Shown here in pieces: positions 1 through 64,000 of a stretch of 64,000 nt of DNA; the first letter of the stretch is position 1; every line of letters starts with the position of its first letter. The notes beneath the pieces are model-generated. The model was given only the letters and a program-made list of their open reading frames with translations. It made no database searches and was not told the origin of the DNA. This stretch comes from Setoptus koraiensis. Lineage: Eukaryota; Animalia; Arthropoda. Position numbers and translations under genes: made by a program. The stretch lies in contig CM106586.1 of the NCBI GenBank assembly GCA_048013815.1, positions 18,848,001 through 18,912,000 of the forward strand. The letters are read 5' to 3'.

Positions 1-53
1 TGCGAGCATGCATCTGCTTGCACATATCTGCGGGCATATATCTGCGAGGCGCC

Positions 54-121
54 CGAGAATATATATATGGCGAGAATATATATATCGCGAGAATATATAT
101 ATGGCGAGAATATATATATGG
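54..121. repeat. Minisatellite 4 x 17 bp (CGAGAATATATATATGG)
   Basis: Direct inspection. Confidence 0.95.
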
Positions 122-1053
122 CGAGGATAGTTGTATCACGGCCGGTATGTATGCATTATATGCCATATAGGAATGAGCGCATATGGCCCCAGTTGAGTTA
201 CGTCATATAGGAGCGGGGGCAATATTCACAAACAAGTGTGTTATGTCATAGATGTGATAGTGATAGCGAAAGCAAAAGTTGCCGCCAGAGCATGTGTGAC
301 AACAACATCAAAAGTAAATTAAATGAATTCACTATCGGACACCTTTCATCTAACTGCTGGCGCTGCCACCGACCGACCAGCGCGCACACACACTGTCAAT
401 ATGGGGCCCCGCAGCCGGCAGCCGGCAGCCAACAGCCAGCCAGGGGCCCCAAATCGGATGTGTGTTTGTGTCCAGTGCCCCGGGCGATATCTGGCCAAAT
501 TGAGTCTTATCTTTGCTGGTCACTCTTACTCATGTACATATGTAGACTAACACCACATCGCTGGCTGGCTGGCTGGCTGGCTGGCACCACCATGGCACCA
601 TATCTGGCACCATCGTCATCGTAACTAGTCATGTAATGCGCGCCTAAACAGCGCCTAAACAGGGCCCAAATCACACCGACCAAGAGCGCACAATTGATCA
701 TGAACTCAAAAACTAGCCCAATCTGGCAGCTCACAGCTACAGCCACCAATATACACTCAATCTGCACCCGGAAATGGGTATTTTCAGGCGCAGGCGCCAT
801 CTGGCGACCAGGTCCACGAAGCACCGTTTGTTAGGTATAAATATGTATAAATATAGGACTGCTCAACTATGTTGCACTGCGCTGGCCGGCCACCCGAACC
901 GGCCAATGCCACTGCGTCTGGCCAGCAATATCACTGACCGCCTCATAATCTAAATACATAATAATAATAATTTATTGTATTATTGCAATGTCGTCTTTTG
1001 TTGTTCGTTTGTTCCACTTTTTCGCTTCCTTCTCGCCCATAGATTAAACACTT

Positions 1054-1100
<47 letters not shown>

Positions 1101-1101
1101 G
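1054..1101. repeat. (TTG)16 microsatellite
   Basis: Direct inspection. Confidence 0.95.
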
Positions 1102-1669
1102 CTGCTGCCGCTGGGCCAGAATACGTGAGTGAGGCCGCGGCGAGCGGATAATTCCTCGGAATAAGGCAGCTAGAAAAAGTGGCATCGATCGTGGTAATAT
1201 GATATGAGCGCAATGATAAATAATATTCCCCCATCATCTTAATATTAATAATGTAATATCACTATTATCACGGGTGGCTGGCGTATTGTATACATTATTA
1301 TATTCACATCATGTCGTGCCTTGTCTCGCCCATCTCCATCTCAAACGGGCCCCACCGACGAAGCCAAGCGAAATGCTTTCACCTGTCCTTTCGATCATGT
1401 CACGCGGTGCGCGTGCCGGCCTCCGTCTGGCTGCCGTCTCGTGTGGGTATTTGTGTCTGTTGTTGTTATTTGCAGTTGCTGTTGTTGTTGTTGTCGCTGC
1501 TGTCGGTGTAGCAACAACACCACCTACGCCGTGCGGGCTACGCGTACCGCGCGAGAGTAAACGTATAAACAAGCGCGACTCTGGCCGGAATAAATAAATC
1601 TGATCCCTCTTAGGCCACTCCAATATTTAATTCATTCAGGTAGCGCTGGAATGTGGGCGCAATTTGTTG

Positions 1670-1805
1670 TTGCCGTTGTTGCTGCTGTCGCTGTTGTTGC
1701 TGTTGTCGCTGTTGTTGCTGTTGCTGTTGTTGCTGCTGTCGCTGTTGTCGCTGTTGTCGCTGTTGTCGCTGTTGTTGCTGTTGTTGCTGTTGTTGGTGGT
1801 GGTGG
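1670..1805. repeat. Mixed TTG/CTG/TCG triplet tract (opa-like, non-coding)
   Basis: Generates spurious poly-Q/L/C ORFs. Similar tracts at ~2700-2845, 17690-17765, 19700-19865, 29950-30005, 40840-40965. Confidence 0.85.
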
Positions 1806-4800
1806 CGGCGCATAATGATCCGGGGACGACGACGATGAATAGTCAAAGACAAATTCGGCCGGCGCTAACTGGAGTCGCCACCATTAGCATTGAGTTGTCT
1901 GTTCCCAGAATTGGTCGGCCATTAATCATTACCGGCGGGGCCAAGCTGCTCAGGTGAAGCTGCCAGTGGTGCCAGTGGTGCCCGTGGTGCCCGTGGTGGC
2001 CAAGTAGACGCCGAGATCATCAACACATTGTGAATATCATTAAGCATGCCCGCGCAGCGGTGGCGCCATCTCGCGAGGGGACCCTTCTGGTTAGTTGTGG
2101 TGGTAATTTTGTGTGTGTCACTGTGTTGTATTGGTTAGTATTACAATGTTGTCGCTGGTATGCCGTGCATATTAACTACAACAACAACGACAACAACAAC
2201 AACCAAAACGTAATATCGGCGACAACTGGCGCCAGTAGCAGCAGCAGCAGCAAAAATACTACTATTGATCTTATTTTGTCAATAATTACCATTATTCAGG
2301 CGAGCCCTTATCTAGTTACACAATCATCATTATGTTGAACACGCCGGTCTATCTGTCTATGAGAGAGTAATTGTGTGTTTGTCGTGGTGGTGCCCATCAT
2401 CTGATCGTTGTGTGCGCGTGTGTTGTTTGTTTGCACGTGCTAGTGCCACTGTCAGCGGCCCAACAGTTAATGATTATGCAATCATTAGCGAGCTAGCTGC
2501 TGTTTGTGCGGCGGGCACGTCCGCCGTCGCTGGCCAGTGTGTGTGTGTGTCCACTAACTGCAGTGCACTTATTGCGGACTATCGCTGGTCAGTTTGACCA
2601 GTGGTCAGTTTGAGCTGGCACATGAATAAGACTATAGGCACACTGTGCCACATCTGCTTCTGATTATGTCATCAGGCATTCGGCGACGACGTCGGTCGTC
2701 GGAGCGGCAACAGCATCGGCAACAACCACAACAACATCGACAGCAGCCACGCCAGCGACAGCAGCAACAACAACAACAGCAACAACAACAACAGCAACAA
2801 CAACCACAGCGACAGCAACAACAGCGCCGACAGCAACAGCGACAGTGCCGCCGAAACGGGGTCAGCGGCGACAATTTTTTGGGGCGCGTGTGTGTTGCAT
2901 AACACACATTGATTTAAATCTTAGATGGCGAGGGCGTCTTCATCATGACACAGGGGGCGCCATGATAGATGTAAATCGCTGTCGCGGGCGCACAATGAAC
3001 GCCACCAAATCAGTTCAAATGAAAATCGCCACCGACCGGCCAGTGGCCGGAATAAACGCGTGTGGCCCGCGGACAAAGTCGATAACAAATGGTGTGTCAA
3101 CAACAACAACATTTTAGATGATATCATCGCATCATTATTCATCTCTCATGTGCATACGTGCCACTGACCATCATTATTGTCGCCAAGTCGCGCCGCTTTC
3201 GCCACTGGCCGCCAGGTTGTCGTTGGTGTCGCAGGAACATGGGTCATGTCTTATTTAAATGATGACACTGGCCTAGATTGCCGGCAACGATAACTGTTGG
3301 CAGTTTGTCGGCCGGCCAGCCGGCACAGTTTGCACGTTGCACCACGTGCAAACAAGGGCGCCGCGCAGTCGATCAATGTACCGTCGGCGGCGGCGATGAC
3401 ACTTGGAAATTAGGGCACCGCTGTCAATGTAACTGACGCCCACGCATTCGGGCTGGCGCCAGCAACAACTTTGTCGTCTCATACAGACGCAATAAACGTT
3501 TTGCTCGTTGTGGCACAAAGTCAGCGCACACGACACAACGCAACACGCCGACATAAAATGACTTGTGTGTGTCGATAACATTCATTATCCAAATGTCCAC
3601 TTCCGGTCAGCTGAGGGCACGCACGAGAGGGCGCCCCAGTGGCAGTTGGCTGCAACACTATGCACTGCTCATTGTTGGAGCAAGTGAGCATTTGAGCGCA
3701 GTAACTCGTCGTGACTTGGCCCACTTTCACACCAACAAGGCACGGTCTAATTGTTGATTGTGGGCAACGCCAACAGCGAGATATTTGCTGAAAAAAAAAA
3801 ACAAATATGCTCAGGTGTGTCAGGCTCAGAGTCAAATGAAGTGCCCGCTGACAGGTCGCCCCCGCCACTGGCCATCGTCGGCCCATTTCGCCCATTCGGG
3901 CCCCTGGAGGAAGCTTCGCAAAGCATTTTTGTGAGCTCTATAATGCAGCAGGCATATATAAAAGCTATATAAGCATGACTAATGCCACACATTAGCTTGG
4001 GCAGGCAGTTGCGCAATAATAGTAATAATAATAATAATAATCTAGCCGCTTTATGGGCCATTTGTGGCGCCATCTGGCCAATAGAGCGACAATTGTTTGT
4101 TGCATAATGATGGGCGACAATAATAGTGACAATAGTTTAGTGACAATATAATAGTTTGTAAAAATCTCAAGACACTTGGGGCCCAGTGTGTGTATGTTTG
4201 CTGGCGGCAAACAAGCCGGTGGGTCCGACTTACATATACCGAGTGTGTGTGTGTTGGTCGGGCAGTGACACTTTTAGAGAGGGCGACTTTACTTTCATAG
4301 GGAGAGAAATACTTTAAATCGATGGGGCTATCGATCGATCGATCTCCATTTGATCGCATCACACTTACTGTTACGTAACGGTGGCCTTGCTCCAGCGTAG
4401 GCGACCAATGGTCAATATTAGCGTGGCATTATAGTTTGTCTTGCGATTTACAGTTATATCGTGCGCTATCCTATTATTGAACTATATACTCATATCACTA
4501 TAGAGAATTTCGCTCGTTCTCTATAGTTGATATGAGAGAATAGAGACAGAGAGCCAGAAAGAGAGAAGAAAAGAAAAAGAAGAATTTAAATTGGAAATGG
4601 AAACGCTTTTAGCTCTAGTGATAATAATAGCGGCCCATTATTACGTAATGTCTGGCGCCGTTATTGGTCACAAGTGGTCAGTGTTAGTGTTGCCTGGTGG
4701 TATGGCCGCAGCAATACAGCAGCGCCATTCTAATAGAGCATTGTAATAATGAGGGGTTATGTTTGTCTGTCCACTGATTATAGGGGGCCCAGAATAAAAC

Positions 4801-6233
4801 AAAATGGCCTTATTTTGGGCTGGGGCCCCTGTTTTGCTGCACAGTGTCGCACTGCAGTCGCACTGCAGTCGCGCACAACGTGCTTATGCCGCCGTCTAAC
4901 ATGAAGTTGGCAGCGGCATAAGAAATTGGCAAATTCTTTTCTTTTTCAGTGCAACTTGAAGTGGAAAAACATTATTATTCCTGGTGCCTTTACAATACTT
5001 TACAATGCCAGCCAGCTTTACAATTGCTCGTAATGGGGCTCCGCAACGCTTTGCAATGGCCAGCGCACAAGCGAGCCAGTATCTAGATCATAATGATGAT
5101 CTAGATACATAGATTCGATGAAGCGAGCGAGAGCTTATAGGTTGCGTTTGGCGCATTTAAAGGGGGCCCGCTGTAGAATTTTAGAGTAAGCGAGCTCAGA
5201 GTTGCTTGTTAGAGGGGTCCCACTCTTCTATCGCGAGCAGTGTGTGTGTGTGTTGTTGTTGTTGTTGTTGCTGGCCAAAAACAAACAGCGCTATCGAAAA
5301 TAAATTGGATAAATTTGCTTGCTCTATTGGTCCATGTTAGCGGCAGTGTGATGAGCAGGCGCAATTGCAATGAATTGGGGCCCCGGCCCATTGATCCAAG
5401 CAACCCGATACCGTCGCCATAGATACTTGTGCCCATACTGGCGCAAGATACAATTTTGCGAAACTGGCCAATGCCAAGATTGTTTGCGGGTTTGCGCGGT
5501 AATTCCATTGGCTGTTGCATTGTGTTGCCCGTGCACTTATTATTATATTTTATTTTATTTTATTTTATTTTTCAGTTTTTATTTTTATTCTTTTCCTATG
5601 ATATATATATACGAGTGTACAAGACAGCGAGGCCATCATGATTCAAGTATGATGATCATCATTAGATTGCATCATAAACCGAATAAAATAAAACATGTTT
5701 GTGTCTGGGTTGCGTTTGGGGCCCTGAGCAAACGTTGAAATTAGCGTGTGTCCACATTGGCCTCGAGTCCCGCGACTTGAGACTGGCGACTCGCGACTCG
5801 CGACTCGAGATAAAGCCGAGTCGCTAGATGAAACGCGGCCCACTCGAGCAAAACGTCTCTGTCTCGCTCTCTGGCCGGACGCCGGCCGAATAGAGCCATG
5901 GGGGGCTCTTCTTTTCGCTTCATTACAATCATTGAAAATTAAGATGCCCGGATCCGCTGTCTGCAGGCTGGCTCCATTTTCCAGTTTTCAGTTTCCAGTT
6001 TCGCTTCGCTTGCAGTGGCGCCTTAGAGCGAGTTGAAATAAAAAGAAATAAAATAAAGAAGAAAAATCTAAAATATTGGCCAGCACGCGCTGCCGCGCGT
6101 TACGTAATTCGCTGGCTATCTCGTGGCAGCTGGTTGCAAGTTGAACTATTTGAATTTGCACTTGACTGATTTTGTGCTCTCTCTCGCTAATACTCGCCAT
6201 TGTCTACTGTGCACTCTCTGCTGGGCTCTCTGG

Positions 6234-6312
6234 GGCTCTCTGAGACTGTGAGGCTCTCTGAGACTGTGAGGCTCTCTGAGACTGTGAGGCTCTCTGAGAC
6301 TGTGAGGCTCTC
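6234..6312. repeat. Minisatellite 4.4 x 18 bp (GGCTCTCTGAGACTGTGA)
   Basis: Perfect tandem units. Confidence 0.95.
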
Positions 6313-7899
6313 GGCCAGTCGGCCGCCAGCGGGCCAGTGACAAGTGAGCGGCCGGCCAGTTAGCCAGCGGCCAGTCGACTAATGGCATCTATATTGGGGC
6401 TCCATTCATATGAAAATGAAGGATGATGATGGTGCGAACTGATGACGATGATTTAAAATTTAAAATCCTACACTCGCTCGCCAGTAACGTTATTTATTCC
6501 AACATTGGCCACACTGGATACTGTTATAAGACTGGATTGTTATAAGACTGGATTGTTATAGGACTGGGGCCCACTTGAGGCCCATTGAGGGGCAATCTAA
6601 GTGGCGCTAGTGGGGCCAGTGAGAACGGGGGCCAGCGAGGAGAAGAAAAGAATTAGCCGTCGAGATAGTCAAACAAGTCACACAACGACCAAACAACGAC
6701 ACGCCAGCGAGCTTGCCAAGCAAGCGAGCCAAAGTATAGGCCAAATAGACATAAATAGAGACAAACAAATGAGATTGCAATCTCACTCGCTCTCTCTCTC
6801 TTCCACTCTGAGAGATCGATGGAGACTTAATGCTGGCACGTGCCCGGCATGCTGTTACGTGCCTGGCCAGGCAACTCTCTGGCACTGCGCTCATCTCGGC
6901 CACTCCAAACAGAACCAAATTTGGCCAAATTTTCTCTAAACTCTCTCGCTAGATTGTACACAGTCTGCACTGGCGACTTCTCTCGACTGGAAACGCGCCA
7001 GACAAACAACAAAATTGCCGGCCAGCCTGGATAAGAAGCGATAAGTTAAAAATTTGAAATTTAAAGTTGATTGCCAACGCCAAGGCCGACGCAGCCGCTG
7101 CCTAGACCTGTCTAGACTGTGTCAGTTTGTTGTAGCTTGTGGCATCGGTCAGCTAACGATTGTCTGAGCCGGCTCAATGAATGACTGCATCTGACACAAA
7201 CACAATTTTAACTTTAACTTTAAGTGGTTCGCATGAATTTGCAGGTACTCGGCCCACTAATAGAGACACACATTAGTCTCTCGTCTTGCGCACTATTCCG
7301 CCTGTCTGGCACAATTTCCCGCCCCGCGATCAGCGCCTCATTGGGGCCTCGCCAGTGCATCGTTGGGGCCCCGCTGGTGCATCGTTGGTGCCTCATTGGT
7401 GCATCGTTGGCGCCTTATGCCAGCACAACTACTCTGGCGGACTGGCCCACTTGTCGGGTGCTCCAGCACCCTCGTATCGAGTGCTTGCGTACGCTCGCGA
7501 CCACCATAGAGCACTAAACCTGGCCTACGCCTTTGGCTCATCAGTCTTCGTGAGGCATGCCAAACAATTGAGTGGCCCCAACCTGGCCCCAAACGAATTC
7601 CCGTGAAACCGATCCGCTCATCGTGAAATCACCGATACTGTTTGCACACAAATTACATTACATCACACAGGTATTTCAGGTTTATTTTGTATTTGCATAG
7701 CCGTTGACGAGCGTCAACGCTTAGTTTCAATCCATTTACCTGTGTGTAATATTCACATCTACATTAATATTTCTTTGCATACAACTTGTATGCAGAGAAG
7801 TAAGTATTGTGCAATTATTGCATAAGTATTGCACAAGTATTGTGGTCATTTGTGCAGGCGTCAATTATTGCGTCAGGCAGTAATTGACCGGAAACTCAC

Positions 7900-7976
7900 T
7901 CTGGCCGTTAGTCTGGCCGTTAGTCTGGCCGTTAGTCTGGCCGCTAGTCTGGCCGCTAGTCTGGCCGCTAGTCTGG
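7900..7976. repeat. Minisatellite 6.4 x 12 bp (TCTGGCCGYTAG)
   Basis: First three units carry T, last three carry C. Confidence 0.95.
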
Positions 7977-8672
7977 TTGCGCCCTCTCTGGCCAGTGAGT
8001 GCAGTTAAACCTTGAATCGGTACTTGTCGATCATACAACGAGATGGCGCCACCCGGCTGTCAAGCAAACACAAACGCATCGGGTTCATTGATGAATTCAC
8101 ATTATGTAATAAGACAAAAACAGAATATAGTACAGGTTGTTAGGCACCTATTGTTTGGTGTTTATATATGCATCATGCTTGTATCATAGTCACATGCACA
8201 ACCTGTTGTGGTGCATTGTATTATACTGGCACTAGGGGTACTAACAACTTGTCAGTAACAAGATGAGGCTCGTTTGTCCGACAAACTTTGTCGAGTTTGA
8301 TTGACAACGGTGCCAGTAGGTGCCAGTAGTGCAGCGGCGACTCAATTAATGAGTTTGGCATCGCTGCTCATTTTTCATCTTTAATTAAGTCGGCGCTGAT
8401 TTTGAGCGGCCACAATTGTCAGCCGATTGAATAGTTGCGAGTGATTGCGAGCGAAAATTGATTGGTCGCCGCGACTCATTAAATTTTATCTGTGTGTATT
8501 ATTGGTGTCTCGTGTGCGAGACGAGAGAGCGATTTTTTGTTGCGAAAACCATCGGAGTTTATTATTCTGAATTATTAAATTAAATTGAATTTGAGTTGGC
8601 GAAAGTGCGCTCACAGAAATGCTAATTTTACGACGCCAACCACTGTCAATCTCATCTGCGTCAATCTGCGTC

Positions 8673-8781
8673 GGCCAGCCGACTGGACGGATAAGCGACG
8701 AGGGCCGGTCAGCCAAGTGGACGGATAAGCGACCAGGGCCGGCCAGCCAAGTGGACGGATAAGCGACCAGGGCCGGCCAGC
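8673..8781. repeat. Minisatellite 3.2 x 34 bp (GGCCAGCCAAGTGGACGGATAAGCGACCAGGGCC)
   Basis: Contiguous units without spacers. Confidence 0.95.
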
Positions 8782-10978
8782 GCCAATTAGCATAAATCAC
8801 ACGAGCTGCATCGGGCGGCCAGCATAATTGGCAAGTGTTTGGTTTGTCGTGCGCACTTTTAAAATATTTTCAGCGGTTTTGCGGTGGCACCGTGCAAACC
8901 GTTTTAACGACCACTCATCATCAGTGGGTCGCCCGTGCACTTAGCCGGCGCTCGCACCGGTGCTCACCTGAGTGCTCTTTGCGCCGTTCACCTGTCGTCC
9001 CGTTCACCTGTGCGCCGGCCCGACGCGACGCCGCTGGACAAACAAAAACAGAACAGCGAAACAGCGGCCCGCTCGAACCGCTCGGGTGCGTTGTGTGCCG
9101 GGCACAGTGCGCCGGCCTGACAACGCAAGCCGGGTCCGCAACAACAGGCCCGCTTGCCCGGCGGCCAGTTGTTGCGGACCCGGCTGTGGCCACAAATGGT
9201 TGGTCGGGTGGCGCGACGAGCAACAAATGTGCGAGATATGCATCTAATTTGTTGCTTGAATAGATGTTAATCTTGGTGATGAGTTTGCCAGCTATTGCTC
9301 ACACCGGTCAGCGCCGGTCAGTTATTCAGTCTGAGTTAGTTATGAGTGGCCACGAAGAGCCCATTTGCTGATTTGCTGCTATCTGCTATCGTTTATCCTA
9401 TCAAAAGTGGCGCTCGTTTAGCGGTGGCGAGATGAGTGCGTTTGCTCATTAGGCCAGAGGTGCAATTAATCAAGTATTGGCTCGCCTGGCACGGCTGATA
9501 ATATGCTGATAATGGTAATGATGCTTTGATTTAAGTGTGTTGCTGCTGGCGCGTCTATAAGCCGCTCGGTGCGGCGTGTTGCTCGGACTCTGGTCACTAG
9601 ACTGTCCAGTGACTGACCACTAGAGACACTCTGCGGCCGCTAATTGTGCGTCGTTTGCATGCGACGAGCGGCCAATAATAAAATCATCCAAATCCAACCA
9701 ACACAACGAAGCCAACACAACGAAGCCAACACAACAAATCTCGACACAAGCGATCTCGGCAACGAATCAGATCACATGATACTGGCGCACTCATGAGCGG
9801 GCATCATCGCCGGCAGAATCGCGCAGAGAATCGCGCCGAACACCGCAGCGGATGATAAAATCAATAAGCAGCGCCGGTGAGAGAACAGGTGAGCATGATT
9901 GAAGCGGACGGGCAGAACTTTACTTTTTACCACCAACTAGCGCCTTTGTGCCAGACCGAGCTTGCGCGCTCTCGTTGCGTGCCGTCCATCGGCAACCATA
10001 AACTGACCACAGCGTCCATTAATGGAGCGCCGAGTCTGGCCAATTTGACCAATTGCGATGGCGAGAGATATAAATTCAAATTTAATCAAATTTCGCTTCT
10101 CTCGCTCATTCGCTCGTTGATAGTTGATAGTTGGCCTCGCTGATGGTTGGCGTGGTTGATAGTTGGCTTCGCGGCGCGGTTCATCGTCGGCGTTGTTGTT
10201 GTTGCTGTTGTTGCTGTTGCGCCGTCTGCTGGCCGCAATCACGTCTGCCGCAACATGGCATGTAACAGACGGGCCAGTTATGCAATATGCATGCGACTTG
10301 TTAAAAATTTGATTAGGATTAGGCTCGTTACCCGGCCAGTGGCACTGGCCGGCCAACAGCAACGAGCACCGACCGACGGCAACAGCAACAAGTGTCGGCC
10401 GTAGAGGCATGATGCCGCAAACGAGCATCACCTCGGCACCGGCAGCGGCAGCAGCATCTTTAATTCATCATAATCAATTGATGATGTAACAACACACACA
10501 CACACACACACACATCTCATCGTTAATCATCTTCATGCAACAACAACTGCGACTGATGCAATCAACGCCGACCGACGGTGCAACTGGCCGGCGCGACTGG
10601 CAAACAGCAAAGTTGATTAAATTCCGAGCCCAGCTAATGATGCAAACAACGGATGGCCCAACACTCGCACACACAACAACAACAACTCATACAAAATATT
10701 GTGTCTCAAATTATTATTATTATTATTGTGTAACCGTGCACCTTGCATCTCGCAATTTTGAGCCGCAACTTTGCATAGGCAAATTAGCTTGCCAGCTCAC
10801 CTGGCGAGCTTGTGCACCATGGTTGCCGTGCGCACCATGCAGACTGTGTATTGCAGAGTGTGTACTGCAGAGGCATGCATATATATGCAAGTATATAGTA
10901 TAGTACCGTGTGGTGCATGCACCGGCCCGCACCATCGCAACAGAGCCCCTCGATGGCGATGCAGCCTGTACCGGCCGC

Positions 10979-11033
10979 AAATGCAGCAAAATGCGGCGAA
11001 ATGCGGCGAAATGCGGCGAAATGCGGCAAAATG
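10979..11033. repeat. Minisatellite ~5.5 x 10 bp (AAATGCGGCG)
   Basis: Direct inspection. Confidence 0.9.
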
Positions 11034-12766
11034 GCCCGATCGGGAGAGTCGGGTTTCCCATCAATTACAACACACAAAGGTACCGTCGGCGTGCAAACGG
11101 GCCGGCTCTCCGCGGCCAACGCTGAATGAATTGGCGCCTTTGTTCGCGACGCAATCGGCGCCCATTGTTGTCCATTGTCGACAGCTGCTCCCATTCATGG
11201 GACACACCGAGCTGCCGTGTATAATGTGCACAAATATTATGTAACATGTGCGAATAGCATGTTGTTATTACACATATTATGCAATTCGATTATTTGCAAT
11301 TACGGCGCCTATTTCAGCGGATATTTCAGCAGCCATTTTAGCGGCTGTTTTACATTTTGCATTGTGCAATTTACATTGTACAGTTGCGATTGAGTTGCGC
11401 CTAGTGGCCGTTTCGTCGCCTATTGCCGCTGCGGTGTCTCGGCGCATCGATTCAAATATTTAAATATTGAGATGTGCCGGTGGCTCATCTTGTTGTCGGT
11501 GGTGTCAGCTGACCGGCGGCTGGCATGTCGACAGCTCGACAGCTCGATGGAGTTGCAACCGGCAAACCGGCCAACCGGCCAACCGGCCAACCGGCCAACG
11601 AGCATTAATTGGCCAAGCGGCACTTGTTGAATCAGTTTCAGTGCGCCCACTTAGTGCGTTATTGTTGTCATTATTATGGCATCATTGGCCGGCCAGAAAC
11701 ATGAGAAATGTGCCAGTTGATTCGGGCACAAATCGCACATTTGATACGGCCACCGATACGGCGACGGCCAAACCGACTGGCCCGAATTGAGAGCATTCGA
11801 GAGCCACAGAAGCGAGCGCACGTTCACCTGGCCAGCGACATAGACGACACACAAGCAAATGCAATACTTGCGAGCGTTCATTTGTGCACTTGCCGGCCAC
11901 ACAATGTTGCTACATTTGTATGCATGCATCACCTGGCGAGAAGGAGCGTCTTTGTGTGGTTTGCGTCGCTGTTGCGTCGCTGTCGTGTCGCTGTTGTGTC
12001 GCTGTTGCGCCGCTGTTGTGTCGCTGTTGCGCCGCTGTTGTGTGTCCAACAGCGACACCGACGGCAACAACGACAACGACAACAACGACAGCAGCAGCAA
12101 CAACGACAGCAGCAACAGGTCAGTCCAGCAGGCCCACCACTGGACAAGCGTGCCCCGCATTGCTGATTAATGCTAATGAGACGCCCAACTAATGCCATAC
12201 GCAACATTAGCCATGCACACATATGCACAGTGTGTTATTATACTAATAGTAATGTAATCAGTTGGCACTAATGCAATAATAAACAGCAAATGTCACCTCT
12301 CATTAGCATATTCGAGCACATCGCTGTGCCTCTGACAGCGCACACGCAACATACAGTGTGTATCAATGAATGATTAAACGGCCGGCCAAACTGGATTCCA
12401 ATTAAGCATGCCATACATTACCTATTACTATTATTATTATTATTATTATTATGTAATAATTAATGACAATTATGCAACGCCAATTCATTTATTCGCCCAT
12501 ATCGAGCGAGTTTGTCTGTCTGTCTGACTTTTGACTTTCCACTATTTTTCGCCATTTTTCACTATTTGCACTCTTTTGGGCACAACCGGCCCATTGGAAG
12601 ATGCGAAAATGTCAACATGTCAGGCCGACCGCGTTGTACGACATGATTAATGGGCTCGCATTTATCATCATGCATCATGTCGCTGGTTGCTTGTTGCTTT
12701 TTGCGACAGCTGGACAGGTGAACAGACAGGCGCACCTGTCGCGACAACACACCGTTCACTGTGCCT

Positions 12767-12844
12767 GCCGAGATTGTGTGCCGAGATTGTGTGCCGAGAT
12801 TGTGTGCCAATATTGTGTGCCGAGATTGTGTGCCGAGACTGTGT
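12767..12844. repeat. Minisatellite 6 x 13 bp (GCCGAGATTGTGT)
   Basis: Direct inspection. Confidence 0.95.
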
Positions 12845-12900
12845 GCGTGTGTGTCGTATTCCAATGGCCACTGTTGAATAATATTCATTGGATAGTGTGC

Positions 12901-12980
12901 GTGTGCGTCGTATTCCAATAGTGTGCGTCGTATTCCAATAGTGTGCGTCGTATTCCAATAGTGTGCGTCGTATTCCAATA
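12901..12980. repeat. Minisatellite 4 x 20 bp (GTGTGCGTCGTATTCCAATA), perfect
   Basis: Direct inspection; partial extra unit near 12850. Confidence 0.95.
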
Positions 12981-13540
12981 GTGAGCGTGCGCGAGTGGCA
13001 CAATAAACTCCAATGAACTGTCGCTCGCTAACAAGCGTCGGGCCGGGTGGCCGGCTCACGGCGAGGGCTCGACAACGACAACGAGAGAGTGACATTTCAT
13101 TTACGCAGCCGACGTTTATGTGCGCTGCGTACGCTGTTACATTGGTCAGTGTCGGCGTCAATTAATTCAGTCCAGATTAAATTAGCCAATTTGCATATCA
13201 TTTTATTATGCCCGATTGCGGCGCTCGCCAAGGCCCGCGTGTCCGCCTACAACAGGTGACACTTGTTGTTTGCTTGTTGTGTGTGGCCCAACAACTACAA
13301 CTACAACCACTCATTTGCATGCCGCCACAAGGATCTCGCTCGCATAAGGATCTGGCTGGTGGCAGCGACATGGACAAAATGGCCACTCACCTGTCGAGCC
13401 GGCTCACAGCCAGTGGCGACAACAGCAACTGCGCCAATACTGCACAGTTGACTGCAATTGATGCAAACCGATTCACTGTGCCCAGTTGATCGTTTGCTGG
13501 CCTCACGCACGTTCAAATTGCACGCAAAACCGGAGACTGC

Positions 13541-13596
13541 GGCTCACAGTCTGCGGCTCACAGTCCGAGGCTCACAGTCCGAGGCTCACAGTGCGA
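13541..13596. repeat. Minisatellite 4 x 14 bp (GGCTCACAGTCCGA-like)
   Basis: Direct inspection. Confidence 0.9.
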
Positions 13597-16500
13597 GGCC
13601 CAGACGGAGCAGAAAGGTACAAATAAATCACGCCGGCGCTGCTTGGCCCGGCGCAAGCTGACAAGTGTTGGCCGGCGGCCGCATCTATGAGCCTTGGCCG
13701 CAGCACAGCGATGCTCATGTCGATGGTGATGTAATCATGAGGACGGCGACAATCTAAAGCGGCCCAACAGTCACCTACAGCAACACACGACAACAGCGAG
13801 CATGGAACAACAGAGCACAGAGAGTGTGCAACAGCAACAATTTGCATCGTTGCCGTTGTTACGTGATTGCGATCGGCGCTCTGGCGGCGCTGCCACGCAA
13901 ACACACTTGTTAAGCCAACATGAGCTGCTTGTTGTGCAACAAGGCAAACAATGCGCGATGATCATGTAATAATAATCTTCATTACAATCGCCATCATTGT
14001 GTCTATGTGATTAATTAGCGCTTCTTCTTACTCTCAATTGTTGTGCGTAAGCCGCTTTATTGCACTTGATATTAACTTTGCTACTCGCCACTGGCGGCCA
14101 TTGTTCGCCAGTTTGGGCCCGTGCCCAGCGATCGCCGGCTGGCTGCAAATGATGATATCACAACCGCGCCGTGCGCCGCTTTATTTTTTTTTATAGGCGC
14201 ACGGCGAGCGTGTGCAATAATTAATGATTGCTCAGCTTGTAACATGTCGGCCGGCCGGCCCGAGCTGCCGGCCGAGCGGTCCTAAGTGACCAATTGGCCG
14301 CAGTTGTGCGCGGCAACATGCTAACGCCGCCGTCGCGGTTGTTGCTGTCGATGTTGTTGTTGGCGTTGTTGTTTATAACAAGTGGCTGTTGTTGGCGGCG
14401 GTGCAGCAAATTGAATTGATTCGCGCAGCAACAATAAATCATTGCATTATGCTCTACATGTTGCTGCGTCGTCGTTGTTGCTGTTGTTGGTGCTGCTGCT
14501 GCTGTTGTTGCTGTTGTTGTTGCCGTGGTTGTTGCCGTGGTTGTTGTTTACAACAAGTGTCTGGCTCTCATGCGATCATGCAGCAAGCACAACAGTGCTG
14601 CCAGTGCTCTAATTGCGCCAGCGCCGGCCACTCAACAGCGCCAATGAGCTGGCACTGGCTGTTTGCGTCTTAATTAACATATTTAAATTATAATCATAAT
14701 CATATTGTCTTTGTTCTCTGTTCTCTGTTCGGCGCAGCAACAATTGCGTGCCCGGCACTCATCGCTCGCTGTTGTTTGGCCAGTTGGCGCGATGCAGATT
14801 TGCGCAACTTTTCGCCTGCCACTTGCCACTCTGTGCTGTGCGCATTGTTCGCTGTTGCACAACACAGGGCCTCTGCGACAGAGGGCCCATTCATGCTAGC
14901 GCGCCGGGCACGTTTCATCCGGCCGAGCGCGCTTTATCCGGCCGAGCGCGTTTCACCCCAGCGAGCCGGCCCGGCGAGCTGTTGCGTCATACTGCCGGCC
15001 ACTGTCGGCCCGCAGTGTCCGCGTTAGAGATCAACTGAATAGTCAACAGTCCGGCGTGTCCGGCGCGTCCGCAGTGTCGCGACGAGGGGCGCGCTGGCGC
15101 GAAATGGACGGCGCGTGATTCGGCGCCCACTGAGCGGCCAACACGACAATTAATGCGAGCGGCCGAGAACGTGATTACGTGTTATTTTTGAGCAAATGGC
15201 GCCAACTGGCCGCCGACCAATCGCTCACATTTGTTGTTACACACGTAATTGGCCAGTGCATGTGATATATGCCGCATTATGTTGCGACCGGCAGCAGCCG
15301 TCGCAATATAATGCGATATGCGGTCGCAATGGTCGCTCGTTGACTCATTTGCCAAAATGGCACGCACCGCGCCACGCTGCACCGGCGATATCGCGCAAAC
15401 GATATCGCACAGCGTCGCACAACGTCGCTCGATGACGCACAACGTCGCGCAATTTGTGCTTTTTGGCACGCGGACGCGCAAAAAGTGATGACTGCCCATG
15501 GTGACGCAACTTGCACTTGGCGCCGATCGGGGGCCAAGTGCAAGTTGCCCCCTTCGGGCCGGCGCAAATTAACCAATTGACATTGGTCAAATGGCGGGTC
15601 GGCGCTGCCAGGGGGCGACTTGTTGCTCGCAATTGTTGCTGGATGAGTTGCGCCCGTGCCATTGTGCAAATGGGCAATGTCGGCCATTAATCCATGGCGG
15701 CCATTTGATTATTATTACATTCATTTTGCGAGCAAACATAATTAGTTTGTTTGTTTGTTTGGCGTTGCACTTGTCGGTTGCGCCGGCCGCTTGTCCGACG
15801 CCGGCCGCATGTCCGACGCCGGCCGCTCGTCCGACGGCGGCTGGCACTGGCGCTTTGTGCCGGCTGCTCGCTGCAACAAGTGCAAGTGCGAGCGGATAAA
15901 TACAAACGCAAACACAAATATAAATATAAAATAAAAAAATGAAAGCGTTGCTGTCTGTGTCCATCGGTGTCCATTGGTGTCTCTTGTTGGCCGTTCGTGT
16001 TGGCTGTTTGTTTGCGTGGCTCGCGAGCGGCGACCACTTTCCAGCCGACGGTGCGCTATTGAAATAAAGCCTTTCGAGGCAACGAAATTAAATCAACCAA
16101 TCAGACAAAATGAAATCAAACAAACAAATCTCATTTGCAAGTGGCGCTCGCAAACTGCGCCAGCAACTATAAAGCAACCATTATAATTGCTGCCGCCAAG
16201 TGCCAATTGGCCGGCCACAAGCATGGCCGCTAATCGCCATCATAATAATAATTATTATCATTTATACAAATGCAATTAAGCCCGGCAAACAAACAAGCGA
16301 GCAGCCGTCTTGACGCCGCTGTCCGTCCGCCCTATACGGCACCACCGGTGCCATACGACACAATGCCGATAATTTACCGGCTCGACACTGCAACGCCGGC
16401 CCGGCTACGCTAGACGGCCCGACACTGCAACGCCGGCCCGGCAACGCCAGACGGTCCGCCAATGCCAGACGGCTCGGCAATGTCGGGCTGGCTGCGGCCG

Positions 16501-19500
16501 CTCCGTGGGCCGGCCAATGCGGCAAATGGGCCGGCCAACCGGAATAGATGGCGTCCATTCACTTGCAAATATGGCACCGATCGTGTGGCACATTGCGGTC
16601 GCGTCGGTGTGCGCATCTTGTGCACGCTGTGCGAACGTGCCCGAGCTTCGCGCATGGACTCGCCGGTGAACTGGCCCGTAGATCCTTGCGTGGATTCGGC
16701 CGTGGATCCACGCGTGGATTCGGCCGTGAATTCGCGCCTCGATTCGCGCCGGGATTCACGCCGGGATTCGCGCCCGGATTTGCAGCCCCGCCTATGGCCA
16801 ACCAACAGGGATCACAAGCAACAGCGTGAATCTGCACGCGCTGGCAGGGCCAATATCCACGCGCGGACAGGGCGCACAGAGTGGTGAATATGGGGCGCGT
16901 GATTTATGATCTACGGCCCGTGTCGGCGTGGGCCGACCCATGGACAGTGTTGCCGGCGGCGGCCAAACAACCGGCGCACAACCGACGGCGCCATGTTGCG
17001 CAAGTTACGCAAGCCACTCTAATGCTCGTACATGTTGCGTCACACAAGTTACGTAAGCGACGCGATGACGAATGAGAATTTGCCTAGCTGGTCAATGGTT
17101 CAGTGATGCGCGACATGTTATTGTGACAGCGTGTGCCGGATGTGTCAGCCAGTAACTAGATTATATAACCGCACGAGAGAACTCGCTGCTGTCGCTGGCT
17201 GAGATTGGCTGCCTCTGGCAGCGGCTGCTCGCCATTGTTTGCGATTGGCCGCTGCGAGTCAGTGTCGTCGCGTTCGCTCGCATCACCTGATTTGTCGGGC
17301 CGGTATCGGCCGATTCGAGCCGATCGGCGACTCGAGCTGATCGGCGACTCGAGCTGATCGGCGATCGGTGCGCTCCGAGCGAACAATCGACGACCGGCGA
17401 ACAATCAGCCGAACTGATCACCTGTAACCTGTTGGTATTGCTAATGCATGCAGATAAACGGCCGGTCGACGGGAGAAAGGAGGAAGTTGTTTGTTTGCTG
17501 TCGTCGCTGCTGTCGCTGGCGCGGCCGCAAACTAACAAGTGTCGCCAATTTGAATTGCGTCACATCGCATCGCACACTCTACGAGAGATGATATCGTTGC
17601 CGATTCGGCTCATTATGGCCAATCGCACAGGCCCGCTCACACAGGCTCGCAAACAAGGATCGCGGTCGCCGTTTGTTTGCAGTGTCGTCGTCGTTGTCGT
17701 CGCTGCCGTCGCTGTCGTCGCTGTCGTCGCTGTCGTTGCTGTCGTTGTTGTCGTTGTTGTCGCGAAAGCGACGACGACCACGCCAGCCGCTCGGCACAAC
17801 CGGCGCAGGCCCGGCATTGGTTAGGCAGCGCACATTGCTCGCGTGCATGCTTTCGCCGGCCACATCCGTCCATATCCGAAATCCGTGCCCGATCGTAATT
17901 GTTATCTAATAGCTCTGTGCCCATTGGCTCGTCGGACGAGCCACTTAATTGACAGCTGATTGAATTGGACCAATCAATTTGGGATCAGTCTAATCACTAC
18001 GCTCTGATAATCACACTCTGATTAAACTCACATCGCCTGCGACATCCAGCCATGCTAATTGCTTTTGCGACAGCATGCAAAGGGTGCCTTTTGCATTGCT
18101 TTTTGATCCATTCCGAGCGCTCATTTATTGCGAGCGCTTGGTTATTGGGAGCGCTTAGTTATTGCGAGCGCTCGTTCCCATTCCGACATTCCGAGGGCAA
18201 TCCGAGAGAAGGAGCGTTTTTTGCCCGCCGCGCCCGACTAAAACAATCGGGCCGCTTTTTCACTGCGCTGCCCTTGCCCTGTCCCGTCCCGTACCGTCCC
18301 GTACAGTGCAGGCTGCATTTGGCCTGTGTTGTGAGTCAGAACTTTTGACAAAACTTTTGTCTGTTGCTCGCCGAATGCAAACAAACTCATTTTGGCACAC
18401 ACACACACAAACAGATAATTCCAGATGATGCCACCAGCAGCGATTATGCAACCAGCATGCTGATAACGCCACCAATGACAACATAATTGTCATTGTGTCA
18501 TTGTCGATTCACAGGTGAATCACAGTTGCCGACATCGGCCGACAGGGCCACACTCAGCTGATGTGAGCTGAGTGAGTCGCGGGTTTGTTGCAGCGTCACT
18601 GGGGCTTCGGTGCGGGTCACGTTGCACGGCCCACGTGCCACGGTGCCAATACAAGGCGCGCTGTCGACCGGAAATTGTGGCAGACAGCGGAAAGATGGGG
18701 CGTGAGATCAGCTGATTGGCCTGTGGAAAATTGGGGGCGCGAACAGGTGTGCAAAGTGGCAACACTTGTTGTTATTGATTGCAACTGGCACTGACAATGA
18801 CTTGTGATTTCGTCTTTTGTACTTGATTACGACTGGCAACGGCCAACAGGCCGCCGCTTTCTGGCGTGTTATGGCCAACAAAATGCCAGAAAGCGCCAGC
18901 TTAAAAAAAAATAAATAAAGAGGCGCCACGCGACGACCAGCCGCTGGCTGCCGACGGCAGGTGAGCGCGCATTTGCATAAATAACATAAATAATAATGAT
19001 GATGATGATGATAATGATAATAATAATCATAACGATAATCGTAATGTAAGCACAATAAACGGCATAACATGATAACGATTCTTTGTATATTTGTATGTTT
19101 ACGGCATGTGTACGTTGGCAAATCGTGCTCGCCGAATAGTTATGGGCGATTGTCAGTCGGGGGGTGATAGATGAGCCTGGGCTTGTTGTGTTGGCTGGCA
19201 GCTCGCTGAATGGGATGAATACATGATGATAAACAACAACGGCAAATTTGAATATCATCATTATCGCCATGGCCGATGCCGCCAGCCCGTTTCGAAGCCG
19301 CTCCGAATGCCTCTTGCCGAATGCGAAGGCCAGCGCCAAAGCGGCCAGTGCGCCCGACCGACCCACCGACCGGCGCTGAGATTGCCAGACCGAGCGCCGG
19401 ACGCAGCCGATCGCGGGCCGGCCGCTCGCCGATTGGTCGTGACGGCCGCCATACTTGCGGCCAGCTACTCAATCATCGCCCAATGACACAACGGCAACAG

Positions 19501-20962
19501 TATTGCGCCGACAGCGCGCCAACAGGTGAAGCCAGCAGAAGCCGGCCGAAGCCAGCAGAAGCCGGCCGAAGCCGGCCGAGTGGCCGCGCAGACGGACGGG
19601 CGCACGGCAGCGGCTCGACAAGTCAGGTAGTTAACCTATGAGTGTTCATCATTATGCTAATAGCGATTGCCGGCGTCTCGCCAACAGCGGCAACACTTGG
19701 CGTGGCTGTTGTTTGTGTTGTTGTTGGCGTTGTTGTTGTTTGTGCTGTTGTTGGCGTCGTTGTTGGCGTCGTTGTTGGCGTCGTTGTTGGCGTCGTTGTT
19801 CGTGTTGTTGTTCGTGTCGCTGTTGGTGTTGCCCTCTGTGTTGTTGTTGGCGTTGTTGTTGTTGCGGCTCGGCGAGCTAACATTTGCCGCCAGCAACAAC
19901 TGTGAGCCGGCTAATGTCAGCCGCCCGTCAGCCCATCTGACGCGGCGCAACACGCCGAGCGAGCACTGGGTGCCGCGCCAACCGACCAACAAGGCGCCGG
20001 CCCGCAACAGCGCCAGCCGCGCTATGCAAACAACCGGCCCAGTATGCAAATGCCACTGCTGATTGCATTAACGTTACGCCATTAACAGGTAATAGGTAGC
20101 CGATTGGCGCTGCAATTTGCATTCTCAATTGTTGCTCATTTGCGAATTGCTTCTCATTCATCGCCGGCGTGTCTGTCGCTGGCATCCGTTCGCTCGTCGG
20201 CTCGCAGATTGAATGCGCTCGCACTCGAACCAGATTTATTCAAATAGGCGCCGGTCGCGCATCGAAAGTGAGCGCCGCTCGCCACAGAGCCACTGCGAAG
20301 CCGCCATGAAGCCTCTCTGAAGCTACTCGCCGCAGTGGCGCAACGGTGCCGAGACGAGGCTGAAACGGCGCCGAAAAGGCCGAAATAATACAAACGAAAT
20401 TGGGCCCGCTCCGAGGCACGACAAACGGACAAGTGTGCAACATGAATGCGCAAACGCACAGCCGGCTGATTGTTGTGCGAGGTCGGGCCGGCCGGCGAGC
20501 GGCGGACGGCGGCCAGAAATGGCAAATTGAAATGAAAATTAAAATTAAGCATGCGCCGATGATTGCGCACGCAACAATCGAATCAGACCGTATCGACGGG
20601 TGCCGGCCCGCACCATGCGCGCCGCTCGCAGTGTCCGCGCCACTTGCGCCGCTCGGCGTGTCCGCTCGCGGTGTTTGCAGCGTGCGCGCCGTCGGGCCGC
20701 TATGCGCAGCGCCGGCGCTCAATTCACACGAGTCGCGCGGGACGGCGCGGCCAAATTGATAACCGGGGCCGACACTATTGATTATGATTGATTGGCTGCG
20801 CGCCGGCCGCGCCGCCCAGCGCCTCGGCACGCACCGCGACCAAAGACAACAAGTGTCACCGGTTGCGCAAGGCTCGCACCGCTCGCTTCTCGCCGACAAC
20901 TTCTCTGGGCGACTGTTGCGCCCGTTGGGCGCATCTGCTTGCGCGTTTGCGGCGCCAGCGTG

Positions 20963-21094
20963 CATACGGTCGATATACGGTCGATATACGGTCAGTATAC
21001 GGTCAGTATACGGTCAGTCTACGGCCAGCGTATGGTCAGTGTATGGTCAGTCAATGGTCAGTATACGGCCAGTGTATGGTCAGTGTACGGTCAG
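20963..21094. repeat. Degenerate minisatellite ~12 x 11 bp (GTATACGGTCA-like)
   Basis: Direct inspection. Confidence 0.9.
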
Positions 21095-21945
21095 TGCAGC
21101 TCGCCGGGCAGCTAGCAGCAGCCAATTTGCATACTGCTGCCGGTGGCTCGCCGTGGCGCGCTTGTTGCCGGCCGGGCGCGCTTGATTGGCGAGCGGCGAG
21201 CGGCGACCGCAGCCGACGGCGACCGTTAGCCGTGGCTGGCGGCTCTCCGCCGAAACCGGCCGGCCGCTCGGTCTGGCCAAACATTGTTTGCGGCGGCGGC
21301 GGCGGCCGGCGTTAATGGCTCGCAGGCGCTCATTGGGCCGATTATTGAAATTATCATTATGTTATCGCCGCTATCATTTAAATAATAATATTATTAGCAT
21401 AAACGCAACGATGACTTCATTAGAATCCATTAGCCAGCGCAAGCCGCAACTAGTTTGTTGCTGCCACTTGCGGCTTGCTTATTGGCGCTGGCCGCTCGCC
21501 TCTCGCTATTCGTTGCTCGCCGCTCGCCGCTCGCCTCTCGTTATTCGATGGTCGCCGCTCGCTGGTCGCCGCTCGCTGGTCGCTATTCGCTGGTCGCGAA
21601 TAGCGAATTTGTGAATTGCGAGCTGCGAACTGCGAATTGTGTGCCCATTTAAATATCGCAGCCGCTCGACGGACACACAATTTATAGGCAGTTAATTAAA
21701 GGCAAACGGCCAAACGGTTATCGGCACACACACACACATGAATATATGCATATTGATAGGCGACTTGTATGTGCGGCCGGCGCAAGCTCGCAAGGCCAAC
21801 AACCGGATAAGACAACAAGTGGTTGCAACGTATGCAACATTGTACATGGGCAGCCGTGTTAAAAAAGTTTGTTTTCTCTCAAACAACAAAGTCGTGCATC
21901 ATTTAAATCATGCAAATCAGCTTGTTTGTATGCTCGCTGCCACAG

Positions 21946-21976
<31 letters not shown>

Positions 21977-22574
21977 AAACTTTGTGTGTTCGTGTCTCTC
22001 GTCGATCATTAATTATCTTTTGGGGCATCTTTCGGTCGGCCCGATCTCCGTCTCGTCGTCGCTGTTACTCGCCAGCATTGGGCTGCTACTCGTAGCCGCC
22101 AGAGAGCCAGATAACAACAGCTGATTGGTGCTGCTGTTGTTGTTGTTGTTGTCGATTGTTGGCGCTGTGTGTTGATTGTGTATTTGAATATTCGGTGATG
22201 ATGCTGCAGCAAACATGCTAATGATGCAACTCGCTATGACTCAATTAATACAACACGATGATTGTATGCAAACACACACACACACATGCAAACTGTTGCA
22301 TGTTGGCGCCCTCTGCGCCGGCAGCCGGCAGTTTGTGTACCAACATTAACATACATTGCAACACAATCTGCCATGATACATAAGCCGATATTACGCGCCA
22401 CTGCTACGTATTATCAACCGTGTACTAGTAGTATGAGTATTATCAGGTATGCGCTTTATGAGCCGGCGTATCAAATCCGCGACAGCAACAATATTACATC
22501 AGTCAATAAATAATAATAATGTCTTGACGAGCGCCAACTAAATCAGGTTTACAAGTCGGGCGCAAGTTAGTTAG

Positions 22575-22577
<3 letters not shown>

Positions 22578-22636
<59 letters not shown>
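22578..22636. repeat. (GT)~29 microsatellite
   Basis: Direct inspection. Confidence 0.95.
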
Positions 22637-22638
<2 letters not shown>

Positions 22639-23382
22639 AGGGTGCGATTTGCATCCTGCTATTGCGTAATCCTTCCAACTCTGCGGTCAGGCTGCTCGCT
22701 TGGTCCACTGGCAACACCGCAAATCTCGCATCTCAGGCCATTATCGCCCTTCTCTCACCATCATCAATTCATAACACACACACACACACACATAATGCAT
22801 AATACACATAATACATTATGTAATGTTGTATTATGTGAGTGTGTGTGTGTGTGTGTTTGCTATTAATTGCCTGCAACAGTGCAACTGGGCAGGTGAATTC
22901 ACAGGCACCTGTAACGACACTCAAGGTGACCAGTGAATTTATCCGATCATGCTCATCATGATTTCACTGTATTGCGCAAGCCGGCTAATCATCGTCAGAT
23001 GGCACGCGCGTTACACTAGTTACTACCCTACTTAATTACTGGTCACAAAGCTCGCATTACTATTACGCAATATGCCAGCGATCTTTCGTTTTATTTTTAG
23101 CACAATTCATACCTCTGATATTGTGAGCAGTCAGAACAAACATCGATGCAAAGACAAACCTGTTAAATTTACATCACGCCAAAAAGGTAAATCAACTTTC
23201 TTTGCAAGCTCAACCACTGCCAATAACAATATAGCTGCACCTGTAAGGTGCTCCAAATTTCTTCATTATTCTCCTCGTGTCCATTCACTTCGACACCGAA
23301 TCAACTCTCATATTGCTCAAATCAAATAATGATGTGTGCCTTGCTTGTCTAATGGTCCACCATTCTAATCTTGTCGCTATTC

Positions 23383-23388
23383 TTTATT
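23383..23388 (-). terminator. Candidate polyadenylation signal AATAAA, copy A
   Basis: Plus-strand tttatt ~90 bp inside the duplication boundary; conserved at 49612-49617. Other candidates lie near 23847/50081. Confidence 0.3.
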
Positions 23389-23909
23389 CTTCTTTTCTGT
23401 CTAACACTTACTCACTCGTCAGAGACACTAAATGTAGATGCAGCAGCAGCTTTACATTTTCGTTTTATGTCTAACTACTTGTGGCCATTGTCATTTTTGT
23501 TATAGGTGGCCATGATTTCGTTAACAAACAAATAATCTTGTGTCGGAAAACTTTTCTGCATCAAAATCATCATGCTTGAATAAGTTGCTTCTATATACAG
23601 TTAGTGACCATGCAATGTTGCCTAGGATGAAAAATGTCTTCAGCTCGATTGTGGCTAGTCGTGAAATAAGACGAAACTTCAAAGTCATAAACGCATTACT
23701 ATATAGTTGTGTCTGAATATCCGATAGACTTATAGATCGATCGCAAGAAATTGGTGCATGCCGAGACATACAAGATTAGTCTCGAGATTCGACACTCGAA
23801 ACGGCGGAATTAGGGATTTGTTCTCTTGTGAATGCTAAATTCACTATTTATTTTTATGGTATTGCAACTCGAAATACTTTTCAAATACTCTTCTATCATT
23901 GATAATCAA

Positions 23910-23921
23910 TTAAATAAATAA
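23910..23921 (-). promoter_or_regulatory. AU-rich element (UUAUUUAUU nonamer) in putative 3' UTR of copy A
   Basis: Plus-strand taaataaataag; also present in copy B near 50145-50155. Confidence 0.3.
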
Positions 23922-24086
23922 GTAAGACCTACATCTTTTCATTTAGATTGGAATCCATTATATCTAATCAATCAATTCTGATTTTGTCATACAATTGTTG
24001 AGATGCTGAGAGGCTGTTTGTCTCATGGCAGCTAGCGTCATGCATAAGATACGATTCATTTTAGTCAACAGTTTTTTGCTATCTTC

Positions 24087-25756
24087 CTAAGATGAAGTAA
24101 TCTCGTGTTTTAGTTTTAGCGATTCTTTGCTCAATTCTCTGGGCGACTTGTGATAGTCAGTGGCTTCTGTATCGTTCTCTTCAGTGTCTGTATAGTCAGT
24201 GTGTTCATCCGGATCAGCGGTCATTCGAGAGGAATTGGTATTGTTGCAAAAAGCACTAGTCCTGTCGGTGTGATTATCAGTTTCACTGTTGATGAGATCA
24301 TTAGGCTCAAGCTTAGACTTTTTTCTATGTTGATCATCAGAATGTCCGTAATCAGGGCTATGCTCTATTGTTTTAGAAGATTTTGATAACTGCTCATCAG
24401 TATAGTCTTCGTCGTCATCGCTAACGGTGCGCTCCGGATATTGACGTTTTCTTGATGATCTATTGTTTTTACTTTGGGATGTCTTTGCAACCAGAGAGTC
24501 ATCATCAGTATCATCAATTAGTGGAAACATTTGACTAGTAGTAACCTCTGTCGTCCTTCGCTGGACAAGATTTTTGGCATAAATAAAGTCATCCTCGACA
24601 CGATCAGTCACCTCCTTGCTTCTGAGATCGTCGGCAATATCGATGTGTCCCTCTTCTGACACACTCGGAGACTTGTTGAGATTATCGCGCGATAAATTGT
24701 AAGAATTATTTAACTCTTTTTCGTTATTGCTTGGTGACTTTCTGCAATAGCTATCATCCCTATTGTTTTGTCTTCTGGCATATTTTGCAAGTTGCCGTTT
24801 TTGCGAATCGTTATCGGTCTCTAACCTGTTTAACTCTTCTTCTTGATCATCATCGCTCATCAGTTGGTCTCTGGAACCCGTAAATGATTGAGAATTTTTA
24901 TCGCCATCGGACAATTGCAATTGATGACGGCGTCGATCGTGGTTATCTTTCTGCAATGCACCACACTGATTAGATTGGTAAGAGGCGAACATCGAATTAG
25001 AATGCAGGTCGTGGTGTTGGTTGTGTTGCTGTTGATGTTGATGATGTTGTAGATGAAACGAATTTTGATGATGCACAGAATTGTTAATCAGTTGATTGAC
25101 TGTCATTTCATTAGTGAGGTGATGCTGGTTCATAATGGATGCTTTAGTTGGTATAGGTATGTCTAGATCTAGATTATCATCGTAGTTTGAGTCGTTTATA
25201 GACGACATTGGGGAACCGGGCTCGCTGCTACCCAGAGGTGGGTTGATGCGTTTCTCTTTTTGACGCCTGTTGCAAAACCATACTCTCACTACTTCTTTTT
25301 CCATACACAAATTATCCGCTAACATGGTGATATCTTCGCTAGTGGGTTTTGGGTTGGCGATGAAGGCCTTTTCAAGGGCTACTCTAACAGTTGTCTCAAT
25401 AGAGGTTCGTTTCTTTCGCCTTCTGCCAGCTATGGCTTCAGGTGTATGGTGGTGCAAATGATTTGGATGTAATGGATGATGGGGATGTGATATCATAGAT
25501 GATGATGCCGATGATGGCATTAATGTTGATTGGCTGTTAGTTGTCGGGTGTTGCACAATATTAGATACTGCCATAGCACTGTTCGTTGGCACGATAGAAT
25601 TGTCGGCATCTTGAAGCCAACGCTGGAGCAGAGGCTTCAATTTGCACATATTCTTGAAGCTGAGATTGAGTGCCTCAAATCTCGAGATCGTAGTCTGACT
25701 GAAATCGTTTCCATATAGTTTGCCCATCGCTAGTCCGACATCGCCCTGAGTAAAAC
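24087..25756 (-). CDS. nub: Copy A last exon (POU-specific 3' half, linker, homeodomain, acidic tail)
   Basis: Acceptor aataccag| at 25757; TAG at 24089-24087; 13 aa differences from copy B. Confidence 0.95.
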
Positions 25757-27531
25757 CTGGTATTGTTTTCAAGACAAATATTAATGACATGTGCTCAGCT
25801 GGATGTATCTAAAAAGAGATTTTTCACTTTTGTCTTGTTCACTTACCTAATTTGATGCGGCGTTGCTTGAATGTTTTAGCAAACTGCTCCAACTCTTCTA
25901 AATCTGTTGAGTCATCAAGATTGACGCTACTCTGTAGATTGACATTGGCGTGATTCGTTGTAGGGGTGCTAGAGACACGCTCTGAATGTTGTTGGTTGAT
26001 ATCACATAAATTGTCAACATCCAAAACACTGGATCGATTGAGATCAGGTGAATCATTATGATGGTATTCATCGTTGTTTGAATCCCTCAATGACAAATTA
26101 GATAAGGAGGAACTAGAACGTTGTTCTTTTTGTTGCCTTCCGAAAGTATCATTATCTAAATTGTTTTGATTTAAGCGATTATTGTTGCGATCATTATTCG
26201 ATTCAGAGTTCTGACGTTGCTTTTCATCATCATCTAACCTGGTGTTAACATAATCGTTGTATCTAGACTTAGTGTAGCGCTTCAATGTGGCCTTAGTTTT
26301 CTTTTTAGTTTCATTATTAGATGTCTCATTGTCGCTCAAATCACTATCTTTGTCAGATACGCTACTATGTTGATCACTGTGGTAATCATAAGTGCTATCA
26401 TGATTCTTATTATTCGAATACCTATCGACTGTTGTTCGAGACGTGTTTCGATTCACCATAGAAAGGTCTTTGCTTGTCTGGTGATGACGCAATTCGGTGT
26501 TTGTCTGATTGTTATTTCGTTGGTTCATTTGTTTCTGTTGTTGTAGTTGCATTGATCTCAATTGGCTAACCGTCGGCGACCCACTCTGAATTCCAATAAT
26601 TTGTCTAGAGCCCTGCGATATCTTTGCCGACGACTGACGTTGGCTGGATTGTTGATTGCCGTGGTGACTCGGTTGAACTTGGTTATGTTGGTGCTGCTGC
26701 TGGTGATGGCTATGATCGTGATTGTGTTGTTGTTGTTGCTGTTGTTGGATTTGATGATCCGAAATAGAGTTGATATTGTATGCACCTGATTGAGAGAGAC
26801 CAAGACTAGCTAATAGGGCAGGATTACTGAGTAATTGTTGTGCTACTTGAGGGGTGGGTATCGATTGTGCATTATTCTGGGGCGACATAAGCATCAGATT
26901 AGTTGGTGTTTGTGAGCCTAAGGCAGCCTGTTGAAGTTGCTGCTGGAAGGCGGCTTGCAATTGATTGTTCAACTGATCGAGATTGTGCTGTTGCAAAGAA
27001 GATAACAATAAATTTTGCATGTTATGTTGCTGGTTGGGGTCCATCGATGGTAGCTGTTGCTGATGATTTGGTTGCTGTTGTTGAAGCTGACTTAATATGT
27101 GAGCCTGGGGTCCGGTGGTGGCCGCTGCTGCTGCAGCAGCAGCAGCGGCTGCCACCACAAGAGGATTCTGTTGTTGTTGTTGTTGTTGAGAATTTGAATG
27201 TTTTTGTTGGGCAAAGCTCTGTAGGCTCTGTTGAATCAAATTTTGCTGTCGGAAATTGCGGATAGGAGATGAGAGAAAGGAAAACGTTAACGGTTGTAAA
27301 ATTTTGGTTATGTGTTGCATGAAGGGTCGCATCAAGCTACATAAATGTGCTGTGTCTTACCTGATTTTGCATCAGAAACTGAGCCTGAAGAGCTCCCGGT
27401 CGCATGAACATAAGAGGATTGAATGGTGTTTGCTGACCCCTATGTTGTTGCTGTTGTTGTTGTTGCTGCTGCTGTTGTTGCTGTTGCTGGAAGAACTGCT
27501 GCAGGGCGCCAACATTTGGACCCATGGCCAT
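24087..27531 (-). CDS. nub: Class II POU-domain transcription factor (nubbin/pdm-like), copy A, 5'-truncated duplicate; 3 coding exons, 1079 aa from MAMGP
   Basis: Exons 27361-27531, 25847-27245, 24087-25756 sum to 3240 nt. GT-AG introns at 27246-27360 (phase 0) and 25757-25846 (phase 1). POU-specific domain and homeodomain are identical in protein to copy B. Frame stays open upstream to 27789 without ATG. Confidence 0.88.
25847..27245 (-). CDS. nub: Copy A middle exon
   Basis: Acceptor ttccgacag|CAA AAT at 27246; donor TTA G|gtaagt at 25846. Confidence 0.92.
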
Positions 27532-27786
27532 CGCCGATGAGTTGTCTGCAATGGGCTTGTTATTGGGACCGGTGGTGGATAGGCCGATATTGGCGTTGAT
27601 TGTGGTGCGGTGAATGGGAGGATTGTGTGGAATTTTTAAGGTTTGTGTCGAATTTGAGAATTGTGTCGAATTGGAGGCTGTCGGTGACGATAATTGATTG
27701 TCGTTGTCTTGGCGATGATGCTGATTGTTCGATGACTCGGCCTGTTGTTTTACTAATTTTTGCAGGTTGGCGCCGCTTGTGTCGCA
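27361..27786 (-). CDS. nub: Copy A exon homologous to copy B exon 3 (coding certain only from ATG 27531)
   Basis: Donor AAT CAG|gtaag at 27360. Open frame from 27789. Possible phase-0 acceptor aataacag|TGC at 27787, but no upstream exon was found. Confidence 0.6.
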
Positions 27787-27978
27787 CTGTTATTATATTA
27801 TATATATTATATTATTATTACTATTATTGTCGAATTGTTGCTGGCTACGAGTTGCGAATTGGCTCGTTGTCGGAGTTGGTCACTCGGCTCAAATGAGTGG
27901 TTTGTCGTGCAATGTTGAGTGTGGTTAATTAATAATGTGTGTTAATTGGCTTGTTGAGTCATGATTGTGATGACGATG

Positions 27979-27986
27979 ATGCAAAT
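27979..27986 (+). promoter_or_regulatory. Octamer ATGCAAAT (POU class II binding site), conserved in both paralogues
   Basis: gatgatGCAAATTA context retained at 54308-54315 in otherwise diverged non-coding DNA. Confidence 0.5.
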
Positions 27987-28560
27987 TATTGTCGTTGGCG
28001 ATTTGATGTCTGATTTGAATTGCGTGCAACAACAATGATAATAATTGAATAATCACATTTGAGATAATGGCTGCTCACATTGGATCACATTGTATTGAGG
28101 CAATTGCTGTGTTGATAATTGGTTCGCTGGGACGCGCACAGTCTGCACTGCACTGCACAAACACGGCACAACGGCAGAACAAAACAACAAAACAACAAAA
28201 AATTCTATATGTTCTATCAAAAAGTTCTATACGGTGTTTGTACGGCACTCGTTGTCGAACATTGACACAATAGCAACGCGCACACTAATCGAATGGCATG
28301 TTATTCGATCGTGTGTCGTCAAGCGTCGTCGAACTATACGAGCCCAAACTCCTCCCCCTTTTAACAGGCTCACAAATGCGAGCACAACCAACAACTAATA
28401 ACACCAACAACTAACAACTAACGCGCACACTGTGCCACTCTTGTGAATCATTCACAGTGCAAGCATGTTTGCATGTGTGCAGACGCGCGCACAAAGCTAG
28501 CTACTAACTGAAGCCAGCCAGACACTTTTGCATGGCCCATCAGAGCAGAGACTCATCTGC

Positions 28561-28570
28561 GCGCATGCGC
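28561..28570. promoter_or_regulatory. GCGCATGCGC palindrome (NRF1/Erect-wing-type motif)
   Basis: Conserved at 54837-54846 while the sequence immediately to its left has diverged. Confidence 0.4.
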
Positions 28571-28630
28571 ACTCGCCATGCTCCACAGTGAGATGCGCAA
28601 TTGGGCAAATTCACAGTTGCCAATTGTATA

Positions 28631-29168
28631 ACACAATGGATCATCAACAAATCGTCAGTATAGTCTGAATAGTACTCAGTGAGTAGTCACCGTTACAGAC
28701 CAAGACTGCACTGATCAAAACTGAGTTATCAAAAGTTATCAAAATCCTCTAAAACAATAGAGCGCAGCCCTCATTACAAACACTCTGATGATCGACATGG
28801 AAAAAAATCCAATCTAATGATCTCATCAACAGTGAAACTGATGATCACACCGACGGGGCTACTGCTTTTTGAGAACTTTTTTTTTTGAGAACAGAAGCCA
28901 CTGACTATCACAAGTCGCCCAGAGAATTGAGCAGAGAATCGCTAAAACTAAAACACGAGATTGCTTCATCTCAAGGAAATAGCAGAAATGAATCATATCT
29001 TATATCATATCGCTTGACGCTAGCTGCCACGAGACGAACAGCCTGTGTGCATCTCGACTTGTGACATGTATGACAAAATTGATCACAATTGATTGATTAG
29101 ATAGAATGGATTGCAATCTAAATGAAAAGATGTAGGTCTCACTTATTTATCTAATTGATTATCAATGA
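28631..29168 (+). pseudogene. Inverted, decayed fragment of the POU gene 3' end (C-terminal coding region plus proximal 3' UTR)
   Basis: Aligns to the reverse complement of ~23896-24465. Encodes KSSKTIERSPHYKHSDD and [27 protein letters not shown], followed by UTR match atctaaatgaaaagatgtaggtctcacttattt. Has a frameshift near 28810, TGA at 28870-28872 and a large internal deletion. Confidence 0.9.
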
Positions 29169-30850
29169 TTCAATGAATTGAATGATCTGAATCTCTCGCT
29201 TCCATTTATTTTTGGTTCTTGCTCGACATTTTTTTTCTTCACTTCTCGTCACTCACACCCTCTCCCGCGACCCGTGCCCCTTTTCTGCCACATCTCCCCA
29301 TGAAGGCCATCACTGCCTAGAAATTCACTTCCGTATCGAGACGAGAATTCTTTTTCTACAAGCTCAAAACTGTATTGGATTTTCGAAGGGGGTCGCGTGT
29401 GCTTTTGCACTCCATCTACGCACACACTCACACCAGCACGCATATGAATTGTGCGCTCGCGCATCGACAAACCGAGGGGGAAACCGAATGGAATTTCAAC
29501 ACACAGAAGGGGGTCACGTGTTTTTCTTGTCTCACTTAGGGCCCCTAAGGTAGGCGAGTGCCGTTCCAAAAATAAACGCTCAATTCAACGAGAGAATTTT
29601 TAATTTTTCGTGCTTCATTTGGCTGTTGCGATAGTCGGATATTTGGGCAAGTTATCGCGATCAATCTGGCAGCTTGCAATATCAGAATATTCAATATAGT
29701 GACGCGTTTATGATTGTTGAAGTTTGTTTGTGGCCACTTGTTACTAACTAGTCGCTCATGACAGACTCGTGCTGGTTGTTTTGTTGTTTTGTGTGTACAA
29801 GCCACGACAAGTGTTGTTTGTCAGTGTGTGTGTGTGTTTATTTGTGCCACAAATACAAATTATCTCTCATGTGTGTGCCTGCTGAATCTTAATTACTGCA
29901 TCACATTGATTGTGACTCGCAATTTGCGCCGGAGACTCATCAATGTTTTTGGTTGTTGCTGTTGTTGTTGCTGTTGTTGTTGCTGCTGTTGTTGCTGTCG
30001 TTGTTGGCATTGTTCGCGGCCCATTAAGAGCAACGCGGCGGCTGTCACGCCGGCGCTGACCACTATCAGTAGTGGCCATTCAACAGTGACTGGTGCGGTC
30101 GACAGTGCGCCGCAACCACTGCCCAGCAAGCTAGTGCAACAATTATACAATTACACAGCAACAAGTTGCCTATATATATATATACATGTAATGTCGACTT
30201 GCACAACAGTGGGCCATTAATTAATGTCATTGTGCACTCGACCATTATGCAACTCATGGCGCGGCTCCGATTGCTGACTGGCGGCTGCTCGTCGGACGCT
30301 GCTCCGCTGTTTCGCGCTGCTTCGCACTGCCTCGCTCTCGCACTGCCTCGGTCTCGCACTGGCTCGGTCTGGCCCGACGAGTCAGCGATGCCGCAATGGT
30401 GCCAGTTTGCTCATTTAGTCGCACTCTAACGACGCCACCAGCACTAATTAGTGATAGTCACAATTAGTGACGCTCACAAAGCGCCCAAAACAGCACGCAA
30501 TCACGTTCCTGCCTTTCCCTTGGCGCTGCATGGCCGCCGATGTTGTGCGGTTATGTCACTGCGCCACACACTTGCTGCCACTTTGCCACAGTCACTTGGA
30601 GTAACACTAAACACACTGTAAACACGGCCACAAACAAATGATGCCAACAACCACTTGTTGCCGGCCCTCATTTGTTGCCGGCCGTCATTTGCGGGCCGGC
30701 AAGTTGGCGAGTTTGCGAGCTGGCGAGTTTGCCAATGGCGAGCGCCGGCAAGTGCCAAATGATGACTGACATCGCCGGTCATGACAGACAAGCTCGTGTT
30801 TGTTTGTGCGCGTTCACTTTCAAATTTGTTTGTTCGCGCACACAAACCGT

Positions 30851-30930
30851 TGGAAACCATTAGAAGCCATTAGAAATTATTGGAAATCGCTGGAAATCGC
30901 TGGAAATCGCTGGAAATCGCTGGAAATTGT
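30851..30930. repeat. Minisatellite ~8 x 10 bp (TGGAAATCGC-like)
   Basis: Direct inspection. Confidence 0.85.
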
Positions 30931-32247
30931 CTCTAATTGTTGACGTCCAACGGTCGGCCCCAACTGGTGCTCATGTTTTCGTTGCGCCATCTCTCAGTGG
31001 TGGCGACCTCGTTCGCTCGGGCCGTCAGTGGCCCAAGACGAAAATGACCATCATCGATTATCGCTGAACCGGCCGCGCGCCGACCAAACAACCAATGTAA
31101 TGGCCATTGTTGTTGTTGTTGGCACAAACTCGCTACTCGAGCCACTCTCCACTCGAATGGCTCATAATACATTTATAATAACCGTTATTGTGCCGGCAAC
31201 GTCGAGTGTCGGACATTGACGAGGACAAGTGGACTGGCTCGTTTGTTTGTTGTCACTGCGTCTACCGGCCGCGTCTGTCGGTCGCGTCCATCGGCCGCCT
31301 CTATTGGCTCCGTCGACCACCTAGTGGCCGCTGGTCCATTCATGGCGGCCGACTGGTGTTTCGCATCAAGCTGTTTGGTGCACGCACCGGCGACGTGTCG
31401 GCCTGAGGCCGGCGAGCAAGCGCGGCGTTGGCCAGGTTATTGGCCTAGCTGGCAACTGGCACAAATCAAATGGGCTCATCGGCGCACCGTCGAACAGTCG
31501 ACAAACAATTACCTGCTTGCACGGCGCGAATCGACAAATGACTTGTCGTGTTTGGAGTGCGCATCGCCGGTTCGTGCAGCGCGCCTTCTCCAACCGGCAA
31601 CTCTCACTGTGAGCCTCAGAGAAGCCGAACAGAGAGAACAGCTCGGCCGATTGACGGCCACCGTTGCCCGAACAAGTATGGAAGAATTGTCGAACAAGTA
31701 TCGAAGAAGCGCTTCGAGCGCGAATTATCGCGCGCTGCACAATCCACGACACAGTGTGCAACTGCAGCACAACAATCACAGAGCAACAAATAGCAACAAT
31801 AACGATAACAACGACATGATCGAAATGGGAAACGCGCCGATTGATCGGGGCGAGCGTCGTCATGAGATCGATGAAACGTGCAACCGAATCCGTCCGACAG
31901 GCACAAAATTGAGCATCCAATTTAGCCGCGCGCACTGTATCCAGCGCTTACCTGTATGGGCTCAGGTAAGCGCACAGGTAAGCGCACAGGTAAGCGCACA
32001 GGTGAGCGAGCACGCGGCCAAGGCGAGCGGCTCCCATGCTACAGGCAGGCGGACAATTGGTAATTATGGTGATGGGATTCTGCGAGCCACTAGGTGAAGT
32101 AGCCAGGTGATGTGGGCTGGCGATTCGCCTCGGAGCGCTGACTGTTTGTGAGTGCGCTGGCTTGTGATGGCCGTGGCCACTGCCGGCAGCAACAGCGCCG
32201 CCAGTGGCCACGGACAGCAACTGCCGGGAAGCTCGTGCAACCTATAA

Positions 32248-32340
32248 TCTCTCGATGGTCTCTCGATGGTCTCTCGATGGTCTCTCGATGGTCTCTCAAT
32301 AATCTCTCAATAGTCTCTCAATAATCTCTCAAAAGTCTCG
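32248..32340. repeat. Minisatellite ~8 x 11 bp (TCTCTCGATGG grading to TCTCTCAATAA)
   Basis: Direct inspection. Confidence 0.9.
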
Positions 32341-34170
32341 CGGTGGCGAGTTGTTGCCGTCTTGCAAGCGCTCGTGTGTCGCTCGTGGGCCGGTTGCGAC
32401 GATTCGACGATTCGTCGATTGTCCGGCGAGAATTGGCAATTAGTCAGGAATGGCAATGTCCGGTTGTGTTCGGTTGTTGTTCGCAATGGAATGGACGAGC
32501 GATTTGCGCGCAATGGCCAATCGTGCCCATTGCGCCGATTGCGCCGATCGCGCCAACTGAGGATGCAATTGATTCAATTGCGCTCTCAATCAATCGGCCG
32601 GCCGTTTGGCCTGTGCACAAATGCAAATTAGGGGCGCGCACCATGCGAGATGCAAATAAATGCAACATTGCACTTGTTGGGCCTATTAAGTTGCGGCGCG
32701 ATTGTTGCTGTTGTGCGCACCATGATGCCAACAACAATCAACAATCAACAGGTAGGCAGGCAGGCAGGCAGCAGCCTTATTAATGAGCACACTAACTGGC
32801 CCAACATCCTAGTGGCCATCAGCTGATCAGTGGTTAATAATAGTTGTTGGCAATAGTTGCCGCTGTTCAATGGACAGTCGCATCTGTTGCGTCATTGCGG
32901 CAATTCGGCCACTCGGAATAGCTCGTTTAGTTGAGAAGAGTAGCCATGGTTTCAGCACGACGAGCATAGATGGCCGGAGATGAGATAAAAAAGGATGCGA
33001 CACACACACAATCCTATCGCGGCTTGTCGGCGGCAAACGCCGGCCAATATCGCCGCTGAAACAGTAATAATAATGATAATGCAGTAATAGCAATAATTAT
33101 GGTAATATCATGGTAATTCCGCGCCAGCCCATTTAATTTACAATTTACAATATGCGATTTGTGTGCCGTAATTGTAAGGCCCAACACAGGCCAGATTGAC
33201 ACACCGGCACAACTAATTGGTGCCTGGCGAATTGAGTCAAACGGGCGGCCGCCCGTTTACGTTGACGCCCCACTGACCATCACATGTCAGCTGAGTGCTC
33301 ATGACAACTCTGACGGCGGCTGTCAAACAGCAACGCTGGCCATGTGATCACGACGACAACTGTCAGCGGCACTGGTCACTATGACAGTTGTGCAGGTGAG
33401 TCACCAGTGGCGACTAGTGCCAGTGCCAGTGCCAGTGCCAGTGCGAGCGGCAGCAAAGAGTTGAGTAAAGTTGACACGAGGCACCGCTGTCAATAATTGA
33501 AAATTGCAGCCAGTAATTAGCTGACTGACTGACAGTTGTCAGTCAGTCAGCTGTTTAAACGTTTTTACGTTTGCCGGCCGCACAGGTGAGTGTGCCATGG
33601 CGCATTTGTATTCACTGCTGTGTGTCGGCCATTCCCATGGCGGCAACATAGTAAACATAGTAAGCAAACGACACACACGCTAAAGAAGATGAATCGGCAT
33701 GCAATATTTTTTTGTTGCCAAAAATTGCAAAAATATTGAAATAATAAAATTGAAATAAATCGCTGGCTGGCAAGCACAAGAGTTGGCAAGACGACACTCG
33801 ACAGTTGGCTGGCGATCTGTGGTGAGATATGCGACAACGACACGCCAGCGACTGGCGGGGCTGCGACGAGGCGGCCACGAAGAGTTATTACTAAACTCGG
33901 CGTGTGTGTGTGTGTGATTGGAATACTAATTAGATTATTGTAATTAGCTGGCATAATTACAAATCGCTGGCAGTGTCGCCGTTCGCTCGACGGATTGCGT
34001 ACGATTCGCCGGCTTCTTGCGATTTCAATACAAAACTTGATATAAAACGCAATGCGAAACAGACTCAATTGAAACATGATCAATTCGACGTTGCAACGTC
34101 GAGCGGCCAACGGGCACCGCAGCCAGCCGGCGAAACAGGTTGATCTCATAAGGATACTGCTCTTGTGCGC

Positions 34171-34257
34171 GAATATCACTGAATATCACTGAATATTGCT
34201 GAATATTGCCGAATATTGCCGAATATTGCTGAACATTGCTGAATATTACTGAATGTT
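34171..34257. repeat. Minisatellite ~8.5 x 10 bp (GAATATTGCY-like)
   Basis: Direct inspection. Confidence 0.9.
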
Positions 34258-35323
34258 AGGATATTCAGGCGTATGCCCGAATATCCCCGAATATCGCCGG
34301 CTGACATTGCTGACGAAATTGCCGACTTGCGCTGCCGACGAACGTTGCCCACTGCTACTGCCGACGAGTTTGCTGACATTCGGCATGCCGGCATCTCGCC
34401 AGCGATCAGCGTTGCCAGCGATCGACGTTGCCAGCGATCGACGTTGCCAGCGATCGATGCTGCCAGCAGCGACTCGATGCAAATTTTTCTCAATCATTTC
34501 TCGGCCTGAGTTCGGTTAGACTTTTGAGCGGAAAGTTTTGAGTCGCAACCCGAGCGACTGGCAACCCAAAACGCACACAGCCAAGCACAAAATAAACACA
34601 TTAAACGTTTATTGTAATGTGTGTTTGAACAGGCGAGCTCTCGACAAAAACGGCATTGATCACCAGCGATCACAATACAGGTAATAATGACGACTGTCAC
34701 TCGCACAACAGCTCACCTTGAGCTGTAAGGACAGTTTTTTGCGCTGCAATAATAAGACAATCGACCACTTCAGGGCGACAGCCCAAACTAGATTGAGCCG
34801 CGATTCTTGGCCACCGTTTCGACAGTTGCGATTGTCGTAACGAGAGCATCGATTATTGTGTTATTAAAAGGGCAACCTTCGAGCCCTCGAACTGGCAGCT
34901 CACAACTCAAACGGCTCGCCCGACGATTGCATTGTTTGGCTGCTGCTGCCGGCTAATTGCGTGCCATGGCGAGCGACGCTTATTAGCCCACTGCGATCGG
35001 CGTTGTGCGTTGCATTTGAATCGAGAGTCAAAAATTAAATTTGTAATTGATTTGACAGCATCCAGCGACAGGCCGGCGTCTCAGCCGTTGGAGGCTGGCG
35101 ATTGGCGGTTGCGAGCTGGCGATTGGCGGTTGCGAGCTGGCGACTGGAAACCGGCGACTGGCGTTCGGCATTCGGCTATCGGGGGCGAGAGAATCCTCAG
35201 TGCGATCGGCGAAATACCCGATGCTCGGGCGGATTTTGCGCCCCGATTGCGAACTGTGGCGCGATTCGATACAGTTTGACGCGGTCCGTTGTCGAACGTT
35301 CGCAGCTAACGCATACGAGCGGA

Positions 35324-35423
35324 CGACAGCGAACGGATAATCGGGCGACAGCGAACGGATAATCGGGCGACAGCGAACGGATAATCGGGCGACAGCGAAC
35401 GGATAATCGGGCGACAGCGAACG
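35324..35423. repeat. Minisatellite 4.5 x 22 bp (CGACAGCGAACGGATAATCGGG), perfect
   Basis: Direct inspection. Confidence 0.95.
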
Positions 35424-37219
35424 CAGAAAGGGCGCGGCGAACGCGCACAGGGCGCCCAGACAAACGGAAGCCCGCTGACGCAAAACTGTTATCGAGTGAG
35501 GCGTATTGACGCCAGTCGGCGTTAATTGAGTTCCGTTTGATTGACGATTGCAAGTCGAAGTTGGTGCCGTTGGTGATTGACAAACAACAAGATTGCGCAC
35601 TTGTCGTTTATCACGCAAGTGTTGAAACATTGATCTTGCTGTCGTTTCACATTGATGCCTATCACTTCCTTGTCTCGTGTTAATTGTCAATTGATAACCA
35701 TTATTTATTTATTATGTTTGTGTCTATTTGCCGGGTTGTGTGTTTACAAATGGCATCGCCAATTGAAGCGACAATTGGGTGCGGCAAGGACAGGCGCCAA
35801 ACGCACGAAGCAAGCGCAAATGCGAGCTGCCAAAGTTGCCGGTTGCCGGTGCCAGCGACACACAAAACAACAGAAATAACAAAAGTGGCAAGCTAGCGAA
35901 AATGGGCTAATTAATAATAATAATAATATTATGTTGATATTGTGTTGTTTACGTGCTCGTTGATCACAACAACAACAGCAACAGCAACAACGACAACAAC
36001 AACTGTTATAGTGGGGCTGTGATCTAATCTGTGAGTAATTCAGAAAATTCCAGGTACTCGCAATGTGACACACGGCTGTGCGATTTGCAACCACGACGCG
36101 TTATCATGCCGTCGTTATCGCTCATGAGCTCACAACAATACAATGGTAACAGACTCATGGTGAGATAACTGACGACGACGTTGCGATTGACGGGTCATTC
36201 CGGCCGGCTTAAGTCGCAATAAGCTGTTGATAGTTAATAGTTGATAGTTGGCGATGATACAATCCCTGCCCGATGATACACTTGTTGGCCGCGCAATGGC
36301 GCTATGTAAGTTGGCAAGTCGAAACATAGGCGACAGGCGAAAATAATTAGACAACATGGCCCAAATGAGCTAGTAGTAGCAGCTCATTTGGGGTGAGAGT
36401 GACACACATTGGCAAGACGTCATTAGACATGGCGAATTAGACAATGGCTCTCACAGCGCTCATTGTGAGCTAATCGGCTTGTGTTGATTGTGCGCCCAGA
36501 TATAATTGATTAAACATTATTGTTGTGTGCTGATTAGTCACAAGCTTCTCATATCGCTATCCTATTGGTTTTTATGTAAGTGTAAGGGTATGTTGACGAC
36601 GACGACGACGACAAGCCATTTAGCGAGATATTTAAATGTATTCATATGGGTACATATGAGGGGGTACGTTTAATAATATTCAAGTCAACAACAACGACAA
36701 CAACAACAAGTGCAACTGACAGCCTGTACAAGATGAACAAGCGCGATAGTGGCGCATAGATATACAAACAAATTTGCTAATAGTGCCATTATAAATCAGT
36801 GCAAATGAGCGCAAATCGGCATAAATCAGCAGCATGATGAATCAGTGCAGTGCAGCGACGCGATACCGATCAACACCAACAAACACTCACAAAACAATTG
36901 CTTCCTTGATTACTGATTTACAGATTACGCCAGATATGAGATAATTGCTGCTAATCATCAATTATCATATCAATTGTTTGTCTTGATGCTCCAGTTTTGT
37001 TTGTTCTGTGATGATCTAAGCAGCGCCATTATGATTATGTATGTATGTGAAAGTCATCATGTGCCGAGCGAGAAACAGTATCGGTGATATTGTGATATTG
37101 TCATTGTAATGCCATTACAAACATTTATATCACCCATAATAATATTATTGTAATCATTGTATGGTATCATTGATTGCTGCCTCAACTAGCTTCGTTTTCT
37201 CATCCCACCAACTATTCGA

Positions 37220-37271
37220 CAGACTATGCAACAGACTATGCAACAGACTATGCAACAGACTATGCAACAGA
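37220..37271. repeat. Minisatellite 4.3 x 12 bp (CAGACTATGCAA)
   Basis: Direct inspection. Confidence 0.95.
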
Positions 37272-37872
37272 GTGTGTGCGACAATTGTCAGACAAATATT
37301 CAAATATCCAGCCCAGAAACACTGATGCCGACTAACTAATTGGCTCACCACCAAAAGCCACCACTAAAAGATTAGTATCGCAGATAGTCAGTGCCATTGG
37401 CGATGGGAAAATAACCGTCATGTGGCACTCCAAATGCGGCTGCTCTGCTGGCCGATTTGGCCTGCCAAATTTGCCAAATTTGCCAAATTGATTGACAGCT
37501 TATTGGCAGACTTGTTATGTGCTCATTGTGTATTTGTAATACTATGCCTACGCTCATGTCTAAATTAATTGATTGATACTGCGTTGATCCACAATGATAC
37601 GCAATGATACGCGATGATACGCCACGATCAACGCAACAACCAACGCCGGCATAACTGATAATCGATAACTGATATAATTGCGATCATCATTGTTTGTATT
37701 CGCACAATATTCAATATGGTAACAATATTCACCAGATAGTAAAATAGTAGTCCATGTTCAGGTATTACGCAAGCAGCCCAACGTAGCTGCCGTAGCCCAC
37801 TGACAACAGCGCTTTAGGTGACTGCGATCAGTGATCAAACAATCGCCAACAACAACAACAACGACACCAACG

Positions 37873-37914
<42 letters not shown>

Positions 37915-40091
37915 TAATTACGTGATCGCCATAACGCGACTGTTGCACTTGCCATCATAACGATATTATTAATAATAGTGATATTTACATTGGCCACAAT
38001 GTGGTATCATGTCGAATACGAGTATCACCAGTTACTCACAATTTGTGAGTCACAAAGGCGACTTGTTACGTAACTCGCTCGCCAGCACCATCTGGCGAGC
38101 GACGCGCCAGCTACAATTGGGTGAATTGTGGGAACGCACCTAGGGCACGACAACGACGACACACTTGTTGTCGTTGCCATTGTTTACAACATTGCAACAT
38201 ACACCTGTCGCTGTCTCGAATTTAGGCCACGACTATGGACGATTTCAGAATTGGCCAGGCCTGCATTTGCGTGGGCCCGCTTCGTATTTGTCTACAATGT
38301 TGTCGGCGATAATGTCGGCGATAATGTCGGCCGGCGTATGAACATCGGGCAACATTGTGTAAAATTGTGTGTTGCTAAATTGAACTCTCTGAAATTCACT
38401 CGCTCGCTGACAAACAAAACTGACTGACAAACAAAAGTTTAATTGCGCTGCCGACTGATGTCGTGATTATCAATTAGCATGCACAACTTTACATGGACAA
38501 ACATGGGCCAACAGTGGGCTTTTTATCGCTCATCATCAATGAAACTCGATAGACAGTCACTCAGGTCATGCACGGTGATTAGGCGTCAATCACAACGGCG
38601 TCTCTCTATTTTGCACCGTTTCATTGCATTTTGATACTTTGCACCATTTCATACTTGTTATATACTATTTTGCACTACACCCACCGGCGCCAAATTATAT
38701 CCTGTCCGGGCCGGCCCCCATTGGCAGCGCATGCGATGCAAATGGGCCACCCAGAGCAAGTGGACATGCAGATTCAGCTGCCTCTAAGAATCTATATAAT
38801 ATATATAACAATCTAAGAGTCTCCCAGAATCAACATCGACGAGAACTATTGAGAGAGCAACAAATACTCAGGTATGCCTATCTTTCGCTCTAATGTGTAT
38901 GGAAATGCATCTTTGCTTGTGTGTCTGTACACATTACACTCTGTACAGACGCAACCGGTGGATTAAATGAGAACGGACACAGTCAGATAATGATTGGCCG
39001 AAAGGTGAAAAATAAAATCACGATCATTGTTTGGGCGCCAATGTCGGACTTTTGTTTTGTTGTTAATGCTGGCAGCGCGCAAGCAAACAATGCCAACAAA
39101 CAATCAATTGGGCCACAGCAAAAATTATTAAAGAGCCGAGATTATTAAAGAGAGAGAGAGATGGGCCACATGATTAAGCATGAATAATCGCAGTTGCCAG
39201 AATAAAGACGCGAAACAAAACGTCCACGACGACGACGAGCCGAGACAATACGATTGCGAATGCCAGTGCGAGAAGATCGCACAATTTCGCGATTAGATAT
39301 TTTTTGCTATTTTCGATAGGGATTTAGATAGTGGGCCAAGATAGACTGGCCAGACAAGATCAATGGATCTGATGGCAGCTCAGATCTCGGCAGCAGCAGC
39401 AGCAATCAGATCCGACCAATCGTCGGATCGCTGCTCGACAAAGCGGGCACAAATGCAATTGGACGATAAACATGGCATTACACAAATCATCCGATGCAAT
39501 TCTGTAACCGTATATTGGCCGCTAATGGCGAACAATGGCAATATAGAACACCACACTTGTCTGTTGATTTGTGCAATTCAAAATTTGTTTGAAATTTGTT
39601 TTCTTTATCCAACAAACAACAACAATATCATATATATATATATATACGCAATTGCAATTCACCTGCTGCTGCTGTTGCTATCATATTTAATTGTTGCGTG
39701 GTTAAGGGAGAACAGGTGAAATTGGGTGATCATCCCATGAAACAAACTGCCGCTGTTGCTGGCACAGTGTCAGTATTAATTGATCATGCTGATGCGATCA
39801 TCATGCCAAATCATCTATTCTCATACTTGACTTGTTAATATATAATTGTTAATATATAACAACAACAACAAAATAGCAAATTATTTAAAACAATCGATTG
39901 CATAATCACGCTTCTTCATTATTGGCCCACTGACCATACGCTGGCATGTGCGGCTAGTGGCTGCATCAGCTTATGGCCAATTGTTATTACTCTGGCATTG
40001 CTATTATTATTATTAGTATTGCTATTACTATTATTATTATTATTACCATGGCAGTGGTCATTTTGTAACAAGCCGGCAGCAAACACTAGCC

Positions 40092-40124
<33 letters not shown>

Positions 40125-43120
40125 GTGATAGTAATAATGATAATACGGCCTAATACCAACATTGCCGGCCCATGCGGCTTAGCTATGATATCGTCGTCGG
40201 TATCGGCCAATGCCGCTGCCGCTGCCGATTGCGATTGCAAAACCACTATTTAGGCTCTAAATTGCTGCTTCTCTTCGGCCAGCTCCTCTCCTCCTTCGGC
40301 CAATCTGCTAACCAAGTCGGCAGGTGCCACGCGCTCATGTATTTTTTAGCAAGATAGATATTCGGCGTGCCGCTTACTCACTTTTGTGCCGCTTCCTTTT
40401 TCGCAAATATACCTACTGCCGCCACTAACTACGCTGGCCAGTCACCAGCCAGGAATTTCCATTGCGCTGGCCGAATGGATTCTCTTTAAATCCATTCGGA
40501 CGGCTCTCTTGGTTGGCTCTCTTGGTTCGCCGGCCATCATTATCGGCCAGATCAGCAACACATTCGCTGAGAAGGCATGAGAATAAGAAGAAACAGACGG
40601 CGATAGTAATGATCAATCCAATCAGCATATATTCATCATCATGGTCAGATATTCATCGTCAGTCAGTCAGTCAGCCAGTCAGTCAGCCGGTCGTGGTTGT
40701 AGTAGGAATTAATCGCAGCGCAAACTATTGAATATTAAAGACATGCTAATGATTGATCACATTGACCTCATCGGCGGCGCGTCCTGCAGGAAAGCGAGCC
40801 GCCAACACAAGCACTGCAAGGTTGAACGTGTTGGTCACTTGTTGTTGTCGTCGTTGTTGCTGTCGTTGTTGCCGTTGTTGCTGTCGTTGTTGGTGCTGCT
40901 GCTGTTGTCGTTGTTGTCGTTGTTGTCGTTGTTGTTGTTGTCGTTGTTGTTGCTGTTGTTGCTGTCCAAGGAGGTGGTGCGTACGGACTGTTTTCCAGCA
41001 CAGTTCGCACGCAGGTAGTGCAGTTGTTGCTATTGCTGTTGCTGTTGTTGTCAATCATCAATCATTTTAACAGCTTCGGCAACTCTAATGAGACTTCAAA
41101 CGATTGATCGGGCCAATGATTCCCTTTCGGAGCCAACAACAACAGCTACAAATTGTGTCTTCTTCTCATTCTTCTTCCCCGACTCCCAGTCTCGCTTATA
41201 ATAATCAAAAAGATTTAAAAATTCTCTCGTCCTCATCAGATTGATTAGCATGTTGATCCCGCTTCACGTCCACCACTTGTTGGCACTCGTTGGCAGTGGT
41301 GCCCGTTTGCACACTTGCCGGCGATTCAAATCAAAAAATGGAATAAAATAAAGTAAAATGAAATAAAATGAAATGAAATGAAATGAAATAAAATAAAACT
41401 GGCAAAAATGCCAATTCTCATCCTGTCTGGCCAGACCGCCAACACAAACAAATTGACTCGTTTCATTGTCTCTTTGGGGCTTGATGAAAGAAAATAAACA
41501 ATAATAATGCCGATAATTCATGTAGATGGTTGTGGTGCCAAGATCAATCGATTACACCTCTCGTCGTTGTGATTATTGTTAGTTATTATCCTATATTATG
41601 CATTGAGATTATCGCATTTATCGCATTCATTTGTTGAAATGATCAACAATAATAATTCCTTCTTTTCGCTGCTTCTTACGCTACACAAAATTAACATGTC
41701 CTTTTGTAGTAATAAAAATAAACACAACACAAACAACTATTGTTGGCTTACAGTTACTGGCAGTCTCTTACAAATAAAGATGTTGGCTGGCTAGCTGAAA
41801 GTGGTTGCTTGCCAGTCACTATCTCTCTTGTTACCGGGTCTTGTTGCGGTTAAAGCGTTGCTGTTGTGCAAATCGCAAATAGTGAAGAAAATTTAAATTG
41901 ATTGGCTTCAATCAATTAATTCAAATGTAAGATTCCACTAGAATTATCACCTCGACAACAATAACAACAGCAATCATGCAAACAAATGATGAAGACTATT
42001 CTCTGTGTGTGTGTGTGTCTCTCTCTTTTCTTGTTGATCCATCCATCTATCTCTTTATATGTGTCTCTTTGTTGGCCACTAATTCGCCTGCTTGTTAGTT
42101 AATATTCTCATTTCTATCTAACAACTTGCCGAGGAAACACTACGAAAACAACAACAACCTGTTACAACTAGATTGATGATTAGGCTGGCCTTTGTGTTGC
42201 AGTGGGCATGTTGTTGTATATGTTCAAATTCAAATGTATGTATGCTCTTTCATTATCATCAATTATTGAAAACATATTCTAAACATATGCCTCTCTTGAT
42301 CGACCATGCTCGTTGTGGCTCTGGCGCTCGACCCAACTAACAAGTTGGTCATTTCATCATCGACCGCATGACCATTGTGCAAATGAGCGAGCGATACCAA
42401 TCGACCAAGCAACAATGGCCGATTATCTTCGACACATCTGTGTTAATTATATCCAATTTGGCAAGCTTATAGAGAGCTTATAAGAGAGAGAAAGAGAGAT
42501 AGCTGGCCCAAAGTGAAATCTACTCTCTAGCTCGTTAATAAGGCCTGAAAGTTCAGTGAGTTCCTTCGGAGTTGTTAATGTTGCCCTGCGTTTGCTGGGC
42601 CAACTCGCCAGATGGCGCTTGCCTTACTAAAAACCAATTCCTGTCTCCTCTGTCACTCCGATAATCGCGTGCTTATTCACCTGTTCACCTGTTCACCGTG
42701 ATGATAATAATAATAGTAATGGTAATATTAATAAGTATAACACACATACACAATGATAGAATGATCATGATAGAAATGATAGAAAACGGTGTAAAGGATG
42801 GATCGATCGGCAACAACAGACCGACGGCCGGTGTTCACATGGTGCATTATCGGCGAGCCATGAATAAGGGCTTCGTTGGTGGCCTATGACTGTTTCAATT
42901 AGAGTCACACACAGCCAGACACACACGAGGGGGTCGGCATGGTCTTTGAGACCAATCAACCTGCTGCTGCTGCCGCTGCCGATCGTATATCATATAATCA
43001 CGTTGAAAGGGATGATATAACACACTTCATTGATTACGCAATCAATGGTTTCTTCTTCTTCCACATTATAATGACCTCATCATCGATTAGTTGTATTCCA
43101 TATTTCTCGAGTCTTTATTC

Positions 43121-43160
<40 letters not shown>

Positions 43161-46100
43161 TGACCTGTTTGTGTTCGTCTCTGGTCTCTGGTATTCGCTT
43201 GGAATGTCTTGCTTTGAATGCAAGCATCCCCAATCATGGCCGTCCGATGCCTCAATAGAAGCAACGCACTCTGTAATAGCAATAACAATAACAGATTCAA
43301 AATTGATTGGCTTCATTGATCACAAACTCTGTCCGTCTGTCTTTTGTACAGCAAACAGCAGCAGTGGCGGCACCATCCTCGATAGCTGCTGGCCGGTGGC
43401 TGCTGGCTGGTGGCTTGTGGCCACATCAATAGCTCACTCGGATAGCCGCCATTATAGGTCGCAACATCCTTAACAACCTCAACAGCCACACATTAGTTTA
43501 GTCCAGTGAATTTTGTAATTAACCTGTCGTGGTTCATACCCTCTTTCTTTGGCTCCGCTTCACTTTAATGAATGTTGTCGTCCCAAGTGAGGCACGAGTT
43601 CCGGTACACCTGTCAATGTCATTGATCATGCGACGACGACGACGACCGTCTCTCAAGTGATGTGACTAGTCTCAATAAGTGTGCGCCTCCAATCAAAACT
43701 TCGCTCCACCATAATAATACTCGCGCTTGTTGTTGTCGCTGTTGTTGTCGCTGTTGTTGGCATTCAAAAAACTACAGTGACAAAATGTTGTGTACAGCCT
43801 TGTTGTTGCTAAACTTACAAAAAGAGATCCTAATTACTATGTTTAGCCAATTATCATTCTTTCCAGGCTATATAATAATCTGCTGTATGTATTCTTTGTG
43901 TGCTTCTTTTTTCTTGTCGCTTCTATTGTTGACGCTTCACTTGTCATTGTTGTCGGTATGTTTGTATGATGCCGCCGCCGACGTCAACCTCCACTTATGC
44001 TGCTGCCGCTGCTATCGGCCCGAATTGTCCTCGTCCTCTTACGGCCGATCGATCGACATGTCATCGTGGTCAACATTTGGAAGACGAGAACAGAAATCGT
44101 CAGCAACATGCTCTCTATCTCTCTCCGCGCCCCCTCACCAGATGCCATCCGACGTTGCAACTTGGTAACTAGATCGTCAATTCATCCAACCAATCTAGTC
44201 CAGTTCACTACCGGAATAAATCATTAGTTATAATGGTGGCGAAACTAAGCCATAAATATAGATTGAATGGCCAGTGATGCGCCATTAATTACAAGGTACT
44301 ATGCCGTTGCCAGCAGTGTTTGATTTGCCCAGACGTTCCAATATAGGCTAGCTAGGTGGCTCCATCTGATGATAATCCGGCGAAGAGACAAGGTGAGCTT
44401 GCATGTCCGAGCGGCAAATTAATAGCAAATTCAACAAGATTCCCGGGACGATAAATAGCAAGTAGTTATTGTTGTAGCTGTTGTTTATGTGGTGGCCCGG
44501 TGACTTTTTCGCTGACTGCGCGACAACTACAACTTCAACTTCGACTTCAATAAATAATCAATTATCACTCAATAATTCATCATTTGCAAACGCTGATGCT
44601 GATGTGTCTGCCGTCGTGACGACGTGCCAAAACTAATTGAGTGGTGCATGTCAATACTTGGGCTACACAAATCAACACAATTGACAAGTGTCTGCTTTTG
44701 TTTATGCGTTTTTAATTGGCCTTAAGCGCCCATTAGGTGCCATATGATGGGATTATGTTCAACATGTCCATACATGTTGCAATAATATTAGCAGTGGCCA
44801 GCAGAAAGAGACAGTGAATTTGGTGGAAAAGTTGACCACAGTCACATGCAGCCAGCAATGATGCAATTATCCCTTACAATTATCCAATCGATAAACTATC
44901 ACCGCTGCCTGTATTGAGCGCGGTTATTTCGTGCACAACAACAACAAGTGTGACCATTAAATCATCATCAGCAGTCTGGGCTCACCTGTTGCACGTCAAC
45001 GAGTCACACCTTTATGCTATTATTATTATTATATTGCCACTATTGTTTTCTAGCAATTCCTCTGGCGAGAGCGAGAGCCTTTCGACAATGGTTGCCGGGT
45101 GTCTAATTAAAATAGGCCACATTAAACATAGTGACGCATCTTGTGTGTCCACGAAACGCCGCTTATGCTCGCTAGCCACCAGTGCCTGTACCTACAGGTA
45201 GTGTTGCACACAAATAATAATAATAATAATAAAGTGGTCAGACTGAGAGAGATTGTTGTTGCTGGAGGATAACAACTGACAAATGTTGTGAGACAACAAT
45301 ACTTGTCCAGTCTTACGTAAGTCTTGAGTGTGAGTTAGATGGAGTTAAGACGGAGCGCCAGAAGCTTAAGTTGTTCTTTGTCCTGTTTAATTGGGCCCAG
45401 ATTTATTTCTCTGCAAGTGTAATAGGCTTGTAATAGCTTGCGTGCTTGGTCTGTGGCTCCTGTTCAAACTGTAGCTGCTATTATGTAACCACTACAGGAC
45501 CCAAACGAATTGAATTGACATAATTCACTGGCTGTTGGGATCTGCTGGATTTTGTGCTGTTGATTTGCACTGACTGAGTGTGCAGATTTGTGCAAATTGT
45601 GCACACACAACAACACAGCGTCGTTGGCCATAAAGTAAAATAAACGACCGAGATGCTTGTCAGCACAAATCGAATCTATATCGCCATTTATTTGTGGAGC
45701 CTAGATTCTTTGTTTTGGTGGCCGTACGTCGAGGCGTTTCGATGCTTGCCTTGTCCTGTCTTGTCCTGTCTTGTCCTGTCCACATGAACGATTGCGTAAT
45801 GTCGACAAATGTAGATCACTTGCTTGGCGTTGCGCAATGGTCAGTGCTCTGTGGTGAGCACTTGATCGCTACAAGATGGTGGCGCCGAACGCCAATCGTG
45901 GCAATCGGTTGTTGCTGGTTGACAGCACATGCTAAAAAAGCATGTTAAAATTAAAGCGGTCAAAATTAATTGCTGGTCGGAATGCCAGCTTGGGATAGTA
46001 GAGGTAATAATGAGCTAACAAACACTGCAAGGTGTAAGATGTAGCCACATTTTATAGGGTGCAACAATAATGATGACAAAACCAGCATTTGCCAGCAACC

Positions 46101-47389
46101 TCCCGTTTTGCGCGCCGCTCGGTCCGGGCCGGCCGCTCGTTACCGACGCCCAAAGATAGCACGCCCAGAAAAGAGGGCGCCACCCAAATGGCGGCCCAAA
46201 CGAGCGTTGGGAGCACGTGTCCCAATCAACAGTTGGCGCAGTTTGTGCTGAGTGTGCAAAATGTGCCACTCGGGCTGTGCCACTTGTGCGAGTTTGCAAC
46301 GGCAACAGCAACAGCAACAAATCGACGCCAACCGACATTGGTCGTTGTTTGTGACGCAGACAGAGGCATGGTACAGGAGCGCGGACTCCGGAGGAACGTG
46401 CCAAAGTTACAATCGCCGTGGAGACAAGAGTTAGATCGGCCCAAAGTGCTTACAACAAGATGGACGCAAGACGATGGATAAAGGGCACACATTTGCAGTT
46501 GTTTGTCGCCTCTCTCTTGTTGGTGGCAAACGTTGAAATAGTGGCGGCCATACTGGATTTTTATTGCCGGTTGTTGTTTGTTTGGCGCTTTCGATTTCAA
46601 TTAATACCACTCTATGACGACGACGGTGATGATGATGACGGCGATGATGATGATGATGATTCTAACAACTTGTAAGTTTATCCGTTTGTTGACGCTCGAT
46701 AAAGTTGTGCTGTGTGATGCCATCGTGACGCCAGTCGACCATCAGATTCTGATGATCAGAAGCAAAACACAACTCCACTCCCATGGGCCAGAAAAATGGC
46801 CGTGCAAATGAGAATCGTCGGAGGCCCGACCGTTGAACTTTATCGTCTGGCTTCCAGCCGCCAACCGCCGAAAGAGCCCGGTCAATCGCGAAATTGTGAG
46901 TGCCACAACAGTCAACAACAACAACAACATTTCCACGTGAATATAATCGGTTAGCGCACAGCGTTGTCGCACACACGCACACATTTGGCACAACAGTCGC
47001 CAGAAGCCGATGGACACAATAAACACGCGCACAAAATCCGTTGAGAACTCGACTCGAAAACAATTTGAATAATATTTTAGGTAAGCCAAAGCAAACAGAC
47101 CAACCATTCGCAATTTGCCCAGCAATCTCGCTACTCACATTTACACCCAAGATTGTTATCAACTATTACAAAGACTCGGTCAACAAAAATTATGTAACTC
47201 ACGCCTTCATAACCATTATTTCACACATTTCATAACGTCTGGGATCAGGATTCGCACAATCTATTTTGCTTACAAATACACGCCACATGACCAACGCCAC
47301 ATGATTGAAACACGATAAAAAGATCATCCTTGCCACTATCAGCCAACATCAACAGTGTATCGTCTAATAACCAGTAAAATTATTTCATC

Positions 47390-48511
47390 ATGTTTGCCGC
47401 AGCTAGCGAGTATATGTTATTAAGTTTAAATTTCTTTGAGATCATCATAAACCTGCTATATCTGGCCTTGTATTTTGCCAATATGAGTTTCGGTGTGGTA
47501 TTAAACTCCTCCAACTCCAATTCAAATTCAAAATACAGCAATCAGAATTCCAACAACCACAATAGTGAGGCTCAAGCACTAGACCAACACGACCACAACG
47601 ATGACGACTATCTCAAATACCACAATAGGAGCTCTGCTTGGCTCACCATTATTGACGACAAACCCGAACCCAATCCGACGCACACCTTGGGTCATCCCGG
47701 CAAAAACGGCAAAAAAATGACCACATTTGCCAATGACCTAGTTGACCACAGCACAACTCTAGCCGTCAGAGGCAAGCCAACAAACAACAGCGCTGAGACA
47801 TCTGTCAAGAAATCTTTTTACAAAACACTACCCAAGGCTTTTGGCAAACGACACGGAGAGGACAGAGTGAAACACAGTAATATTGTCTATGGAGGTTCTC
47901 TTGGCGGTAGTCAAGAATCGCTCAAGTCCGGACAAACAACTTCTTCCTCGTCATCGACATCGTCGTTGCACAACATAGCACCTAATAGACCACCTCCGCC
48001 ACCACCAATAAATAGAAGAAGCAGCGGCGTGAGTACATTCAATGGTATACCACCGCCAACTACAATTACAAGCCACCTAGCAGCAACAAGTGGAGGAGCA
48101 CCCAGCCGAGAGCAGATGTTTATATCGTTGCTGACTTCTATGTTTGGATTCTTCTCAGCCAAGTTTCATCTCACCTGGCTTCTGCTATTCTATTCAATCT
48201 ACATAATGACCGGACTTGTTCTGTGGCTCTACAATCATGCCTTCTTCTATCGACGTGTGAGACATTTAAATTATCCAGAACAAGCGGATTACAATCGGCG
48301 CTCATCAGCTGCCCCCAAGGCGGTTGGTTTAGTTGTTTCGGCACCCAGCCAATCGCTAGGACTTTCATCGGCTTTAGACCTAACTAGAGTGTGCGACAAT
48401 ATGTACGATGAGGTCCATTTGCAAATGTTAGCTTCGAGACGCGATGTGGTCGACATTGGTCTGAAACTAGTACTGATCATGAGTGCCTACGATCTTTCTA
48501 ACAGTCTATAA
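47390..48511 (+). CDS. Unknown multi-pass membrane protein, 373 aa, apparently single coding exon; start uncertain (Met1 or Met9)
   Basis: Long non-repetitive ORF. Hydrophobic segments LLSLNFFEIIINLLYLALYFANMSFGVV, MFISLLTSMFGFFSA, LTWLLLFYSIYIMTGLVLWLY and IGLKLVLIMSAY. Possible upstream intron from donor ttttag|gtaag at 47081 to acceptor tttgccgcag| at 47402. AATAAA at 48986. Confidence 0.75.
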   Translation: MFAAASEYMLLSLNFFEIIINLLYLALYFANMSFGVVLNSSNSNSNSKYSNQNSNNHNSEAQALDQHDHNDDDYLKYHNRSSAWLTIIDDKPEPNPTHTLGHPGKNGKKMTTFANDLVDHSTTLAVRGKPTNNSAETSVKKSFYKTLPKAFGKRHGEDRVKHSNIVYGGSLGGSQESLKSGQTTSSSSSTSSLHNIAPNRPPPPPPINRRSSGVSTFNGIPPPTTITSHLAATSGGAPSREQMFISLLTSMFGFFSAKFHLTWLLLFYSIYIMTGLVLWLYNHAFFYRRVRHLNYPEQADYNRRSSAAPKAVGLVVSAPSQSLGLSSALDLTRVCDNMYDEVHLQMLASRRDVVDIGLKLVLIMSAYDLSNSL

Positions 48512-50320
48512 TTGTTATGTGATTAGTTCGATTGCTATCAATTTAGTGGTGATTCCATGAAAGCCAACTCCGCAACAATAATAACCATTCTATCAATGCA
48601 ACAACCAAACAAGCAATCGCAATTACATGCACAACTAACTTCATGACACACATTTGCACACACAATAAGTGGTCTATTCATATTTCAAGCGCTGTTCCTA
48701 ATACTATATAGTGCCCTTTGCTGAGTAGATTGCTCTGATGATCTCTAGTTTTTTTTTGAATCTTATAATATTGAATAGAATCAAAAGCGAAAACGGACAC
48801 AAAGCAAACCATGATTGTGAGCTAGTGAGAAAGACTCATCTCAAAACGACGCTAAACAGAAATGACACACCACTTAAAGAAAATTGTAGACGCCAAATAA
48901 CAAGTGCGAGTATAGACAAGTTTGAATTAGTTCAAACTAACCATTCGTGCACATTCTGACACACAGCGTCTTCTTCACTTCTTCGAATAAAAGAACTAAC
49001 TAGAGCTATTGTTCGTATCCAACCAAAGAGCAGTTGTTGTTTGTAGCTAAATCGTGAATGATGATTCCATTCAGCAAAACATCAAGAGGTTACATGTTTC
49101 AACTTATCACTGAGTGTATGTGTTTTGTCGTTTTTATCACCGTTTTTGTTGTGTCGGTGTGTCATGATTATTATTATTTTCATGGAATATGGATTGATTG
49201 AATAATAAGCTGATCACCTCTAAGCTTCGCCGTGGCTTGTTAGAGATGCCGAGAGGCAATCCGACGGGCAAAAATTTGCCCAGGTAATAGGCAAATAATA
49301 GATTTAGCATGTGTCAGTTGTTGACGCTCGACTCATGTCGGTAACATGAATAACAAAAATTATGATGCCAAACTTCTATTGCCAACTGCTGCACATAGAA
49401 TTGATTCTTTCTATATTCCATTTATTTTTACCTTGCTCACTTGTTGTTCATATTCCAATCGAATGACAACGACAGTCGCATACTTTGCACTACAAACAAT
49501 AAACTTCTATTGGGCATTGAATCGCCGAATCAACTCTCATATTGCTCAAATCAAATAATGATGTGTGCCTTGCTTGTCAAATGGTCCACCATTCTAATCT
49601 TGTCGCTATTCTTTATTCTTCTTTTCTGTCTAACACTTACTCACTCGTCAGAGACACTAAATGTAGATGCAGCAGCAGCTTTACATTTTCGTTTTATGTC
49701 TAACTACTTGTGGCCATTGTCATTTTTGTTATAGGTGGCCATGATTCTGTTAACAAACAAATAATCTTGTGTCGGAAAACTTTTCTGCATCAAAATCATG
49801 CTTGAATAAGTTGCTTCTATATACAGTTAGTGATCATGCAATGTTGCATAGGATGAAAAATGTCTTCATCTCGATTGTGGCTAGTCGTGAACTAAGACAA
49901 AACTTCAAAGTCATAAACGCATTACTATATAGTTGTGTCTGAATATCCGATAAGCTTATAGATCGATCGCGAGAACTTCGTGTATGCATAGGCATACTAG
50001 ATTAGTCTTGAGATACGATACTCTCGGAACAACGAAATTAAGGATTTATTCTCTTGTACTTGTGATTGTTAAATTCACCGTTTATTTTTGTGGTATTGCA
50101 ACTTGATATACTTTTTAAATACTCTTCTATCATTGATAATCAATTAAATAAATAAGTAAGACCTACATCTTTTCATTTAGATTGGAATCCATTCTATCTA
50201 ATCAATCAATTCTGATTTTGTCATACAATTGTTGAGATGCTGAGAGGCTGTTTGTCTCATGGCAGCTAGCGTCAAGCTTAAGATACAATTTATTTTAGCC
50301 AATAGCTTTCTGGTATTTTC

Positions 50321-51990
50321 CTAAGATGAAGTAATCTCGTGTTTTAGTTTTAGCGATTCCTTGCTCAATTCTCTGGGCGACTTGTGATAGTCAGTGGCTT
50401 CTGTATCATTCTCTTCAGTGTCTGTATAGTCAGTGTGTTCATCCGGATCAGCGATCATTCGAGAGGAATTGGTATTGTTGCAAAAAGCACTAGTCCTGTC
50501 GGTGTGATTATCAGTTTCACTGTTGATGAGATCATTAGGCTCAAGCTTGGACTTTTTTCTATGTTGATCATCAGAATGTCCGTAATCAGGGCTATGCTCT
50601 ATTGTTTTAGAAGATTTTGATAACTGCTCATCAGTATAGTCTTCGTCGTCATCGCTAACGGTGCGCTCCGGATATTGACGTTTTCTTGATGATCTATTGT
50701 TTTTACTTTGGGATGTCTTTGCAACCAGAGAGTCATCATCAGTATCATCAATTAGTGGAAACATTTGACTAGTAGTAACCTCTGTCGTCCTTCGCTGGAC
50801 AAGATTTTTGGCATAAATAAAGTCATCCTCGACACGATCAGTCACCTCCTTGCTTCTGAGATCGTCGGCAATATCGATGTGTCCCTCTTCTGACACACTC
50901 GGAGACTTGTTGAGATTATCGCGCGATAAATTGTAAGAATTATTTAACTCTTTTTCGTTATTGCTTGGTGACTTTCTGCAATAGCTATCATCCCTATCGT
51001 TTTGTCTTCTGGCATATTTTGCAAGTTGCCGTTTTTGCGAATCGTTATCGGTCTCTAACCTGTCCAACTCTTCATCTTGATCATCATCACTCATCAGTTG
51101 GTTTCTGGAACCCGAAAATGATTGAGAATTTTTCTCGCCATCGGACAATTGTAACTGATGACGGCGTTGATCATAATTATCTTTCTGCAATGCACCACAC
51201 TGATTAGATTGGTAAGAGGCGAACATCGAATTAGAATGCAGGTCGTGGTGTTGGTTGTGTTGCTGTTGATGTTGATGATGTTGTAAATGAAACGAATTTT
51301 GATGATGCACAGAATTGTTAATCAGTTGATTGACTGTCATGCCATTAGTGTGGTGATGCTGGTTCATAATGGATGCTTTAGTTGGTATAGGTATGTCTAG
51401 ATCTAAATTATCATCGTAGTTTGAGTCGTTTATAGACGACATTGGGGAACCGGGTTCGCTGCTACCCAGAGGCGGGTTGATGCGTTTCTCTTTTTGACGC
51501 CTGTTGCAAAACCATACTCTCACTACTTCTTTTTCCATACACAAATTATCCGCTAACATGGTGATATCTTCGCTAGTGGGTTTTGGGTTGGCGATGAAGG
51601 CCTTTTCAAGGGCTACTCTAACAGTTGTCTCAATAGAGGTTCGTTTCTTTCGCCTTCTACCAGCTATGGCTTCAGGTGTATGGTGGTGCAAATGATTTGG
51701 ATGTAATGGATGATGGGGATGTGATATCATAGATGATGATGCCGATGACGACATTAATGTTGATTGGCTGTTAGTTGTCGGGTGTTGCACAATATTAGAT
51801 ACCGCCATAGCACTGTTCGTTGACACGATAGAATTGTCGGCATCTTGAAGCCAACGCTGGAGCAGAGGCTTCAATTTGCACATATTCTTGAAGCTGAGAT
51901 TGAGTGCCTCAAATCTCGAGATCGTAGTCTGACTGAAATCGTTTCCATATAGTTTGCCCATCGCTAGTCCGACATCGCCCTGAGTAAAAC
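50321..51990 (-). CDS. nub: Copy B last exon: 3' half of POU-specific domain, linker, homeodomain, acidic C-terminal tail
   Basis: Acceptor aataccag|GT TTT ACT CAG with AG at 51992-51991; TAG at 50323-50321. Confidence 0.95.
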
Positions 51991-54900
51991 CTGGTATTGT
52001 TTTCAAGACAAATATTAATGACATGTGCTCAGCTGGATGTATCTAAAAAGAGATTTTTCACTTTTGTCTTGTTCACTTACCTAATTTGATGCGGCGTTGC
52101 TTGAATGTTTTAGCAAACTGCTCCAACTCTTCTAAATCTGTTGAGTCATCAAGATTGACGCTACTCTGTAGATTGACATTGGCGTGATTCGTTGTAGGGG
52201 TGCTAGAGACACGCTCTGAATGTTGTTGGTTGATATCACATAAATTGTCAACATCCAAAACACTGGATCGATTGAGATCAGGTGAATCATTATGATGGTA
52301 TTCATCGTTGTTTGAATCCCTCAATGACAAATTAGATAAGGAGGAACTAGAACGTTGTTCTTTTTGTTGCCTTCCGAAAGTATCATTATCTAAATTGTTT
52401 TGATTTAAGCGATTATTGTTGCGATCATTATTCAATTCAGAGTTCTGACGTTGTTTTTCATCATCATCTAACCTGGTGTTAACATAATCGTTGTATCTAG
52501 ACTTAGTGTAGCGCTTCAATGTGGCCTTAGTTTTCTTTTTGGTTTCATTATTAGATGTCTCATTGTCGCTCAAATCACTATCTTTGTCAGATACGCTACT
52601 ATGTTGATCACTGTGGTAATCATAAGTGCTATCATGATTCTTATTATTAGAGTACCTGTCGACTGTTGTTCGAGACGTGTTTCGATTCACCTTAGAAAGG
52701 TCTTTGCTTGTCTGGTGATGACGCAATTCGGTGTTTGTCTGATTGTTATTTCGTTGGTTCATTTGTTTCTGTTGTTGTAGTTGCATTGATCTCAACTGGC
52801 TAACCGTCGGCGACCCACTCTGAATTCCGGTACTTTGTCTAGATCCTTGCGATATCTTTGCCGACGACTGACGTTGGTTGGATTGTTGATTGCCGTGGTG
52901 ACTCGGTTGAACTTGGTTATGTTGGTGCTGCTGCTGGTGATGGCTGTGATTGTTATTGTGTTGTTGTTGTTGCTGTTGTTGGATTTGTTGATCCGAAATA
53001 GAGTTGAACAAGTTATGTTGGGGTAGACCCAAGGCACTGATTGGGTTAAGTTGAGGCAGTTGCTGTTTATTATTGTATCCACCTGATTGAGAGAGACCAA
53101 GACTAGCTAATAGGGCAGGATTACTGAGTAATTGTTGTGCTACTTGAGGGGTAGGTACCGGTTGTGCATTATTCTGGGGCGACATAAGCAGTAGATTAGT
53201 TGGTGCCTGTGAGCCCAATGCAGCCTGCTGAAGCTGTTGTTGGAACGCGGCTTGGAATTGATTGTTCAACTGATCGAGATTGTGCTGTTGCAAAGAAGAT
53301 AACAATAAATTTTGCATGTTATGTTGCTGGTTGGGGTCCATCGATGGTAGCTGTTGCTGATGATTTGGTTGCTGTTGTTGAAGCTGACTTAATATGTGAG
53401 CCTGGGGTCCGGTGGTGGCCGCTGCTGCCGCAGCAGCAGCAGCGGCTGCCACCACGAGAGGATTCTGTGGTTGTTGAGAATTTGAATGTTTTTGTTGGGC
53501 AAAGCTCTGTAGGCTTTGTTGAATCAAATTTTGCTGCAGAAAATTCTAGATAGGAGAGAAAGAAATTAACGTTAACGCTGTAAGCACCGAACATATTTTG
53601 AAAGAAGAATTAAAGTAGCTGCATTTGTTTTGTAGCTTACCTGATTTTGCATCAAAAATTGAGCTTGAAGAGCTCCCGGTCGCATGAACATAAGAGGATT
53701 GAATGGTGTTTGCTGACCCCTATGTTGTTGCTGTTGTTGCTGCTGCTGCTGCTGTTGTTGTTGTTGCTGTTGCTGGAAGAACTGCTGCAAGGCACCAACA
53801 TTCGGACCCATGGCCATCACCGATGAGTTGTCTGCAATGGGGTTGTTATTGAGACCAGTAGTGGAGAGGCCAATATTTGGTGTTGATTGGGGTCCTGAAT
53901 TGGAGGATTGTGTCGAATTAGAGGTTGTCGGTGCGGATACGGTTGCCGGCGACGAAGGGCTAGTGGCAATAGATAATTGATTGTTGTTGTCCTCGCGATG
54001 ATGTTGATTGTTTGATGACTTAGTGTGTTGATTTACTAAGTTGCTGGTTGTGGCTGCCGCTGACGATAATGCGCTGCAATTATTATTATTATTGTTGTTG
54101 GCTACAAGTTGCGAAACGGCTAGACTGTTGTTGGCTTGTTGTCGAAGTTGGTCACTCAGCTAAATTGTTGTTTGTGATTAGAGTGTCAAGTGTGATTAAG
54201 GGGGGTCGATGGTATTAGAGGCGATGAGAGTTAAATGTTAATTAATAATTGTGTTAATTGATGTGCATGTGCGTTAACTCATGACGACGGCCATTATGAT
54301 GATGATGATGCAAATTACTATCATTAGCGATCAATTGCAATGTGTAATTGCATGCAACAACACTAATAATAATTGAATAATCATAGTAGCGATAATAGCT
54401 CCTCATCACATTGTATTGAGAGAACGCTGTTATTATTGATATTAATTGAGTCGCTTTTCACCGCCGGGAGTCATGTTTCTCGGCTGTACAGTCTGCAAAC
54501 AAAACGGCAGAACAAAACAACAAAAAATTCTATATGTTCTATACGTTTGTACGCCATTCGTTGTCGAACATTGACACAATAGCGACACACACACACACAC
54601 ACACACTCGACTAATGGAATGGCATGTTATTCGATCATTTCGTCAACCGTCGTCGAACTATACGAGCCCAGACTCCTCCCCCTCGGGCTCACAATTGCGA
54701 GCACAACAACTAACGTGCACACTGTGCCCCTCTTGTGTGTGCGTATGTATTGCGAGACGCGCACACAAAGCTAGCTAGTAACCGAAGCCAGCCAGACACT
54801 TTTGCATGCCACCAACTTGGTTATCTGTATAACTGGGCGCATGCGCACTCGCCTCGTTCCACAGTGAGGGTCGCAGGGGGGGGGGAGTCGCATTAGTCAG

Positions 54901-55399
54901 AGTCACACATACAAAAAAACTATTGGCCCGTTCAAACTTGCCGCCAAACACCAGACCACAATCAATTCCACTTACCTGTTGGTGCTCCTGGCGCTGCTGT
55001 GGGTTTTGTTGTTGCGCCACGGCGAAATTGCTCTGCAACATTTGCATTTGTTGCTGGCTAGAAGCGACCCACTGCCGTTCGTTGGTTCGGTTCAATATTC
55101 CAATGTCCACCCATTCAATTAGTATTTAATTAGCAAGCAAATTATCGGGCAAGAGTATGAGAAAAGAGAAGCGGACAATTAATGAGCTGTGGATCGATTG
55201 GTGCAATAGCAGGCCAAAATGAAACCAAACGGAAGTGATGCCAATAGTGATGAATTGTTACGACACTCACATGAGCCAGTTGATTCAGGCTGAGACCATT
55301 TGCTGCCGCCGTCGACAACATTTGTGCCGTGGCTGCCGCCGCCTCCTGATCCGTGTTCGGGCCCGCTTGATCCATTTTAGATGATAAACGATGCTGCAT
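50321..55399 (-). CDS. nub: Class II POU-domain transcription factor (nubbin/pdm-like), copy B, probable full-length parent; 5 predicted coding exons, ~1280 aa
   Basis: POU-specific domain [20 protein letters not shown]|[43 protein letters not shown] and homeodomain [21 protein letters not shown]...[16 protein letters not shown] are class II (Oct-1/Nub) type. [13 protein letters not shown] resembles the Nub/Pdm linker end. Exons 55271-55399, 54976-55053, 53641-54159, 52081-53533, 50321-51990 join through GT-AG introns in phases 0,0,0,1 and sum to 3849 nt (divisible by 3). Family call is strong; the 5' exons are less certain. Confidence 0.88.
52081..53533 (-). CDS. nub: Copy B exon 4: Gln/Ala/Asn-rich region and first half of POU-specific domain
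   Basis: Acceptor ttttctgcag|CAA AAT at 53534; donor AAA TTA G|gtaagt at 52080 (phase 1); open throughout. Confidence 0.93.
53641..54159 (-). CDS. nub: Copy B exon 3: [11 protein letters not shown]...SVMAMGP...Q17...MQNQ
   Basis: Donor AAT CAG|gtaag at 53640. Frame is open from 54159, preceded by aatttag (phase-0 acceptor). Peptide partly conserved in copy A. Confidence 0.8.
54308..54315 (+). promoter_or_regulatory. Octamer ATGCAAAT in predicted intron 2 of copy B
   Basis: Homologous to 27979-27986. Confidence 0.5.
54837..54846. promoter_or_regulatory. GCGCATGCGC palindrome (NRF1/Erect-wing-type motif)
   Basis: Homologous to 28561-28570. Confidence 0.4.
54976..55053 (-). CDS. nub: Copy B predicted exon 2: [26 protein letters not shown]
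   Basis: Perfect donor CAA CAG|gtaagt at 54975 (phase 0). Acceptor cttctagccag| at 55054; an alternative phase-0 AG would start the exon at 55071. Gln-rich like the rest of the protein. Confidence 0.6.
55271..55399 (-). CDS. nub: Copy B predicted first coding exon: [43 protein letters not shown]
   Basis: Donor GCT CAT|gtgagt at 55270 (phase 0). In-frame TGA 9 nt upstream of ATG 55399. The second ATG (55375) has a strong TCTAAAATGG context and may be the real start. Confidence 0.6.
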
Positions 55400-58300
55400 A
55401 CGGCGTCAACCCTAATTAGTCACCAACAAACACTTGAATATTGTTGCTGTGTCCGTCGTTGTTATTGCTGTTGCTGTTTTAGGGGCCACCATGTTATAAT
55501 AGGACAGGTGAGCGCGGGATAGACAAGCGGGTGGGCACGGCAGGAATGTTGGCAAACAAAGAGAAATAGAAATACGTAGATATAAATTTAAATTCACATT
55601 AGTAACGTGGTCGTTCGTCAATGACAGATTATTGATTAGTGGCGCCTTCATCGTTGCCCCGAAGGCGGAAGAGGAGCACCCAATGTTTCATGGTGGCGCT
55701 AGAGATGGTAGTTAATTCCAGCAGCAAAATATGCACCGGCAATAGACAAAAATACAAAATTAGCAAAACTGTACGATAAACAATATTGGACAACTATGGA
55801 TGGAGAATAAATTTGTACAAAATTTATTAGTCAACTTCAATACTGATGGGTTGGGGTGAATATCACTATTATTATCATATTATTATTCTATTAGGACACG
55901 GATAGAATGCAATGCCACTTATAAATCATTTCTAAAACAATTTAATCATGATAAATTAGATGCGTTTAAATTTTAATCACCTCCGTTGATGCTTATCACA
56001 TTTGGCAGCTAATTTATGGCTCCTGTAAGCCAACGGCTACAGGTTACTTACTTGCCTATTACAAGCGACTCAGATATCGTATGTCTCTCAATTTTTGTCT
56101 AACTTTCATTTGTCTATATTAATAACCATAACATTTTGTGCAGGTTAGTGGAAAATTTGTCGCACACACACGACAATTGTTGTTTGGGATATGTTGACGT
56201 GTCGTACACGTCGCTATTGAAACAGGTAGGCAATGAACAAAACAGAAAATACCTTGCCCATTATAACATGCCCAGCGAACGCCTTCCAAATGAGCAACTA
56301 TTTAATCTAGCTCAATAATGATAATTAAACAAACAGAATGTGAGGGAATAAACAAATTCAAAAGCAATCAAGAGACTGAAAGAAAGAATGAAAATCATCA
56401 TGATAACATGAATGTTGCTATCGTCGCAATCATCTCATTTGGCTCATCTACGACCAGCGGCAGCTCGAGCTGTTGCTGTTGAATTGAAGCAACAAGCCAA
56501 CAACATCTTTTTGTGTCGTACAATTTGTCACCATTAAGTGGAACCAGAATTACAAATCTGTTGGAAATTAAAAAGTGATTACCTGTGCTTCTTCACGATT
56601 TATTTGTCTAACAGTGGTCAACGTAGCCGGCTCGTTGGCTCGCTTGCAAATAAATTGCGCCACCCCCACAATGAAGCCACAAGAGGAATCTAATTTATTT
56701 TCAACATTATCCTCTATTGGTTACTACATGTTTATCTTTATTCTACTGACTTCTTGATATATCAGTTAGTTATGACGATAATCTAGGTATGACGGGCGTC
56801 ATGGATTCATCATAAAACAAACACTACAACGTCGCCACAGCTAATAGCTCGGCCAGCTACAAGAATGGCGGCCCGCATTCAATGGCACAAACTACCAAAT
56901 ATCATAGGCAGTGACAGCGGTGATAAAGTCAACTATTTTTAAAATAATTTCAATTTCGGCCTACAATTTGACAGGGATGATTCAATCAGGCCACCAGTCG
57001 GCCCGAATAGCTGTTCGGCGCTAGCAATAGTAGACTGGCGACGCACAAAGGAAGGAATTCCTTTGGCCCATTGGCATTGCTTCTAAAGTCTACACTACTT
57101 ATGCGTTTGACCAGTCAGAGCTAATTAATAACATTGATCGCATGTATAAATCACCCTAATTAATCAGCACGACTACGGTTTTTGGGATTGCTGCCGCTGC
57201 TGCCGTACGTTTGAGCAGCGCCAAAAACAACAGATGATGGGGGATGATAATGAGATAAAGGACTCCAGCTGAAATTATCTGACATTATTAATAATATTGA
57301 ATTGAACGAATAACTAAGAGGACATTGGACACAAGATGAATTGAGAGATGGATGTGTGACGGACCAACGAAAGAGATCACAACGGGGACGAGGGCAACGA
57401 CGACGACGACGCCGGCAAAGCGATCACATCTGTTGTTGATCGTACACCAAAGGCGCTGGCAAGGACGATATTTGCATATAAACTTGCTGTTAAGAAGAAG
57501 AAGATGAACCACTATTGGGCAGCCTGTATTACTACCTGTTGGATGAGTAGTGCAAATCTGTAGGCAAGTGTCACTGCTAGCTGATCTACTCTGCTGATGA
57601 TTATTTCATTGACTTTTGGCTCATCAACATTCAAATGTTGCTATCATACAGAGACACCACAATTTGTCGCATCTAATTTAAATTGAATTAGATTTAAATT
57701 TCAATTGAGTTGAACTAAATTGAGATAGCAGTGGTAAGGTAGTGTGATACTTGCCGCTGTTACGCTAAACAAGACAAGACGACAGCAGGACGAGATGAGA
57801 TGAAATTGGTGGTGCTTTCAAAATTGAGCAAGTCACGTTGAATTAATAGAATAAATAGACAGAGAGACAGTGATGTAGGCGACAACGATAATGATCTCGT
57901 TGCAAACAAGCCAAGTTGATTGAAGCTGTCTGTTTCTCTCTCGACAATTTGTTAATCTTGGTCAACTTAGAGCAGCGCATTTACGCTTTTGGGCTGGCAA
58001 ACTTGCCTGCCAGCACACAGTTCACAGAGGCGGCCAACACTCGAAGCCAGCACGATGGCATGATTTATCCATCTACTGAATTTATACTGATTTAAAATAA
58101 ACATAATCAGAATCAGGAAGCAGCTGGCTATCTTTATATCTAGCAATCTGTCAATCTTTTGCATACTTGCATGCTGACTGCAGTGTTGTGTGCATCATTA
58201 GTTTCGAGAGATGCGACCAGCGATATATAAACAAAAACAAATAACTATAAACGATGGATAGAATGGATGGATGTGTGCTTGTCGGATTGTTTGTCGCAAC

Positions 58301-59385
58301 AGCAACAAGTGTTTTCGTGTTGAGAAGTGGCCACAACTGACCAGCACTGACCACAGCAGCAGCCAACAGGACATGGGACGCAAAGAGGAAGAGCGCGTGT
58401 TTGCTTTGACCAAATTAAATTGACCGTTGCAAAATCAAATTGAGTTGTTTGCCACCGAGGGACGGACGTTGTTTGTTTGTACTGTCACTGGCGCACAAAA
58501 GTGTTTGTGTGTCAGGCAATTACAGGCCCGAGATGGACTAATTTTGTGCTTATAATGAGATAATAATAATAATTGCTTATAATTGGCGATGGTGGCGAAA
58601 TGGTGTGCTCACAATTGTCAGATTGGAGAGGTCGTAAAAGCTGTTTGCTGCGAACCTGTGCGATTACACTAATGCCATACCGTACTAACACCGTCTCTAT
58701 TGAAGAGGAACGCGGCCCGATTGGGCCGGAGCGTTTATGCGGACAACGTGCACCGGTGCTGTTTGTTTGGCCGTGGTGAGCGCGGACATGACGGCCGCGC
58801 TCACCACAGACTGACCACCACACTGACCACAACCGCCGGACTGACCTCTCGTGGGAAGGCTCGCGCCGACGGCCGGCCAAGATCGTCCGCCAGGTTAGGT
58901 CGTTAAGTTGCGCCATATTATTATTATTATTATTGTATATACATTATCAATTATACTACCAATTATACTATTAATTATATGAGTTTTGCAACAGTGTGTG
59001 CGCAAGTGGTCATCGCAGCCGCGCGGCAATAATAGCAATGGTGATAATGATGCTGCCATGGCAATATATCACACGCACCATCACAATACGACTGACGATT
59101 GAAGGTGCTTCTTTTATGGCCCTGCCTCGGCCATATATCCCTCGGCTGGGCCGCGCTCTAGCCTGTTGGCTGGCTGGCTTGCATCAGCTCGCTATCTTTA
59201 TTTGTTGATCTCTCCTGACAAGATTGAAAATCAAATCAGATCACAAGATATGCGCTGGCAGTTGCGCTGCACTGACGGTTTATTGCAGCGCCCGCCGTTG
59301 TTTGTTGTCCGCTGGCTGCTGGCTGGCCGGCCATACCTCCATGCCACGATGCCGAGATATACATCGTTCGGCGAGCGCCGGCCAG

Positions 59386-59438
59386 CCAACAGAACAGCCA
59401 ACAGAACAGCCAACAAAACGGCCAACAAAACAGCCAAC
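59386..59438. repeat. Minisatellite ~4.4 x 12 bp (GCCAACAGAACA-like)
   Basis: Direct inspection. Confidence 0.85.
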
Positions 59439-62400
59439 GAGATGCCATGCAGCGAGTGTTGACATTGTACAACAACAGCAACAACAGCAACAGCAACAAC
59501 AACGGCAGCGGCAGCAGCAGCAACCCTATGAGAGTGCGCAATTAAACTTGGTAATAATTAGATGATGATGAGGCTAGATTAATTGACGATGCAAATGATG
59601 ATTGAACCCGCAATTCCAAAAGCCGCCTGTCACTTTGTTAAACTGTGCTCGCTGGCTGAACATTTCAGACAGCAGCAGCAGCAGCAGCCATTTGCAAATG
59701 TTTAGTGCCCAGCTAAAAAGAACACTGGCACTTGTTCAATTTGCAATTCGGCCATCATTTACCAGTTGACACACACTCGGCTCAGATGGAGATTGTTTGT
59801 AAATCTCACTCTCTGTGTGTATCAGGGCAAACTTTAGTTAGTTACACACGGTATAGGTATGCACACATACACAGCCCAGCTCGCGAGAGAGCAATATCCT
59901 GATTTGGGCCTGATTTATGTGACATTCGCGGCCATGGCTCACCTGGCCGCTAGGGGGCGCTGGCTGTGTGCATGTGTGCATGCCGGCCAGCCAATGTACA
60001 ACCATGCGATTGGTCGTCCAATCGCATAATCATAGTGACAGTCATCGTGGTTGCGGTTGTGCACTTATCGTTGTTTCGATCGGCACCATCGGCATAATAA
60101 TTATGATAATGCGCAATTGAGCGCTGCCACAACTGCTGCCAAAACGCTGCCAGTTCCAGGTCTGGCGCCACCACTGGACACTCGGACACTTGGACGCTGG
60201 TTAGACGGTTCGAGCTGGCCCAAGGACCACATCTGATCCCACTGTCCGACTGTCCGTCTCACTGTCCGTCTCACTGTCTCTTTGACTGTCTCTCTGACTG
60301 TCTCTTTGACTGGCTAACTGTCCGTCTAACTGGCCAGCCAGCCAGCCAGCCAGCCAGTTAGACAGACAATTAGACAAACAGCTATTTTGTCCAGCAGGCC
60401 TAAATAGGGTGCATGAGTGGCGTGAGTGAGTGCGCTTTTGTCGTCTCGGTACCATTCAACAATTCAGCAATTCAACAATTCAACAATTCAACGCTGATTC
60501 AACCATAATTATGCAAACAAATATTTATAACGACCTATTATGTAATCGTCGCTGACCGCTTATAGGCTTGCAGGTTGGCTGGCAGTAGTTGTTAGTGTGT
60601 GTAATTTTAACACTGGCACCACCACTATGATAATGACTCACTGTTGCCCCCTTTGTCACCAGACTCGGCCGGGTGCAAAGGTGAACGGGCTACCTGATGC
60701 CCGTTCACCCGAAGGCGAGCAACCAGCGATCTGGTGAGCGGCGCAACCGGCCAACACTGACTAGCATTGAATGCAGATGGACATGGTGCCAATTGAATAA
60801 TATAATTCGGTTGTTGAATGCCGAGATGCATGAATGAAATAATGAATTGGTTCGAGAGATGTTACAGAAATGTTGCGCACCGTTTACAAGCAACAGCAAC
60901 GTTGTTGCTGCTGGCGCTGTTGTTGCCGTTGATTAGGTTGATAGCGGTGACACCGGCCAACGGCCCAAATTAACATTGACAAACATTGAAAAAACATTGA
61001 ACGGTGCACACTGACAACGTTTGCTATGCGTTTGTCACCTTTTTTGTTGTCTGTTGCAATGGTTGCACAGTTTAAAATTGCAAGCAGCACCAAAATTTGC
61101 CATGGCCAAACGGGCCAACAGAGCGGCGCTCAACGTTTAATACGTTGCGCAACGACGATATATCAAATCGGTGCTGGCGATTGAATAATAAATGTAATTA
61201 TTATAATTATCAAAACTAATTTGCCAGCATGCAGCCGCAGTCGCAAACGATGCGTCGCTTGCGATAGCTTATGATAGCGAGCGGCCGTTATGATTGGTTG
61301 AGTGGGCACCGAAATGGCGTTCATGTTTGGCATGGCATCATCACAATGTGGTGGCGTTGATTTGGCGTGATTAATGCCTTACATGAATACATCTGAATGT
61401 TGCTCATGACGCCCTTGTTGTCTGGCCTGTGTTGTCGCTGACCACAGACAGCGGTCGCAACAGCAGCAAGCAACAGCGACAGCAGCAAGCAACAGCAACA
61501 ACAACAGCGACAAACAACAGCAACTGTCTTGGCGAGTCTCAGCGAGTTGCCGTTGTTGCCAGAAAAGAGTTGAAAGGCTGACAAATGGTAATGTTTGCTC
61601 AGTTGCCACAGTCGCCGTAGCTGCCACAGTGACTAGTAGCCAGTGCTACCGCTCCATCGGGCCGGCTCGCTGGCCGTCGCTGGCTATCAACACTTTTGAA
61701 TGGATCGCCGACACTCAGCTGACCGCTCGCCGATGCCCTTTAGCCGGCCAATCAATTTGCGTCCGACATTAGCATTGTTGTCGCGCCAACCGAGTCGCTG
61801 TTTGGCCAGTTGCGCAACTCGGCCCAGCAATTGGTTGTATCATGTTTGCCAATGCTTTTCGGCGCAAATGCGCCGCCGAAGGACGCGGCAGCAGCAGCAG
61901 CCCGATACTGTGCCAATCTAGCTGCGACGGCCCGGCCCAATGTGTGCCTAATTGCACATGAGCATAATTGATGAGGGATAATTTAATTTAACGATTGGCC
62001 ATCATTCAGCTTCGGCTTGCCTCGCAAGCTTGTTTAAATGATAAAAATATCCGACGGCCACACATACATATCTCTGGTTCGTGTGCCAGCGCGCTGGCAT
62101 TTGCTGCTGCCGCTGTTGTTGTTGGCGCTGTTGTTGTTGTTGGCGCTGTTGTTGTTGTTGGCGCTGTTGTTGTTGCTGTTGCATCAGTGGCCGAAGCAAA
62201 TCACAATCGATGGCGAGATTGGTCAATTTGATGAAATGATCAATTTGTACTCGCGGCACAGCACAGCTCCGATCGGGTGCGCGCAAATCGCCCTTGTGCC
62301 GCACAATTTGTGCGTTCGTGGCGCGCGCGGATCATTTGGATTCTGGCATTTTCGCATTCTCGCATTCGCGGACATATTAGTATAATATTAATGGCCAATA

Positions 62401-62831
62401 TTCATTGTCTCTCCTCAACAACTCGTGTCAACTGTACAAACTAACAACAGCGACGACAGCGACGACATCAAGTTGTCGCCCGCCAGAGCGCCAAACAATG
62501 GCCGCCCAGACGCAACAACGCACTCGCTGTCCGGCGCCACTGTCGCTCGGGCCAATTAGCCCGATGATTTATGCCGCCCCATCTAATGGGCACTCACTCA
62601 CTTGGCGCGACCATCTCGGCGGCGCGCCCATCCCGGCGGCGCACCGATCGCTTGCCGGCTCAACAAGCTTGGGCACTGCGAGTCGCGGCTGCAGCAGCAA
62701 TCCGATTCCGTCCGATTGCGCAATATCGGCGGCCGATATTACAGCGCAACATAGCTCATGCTCATGTTCTGACATCGGACTCGCTCGCGCTTTGCTGGCG
62801 CTTTGCCGGCCGAATGGCCGCTCCGCCAGCA

Positions 62832-62897
62832 AAATGCCGACAAAATGCCGACGAAATGCCGACAAAATGCCGACGAAATGCCGACGAAATGCCGACA
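62832..62897. repeat. Minisatellite 6 x 11 bp (AAATGCCGACR)
   Basis: Direct inspection. Confidence 0.95.
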
Positions 62898-64000
62898 AAC
62901 AGTGCAAAATATCCGGCACATCAACGGCCACACACGATACTAACTATCTGTTGTTTGCTCGCGGACTATATTAATAACAAATGATGGACATGATCGCGGT
63001 CATTTGTTGTTTGCGCTATGTTAATGGGCGCCCATCAATTTGGGCCCGCGGCTCGCGCGCGCCGCGCAATTCGGCCCGTTTCCATCTTTGGATGGGCAGA
63101 AAAACGAGCGCTTATTAATCAATATCTCCAATGATGCAGTTATCATCAACTAATGATCATTGATGTCCAGCAGCAGCAGCAATTACTGCTTGTTGCCGCT
63201 TGTTTGCCGGCCTCTCCCGCTCGCTGTGTGCCCGCCGCTCCGTGCCGCCGCTCCGTGCCCGCCGCTCTGTCCCGTGCCGGGCCACGCGGTGGCCGGACAG
63301 TGGACGCTCGCGGCGTGCACGTGCAGTTACAGTCTCTGCGAGTGTTACAATCTCAGCGAGTGTTGCAGTCTCAGCGGCGCGGGGCCCCCAAGAGCGCCCA
63401 TGCAAATGTCAAATGTGGCCCGTCAAAGTGGGCGCCGGCGAGCGGCCAGCGAAAGTCGCAACGATGCCCACAACGAGCGCAACGAGCGCAAAGAGCGCGC
63501 CACAGATACAACCGGCGGCCAACGAGCGAGCCAGTTGGCGAGCTCACTGAAGCATGCAAATTAATCGATTATATCGAGCCAATGCACATTGTTGGCAATG
63601 ATGATTAGTGGGCCGGGCCGGCCCGGCGAGCCGCTGCATCCGCTGCGGCTGGTTGTTTGCGCTCGCTTGTCACACAAACAACAAAATGATTATCTGCTGA
63701 TTATAGCGCTGATTGCGCACTGATTTAATCGGTCCCCTTTAGCCAGCCGCATGCTTAATGGCTGCATGTTCGCATACCCGCACGCACAATTGGCGATTGG
63801 CGGTGATGCCACCGACAACGACAAAATCTAAATAATTCGGCCCCAGTGGCGGCCGGCGGGGCCAGTGGGGCCACTAAGGTCGCCCGATCGGCCCATTCAA
63901 ATGTGTCTCTGCGGACAATGTCCAGTTGCAACAACAACAACAACAACAACAACAACGGGCCAGTTAGCAGTTACAACATGCCAGTTGTAGCCACCAGCTC

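Follow-up and report, generated by a model that had tools for sequence, protein, structure and literature searches.

The locus described here, part of a window of 64,000 nucleotides from the gall mite Setoptus koraiensis, raises the question of whether a nubbin-like gene copy deprived of its 5' end can persist as a working gene, and whether, together with a longer neighbour, it divides the long and short protein forms of one ancestral gene between two genes. Both ideas had been put forward in an earlier note on this DNA, made from the sequence alone.

Duplicated blocks and breakpoint

Two blocks of the window, here called copies A and B, repeat a class II POU gene in direct orientation, both on the minus strand. 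They lie 20 kb apart, and their flanks are on either side without a detected match. A third, smaller piece lies in inverted orientation, head to head with the breakpoint of A.

23296-28636, minus strand: copy A, entire duplicated block (blastn self-comparison, alignment, boundary sequence)
49525-54912, minus strand: copy B, duplicated block (blastn, Pfam, alignment)
28633-29169, plus strand: decayed inverted copy of the 3' end of the gene (blastn, three-way alignment)

Identity between the copies is graded. According to blastn it is 97.0% over 3486 columns between 23296-26773 and 49525-53007, and 85.8% between 26774-27777 and 53071-54061; after 26773 copy A is without 63 nt that are present in B. 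Beyond 27777/54061 the blastn matches are patchy (79-100%) and reach 28592/54868, faint similarity being followed by alignment to about 28636/54912. The block of copy A has a sharp 3' edge at 23296 and a 5' edge at about 28592-28636. On the B side, the homology ends within the 816-nt intron 2 (54160-54975), 63-107 nt 3' of its donor, so that the breakpoint claimed to lie inside an intron of the parent gene is indeed found there by both blastn and alignment. With its breakpoint in the parent gene and the parental upstream exons missing, A is a 5'-truncated partial duplicate.

The inverted piece corresponds to the last ~100 codons of the gene and ~190 nt of 3' UTR. It is about 85% identical to A and to B (blastn), and 6 versus 7 diagnostic sites in the three-way alignment place it at equal distance from the two. 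Of the ORFs in the spacer between the copies, only that at 47390-48511 drew a response from Pfam, a weak tetraspanin hint, and Atlas features returned no match.

Since the probable source assembly was built from a pool of wild mites exceeding 100,000 individuals, its heterozygosity being 1.1% (PMC11920263), the two copies might be suspected of being uncollapsed haplotypes or the product of a misjoin. Their 5' parts, however, differ by 14-40% besides the 63-nt indel, they are well separated between unmatched flanks, and A has a junction of its own with the inverted fragment. DNA runs from separate studies yielded contigs over 28204-28920 and 28898-29942 that differ at 0-1 positions; such independent short-read contigs bridge the unique junctions of A and rule out an assembly artefact for all practical purposes.

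Gene structure and protein class

Within the block of copy A, the following features were recognized, all on the minus strand.

24087-25756, minus strand: last exon, with the C-terminal part of the POU-specific domain, linker, homeodomain, long tail and stop (Pfam, junction sequence)
25757-25846, minus strand: 90-nt phase-1 intron within the POU-specific domain (GT..AG junctions)
25847-27245, minus strand: middle exon, Gln-rich, with the first 20 residues of the POU-specific domain at its end (junctions, Pfam)
27246-27360, minus strand: 115-nt intron (spliced-out junction in run X4)
27361-27531, minus strand: first coding exon part, ATG at 27529-27531, 57 codons (translation, A versus B changes)
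27532-27889, minus strand: former coding part of ancestral exon 3, decayed in A (alignment with B)
27890-28636, minus strand: retained 3' part of parent intron 2 (alignment, island count)

Exon-wise translation, leaving out the 115- and 90-nt introns, gives 57 + 466 + 1 split codon + 555 = 1079 codons from 27531, confirming the length and integrity attributed to this reading frame; all searches were likewise run exon by exon. The protein of 1079 residues would have a complete POU-specific domain and homeodomain. In both copies Pfam PF00157 is found on the last exon (E 3.7e-24, profile positions 22-72) and on the end of the preceding one (E 4.5e-4, profile positions 2-20), while the homeodomain PF00046 follows downstream of the linker, at residues 113-169 of the last exon (E 4.4e-18). 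Among the best 120 matches, those carrying a name are nearly all POU class 2, nubbin or pdm2, with 59-68% identity over the domain; matches to the remaining POU genes of this genome are far weaker. By its predicted domains and closest matches, the A/B product is a class II POU protein of the nubbin/Oct-1 type. The intron at 25757-25846, identical to its B counterpart at 90 of 90 positions, interrupts the gene at the same place as in arthropod POU2 exon ORFs.

Word-based protein searches with the whole last exon and with a 205-residue domain piece retrieved only generic arthropod POU2 domains, with no eriophyoid orthologue among the matches, and the last-exon tail alone retrieved nothing. The N-termini of 15 arthropod POU2 proteins have no match here outside the POU domain, and short motifs of the N-terminal exons and of the Gln-rich exon occur in none of the best 120 matches listed. 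Copies A and B form a clade of their own with a further mite paralogue, C (99/95 support), which points to a duplication independent of that in the fly, although gene conversion, too, can make paralogues group together.

The N-terminal exons of copy B

Copy B retains the part of the gene that A is lacking; its features are as follows.

50321-51990, minus strand: last exon (blastn, Pfam, alignment)
51991-52080, minus strand: intron (blastn, Pfam, alignment)
52081-53533, minus strand: exon (blastn, Pfam, alignment)
53534-53640, minus strand: intron (blastn, Pfam, alignment)
53641-54159, minus strand: exon 3 (blastn, Pfam, alignment)
54160-54975, minus strand: intron 2, 816 nt (GTAAGT donor, AG acceptor, frame kept)
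54976-55071, minus strand: exon 2, 32 codons, GTAAGT donor, missing from A (tblastn to paralogue C)
55271-55399, minus strand: coding part of exon 1, ATG at 55399, 43 codons, GTGAGT donor, missing from A (tblastn to paralogue C)

Exons 1 and 2 are real, with matching exons in paralogue C, a third, older copy about 58 kb downstream: exon 1 matches it with E 2e-8 and exon 2 with E 1e-6 (tblastn), the acceptor and donor contexts of exon 2 agreeing with those of its counterpart. These specific matches were found by reading frames and then by tblastn; tblastx among the sequences 5' of the three copies A, B and C returned only CAG/poly-Gln noise. At the DNA level, the sole match of exon 1 within the assembly is itself. 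That the two exons have no counterpart upstream of A, as had been maintained, was borne out by tblastn against 27501-49500, a range that takes in the 21 kb upstream of A; the search found only poly-Gln repeats, the best specific match scoring 18 bits. B can thus encode ~189 N-terminal residues more than A; it also retains the same internal Met, in the same context, and conserved islands in its intron.

Decay upstream of the start codon of copy A

The stretch of A which aligns with the remainder of exon 3 (27532-27889) is 74% identical to B, and of the 8 indels preceding the ATG at 27531, 7 have lengths not divisible by 3. Two details of its decay had been reported and both hold. The poly-Asn AAT repeats of B are replaced in A by an AT tract with TAATAA at 27790-27795; and the old acceptor AG survives at 27888-27889, where splicing would give an exon with 27887 as its first base. 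As 356 nt lie between this point and the ATG, the exon would be out of frame with the ORF. There is no ATG in any frame between 27532 and 27889; the stretch upstream of the start that is ATG-free in all frames measures 431 nt in A and 451 nt in B, a length that would be only slightly improbable as a chance outcome (P about 0.03-0.1). Taken together, the data support the Met at 27531 as the only point from which A can encode its protein.

A different N-terminus is conceivable, in which an upstream exon is joined to a new acceptor CAG at about 27787-27789, fittingly placed after an AT-rich tract, and 85 further codons, open from 27786 to 27531, are translated. In the two best-conserved patches of these codons, the alignment shows A/B differences that are mostly synonymous, a pattern for which constraint on B and inheritance could also account. 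Against such a start, four indels (1, 2, 2 and 2 nt) shift the frame of A relative to B in this very stretch, X4, a public run described below, offers no upstream exon, and an open frame is not unusual here, the sequence being T-poor and one of the other two frames of 27786-27531 carrying just 1 stop. We regard this possibility as improbable.

Expression of and selection on copy A

Run X4 is not recorded as RNA, and was taken as such because its cover is confined to exons and one of its contigs skips an intron. The joint of this contig, 27245 to 27361, leaves out exactly 115 nt, with ends CT..AC, i.e. GT..AG on the minus strand, and its depth (5.47) equals that of a 523-letter contig that shows 0 differences to A over 26826-27111. 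Another contig (26758-26855) crosses the A-specific indel junction, again with 0 differences; the contigs at 26758-26855, 26826-27111 and 24775-25043 all agree with A at sites where A and B diverge. An A-specific contig thus skips the predicted intron 27246-27360, indicating that A is expressed and spliced, and the transcript peculiar to A, on which the proposal depended, is represented among these RNA-like contigs. At the 5' side, the X4 contig ends in a CAG repeat at 27463, and there is no cover between about 27455 and 30400, at a depth of only 2-7.

Coding changes between the copies tell of constraint. From the ATG at 27531 onward, none of the 3 indels departs from a multiple of 3, and the first coding exon counts 8 synonymous and 0 non-synonymous changes. 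The 5' part has a dN/dS of 0.08 with a dS of 0.18, and 7 non-synonymous changes versus ~43 expected were one lineage neutral; in the 3' part dN/dS is 0.195. These values (0.08-0.2) support purifying selection on A, as judged from the sequences of the two copies. The small intron 27246-27360, with 58% A/B identity, contains no conserved island. A was also considered as a pseudogene; this was rejected, the 1079-codon frame being intact, coding indels in frame and dN/dS low.

It might still be argued that A is a dying copy without a function of its own, whose frame is kept only by repeated conversion from B, and conversion is indeed active, judging from the 97% identity of the 3' 3.5 kb and from the unchanged POU intron. 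We hold this to be very improbable, as the unconverted 5' part (dS 0.18-0.33) displays 21 synonymous versus 7 non-synonymous changes with all indels in frame, and A is transcribed and correctly spliced in the RNA-like run.

The retained intron and the origin of transcription

What could drive transcription of A is suggested by the retained part of intron 2, which within the assembly matches at two places only, A and B. In 27968-28592, 11 islands of 16-54 nt are 91-100% identical between the copies. An octamer site, recognized by sequence match at 27979-27986 of A, is conserved in both, and GCGCATGCGC occurs at 28561-28570 in the retained block of A. Rfam has no family for the A block, its one sub-threshold match, on a GT repeat in B, being taken as chance, and a sensitive blastn search did not find the islands in the intron of paralogue C. 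The islands would fit an inherited regulatory element still kept by both copies, although short gene-conversion tracts, instead of selection, could keep them alike. As either constraint in both copies or such tracts are needed, B is suggested to hold the same element.

The reading we consider probable is that A is a working 5'-truncated partial POU duplicate, transcribed from an element inherited with the retained intron 2 and former exon. A segment of 5.3 kb from the parent gene (B lineage), extending from 0.8 kb beyond the stop codon to a point within intron 2, would have been copied ~26 kb downstream, along with the small inverted 3'-end piece, whereas both coding exons for the N-terminus and the parental upstream promoter stayed behind. 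The ~114 codons of exon 3 before the internal Met have decayed in A into an ATG-free leader, with translation from 27531. Transcription would depend on the inherited element, probably starting between ~27960 and the ATG, and the element, with its octamer site, may still be kept in the intron of B too.

Alternatively, A could be functional and short, with a promoter or non-coding first exon newly taken from 29170-49500, the transcript running or splicing to the old acceptor at 27888-27889 and the start codon remaining at 27531. Survival of the acceptor AG and absence of ATG from 27887 to the start agree with such a take-over, and human 5'-truncated duplicates often adopt new upstream promoters or exons (PMC6169893). 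On the other hand, X4 lacks cover over 27455-30400 despite its covered A exons, a weak argument at its depth; a transcript crossing 27962-28640 would hold many upstream ATGs; and the islands, being conserved in A and B alike, point to an element that both have inherited. A newly acquired promoter therefore seems possible, if rather unlikely.

The proposed split of isoforms into two genes holds in one respect, A being without the long-form exons. A complete split is less likely than an arrangement where A makes the short form only and B the long one and perhaps also the short, given that B retains the islands and the internal Met and is suggested to keep the same element; it is doubtful that B has undergone a complementary loss of the short form. 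That the ancestral gene made both forms is indicated at most indirectly, by the lack of ATG before the internal Met in A as well as B and by the islands in the intron.

Comparison with known systems

Class II POU factors occur in forms with different N-termini whose actions can be opposed, Nub-PB and Nub-PD of the fly gut being an example. The precedent invoked for this locus, two promoters of Drosophila nub producing these two forms, is as had been stated, and internal promoters give rise to N-terminally short class II POU proteins in nub, pdm2 and pdm3 alike (PMC5851638). Like the mite genes, nub is a class II POU gene with clustered paralogues, and its long and short proteins have an identical C-terminal POU domain, differing only at the N-terminus. 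In the fly, however, one gene yields both forms, whereas in the mite the short form appears hard-wired in a separate, truncated gene; the N-terminal difference between A and B amounts to ~189 residues, and the mite forms are not known to antagonize each other.

A bolder proposal, tentative and unlikely as a whole, is that the ancestral eriophyoid POU2 gene had a nub-like two-promoter layout, that the breakpoint fixed its short form as a gene with an inherited octamer-site promoter, and that the three clustered paralogues cross-regulate through octamer sites. If true, long and short forms would have been separated by a breakpoint and not by slow complementary mutation, in parallel to the single-gene solution of the fly. 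On the preferred reading, a short-only gene under selection is maintained in a very compact animal genome, alongside a gene for the long form and a third, older paralogue; in this setting, paralogue-specific knock-down could separate long- and short-form roles without isoform-specific tricks.

The mechanism, a 5'-truncated functional duplicate, is already known from other systems; among partial duplicates that have survived as working genes, A is a clean and dated case, though one with precedents. In the human FRMPD2 paralogue and others (PMC6169893), as in A, an incomplete duplication did not take along the ancestral promoter and the exons next to it upstream, and the copy continues to be transcribed in a shortened version, in their case from an internal promoter; yet these human duplicates are of very recent origin and for most of them a function is doubtful, whereas the mite copy is old (58% identity in the intron, dS up to 0.33) and seems clearly to be under purifying selection. 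In the fungal SKI7/HBS1 case (PMC3597508), a gene with two forms has likewise been replaced by two genes with one form each, but through whole-gene duplication and later complementary losses, while in the mite one form was removed from A by the breakpoint itself.

Extent and history of the duplication

Genome-wide matches were obtained in the eriophyoid mite assembly, of 48.8 Mb in two contigs; the features discussed are listed below.

Features of the class II POU locus (window coordinates, or contig-scale where G000:C2 is named)
23296-28636, minus: copy A, the 5'-truncated one, a direct copy of the same gene as copy B
27531-27361, minus: copy A, first coding exon, from the ATG
27246-27360, minus: copy A, 115-nt intron
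27245-25847, minus: copy A, middle exon
90 nt, minus: copy A, phase-1 intron inside the POU-specific domain
25756-24087, minus: copy A, last exon
28633-29169: decayed copy, in inverted orientation, of the final ~100 codons and 3' UTR of the gene, directly adjoining the copy A breakpoint
47390-48511, plus: intact 373-codon ORF between copies A and B
49525-54912, minus: copy B, a direct copy of the same gene as copy A
55071-54976, minus: copy B exon 2, GTAAGT donor, counterpart in copy C
55399-55271, minus: copy B exon 1, GTGAGT donor, counterpart in copy C
G000:C2:18812251-18817200, same strand: copy C, class II POU paralogue ~58 kb downstream of copy A
40824-40990, 1649-1813 and outside the window: CAG/CAA repeat copies

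The copy A model was built from splice junctions read in the sequence, and all searches were run exon by exon, the joined model being used in none. All its exons are open, and exon-wise translations (57 + 466 + 555 residues and one split Gly codon) add up to the 1079 codons of the earlier note. Pfam finds the POU-specific domain, spread over the last two exons, and the homeodomain; named proteins among the best database matches are nearly all class II POU, nubbin or pdm2, and the intron position agrees with the start of exon-level ORFs in arthropods.

Copies A and B are 97.0% identical by blastn across the 3' 3.5 kb (23296-26773 vs 49525-53007) and 85.8% in the adjacent 1 kb; likeness is patchy (79-100%) as far as 28592/54868, where blastn and alignment bear out the homology stop placed earlier within copy B intron 54160-54975, and has faded out by ~28636/54912, 63-107 nt downstream of the intron 2 donor being the range of the stop. 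The 3' boundary of the duplication is sharp. The low identity (58%) of the small intron (27246-27360) shows the duplication to be old; later gene conversion is indicated by the 3' part, 97% identical, and by the POU intron, identical at 90 of 90 positions. The 5' part is 58-86% identical, in contrast to 97% in the 3' 3.5 kb, and the converted stretch has a boundary at the 63-nt indel. The inverted fragment is equally distant from A and B in a three-way alignment, and suggests, together with copy A, a single complex event of copying, which may have involved template switching. DNA contigs of runs X1-X3, bridging 28204-28920 and 28898-29942, confirm the private junctions of copy A.

For the ORF at 47390-48511, between the two copies, Pfam offers nothing beyond a tetraspanin hint below threshold (E 0.007), and Atlas has no match. 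A poly-Gln-coding CAG/CAA repeat of ~120-170 nt is found several times in the 136-kb region, two copies (40847-40964 and G000:C2:18832685-18832802) being 83% identical.

Loss of the upstream exons

Copy B exon 3 (54159-53641) has 114 open codons upstream of the Met shared with copy A, the other two frames of that stretch each being interrupted by some six or more stops, and needs an upstream start. Exons 1-2 match copy C (tblastn, E 2e-8 and 1e-6), in which the corresponding exons have identical junction contexts in the frames read upstream of both genes, and are real; with their donors and their retention in copy C, they place intron 2 of copy B at 54160-54975, as predicted. Copy C is older than A and B; it has the POU intron at the same position and exons 1-2 as in B (L001:6250-8130, L004:900-1200), while no counterpart of the exon with the internal Met is recognisable in it. 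Being on the same strand, with that intron position and those exons, it makes the locus a three-gene POU2 cluster.

As the earlier note had stated, exons 1-2 have no counterpart upstream of copy A: tblastn against 27501-49500 returned only poly-Gln repeats near 40850-40970, with a top specific score of just 18 bits, and their DNA matches only itself across this assembly. Because these exons are common to B and C and absent from A, copy A is the derived, truncated copy. Its old acceptor AG persists at 27888-27889 and, as described, is out of frame, 356 nt separating acceptor and ATG. The reported decay of the AAT run is likewise seen: with 5 and 19 nt inserted, it has become an AT tract that contains TAATAA (27790-27795). 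Seven of eight indels in 27532-27890 are not multiples of three, while the three coding indels downstream of the ATG, of 63, 9 and 6 nt, all are.

Constraint and expression

Nei-Gojobori counts between A and B give 8 synonymous and 0 non-synonymous substitutions in the exon from the ATG (dS 0.325, dN/dS 0), 21 and 7 in the whole unconverted 5' coding part (dS 0.18, dN/dS 0.08) and 26.5 and 21.5 in the 3' part (dS 0.053, dN/dS 0.195). Were copy A neutral, the 5' part should show ~43 non-synonymous changes, against 7 observed. Constraint in copy A sets in at ATG 27531.

None of the runs is recorded as RNA, the RNA nature of X4 being judged from its behaviour: it covers 14 of 30 bins, every one in exons, and leaves the POU intron and the whole of 27455-30400 uncovered. 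An X4 joint omits exactly 27246-27360 (GT..AG on the minus strand) at a depth of 5.47, shared with a 523-letter contig that has 0 differences from copy A over 26826-27111, a stretch with 86% A/B identity. Another contig (26758-26855) crosses the copy A 63-nt deletion junction with 0 differences, and a third (24775-25043) carries copy A letters at six distinguishing sites. As other contigs carry copy B letters on the A/B alignment, both copies are expressed. Copy B letters occur at 24623-24811, 25381-25647 and 26032-26486; one mixed contig, with the A letter at 25425 and B letters at 25515-25589, may represent a chimera, or else a variant that conversion has produced in the population.

Putative start of copy A

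X4 contigs reach no further upstream than 27463, within a CAG repeat, which at a depth of 2-7 hints weakly at a short leader. Within 27968-28592, in the retained intron block, lie eleven islands of 16-54 nt with 91-100% A/B identity; the small intron has none. Islands of both copies hold a perfect octamer site (27979 in A, 54308 in B), and GCGCATGCGC occurs in the window only at 28561 and 54837. Upstream of the Met, all frames are ATG-free for 431 nt in A and 451 nt in B (P ~0.03-0.1), with many ATGs beyond. Islands, shared octamer, ATG-free stretch and the ATGs beyond it fit a start between ~27960 and the ATG. Such conservation requires that both lineages be under constraint, or that short tracts have been converted, and copy B therefore probably relies on this element too, as internal promoter or intronic enhancer; this weakens the case for a complete division of the isoforms between the two copies.

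The octamer ATGCAAAT occurs 21 times in window 1-64000, against 9.5 +/- 3.1 expected from shuffles, and is also clustered upstream of copy C, which suggests auto- or cross-regulation of the POU2 cluster.

Comparison with known systems

As the earlier note states, nub in the fly makes Nub-PB and Nub-PD from two promoters; the POU domains of the two forms are identical, and pdm2 and pdm3 share a similar organisation (PMC5851638). The mite duplications are independent of the fly one, since A, B and C form their own clade in a domain-region tree (99/95 support), although conversion can inflate such clustering. The acariform mite Halotydeus destructor has two class II POU proteins, P0014 and P0031, on one 874-kb contig; they too form their own clade (100/97), which makes theirs an independent lineage-specific duplication.

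What the earlier note saw in the sequence is upheld and strengthened. The proposed division of isoforms is partly supported: copy A is a stand-alone gene able to make the short form only; its internal promoter is putative, and a complementary loss in copy B would be a further, hypothetical step. Human segmental duplications include 5'-truncated duplicates whose transcription begins at internal promoters or at promoters newly captured (PMC6169893), and isoform partition following duplication has likewise been described (PMC3597508). The kind of event is already known, and copy A adds a further case, of moderate interest.

Follow-up and report, generated by a model that had tools for sequence, protein, structure and literature searches.

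Pseudogenes are a source of antisense RNAs and endo-siRNAs in mouse oocytes. In other organisms, both hpRNA-derived and pseudogene-derived siRNAs are likewise established (PMC10292708, PMC3616710, PMC2708354). The hpRNAs of Drosophila have highly complementary arms, carried on one demonstrated primary transcript, and give rise to 21-22-nt siRNAs that depend on Dcr-2 and AGO2 (PMC10292708). Two of the loci concerned, Nmy and Tmy, consist of gene-derived inverted sequence able to pair with the transcript of the gene, and arose together with a young gene duplication (PMC10292708, PMC10317233). For human psiPPM1K (PMC3616710) and for pseudogenes of rice (PMC2708354) the source is a dead partial gene copy with an antisense strand complementary to the parent mRNA, and in these cases transcription and small RNAs have been measured. 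Among eriophyoids, the only RNAi inventory that we found is that of Aculops lycopersici, whose siRNA pathway has been called absent or non-canonical (PMC7738191).

At the level of DNA, chains and cycles of templated insertions, together with linked inverted duplications lying beside tandem duplications, form a documented class of rearrangement (PMC7025897). Duplications formed by template switching (FoSTeS/MMBIR) can have a short inverted copy of nearby sequence at the junction, joined by a very short linker, and chains of templated insertions can carry fragments of distant loci (PMC7025897).

Here we describe a locus of the mite Setoptus koraiensis that invites comparison with all of these systems. 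The window, which is the whole 64,000-nt stretch of DNA that was analysed (positions 18,848,001 to 18,912,000 of contig CM106586.1, assembly GCA_048013815.1; positions given below are those of the window unless a genomic location is named), contains two paralogous POU2 genes, A and B, and an inverted third copy of their 3' end, C. Like Nmy and Tmy, C is gene-derived inverted sequence that could pair with the transcript of the gene, and it would have arisen together with a gene duplication. Unlike them, it has arms that are 85% alike, differ by nine indels and lie 4.2 kb apart, and one of these arms is the apparently functional 3' end of a gene under selection. Like psiPPM1K and the rice pseudogenes, it is a dead partial copy complementary, on its antisense strand, to the parent mRNA.

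The likeness to the rearrangement class is of another kind. C is a short inverted copy from nearby, placed at a duplication junction with a very short linker, and at the other junction of copy A lies a fragment of a distant locus, eyes-absent (eya), from another chromosome. The locus differs from that class in being, as we read it, an old germline event in a mite, of which just the decayed product is left and in which any microhomology at the joints is no longer readable; its fillers, moreover, differ in apparent age and may not date from a single event. We argue below that the inverted copy is probably non-coding, decaying filler of the rearrangement that made the truncated POU2 copy A.

The POU2 paralogues

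The genome comprises 48.7 Mb in two contigs. Both POU2 genes lie on the minus strand of the window. Copy B is the full-length parent, and its block homologous to A, defined by comparison of the two, spans 49525..54880. Copy A (23296..28605, from homology to B and from Pfam) is a 5'-truncated class-2 POU paralogue of the nubbin/Oct-1 type, from which the first two coding exons of B (about 54960-55399) are absent. It keeps exon X, at about 27790-27359, which ends ...LMQNQ and is followed by gtaag, and two large exons at about 27246-25839 and 25790-24087. Pfam domains of the host gene are Pou (E 4e-25) and Homeodomain (E 5e-18). In protein searches the exons were queried singly. A word search with the 567-aa last-exon ORF returned POU-domain relatives only, the closest being arthropod POU2/nubbin proteins, with no record from the same species, and an exhaustive search among 1.84 billion representatives found no relative of the lineage-specific 378-aa tail, not even the tail itself.

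In the last exon the A-versus-B pN/pS is 0.24, and both copies therefore look functional. The identity between them is a patchwork: it is 96-100% in the coding body, where several 150-bp windows reach 100% and synonymous divergence is 4.6%, and outside the coding body it falls to 90-93% for the 3' UTR and to 68-90% for the upstream non-coding DNA (27173-28592). The coding bodies of A and B have evidently been homogenised. In the large Q-rich coding exon, copy B carries about 51 extra bases, in frame (26773-26872 in A vs 53020-53169 in B).

Upstream of exon X (27790-27900 in A; about 54080-54200 in B), the frame of B is open through an (AAT)n run and that of A is frameshifted. The translation start of copy A is probably the ATG at 27531 (MAMGPNVG...), our candidate for this role. 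Just inside the A/B breakpoint (28419-28600; 54711-54868) there are three well-kept blocks, which include GCGCATGCGC and a near-octamer, TTTTGCAT, and are surrounded by poorly conserved intron-derived DNA. They may constitute a candidate internal promoter or enhancer, which would explain how a truncated copy can work. The 21-kb spacer between the paralogues has one sizeable ORF, at 47390-48511 (+), which is initiated by an ATG and encodes 373 residues, rich in Ser, Asn and Pro and hydrophobic towards the C terminus.

An inverted copy of the POU2 3' end

Copy C lies upstream of copy A and is divergent from it, its sense-like strand being the + strand of the window. The main part of C, delimited by BLAST and alignment, occupies 28630..29169 (+) and matches the 3' end of both paralogues at 85% identity (E 1e-85). 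It corresponds to the last 127 codons, in the last exon, and the first 192 nt of the 3' UTR, and its equivalent in copy A is 23895-24469. When 28400-29400 was compared with the window by BLAST, three collinear inverted pieces were found in both copy A (24469-23895) and copy B (50703-50129). The piece at 28891-29169 matches copy B at 50404-50129 (84.6%, E 1e-86) and copy A at 24170-23895 (84.3%, E 5e-85); that at 28734-28871 matches 50625-50481 and 24391-24247, each at about 84-85% (E 1e-41 to 1e-42); and that at 28630-28661 matches 24469-24438 in copy A and 50703-50672 in copy B. In a three-way alignment, the identities over 497 ungapped columns are 98.0% for A and B and 85.1% for C with either of them.

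An earlier, sequence-only reading of this DNA had proposed an inverted third copy of the 3' end of the gene, and BLAST and the three-way alignment agree with it on this point. Its estimate of about 540 bp, made up of about 125 codons and the proximal 3' UTR, was close to what we find, and the short words that it singled out as diagnostic behave as it described, GCTTGACGC and TAGATAGAATGG agreeing with copy B and AAATGAATC with copy A. A search of the whole 48.7-Mb genome found copies A, B and C only, and C is thus not a dispersed repeat. A default repeat finder did not detect C, which it overlooked because of the indels.

At the left edge, A and B gradually cease to be alike at about 28605-28617, and C starts from 28630. 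By alignment the joint between them measures about 12-25 bp (28606-28629; 28606..29169 when taken together with the main part of C). The sequence-only reading had set the start of C about 40 bp beyond the breakpoint, which is correct if the breakpoint is placed by BLAST (38 bp, from 28592) but too far if it is placed by alignment. No further inverted homology was found to the left of 28630 (z 1.8), nor with the region upstream of copy B. A palindrome at the joint, CAATTGGGCAA...TTGCCAATTG, was considered as a snap-back signature and dropped, since 8% of random windows fold equally well.

At the right edge the extent given earlier holds for the homologous body of C but not for its end, because 29169 is the edge of an insert and inverted homology resumes at 29567. 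Sensitive local alignment against the continuation of the A/B 3' flank shows that this homology past the insert is collinear with the main part (z 10-16). It comprises two stretches. The first, 29567..29589 (+), is 87% identical over 23 nt to B 50090-50068, is collinear with the parts on either side of it and carries a copied AATAAA at 29571. The second, 29649..29725 (+), is the last detectable part of the inverted copy and corresponds to B 49978-49900 and A 23704-23674, with 74% identity over 80 columns (E 3e-6; z 15.8 vs shuffles). The collinearity of these two stretches implies that about 800 bp of source were copied, from B 50703 to 49900, so that 49900-50703 is the equivalent in copy B of the whole inverted copy. 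No inverted homology was found beyond 29725.

The insert that interrupts the inverted copy is about 400 bp long (29170..29566, from comparison with its genomic paralogues). Its core, about 29216-29555 (about 340 bp), is a three-copy non-coding repeat with 66-82% identity and strongly shared blocks, the paralogues lying at G000:C2:4079322-4079613 (L007:2023-2314) and C2:18778820-18779146 (L008:1320-1647). No terminal inverted repeats, ORF, Rfam match or neighbouring genes were found for this repeat. The lack of terminal inverted repeats and a fold z-score of +0.9 rule it out as a MITE or fold-back element.

As the 3' end of a last exon followed by 3' UTR with a poly(A) hexamer, C resembles a fragment of a processed pseudogene. 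It differs from one in having neither an A-tail nor a target-site duplication and in abutting a DNA-level duplicate that retains its introns. An origin as a retrocopy was rejected, there being no A-run after 29169 or after 29725 and no flanking direct repeat of more than 6 nt.

Decay and age of the inverted copy

All three + frames of C contain stops, and the original stop codon has changed from TAG to CAA. There are nine indels of 4-53 bp, comprising deletions of 7, 4, 53 and 14 nt and insertions of 12, 14, 8, 5 and 4 nt, and substitutions are spread over codon positions 1, 2 and 3 in the ratio 20:16:18. By these marks C is dead as coding sequence, and it reads as a neutrally decaying pseudo-fragment. 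The 69 substitutions comprise 41 transitions and 28 transversions, and indels of 1-3 nt are absent; this combination implies evolutionary divergence rather than read error or a chimeric-read artefact.

At the ten sites in the shared region at which A and B differ, C agrees with A five times and with B five times, and never with neither. Given this even split, C behaves as an outgroup that predates the latest homogenisation of A and B, which is what the sequence-only reading had supposed in calling C older than the present homogenised state. C is equidistant from the two paralogues and has one of the two alleles at every one of these sites, and so has not co-evolved with either. Eight of the ten differences fall within the 43 nt that immediately follow the stop codon (24041-24083; 50275-50317), which form a local hot spot between paralogues that are otherwise near-identical.

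How old, then, is C? Divergence in the unconverted non-coding DNA of A and B equals or exceeds that of C, which therefore does not have to be older than the duplication. Its 85% identity fits the age of the duplication, and the two can stem from the same event.

Decay along C is uneven. Mismatches are over-dispersed (dispersion test, p = 0.00025), and two blocks are well kept in all three copies, one at about 28891-28975, in the last codons, and the other at 29069-29169, in the 3' UTR. Their mismatches number 1/50 and 4/97, compared with about 20% elsewhere in C, a contrast that misalignment around indels may inflate. We simulated the extreme situation in which C decays evenly and the A/B lineage alone is constrained, with zero change in some regions; the density of mismatches then varies at most two-fold, and even under this extreme the observed dispersion is nominally significant (P 0.01-0.03). 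The uneven decay counts against plain neutral filler and calls for gene conversion in patches or for some constraint on C. Of these, patchy conversion between the inverted repeats, which lie 4 kb apart, explains the well-kept blocks most simply, although local constraint may act on them.

A foreign fragment at the other edge of copy A

The opposite, left edge of the copy-A block also carries a piece of another gene's tail. This piece, at 23176..23275 (-), is 100 bp long and was copied from the last eyes-absent (EYA) exon on chromosome 1 (G000:C1:1424461-1424568), with its sense on the minus strand. Over about 100 nt it has two mismatches to the source and has lost 8 nt in a single deletion (about 98% identity). 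The source ORF (L006:1761-2141) matches EYA2 in the PDB (3geb, E 2.5e-24) and TIGR01658 (E 2e-22). Copy A is flanked on both sides by gene-tail fragments, the foreign eya piece at one end and the self-derived inverted C at the other. About 400 bp to the left of the eya fragment, at 22765-22869, there is a 105-bp self-complementary stretch (80% identity) beside GT/CA microsatellites.

A probable origin by rearrangement

At one junction of copy A, inverted sequence of the same gene, from 4.2 kb away, starts about 12-38 bp past the A/B breakpoint; at the other, the eya piece sits 18-20 bp outside the block. Together with the homology, orientation, extent and decay pattern of C and its uniqueness in the genome, these two bracketing fragments point to the rearrangement that produced the truncated copy A, of which C is in our judgement probably the non-coding, decaying filler. 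Most probably it has no function of its own. The sequence-only reading had also suggested that C is the footprint of a complex duplication-inversion event, a proposal that the second filler, at the other edge of copy A, strengthens.

We envisage a repair or replication event at the level of DNA in which about 5.3 kb of the parental copy B would have been copied, beginning in intron 2 and running to a point about 0.8 kb beyond the stop codon. At the upstream joint the template would have been switched to the opposite strand, and the 3' end of the gene copied backwards over about 800 bp; at the opposite edge of the block, a short stretch of the last eya exon would have come to lie, taken from the other chromosome. 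A low-copy repeat of 340-400 bp would later have landed inside the inverted piece. The inverted piece would then have gathered substitutions and frame-breaking indels, and the coding bodies of A and B would have been kept alike by gene conversion and purifying selection.

The apparent ages of the parts are a complication for a single event. C is 85% identical to its source, the unconverted non-coding DNA of A and B 68-90% and the eya fragment about 98%, although any dating from these values is blurred by gene conversion and by unequal constraint on the source sequences. The difference between the eya fragment and C counts against one event, and the two fillers may be of different date.

Possible antisense or fold-back RNA

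Could the inverted copy act through RNA? A minus-strand transcript starting to the right of C would include about 540-800 nt complementary to both POU2 mRNAs at their 3' ends. Pairing, either by fold-back of the copy-A pre-mRNA over about 4.2 kb or in trans, would generate dsRNA leading to endo-siRNAs or editing, and the dosage of the duplicated gene would be damped. The geometry is indeed as the sequence-only reading, from which this proposal comes, had described it. In the predicted duplex the longest perfect runs are 43, 29, 28 and 26 bp, with 126-151 nt in runs of at least 21 nt and 46-51 possible perfect 21-mers, and the computed gain on cofolding is about -400 kcal/mol. The genome encodes at least three Dicer-like and at least ten Argonaute/Piwi loci, the precedents in other organisms are firm, and the two well-kept blocks of C have changed less than simple neutral decay predicts.

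The state of C, however, argues against such a role. It has diverged by 15%, has nine indels and has tracked neither A nor B, whereas the arms of known hpRNAs are 'highly complementary' (PMC10292708); an identity of 85.1% over the 497 aligned columns, with indels of 4-53 bp, falls short of that description. The inverted copy has, furthermore, since been split by an insertion. An Rfam search within 28600-29800 gave no match at E up to 1, and fold z-scores of -1.2 and -1.4 for the two strands of C indicate no unusual fold. The related eriophyoid Aculops lycopersici is reported to be without clear AGO2, R2D2 and RdRP (PMC7738191). In the present genome the RdRP profile PF05183 had no match, though the controls were equally silent.

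Transcription presents a further difficulty. The fold-back model implies that the copy-A transcript would have to start to the right of C. If unspliced, a leader that took in C would measure at least 1.67 kb, have 23 or more upstream ATGs and cross an AATAAA at 29210 and an ATTAAA at 29604 (minus strand). No upstream ATG occurs in the 259 nt that precede the candidate ATG at 27531. The A/B-conserved block at 28419-28600, just downstream of C, would be the more natural position for a promoter or enhancer, and if this candidate promoter fired divergently it would read C in sense, not antisense. For a coding mRNA, it is unlikely that one primary transcript would contain both arms. RNA of the antisense or fold-back kind is physically possible, with a low prior; the sequence by itself gives little reason to expect antisense transcription of C, and we consider this explanation unlikely.

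Other explanations

A second possibility is that the well-kept blocks of C are of use as DNA or as sense RNA. They would then be cis-regulatory DNA upstream of copy A, or would belong to a divergent + strand transcript that carries decoy 3'-UTR motifs and ends at the AATAAA at 29571. Divergent transcription from the region upstream of A would read C in sense, the copied poly(A) hexamer has been retained, and the over-dispersed decay, with so few mismatches in the two blocks, fits a local constraint; the block in the 3' UTR is also the best kept between A and B. Gene conversion between the inverted repeats would, however, account for the well-kept patches without any function, and the blocks were chosen post hoc and are of modest significance. 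Their motif content is AT-rich. No RNA structure is conserved: of the three copies, C alone has a hairpin in the 3'-UTR block, z being about 0 for A and B. The 400-bp insertion now parts the main part of C from its copied poly(A) signal. We regard a sense or DNA element as decidedly unlikely.

A duplication born with its own brake is more doubtful still. Here, a minus-strand transcript entering from the right would read through C, possibly as an alternative long copy-A pre-mRNA, and would pair with the 3' ends of both POU2 mRNAs. Small RNAs or editing would trim the dosage of a developmental regulator, and the function would reside in the two well-kept blocks.

Under capture by a transposon, a Helitron/Helentron or Pack-type element would have carried the mosaic of eya, POU2 and inverted POU2 as cargo, and repair or replication would not have produced it. 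The genome does have Helitron-type Rep genes, and two chromosomes and both orientations are represented among the fragments. But these Rep genes, the only ones of Helitron type, are 18 Mb distant, the whole structure occurs once in the genome, and recurrent element termini are found in neither flank: 22300-23295 and 29170-30400 have no multi-copy matches save microsatellites and the three-copy repeat, which lacks terminal inverted repeats. Comparison of 21000-32000 by BLAST with two Helentron-rich stretches and the Rep region gave CAA/CAG low-complexity matches only. We judge such an origin very improbable. An assembly artefact, from a chimeric or fold-back read or a collapsed haplotype, is scarcely credible even though inverted joins beside duplicated genes are a classic site of misassembly, because it would be near-identical to its source, whereas C has the substitutions and indels given above and carries an independent insertion, the sequence is unique, and there are no N runs in the window.

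Implications

If C is filler of the rearrangement that made copy A, as we think probable, the locus provides a natural example of a gene duplicate that arose via a multi-template rearrangement, which left inverted and foreign filler at the edges of the duplicate. Gene conversion between the POU2 paralogues A and B can also be dated with C as internal outgroup. Were C instead transcribed in antisense, a developmental transcription factor would have gained a new regulator. A duplication with its own brake, if true, would place such regulation in a mite lineage whose siRNA pathway is thought absent or non-canonical, and antisense transcription of C would offer a means of asking whether a long-dsRNA pathway works in gall mites.
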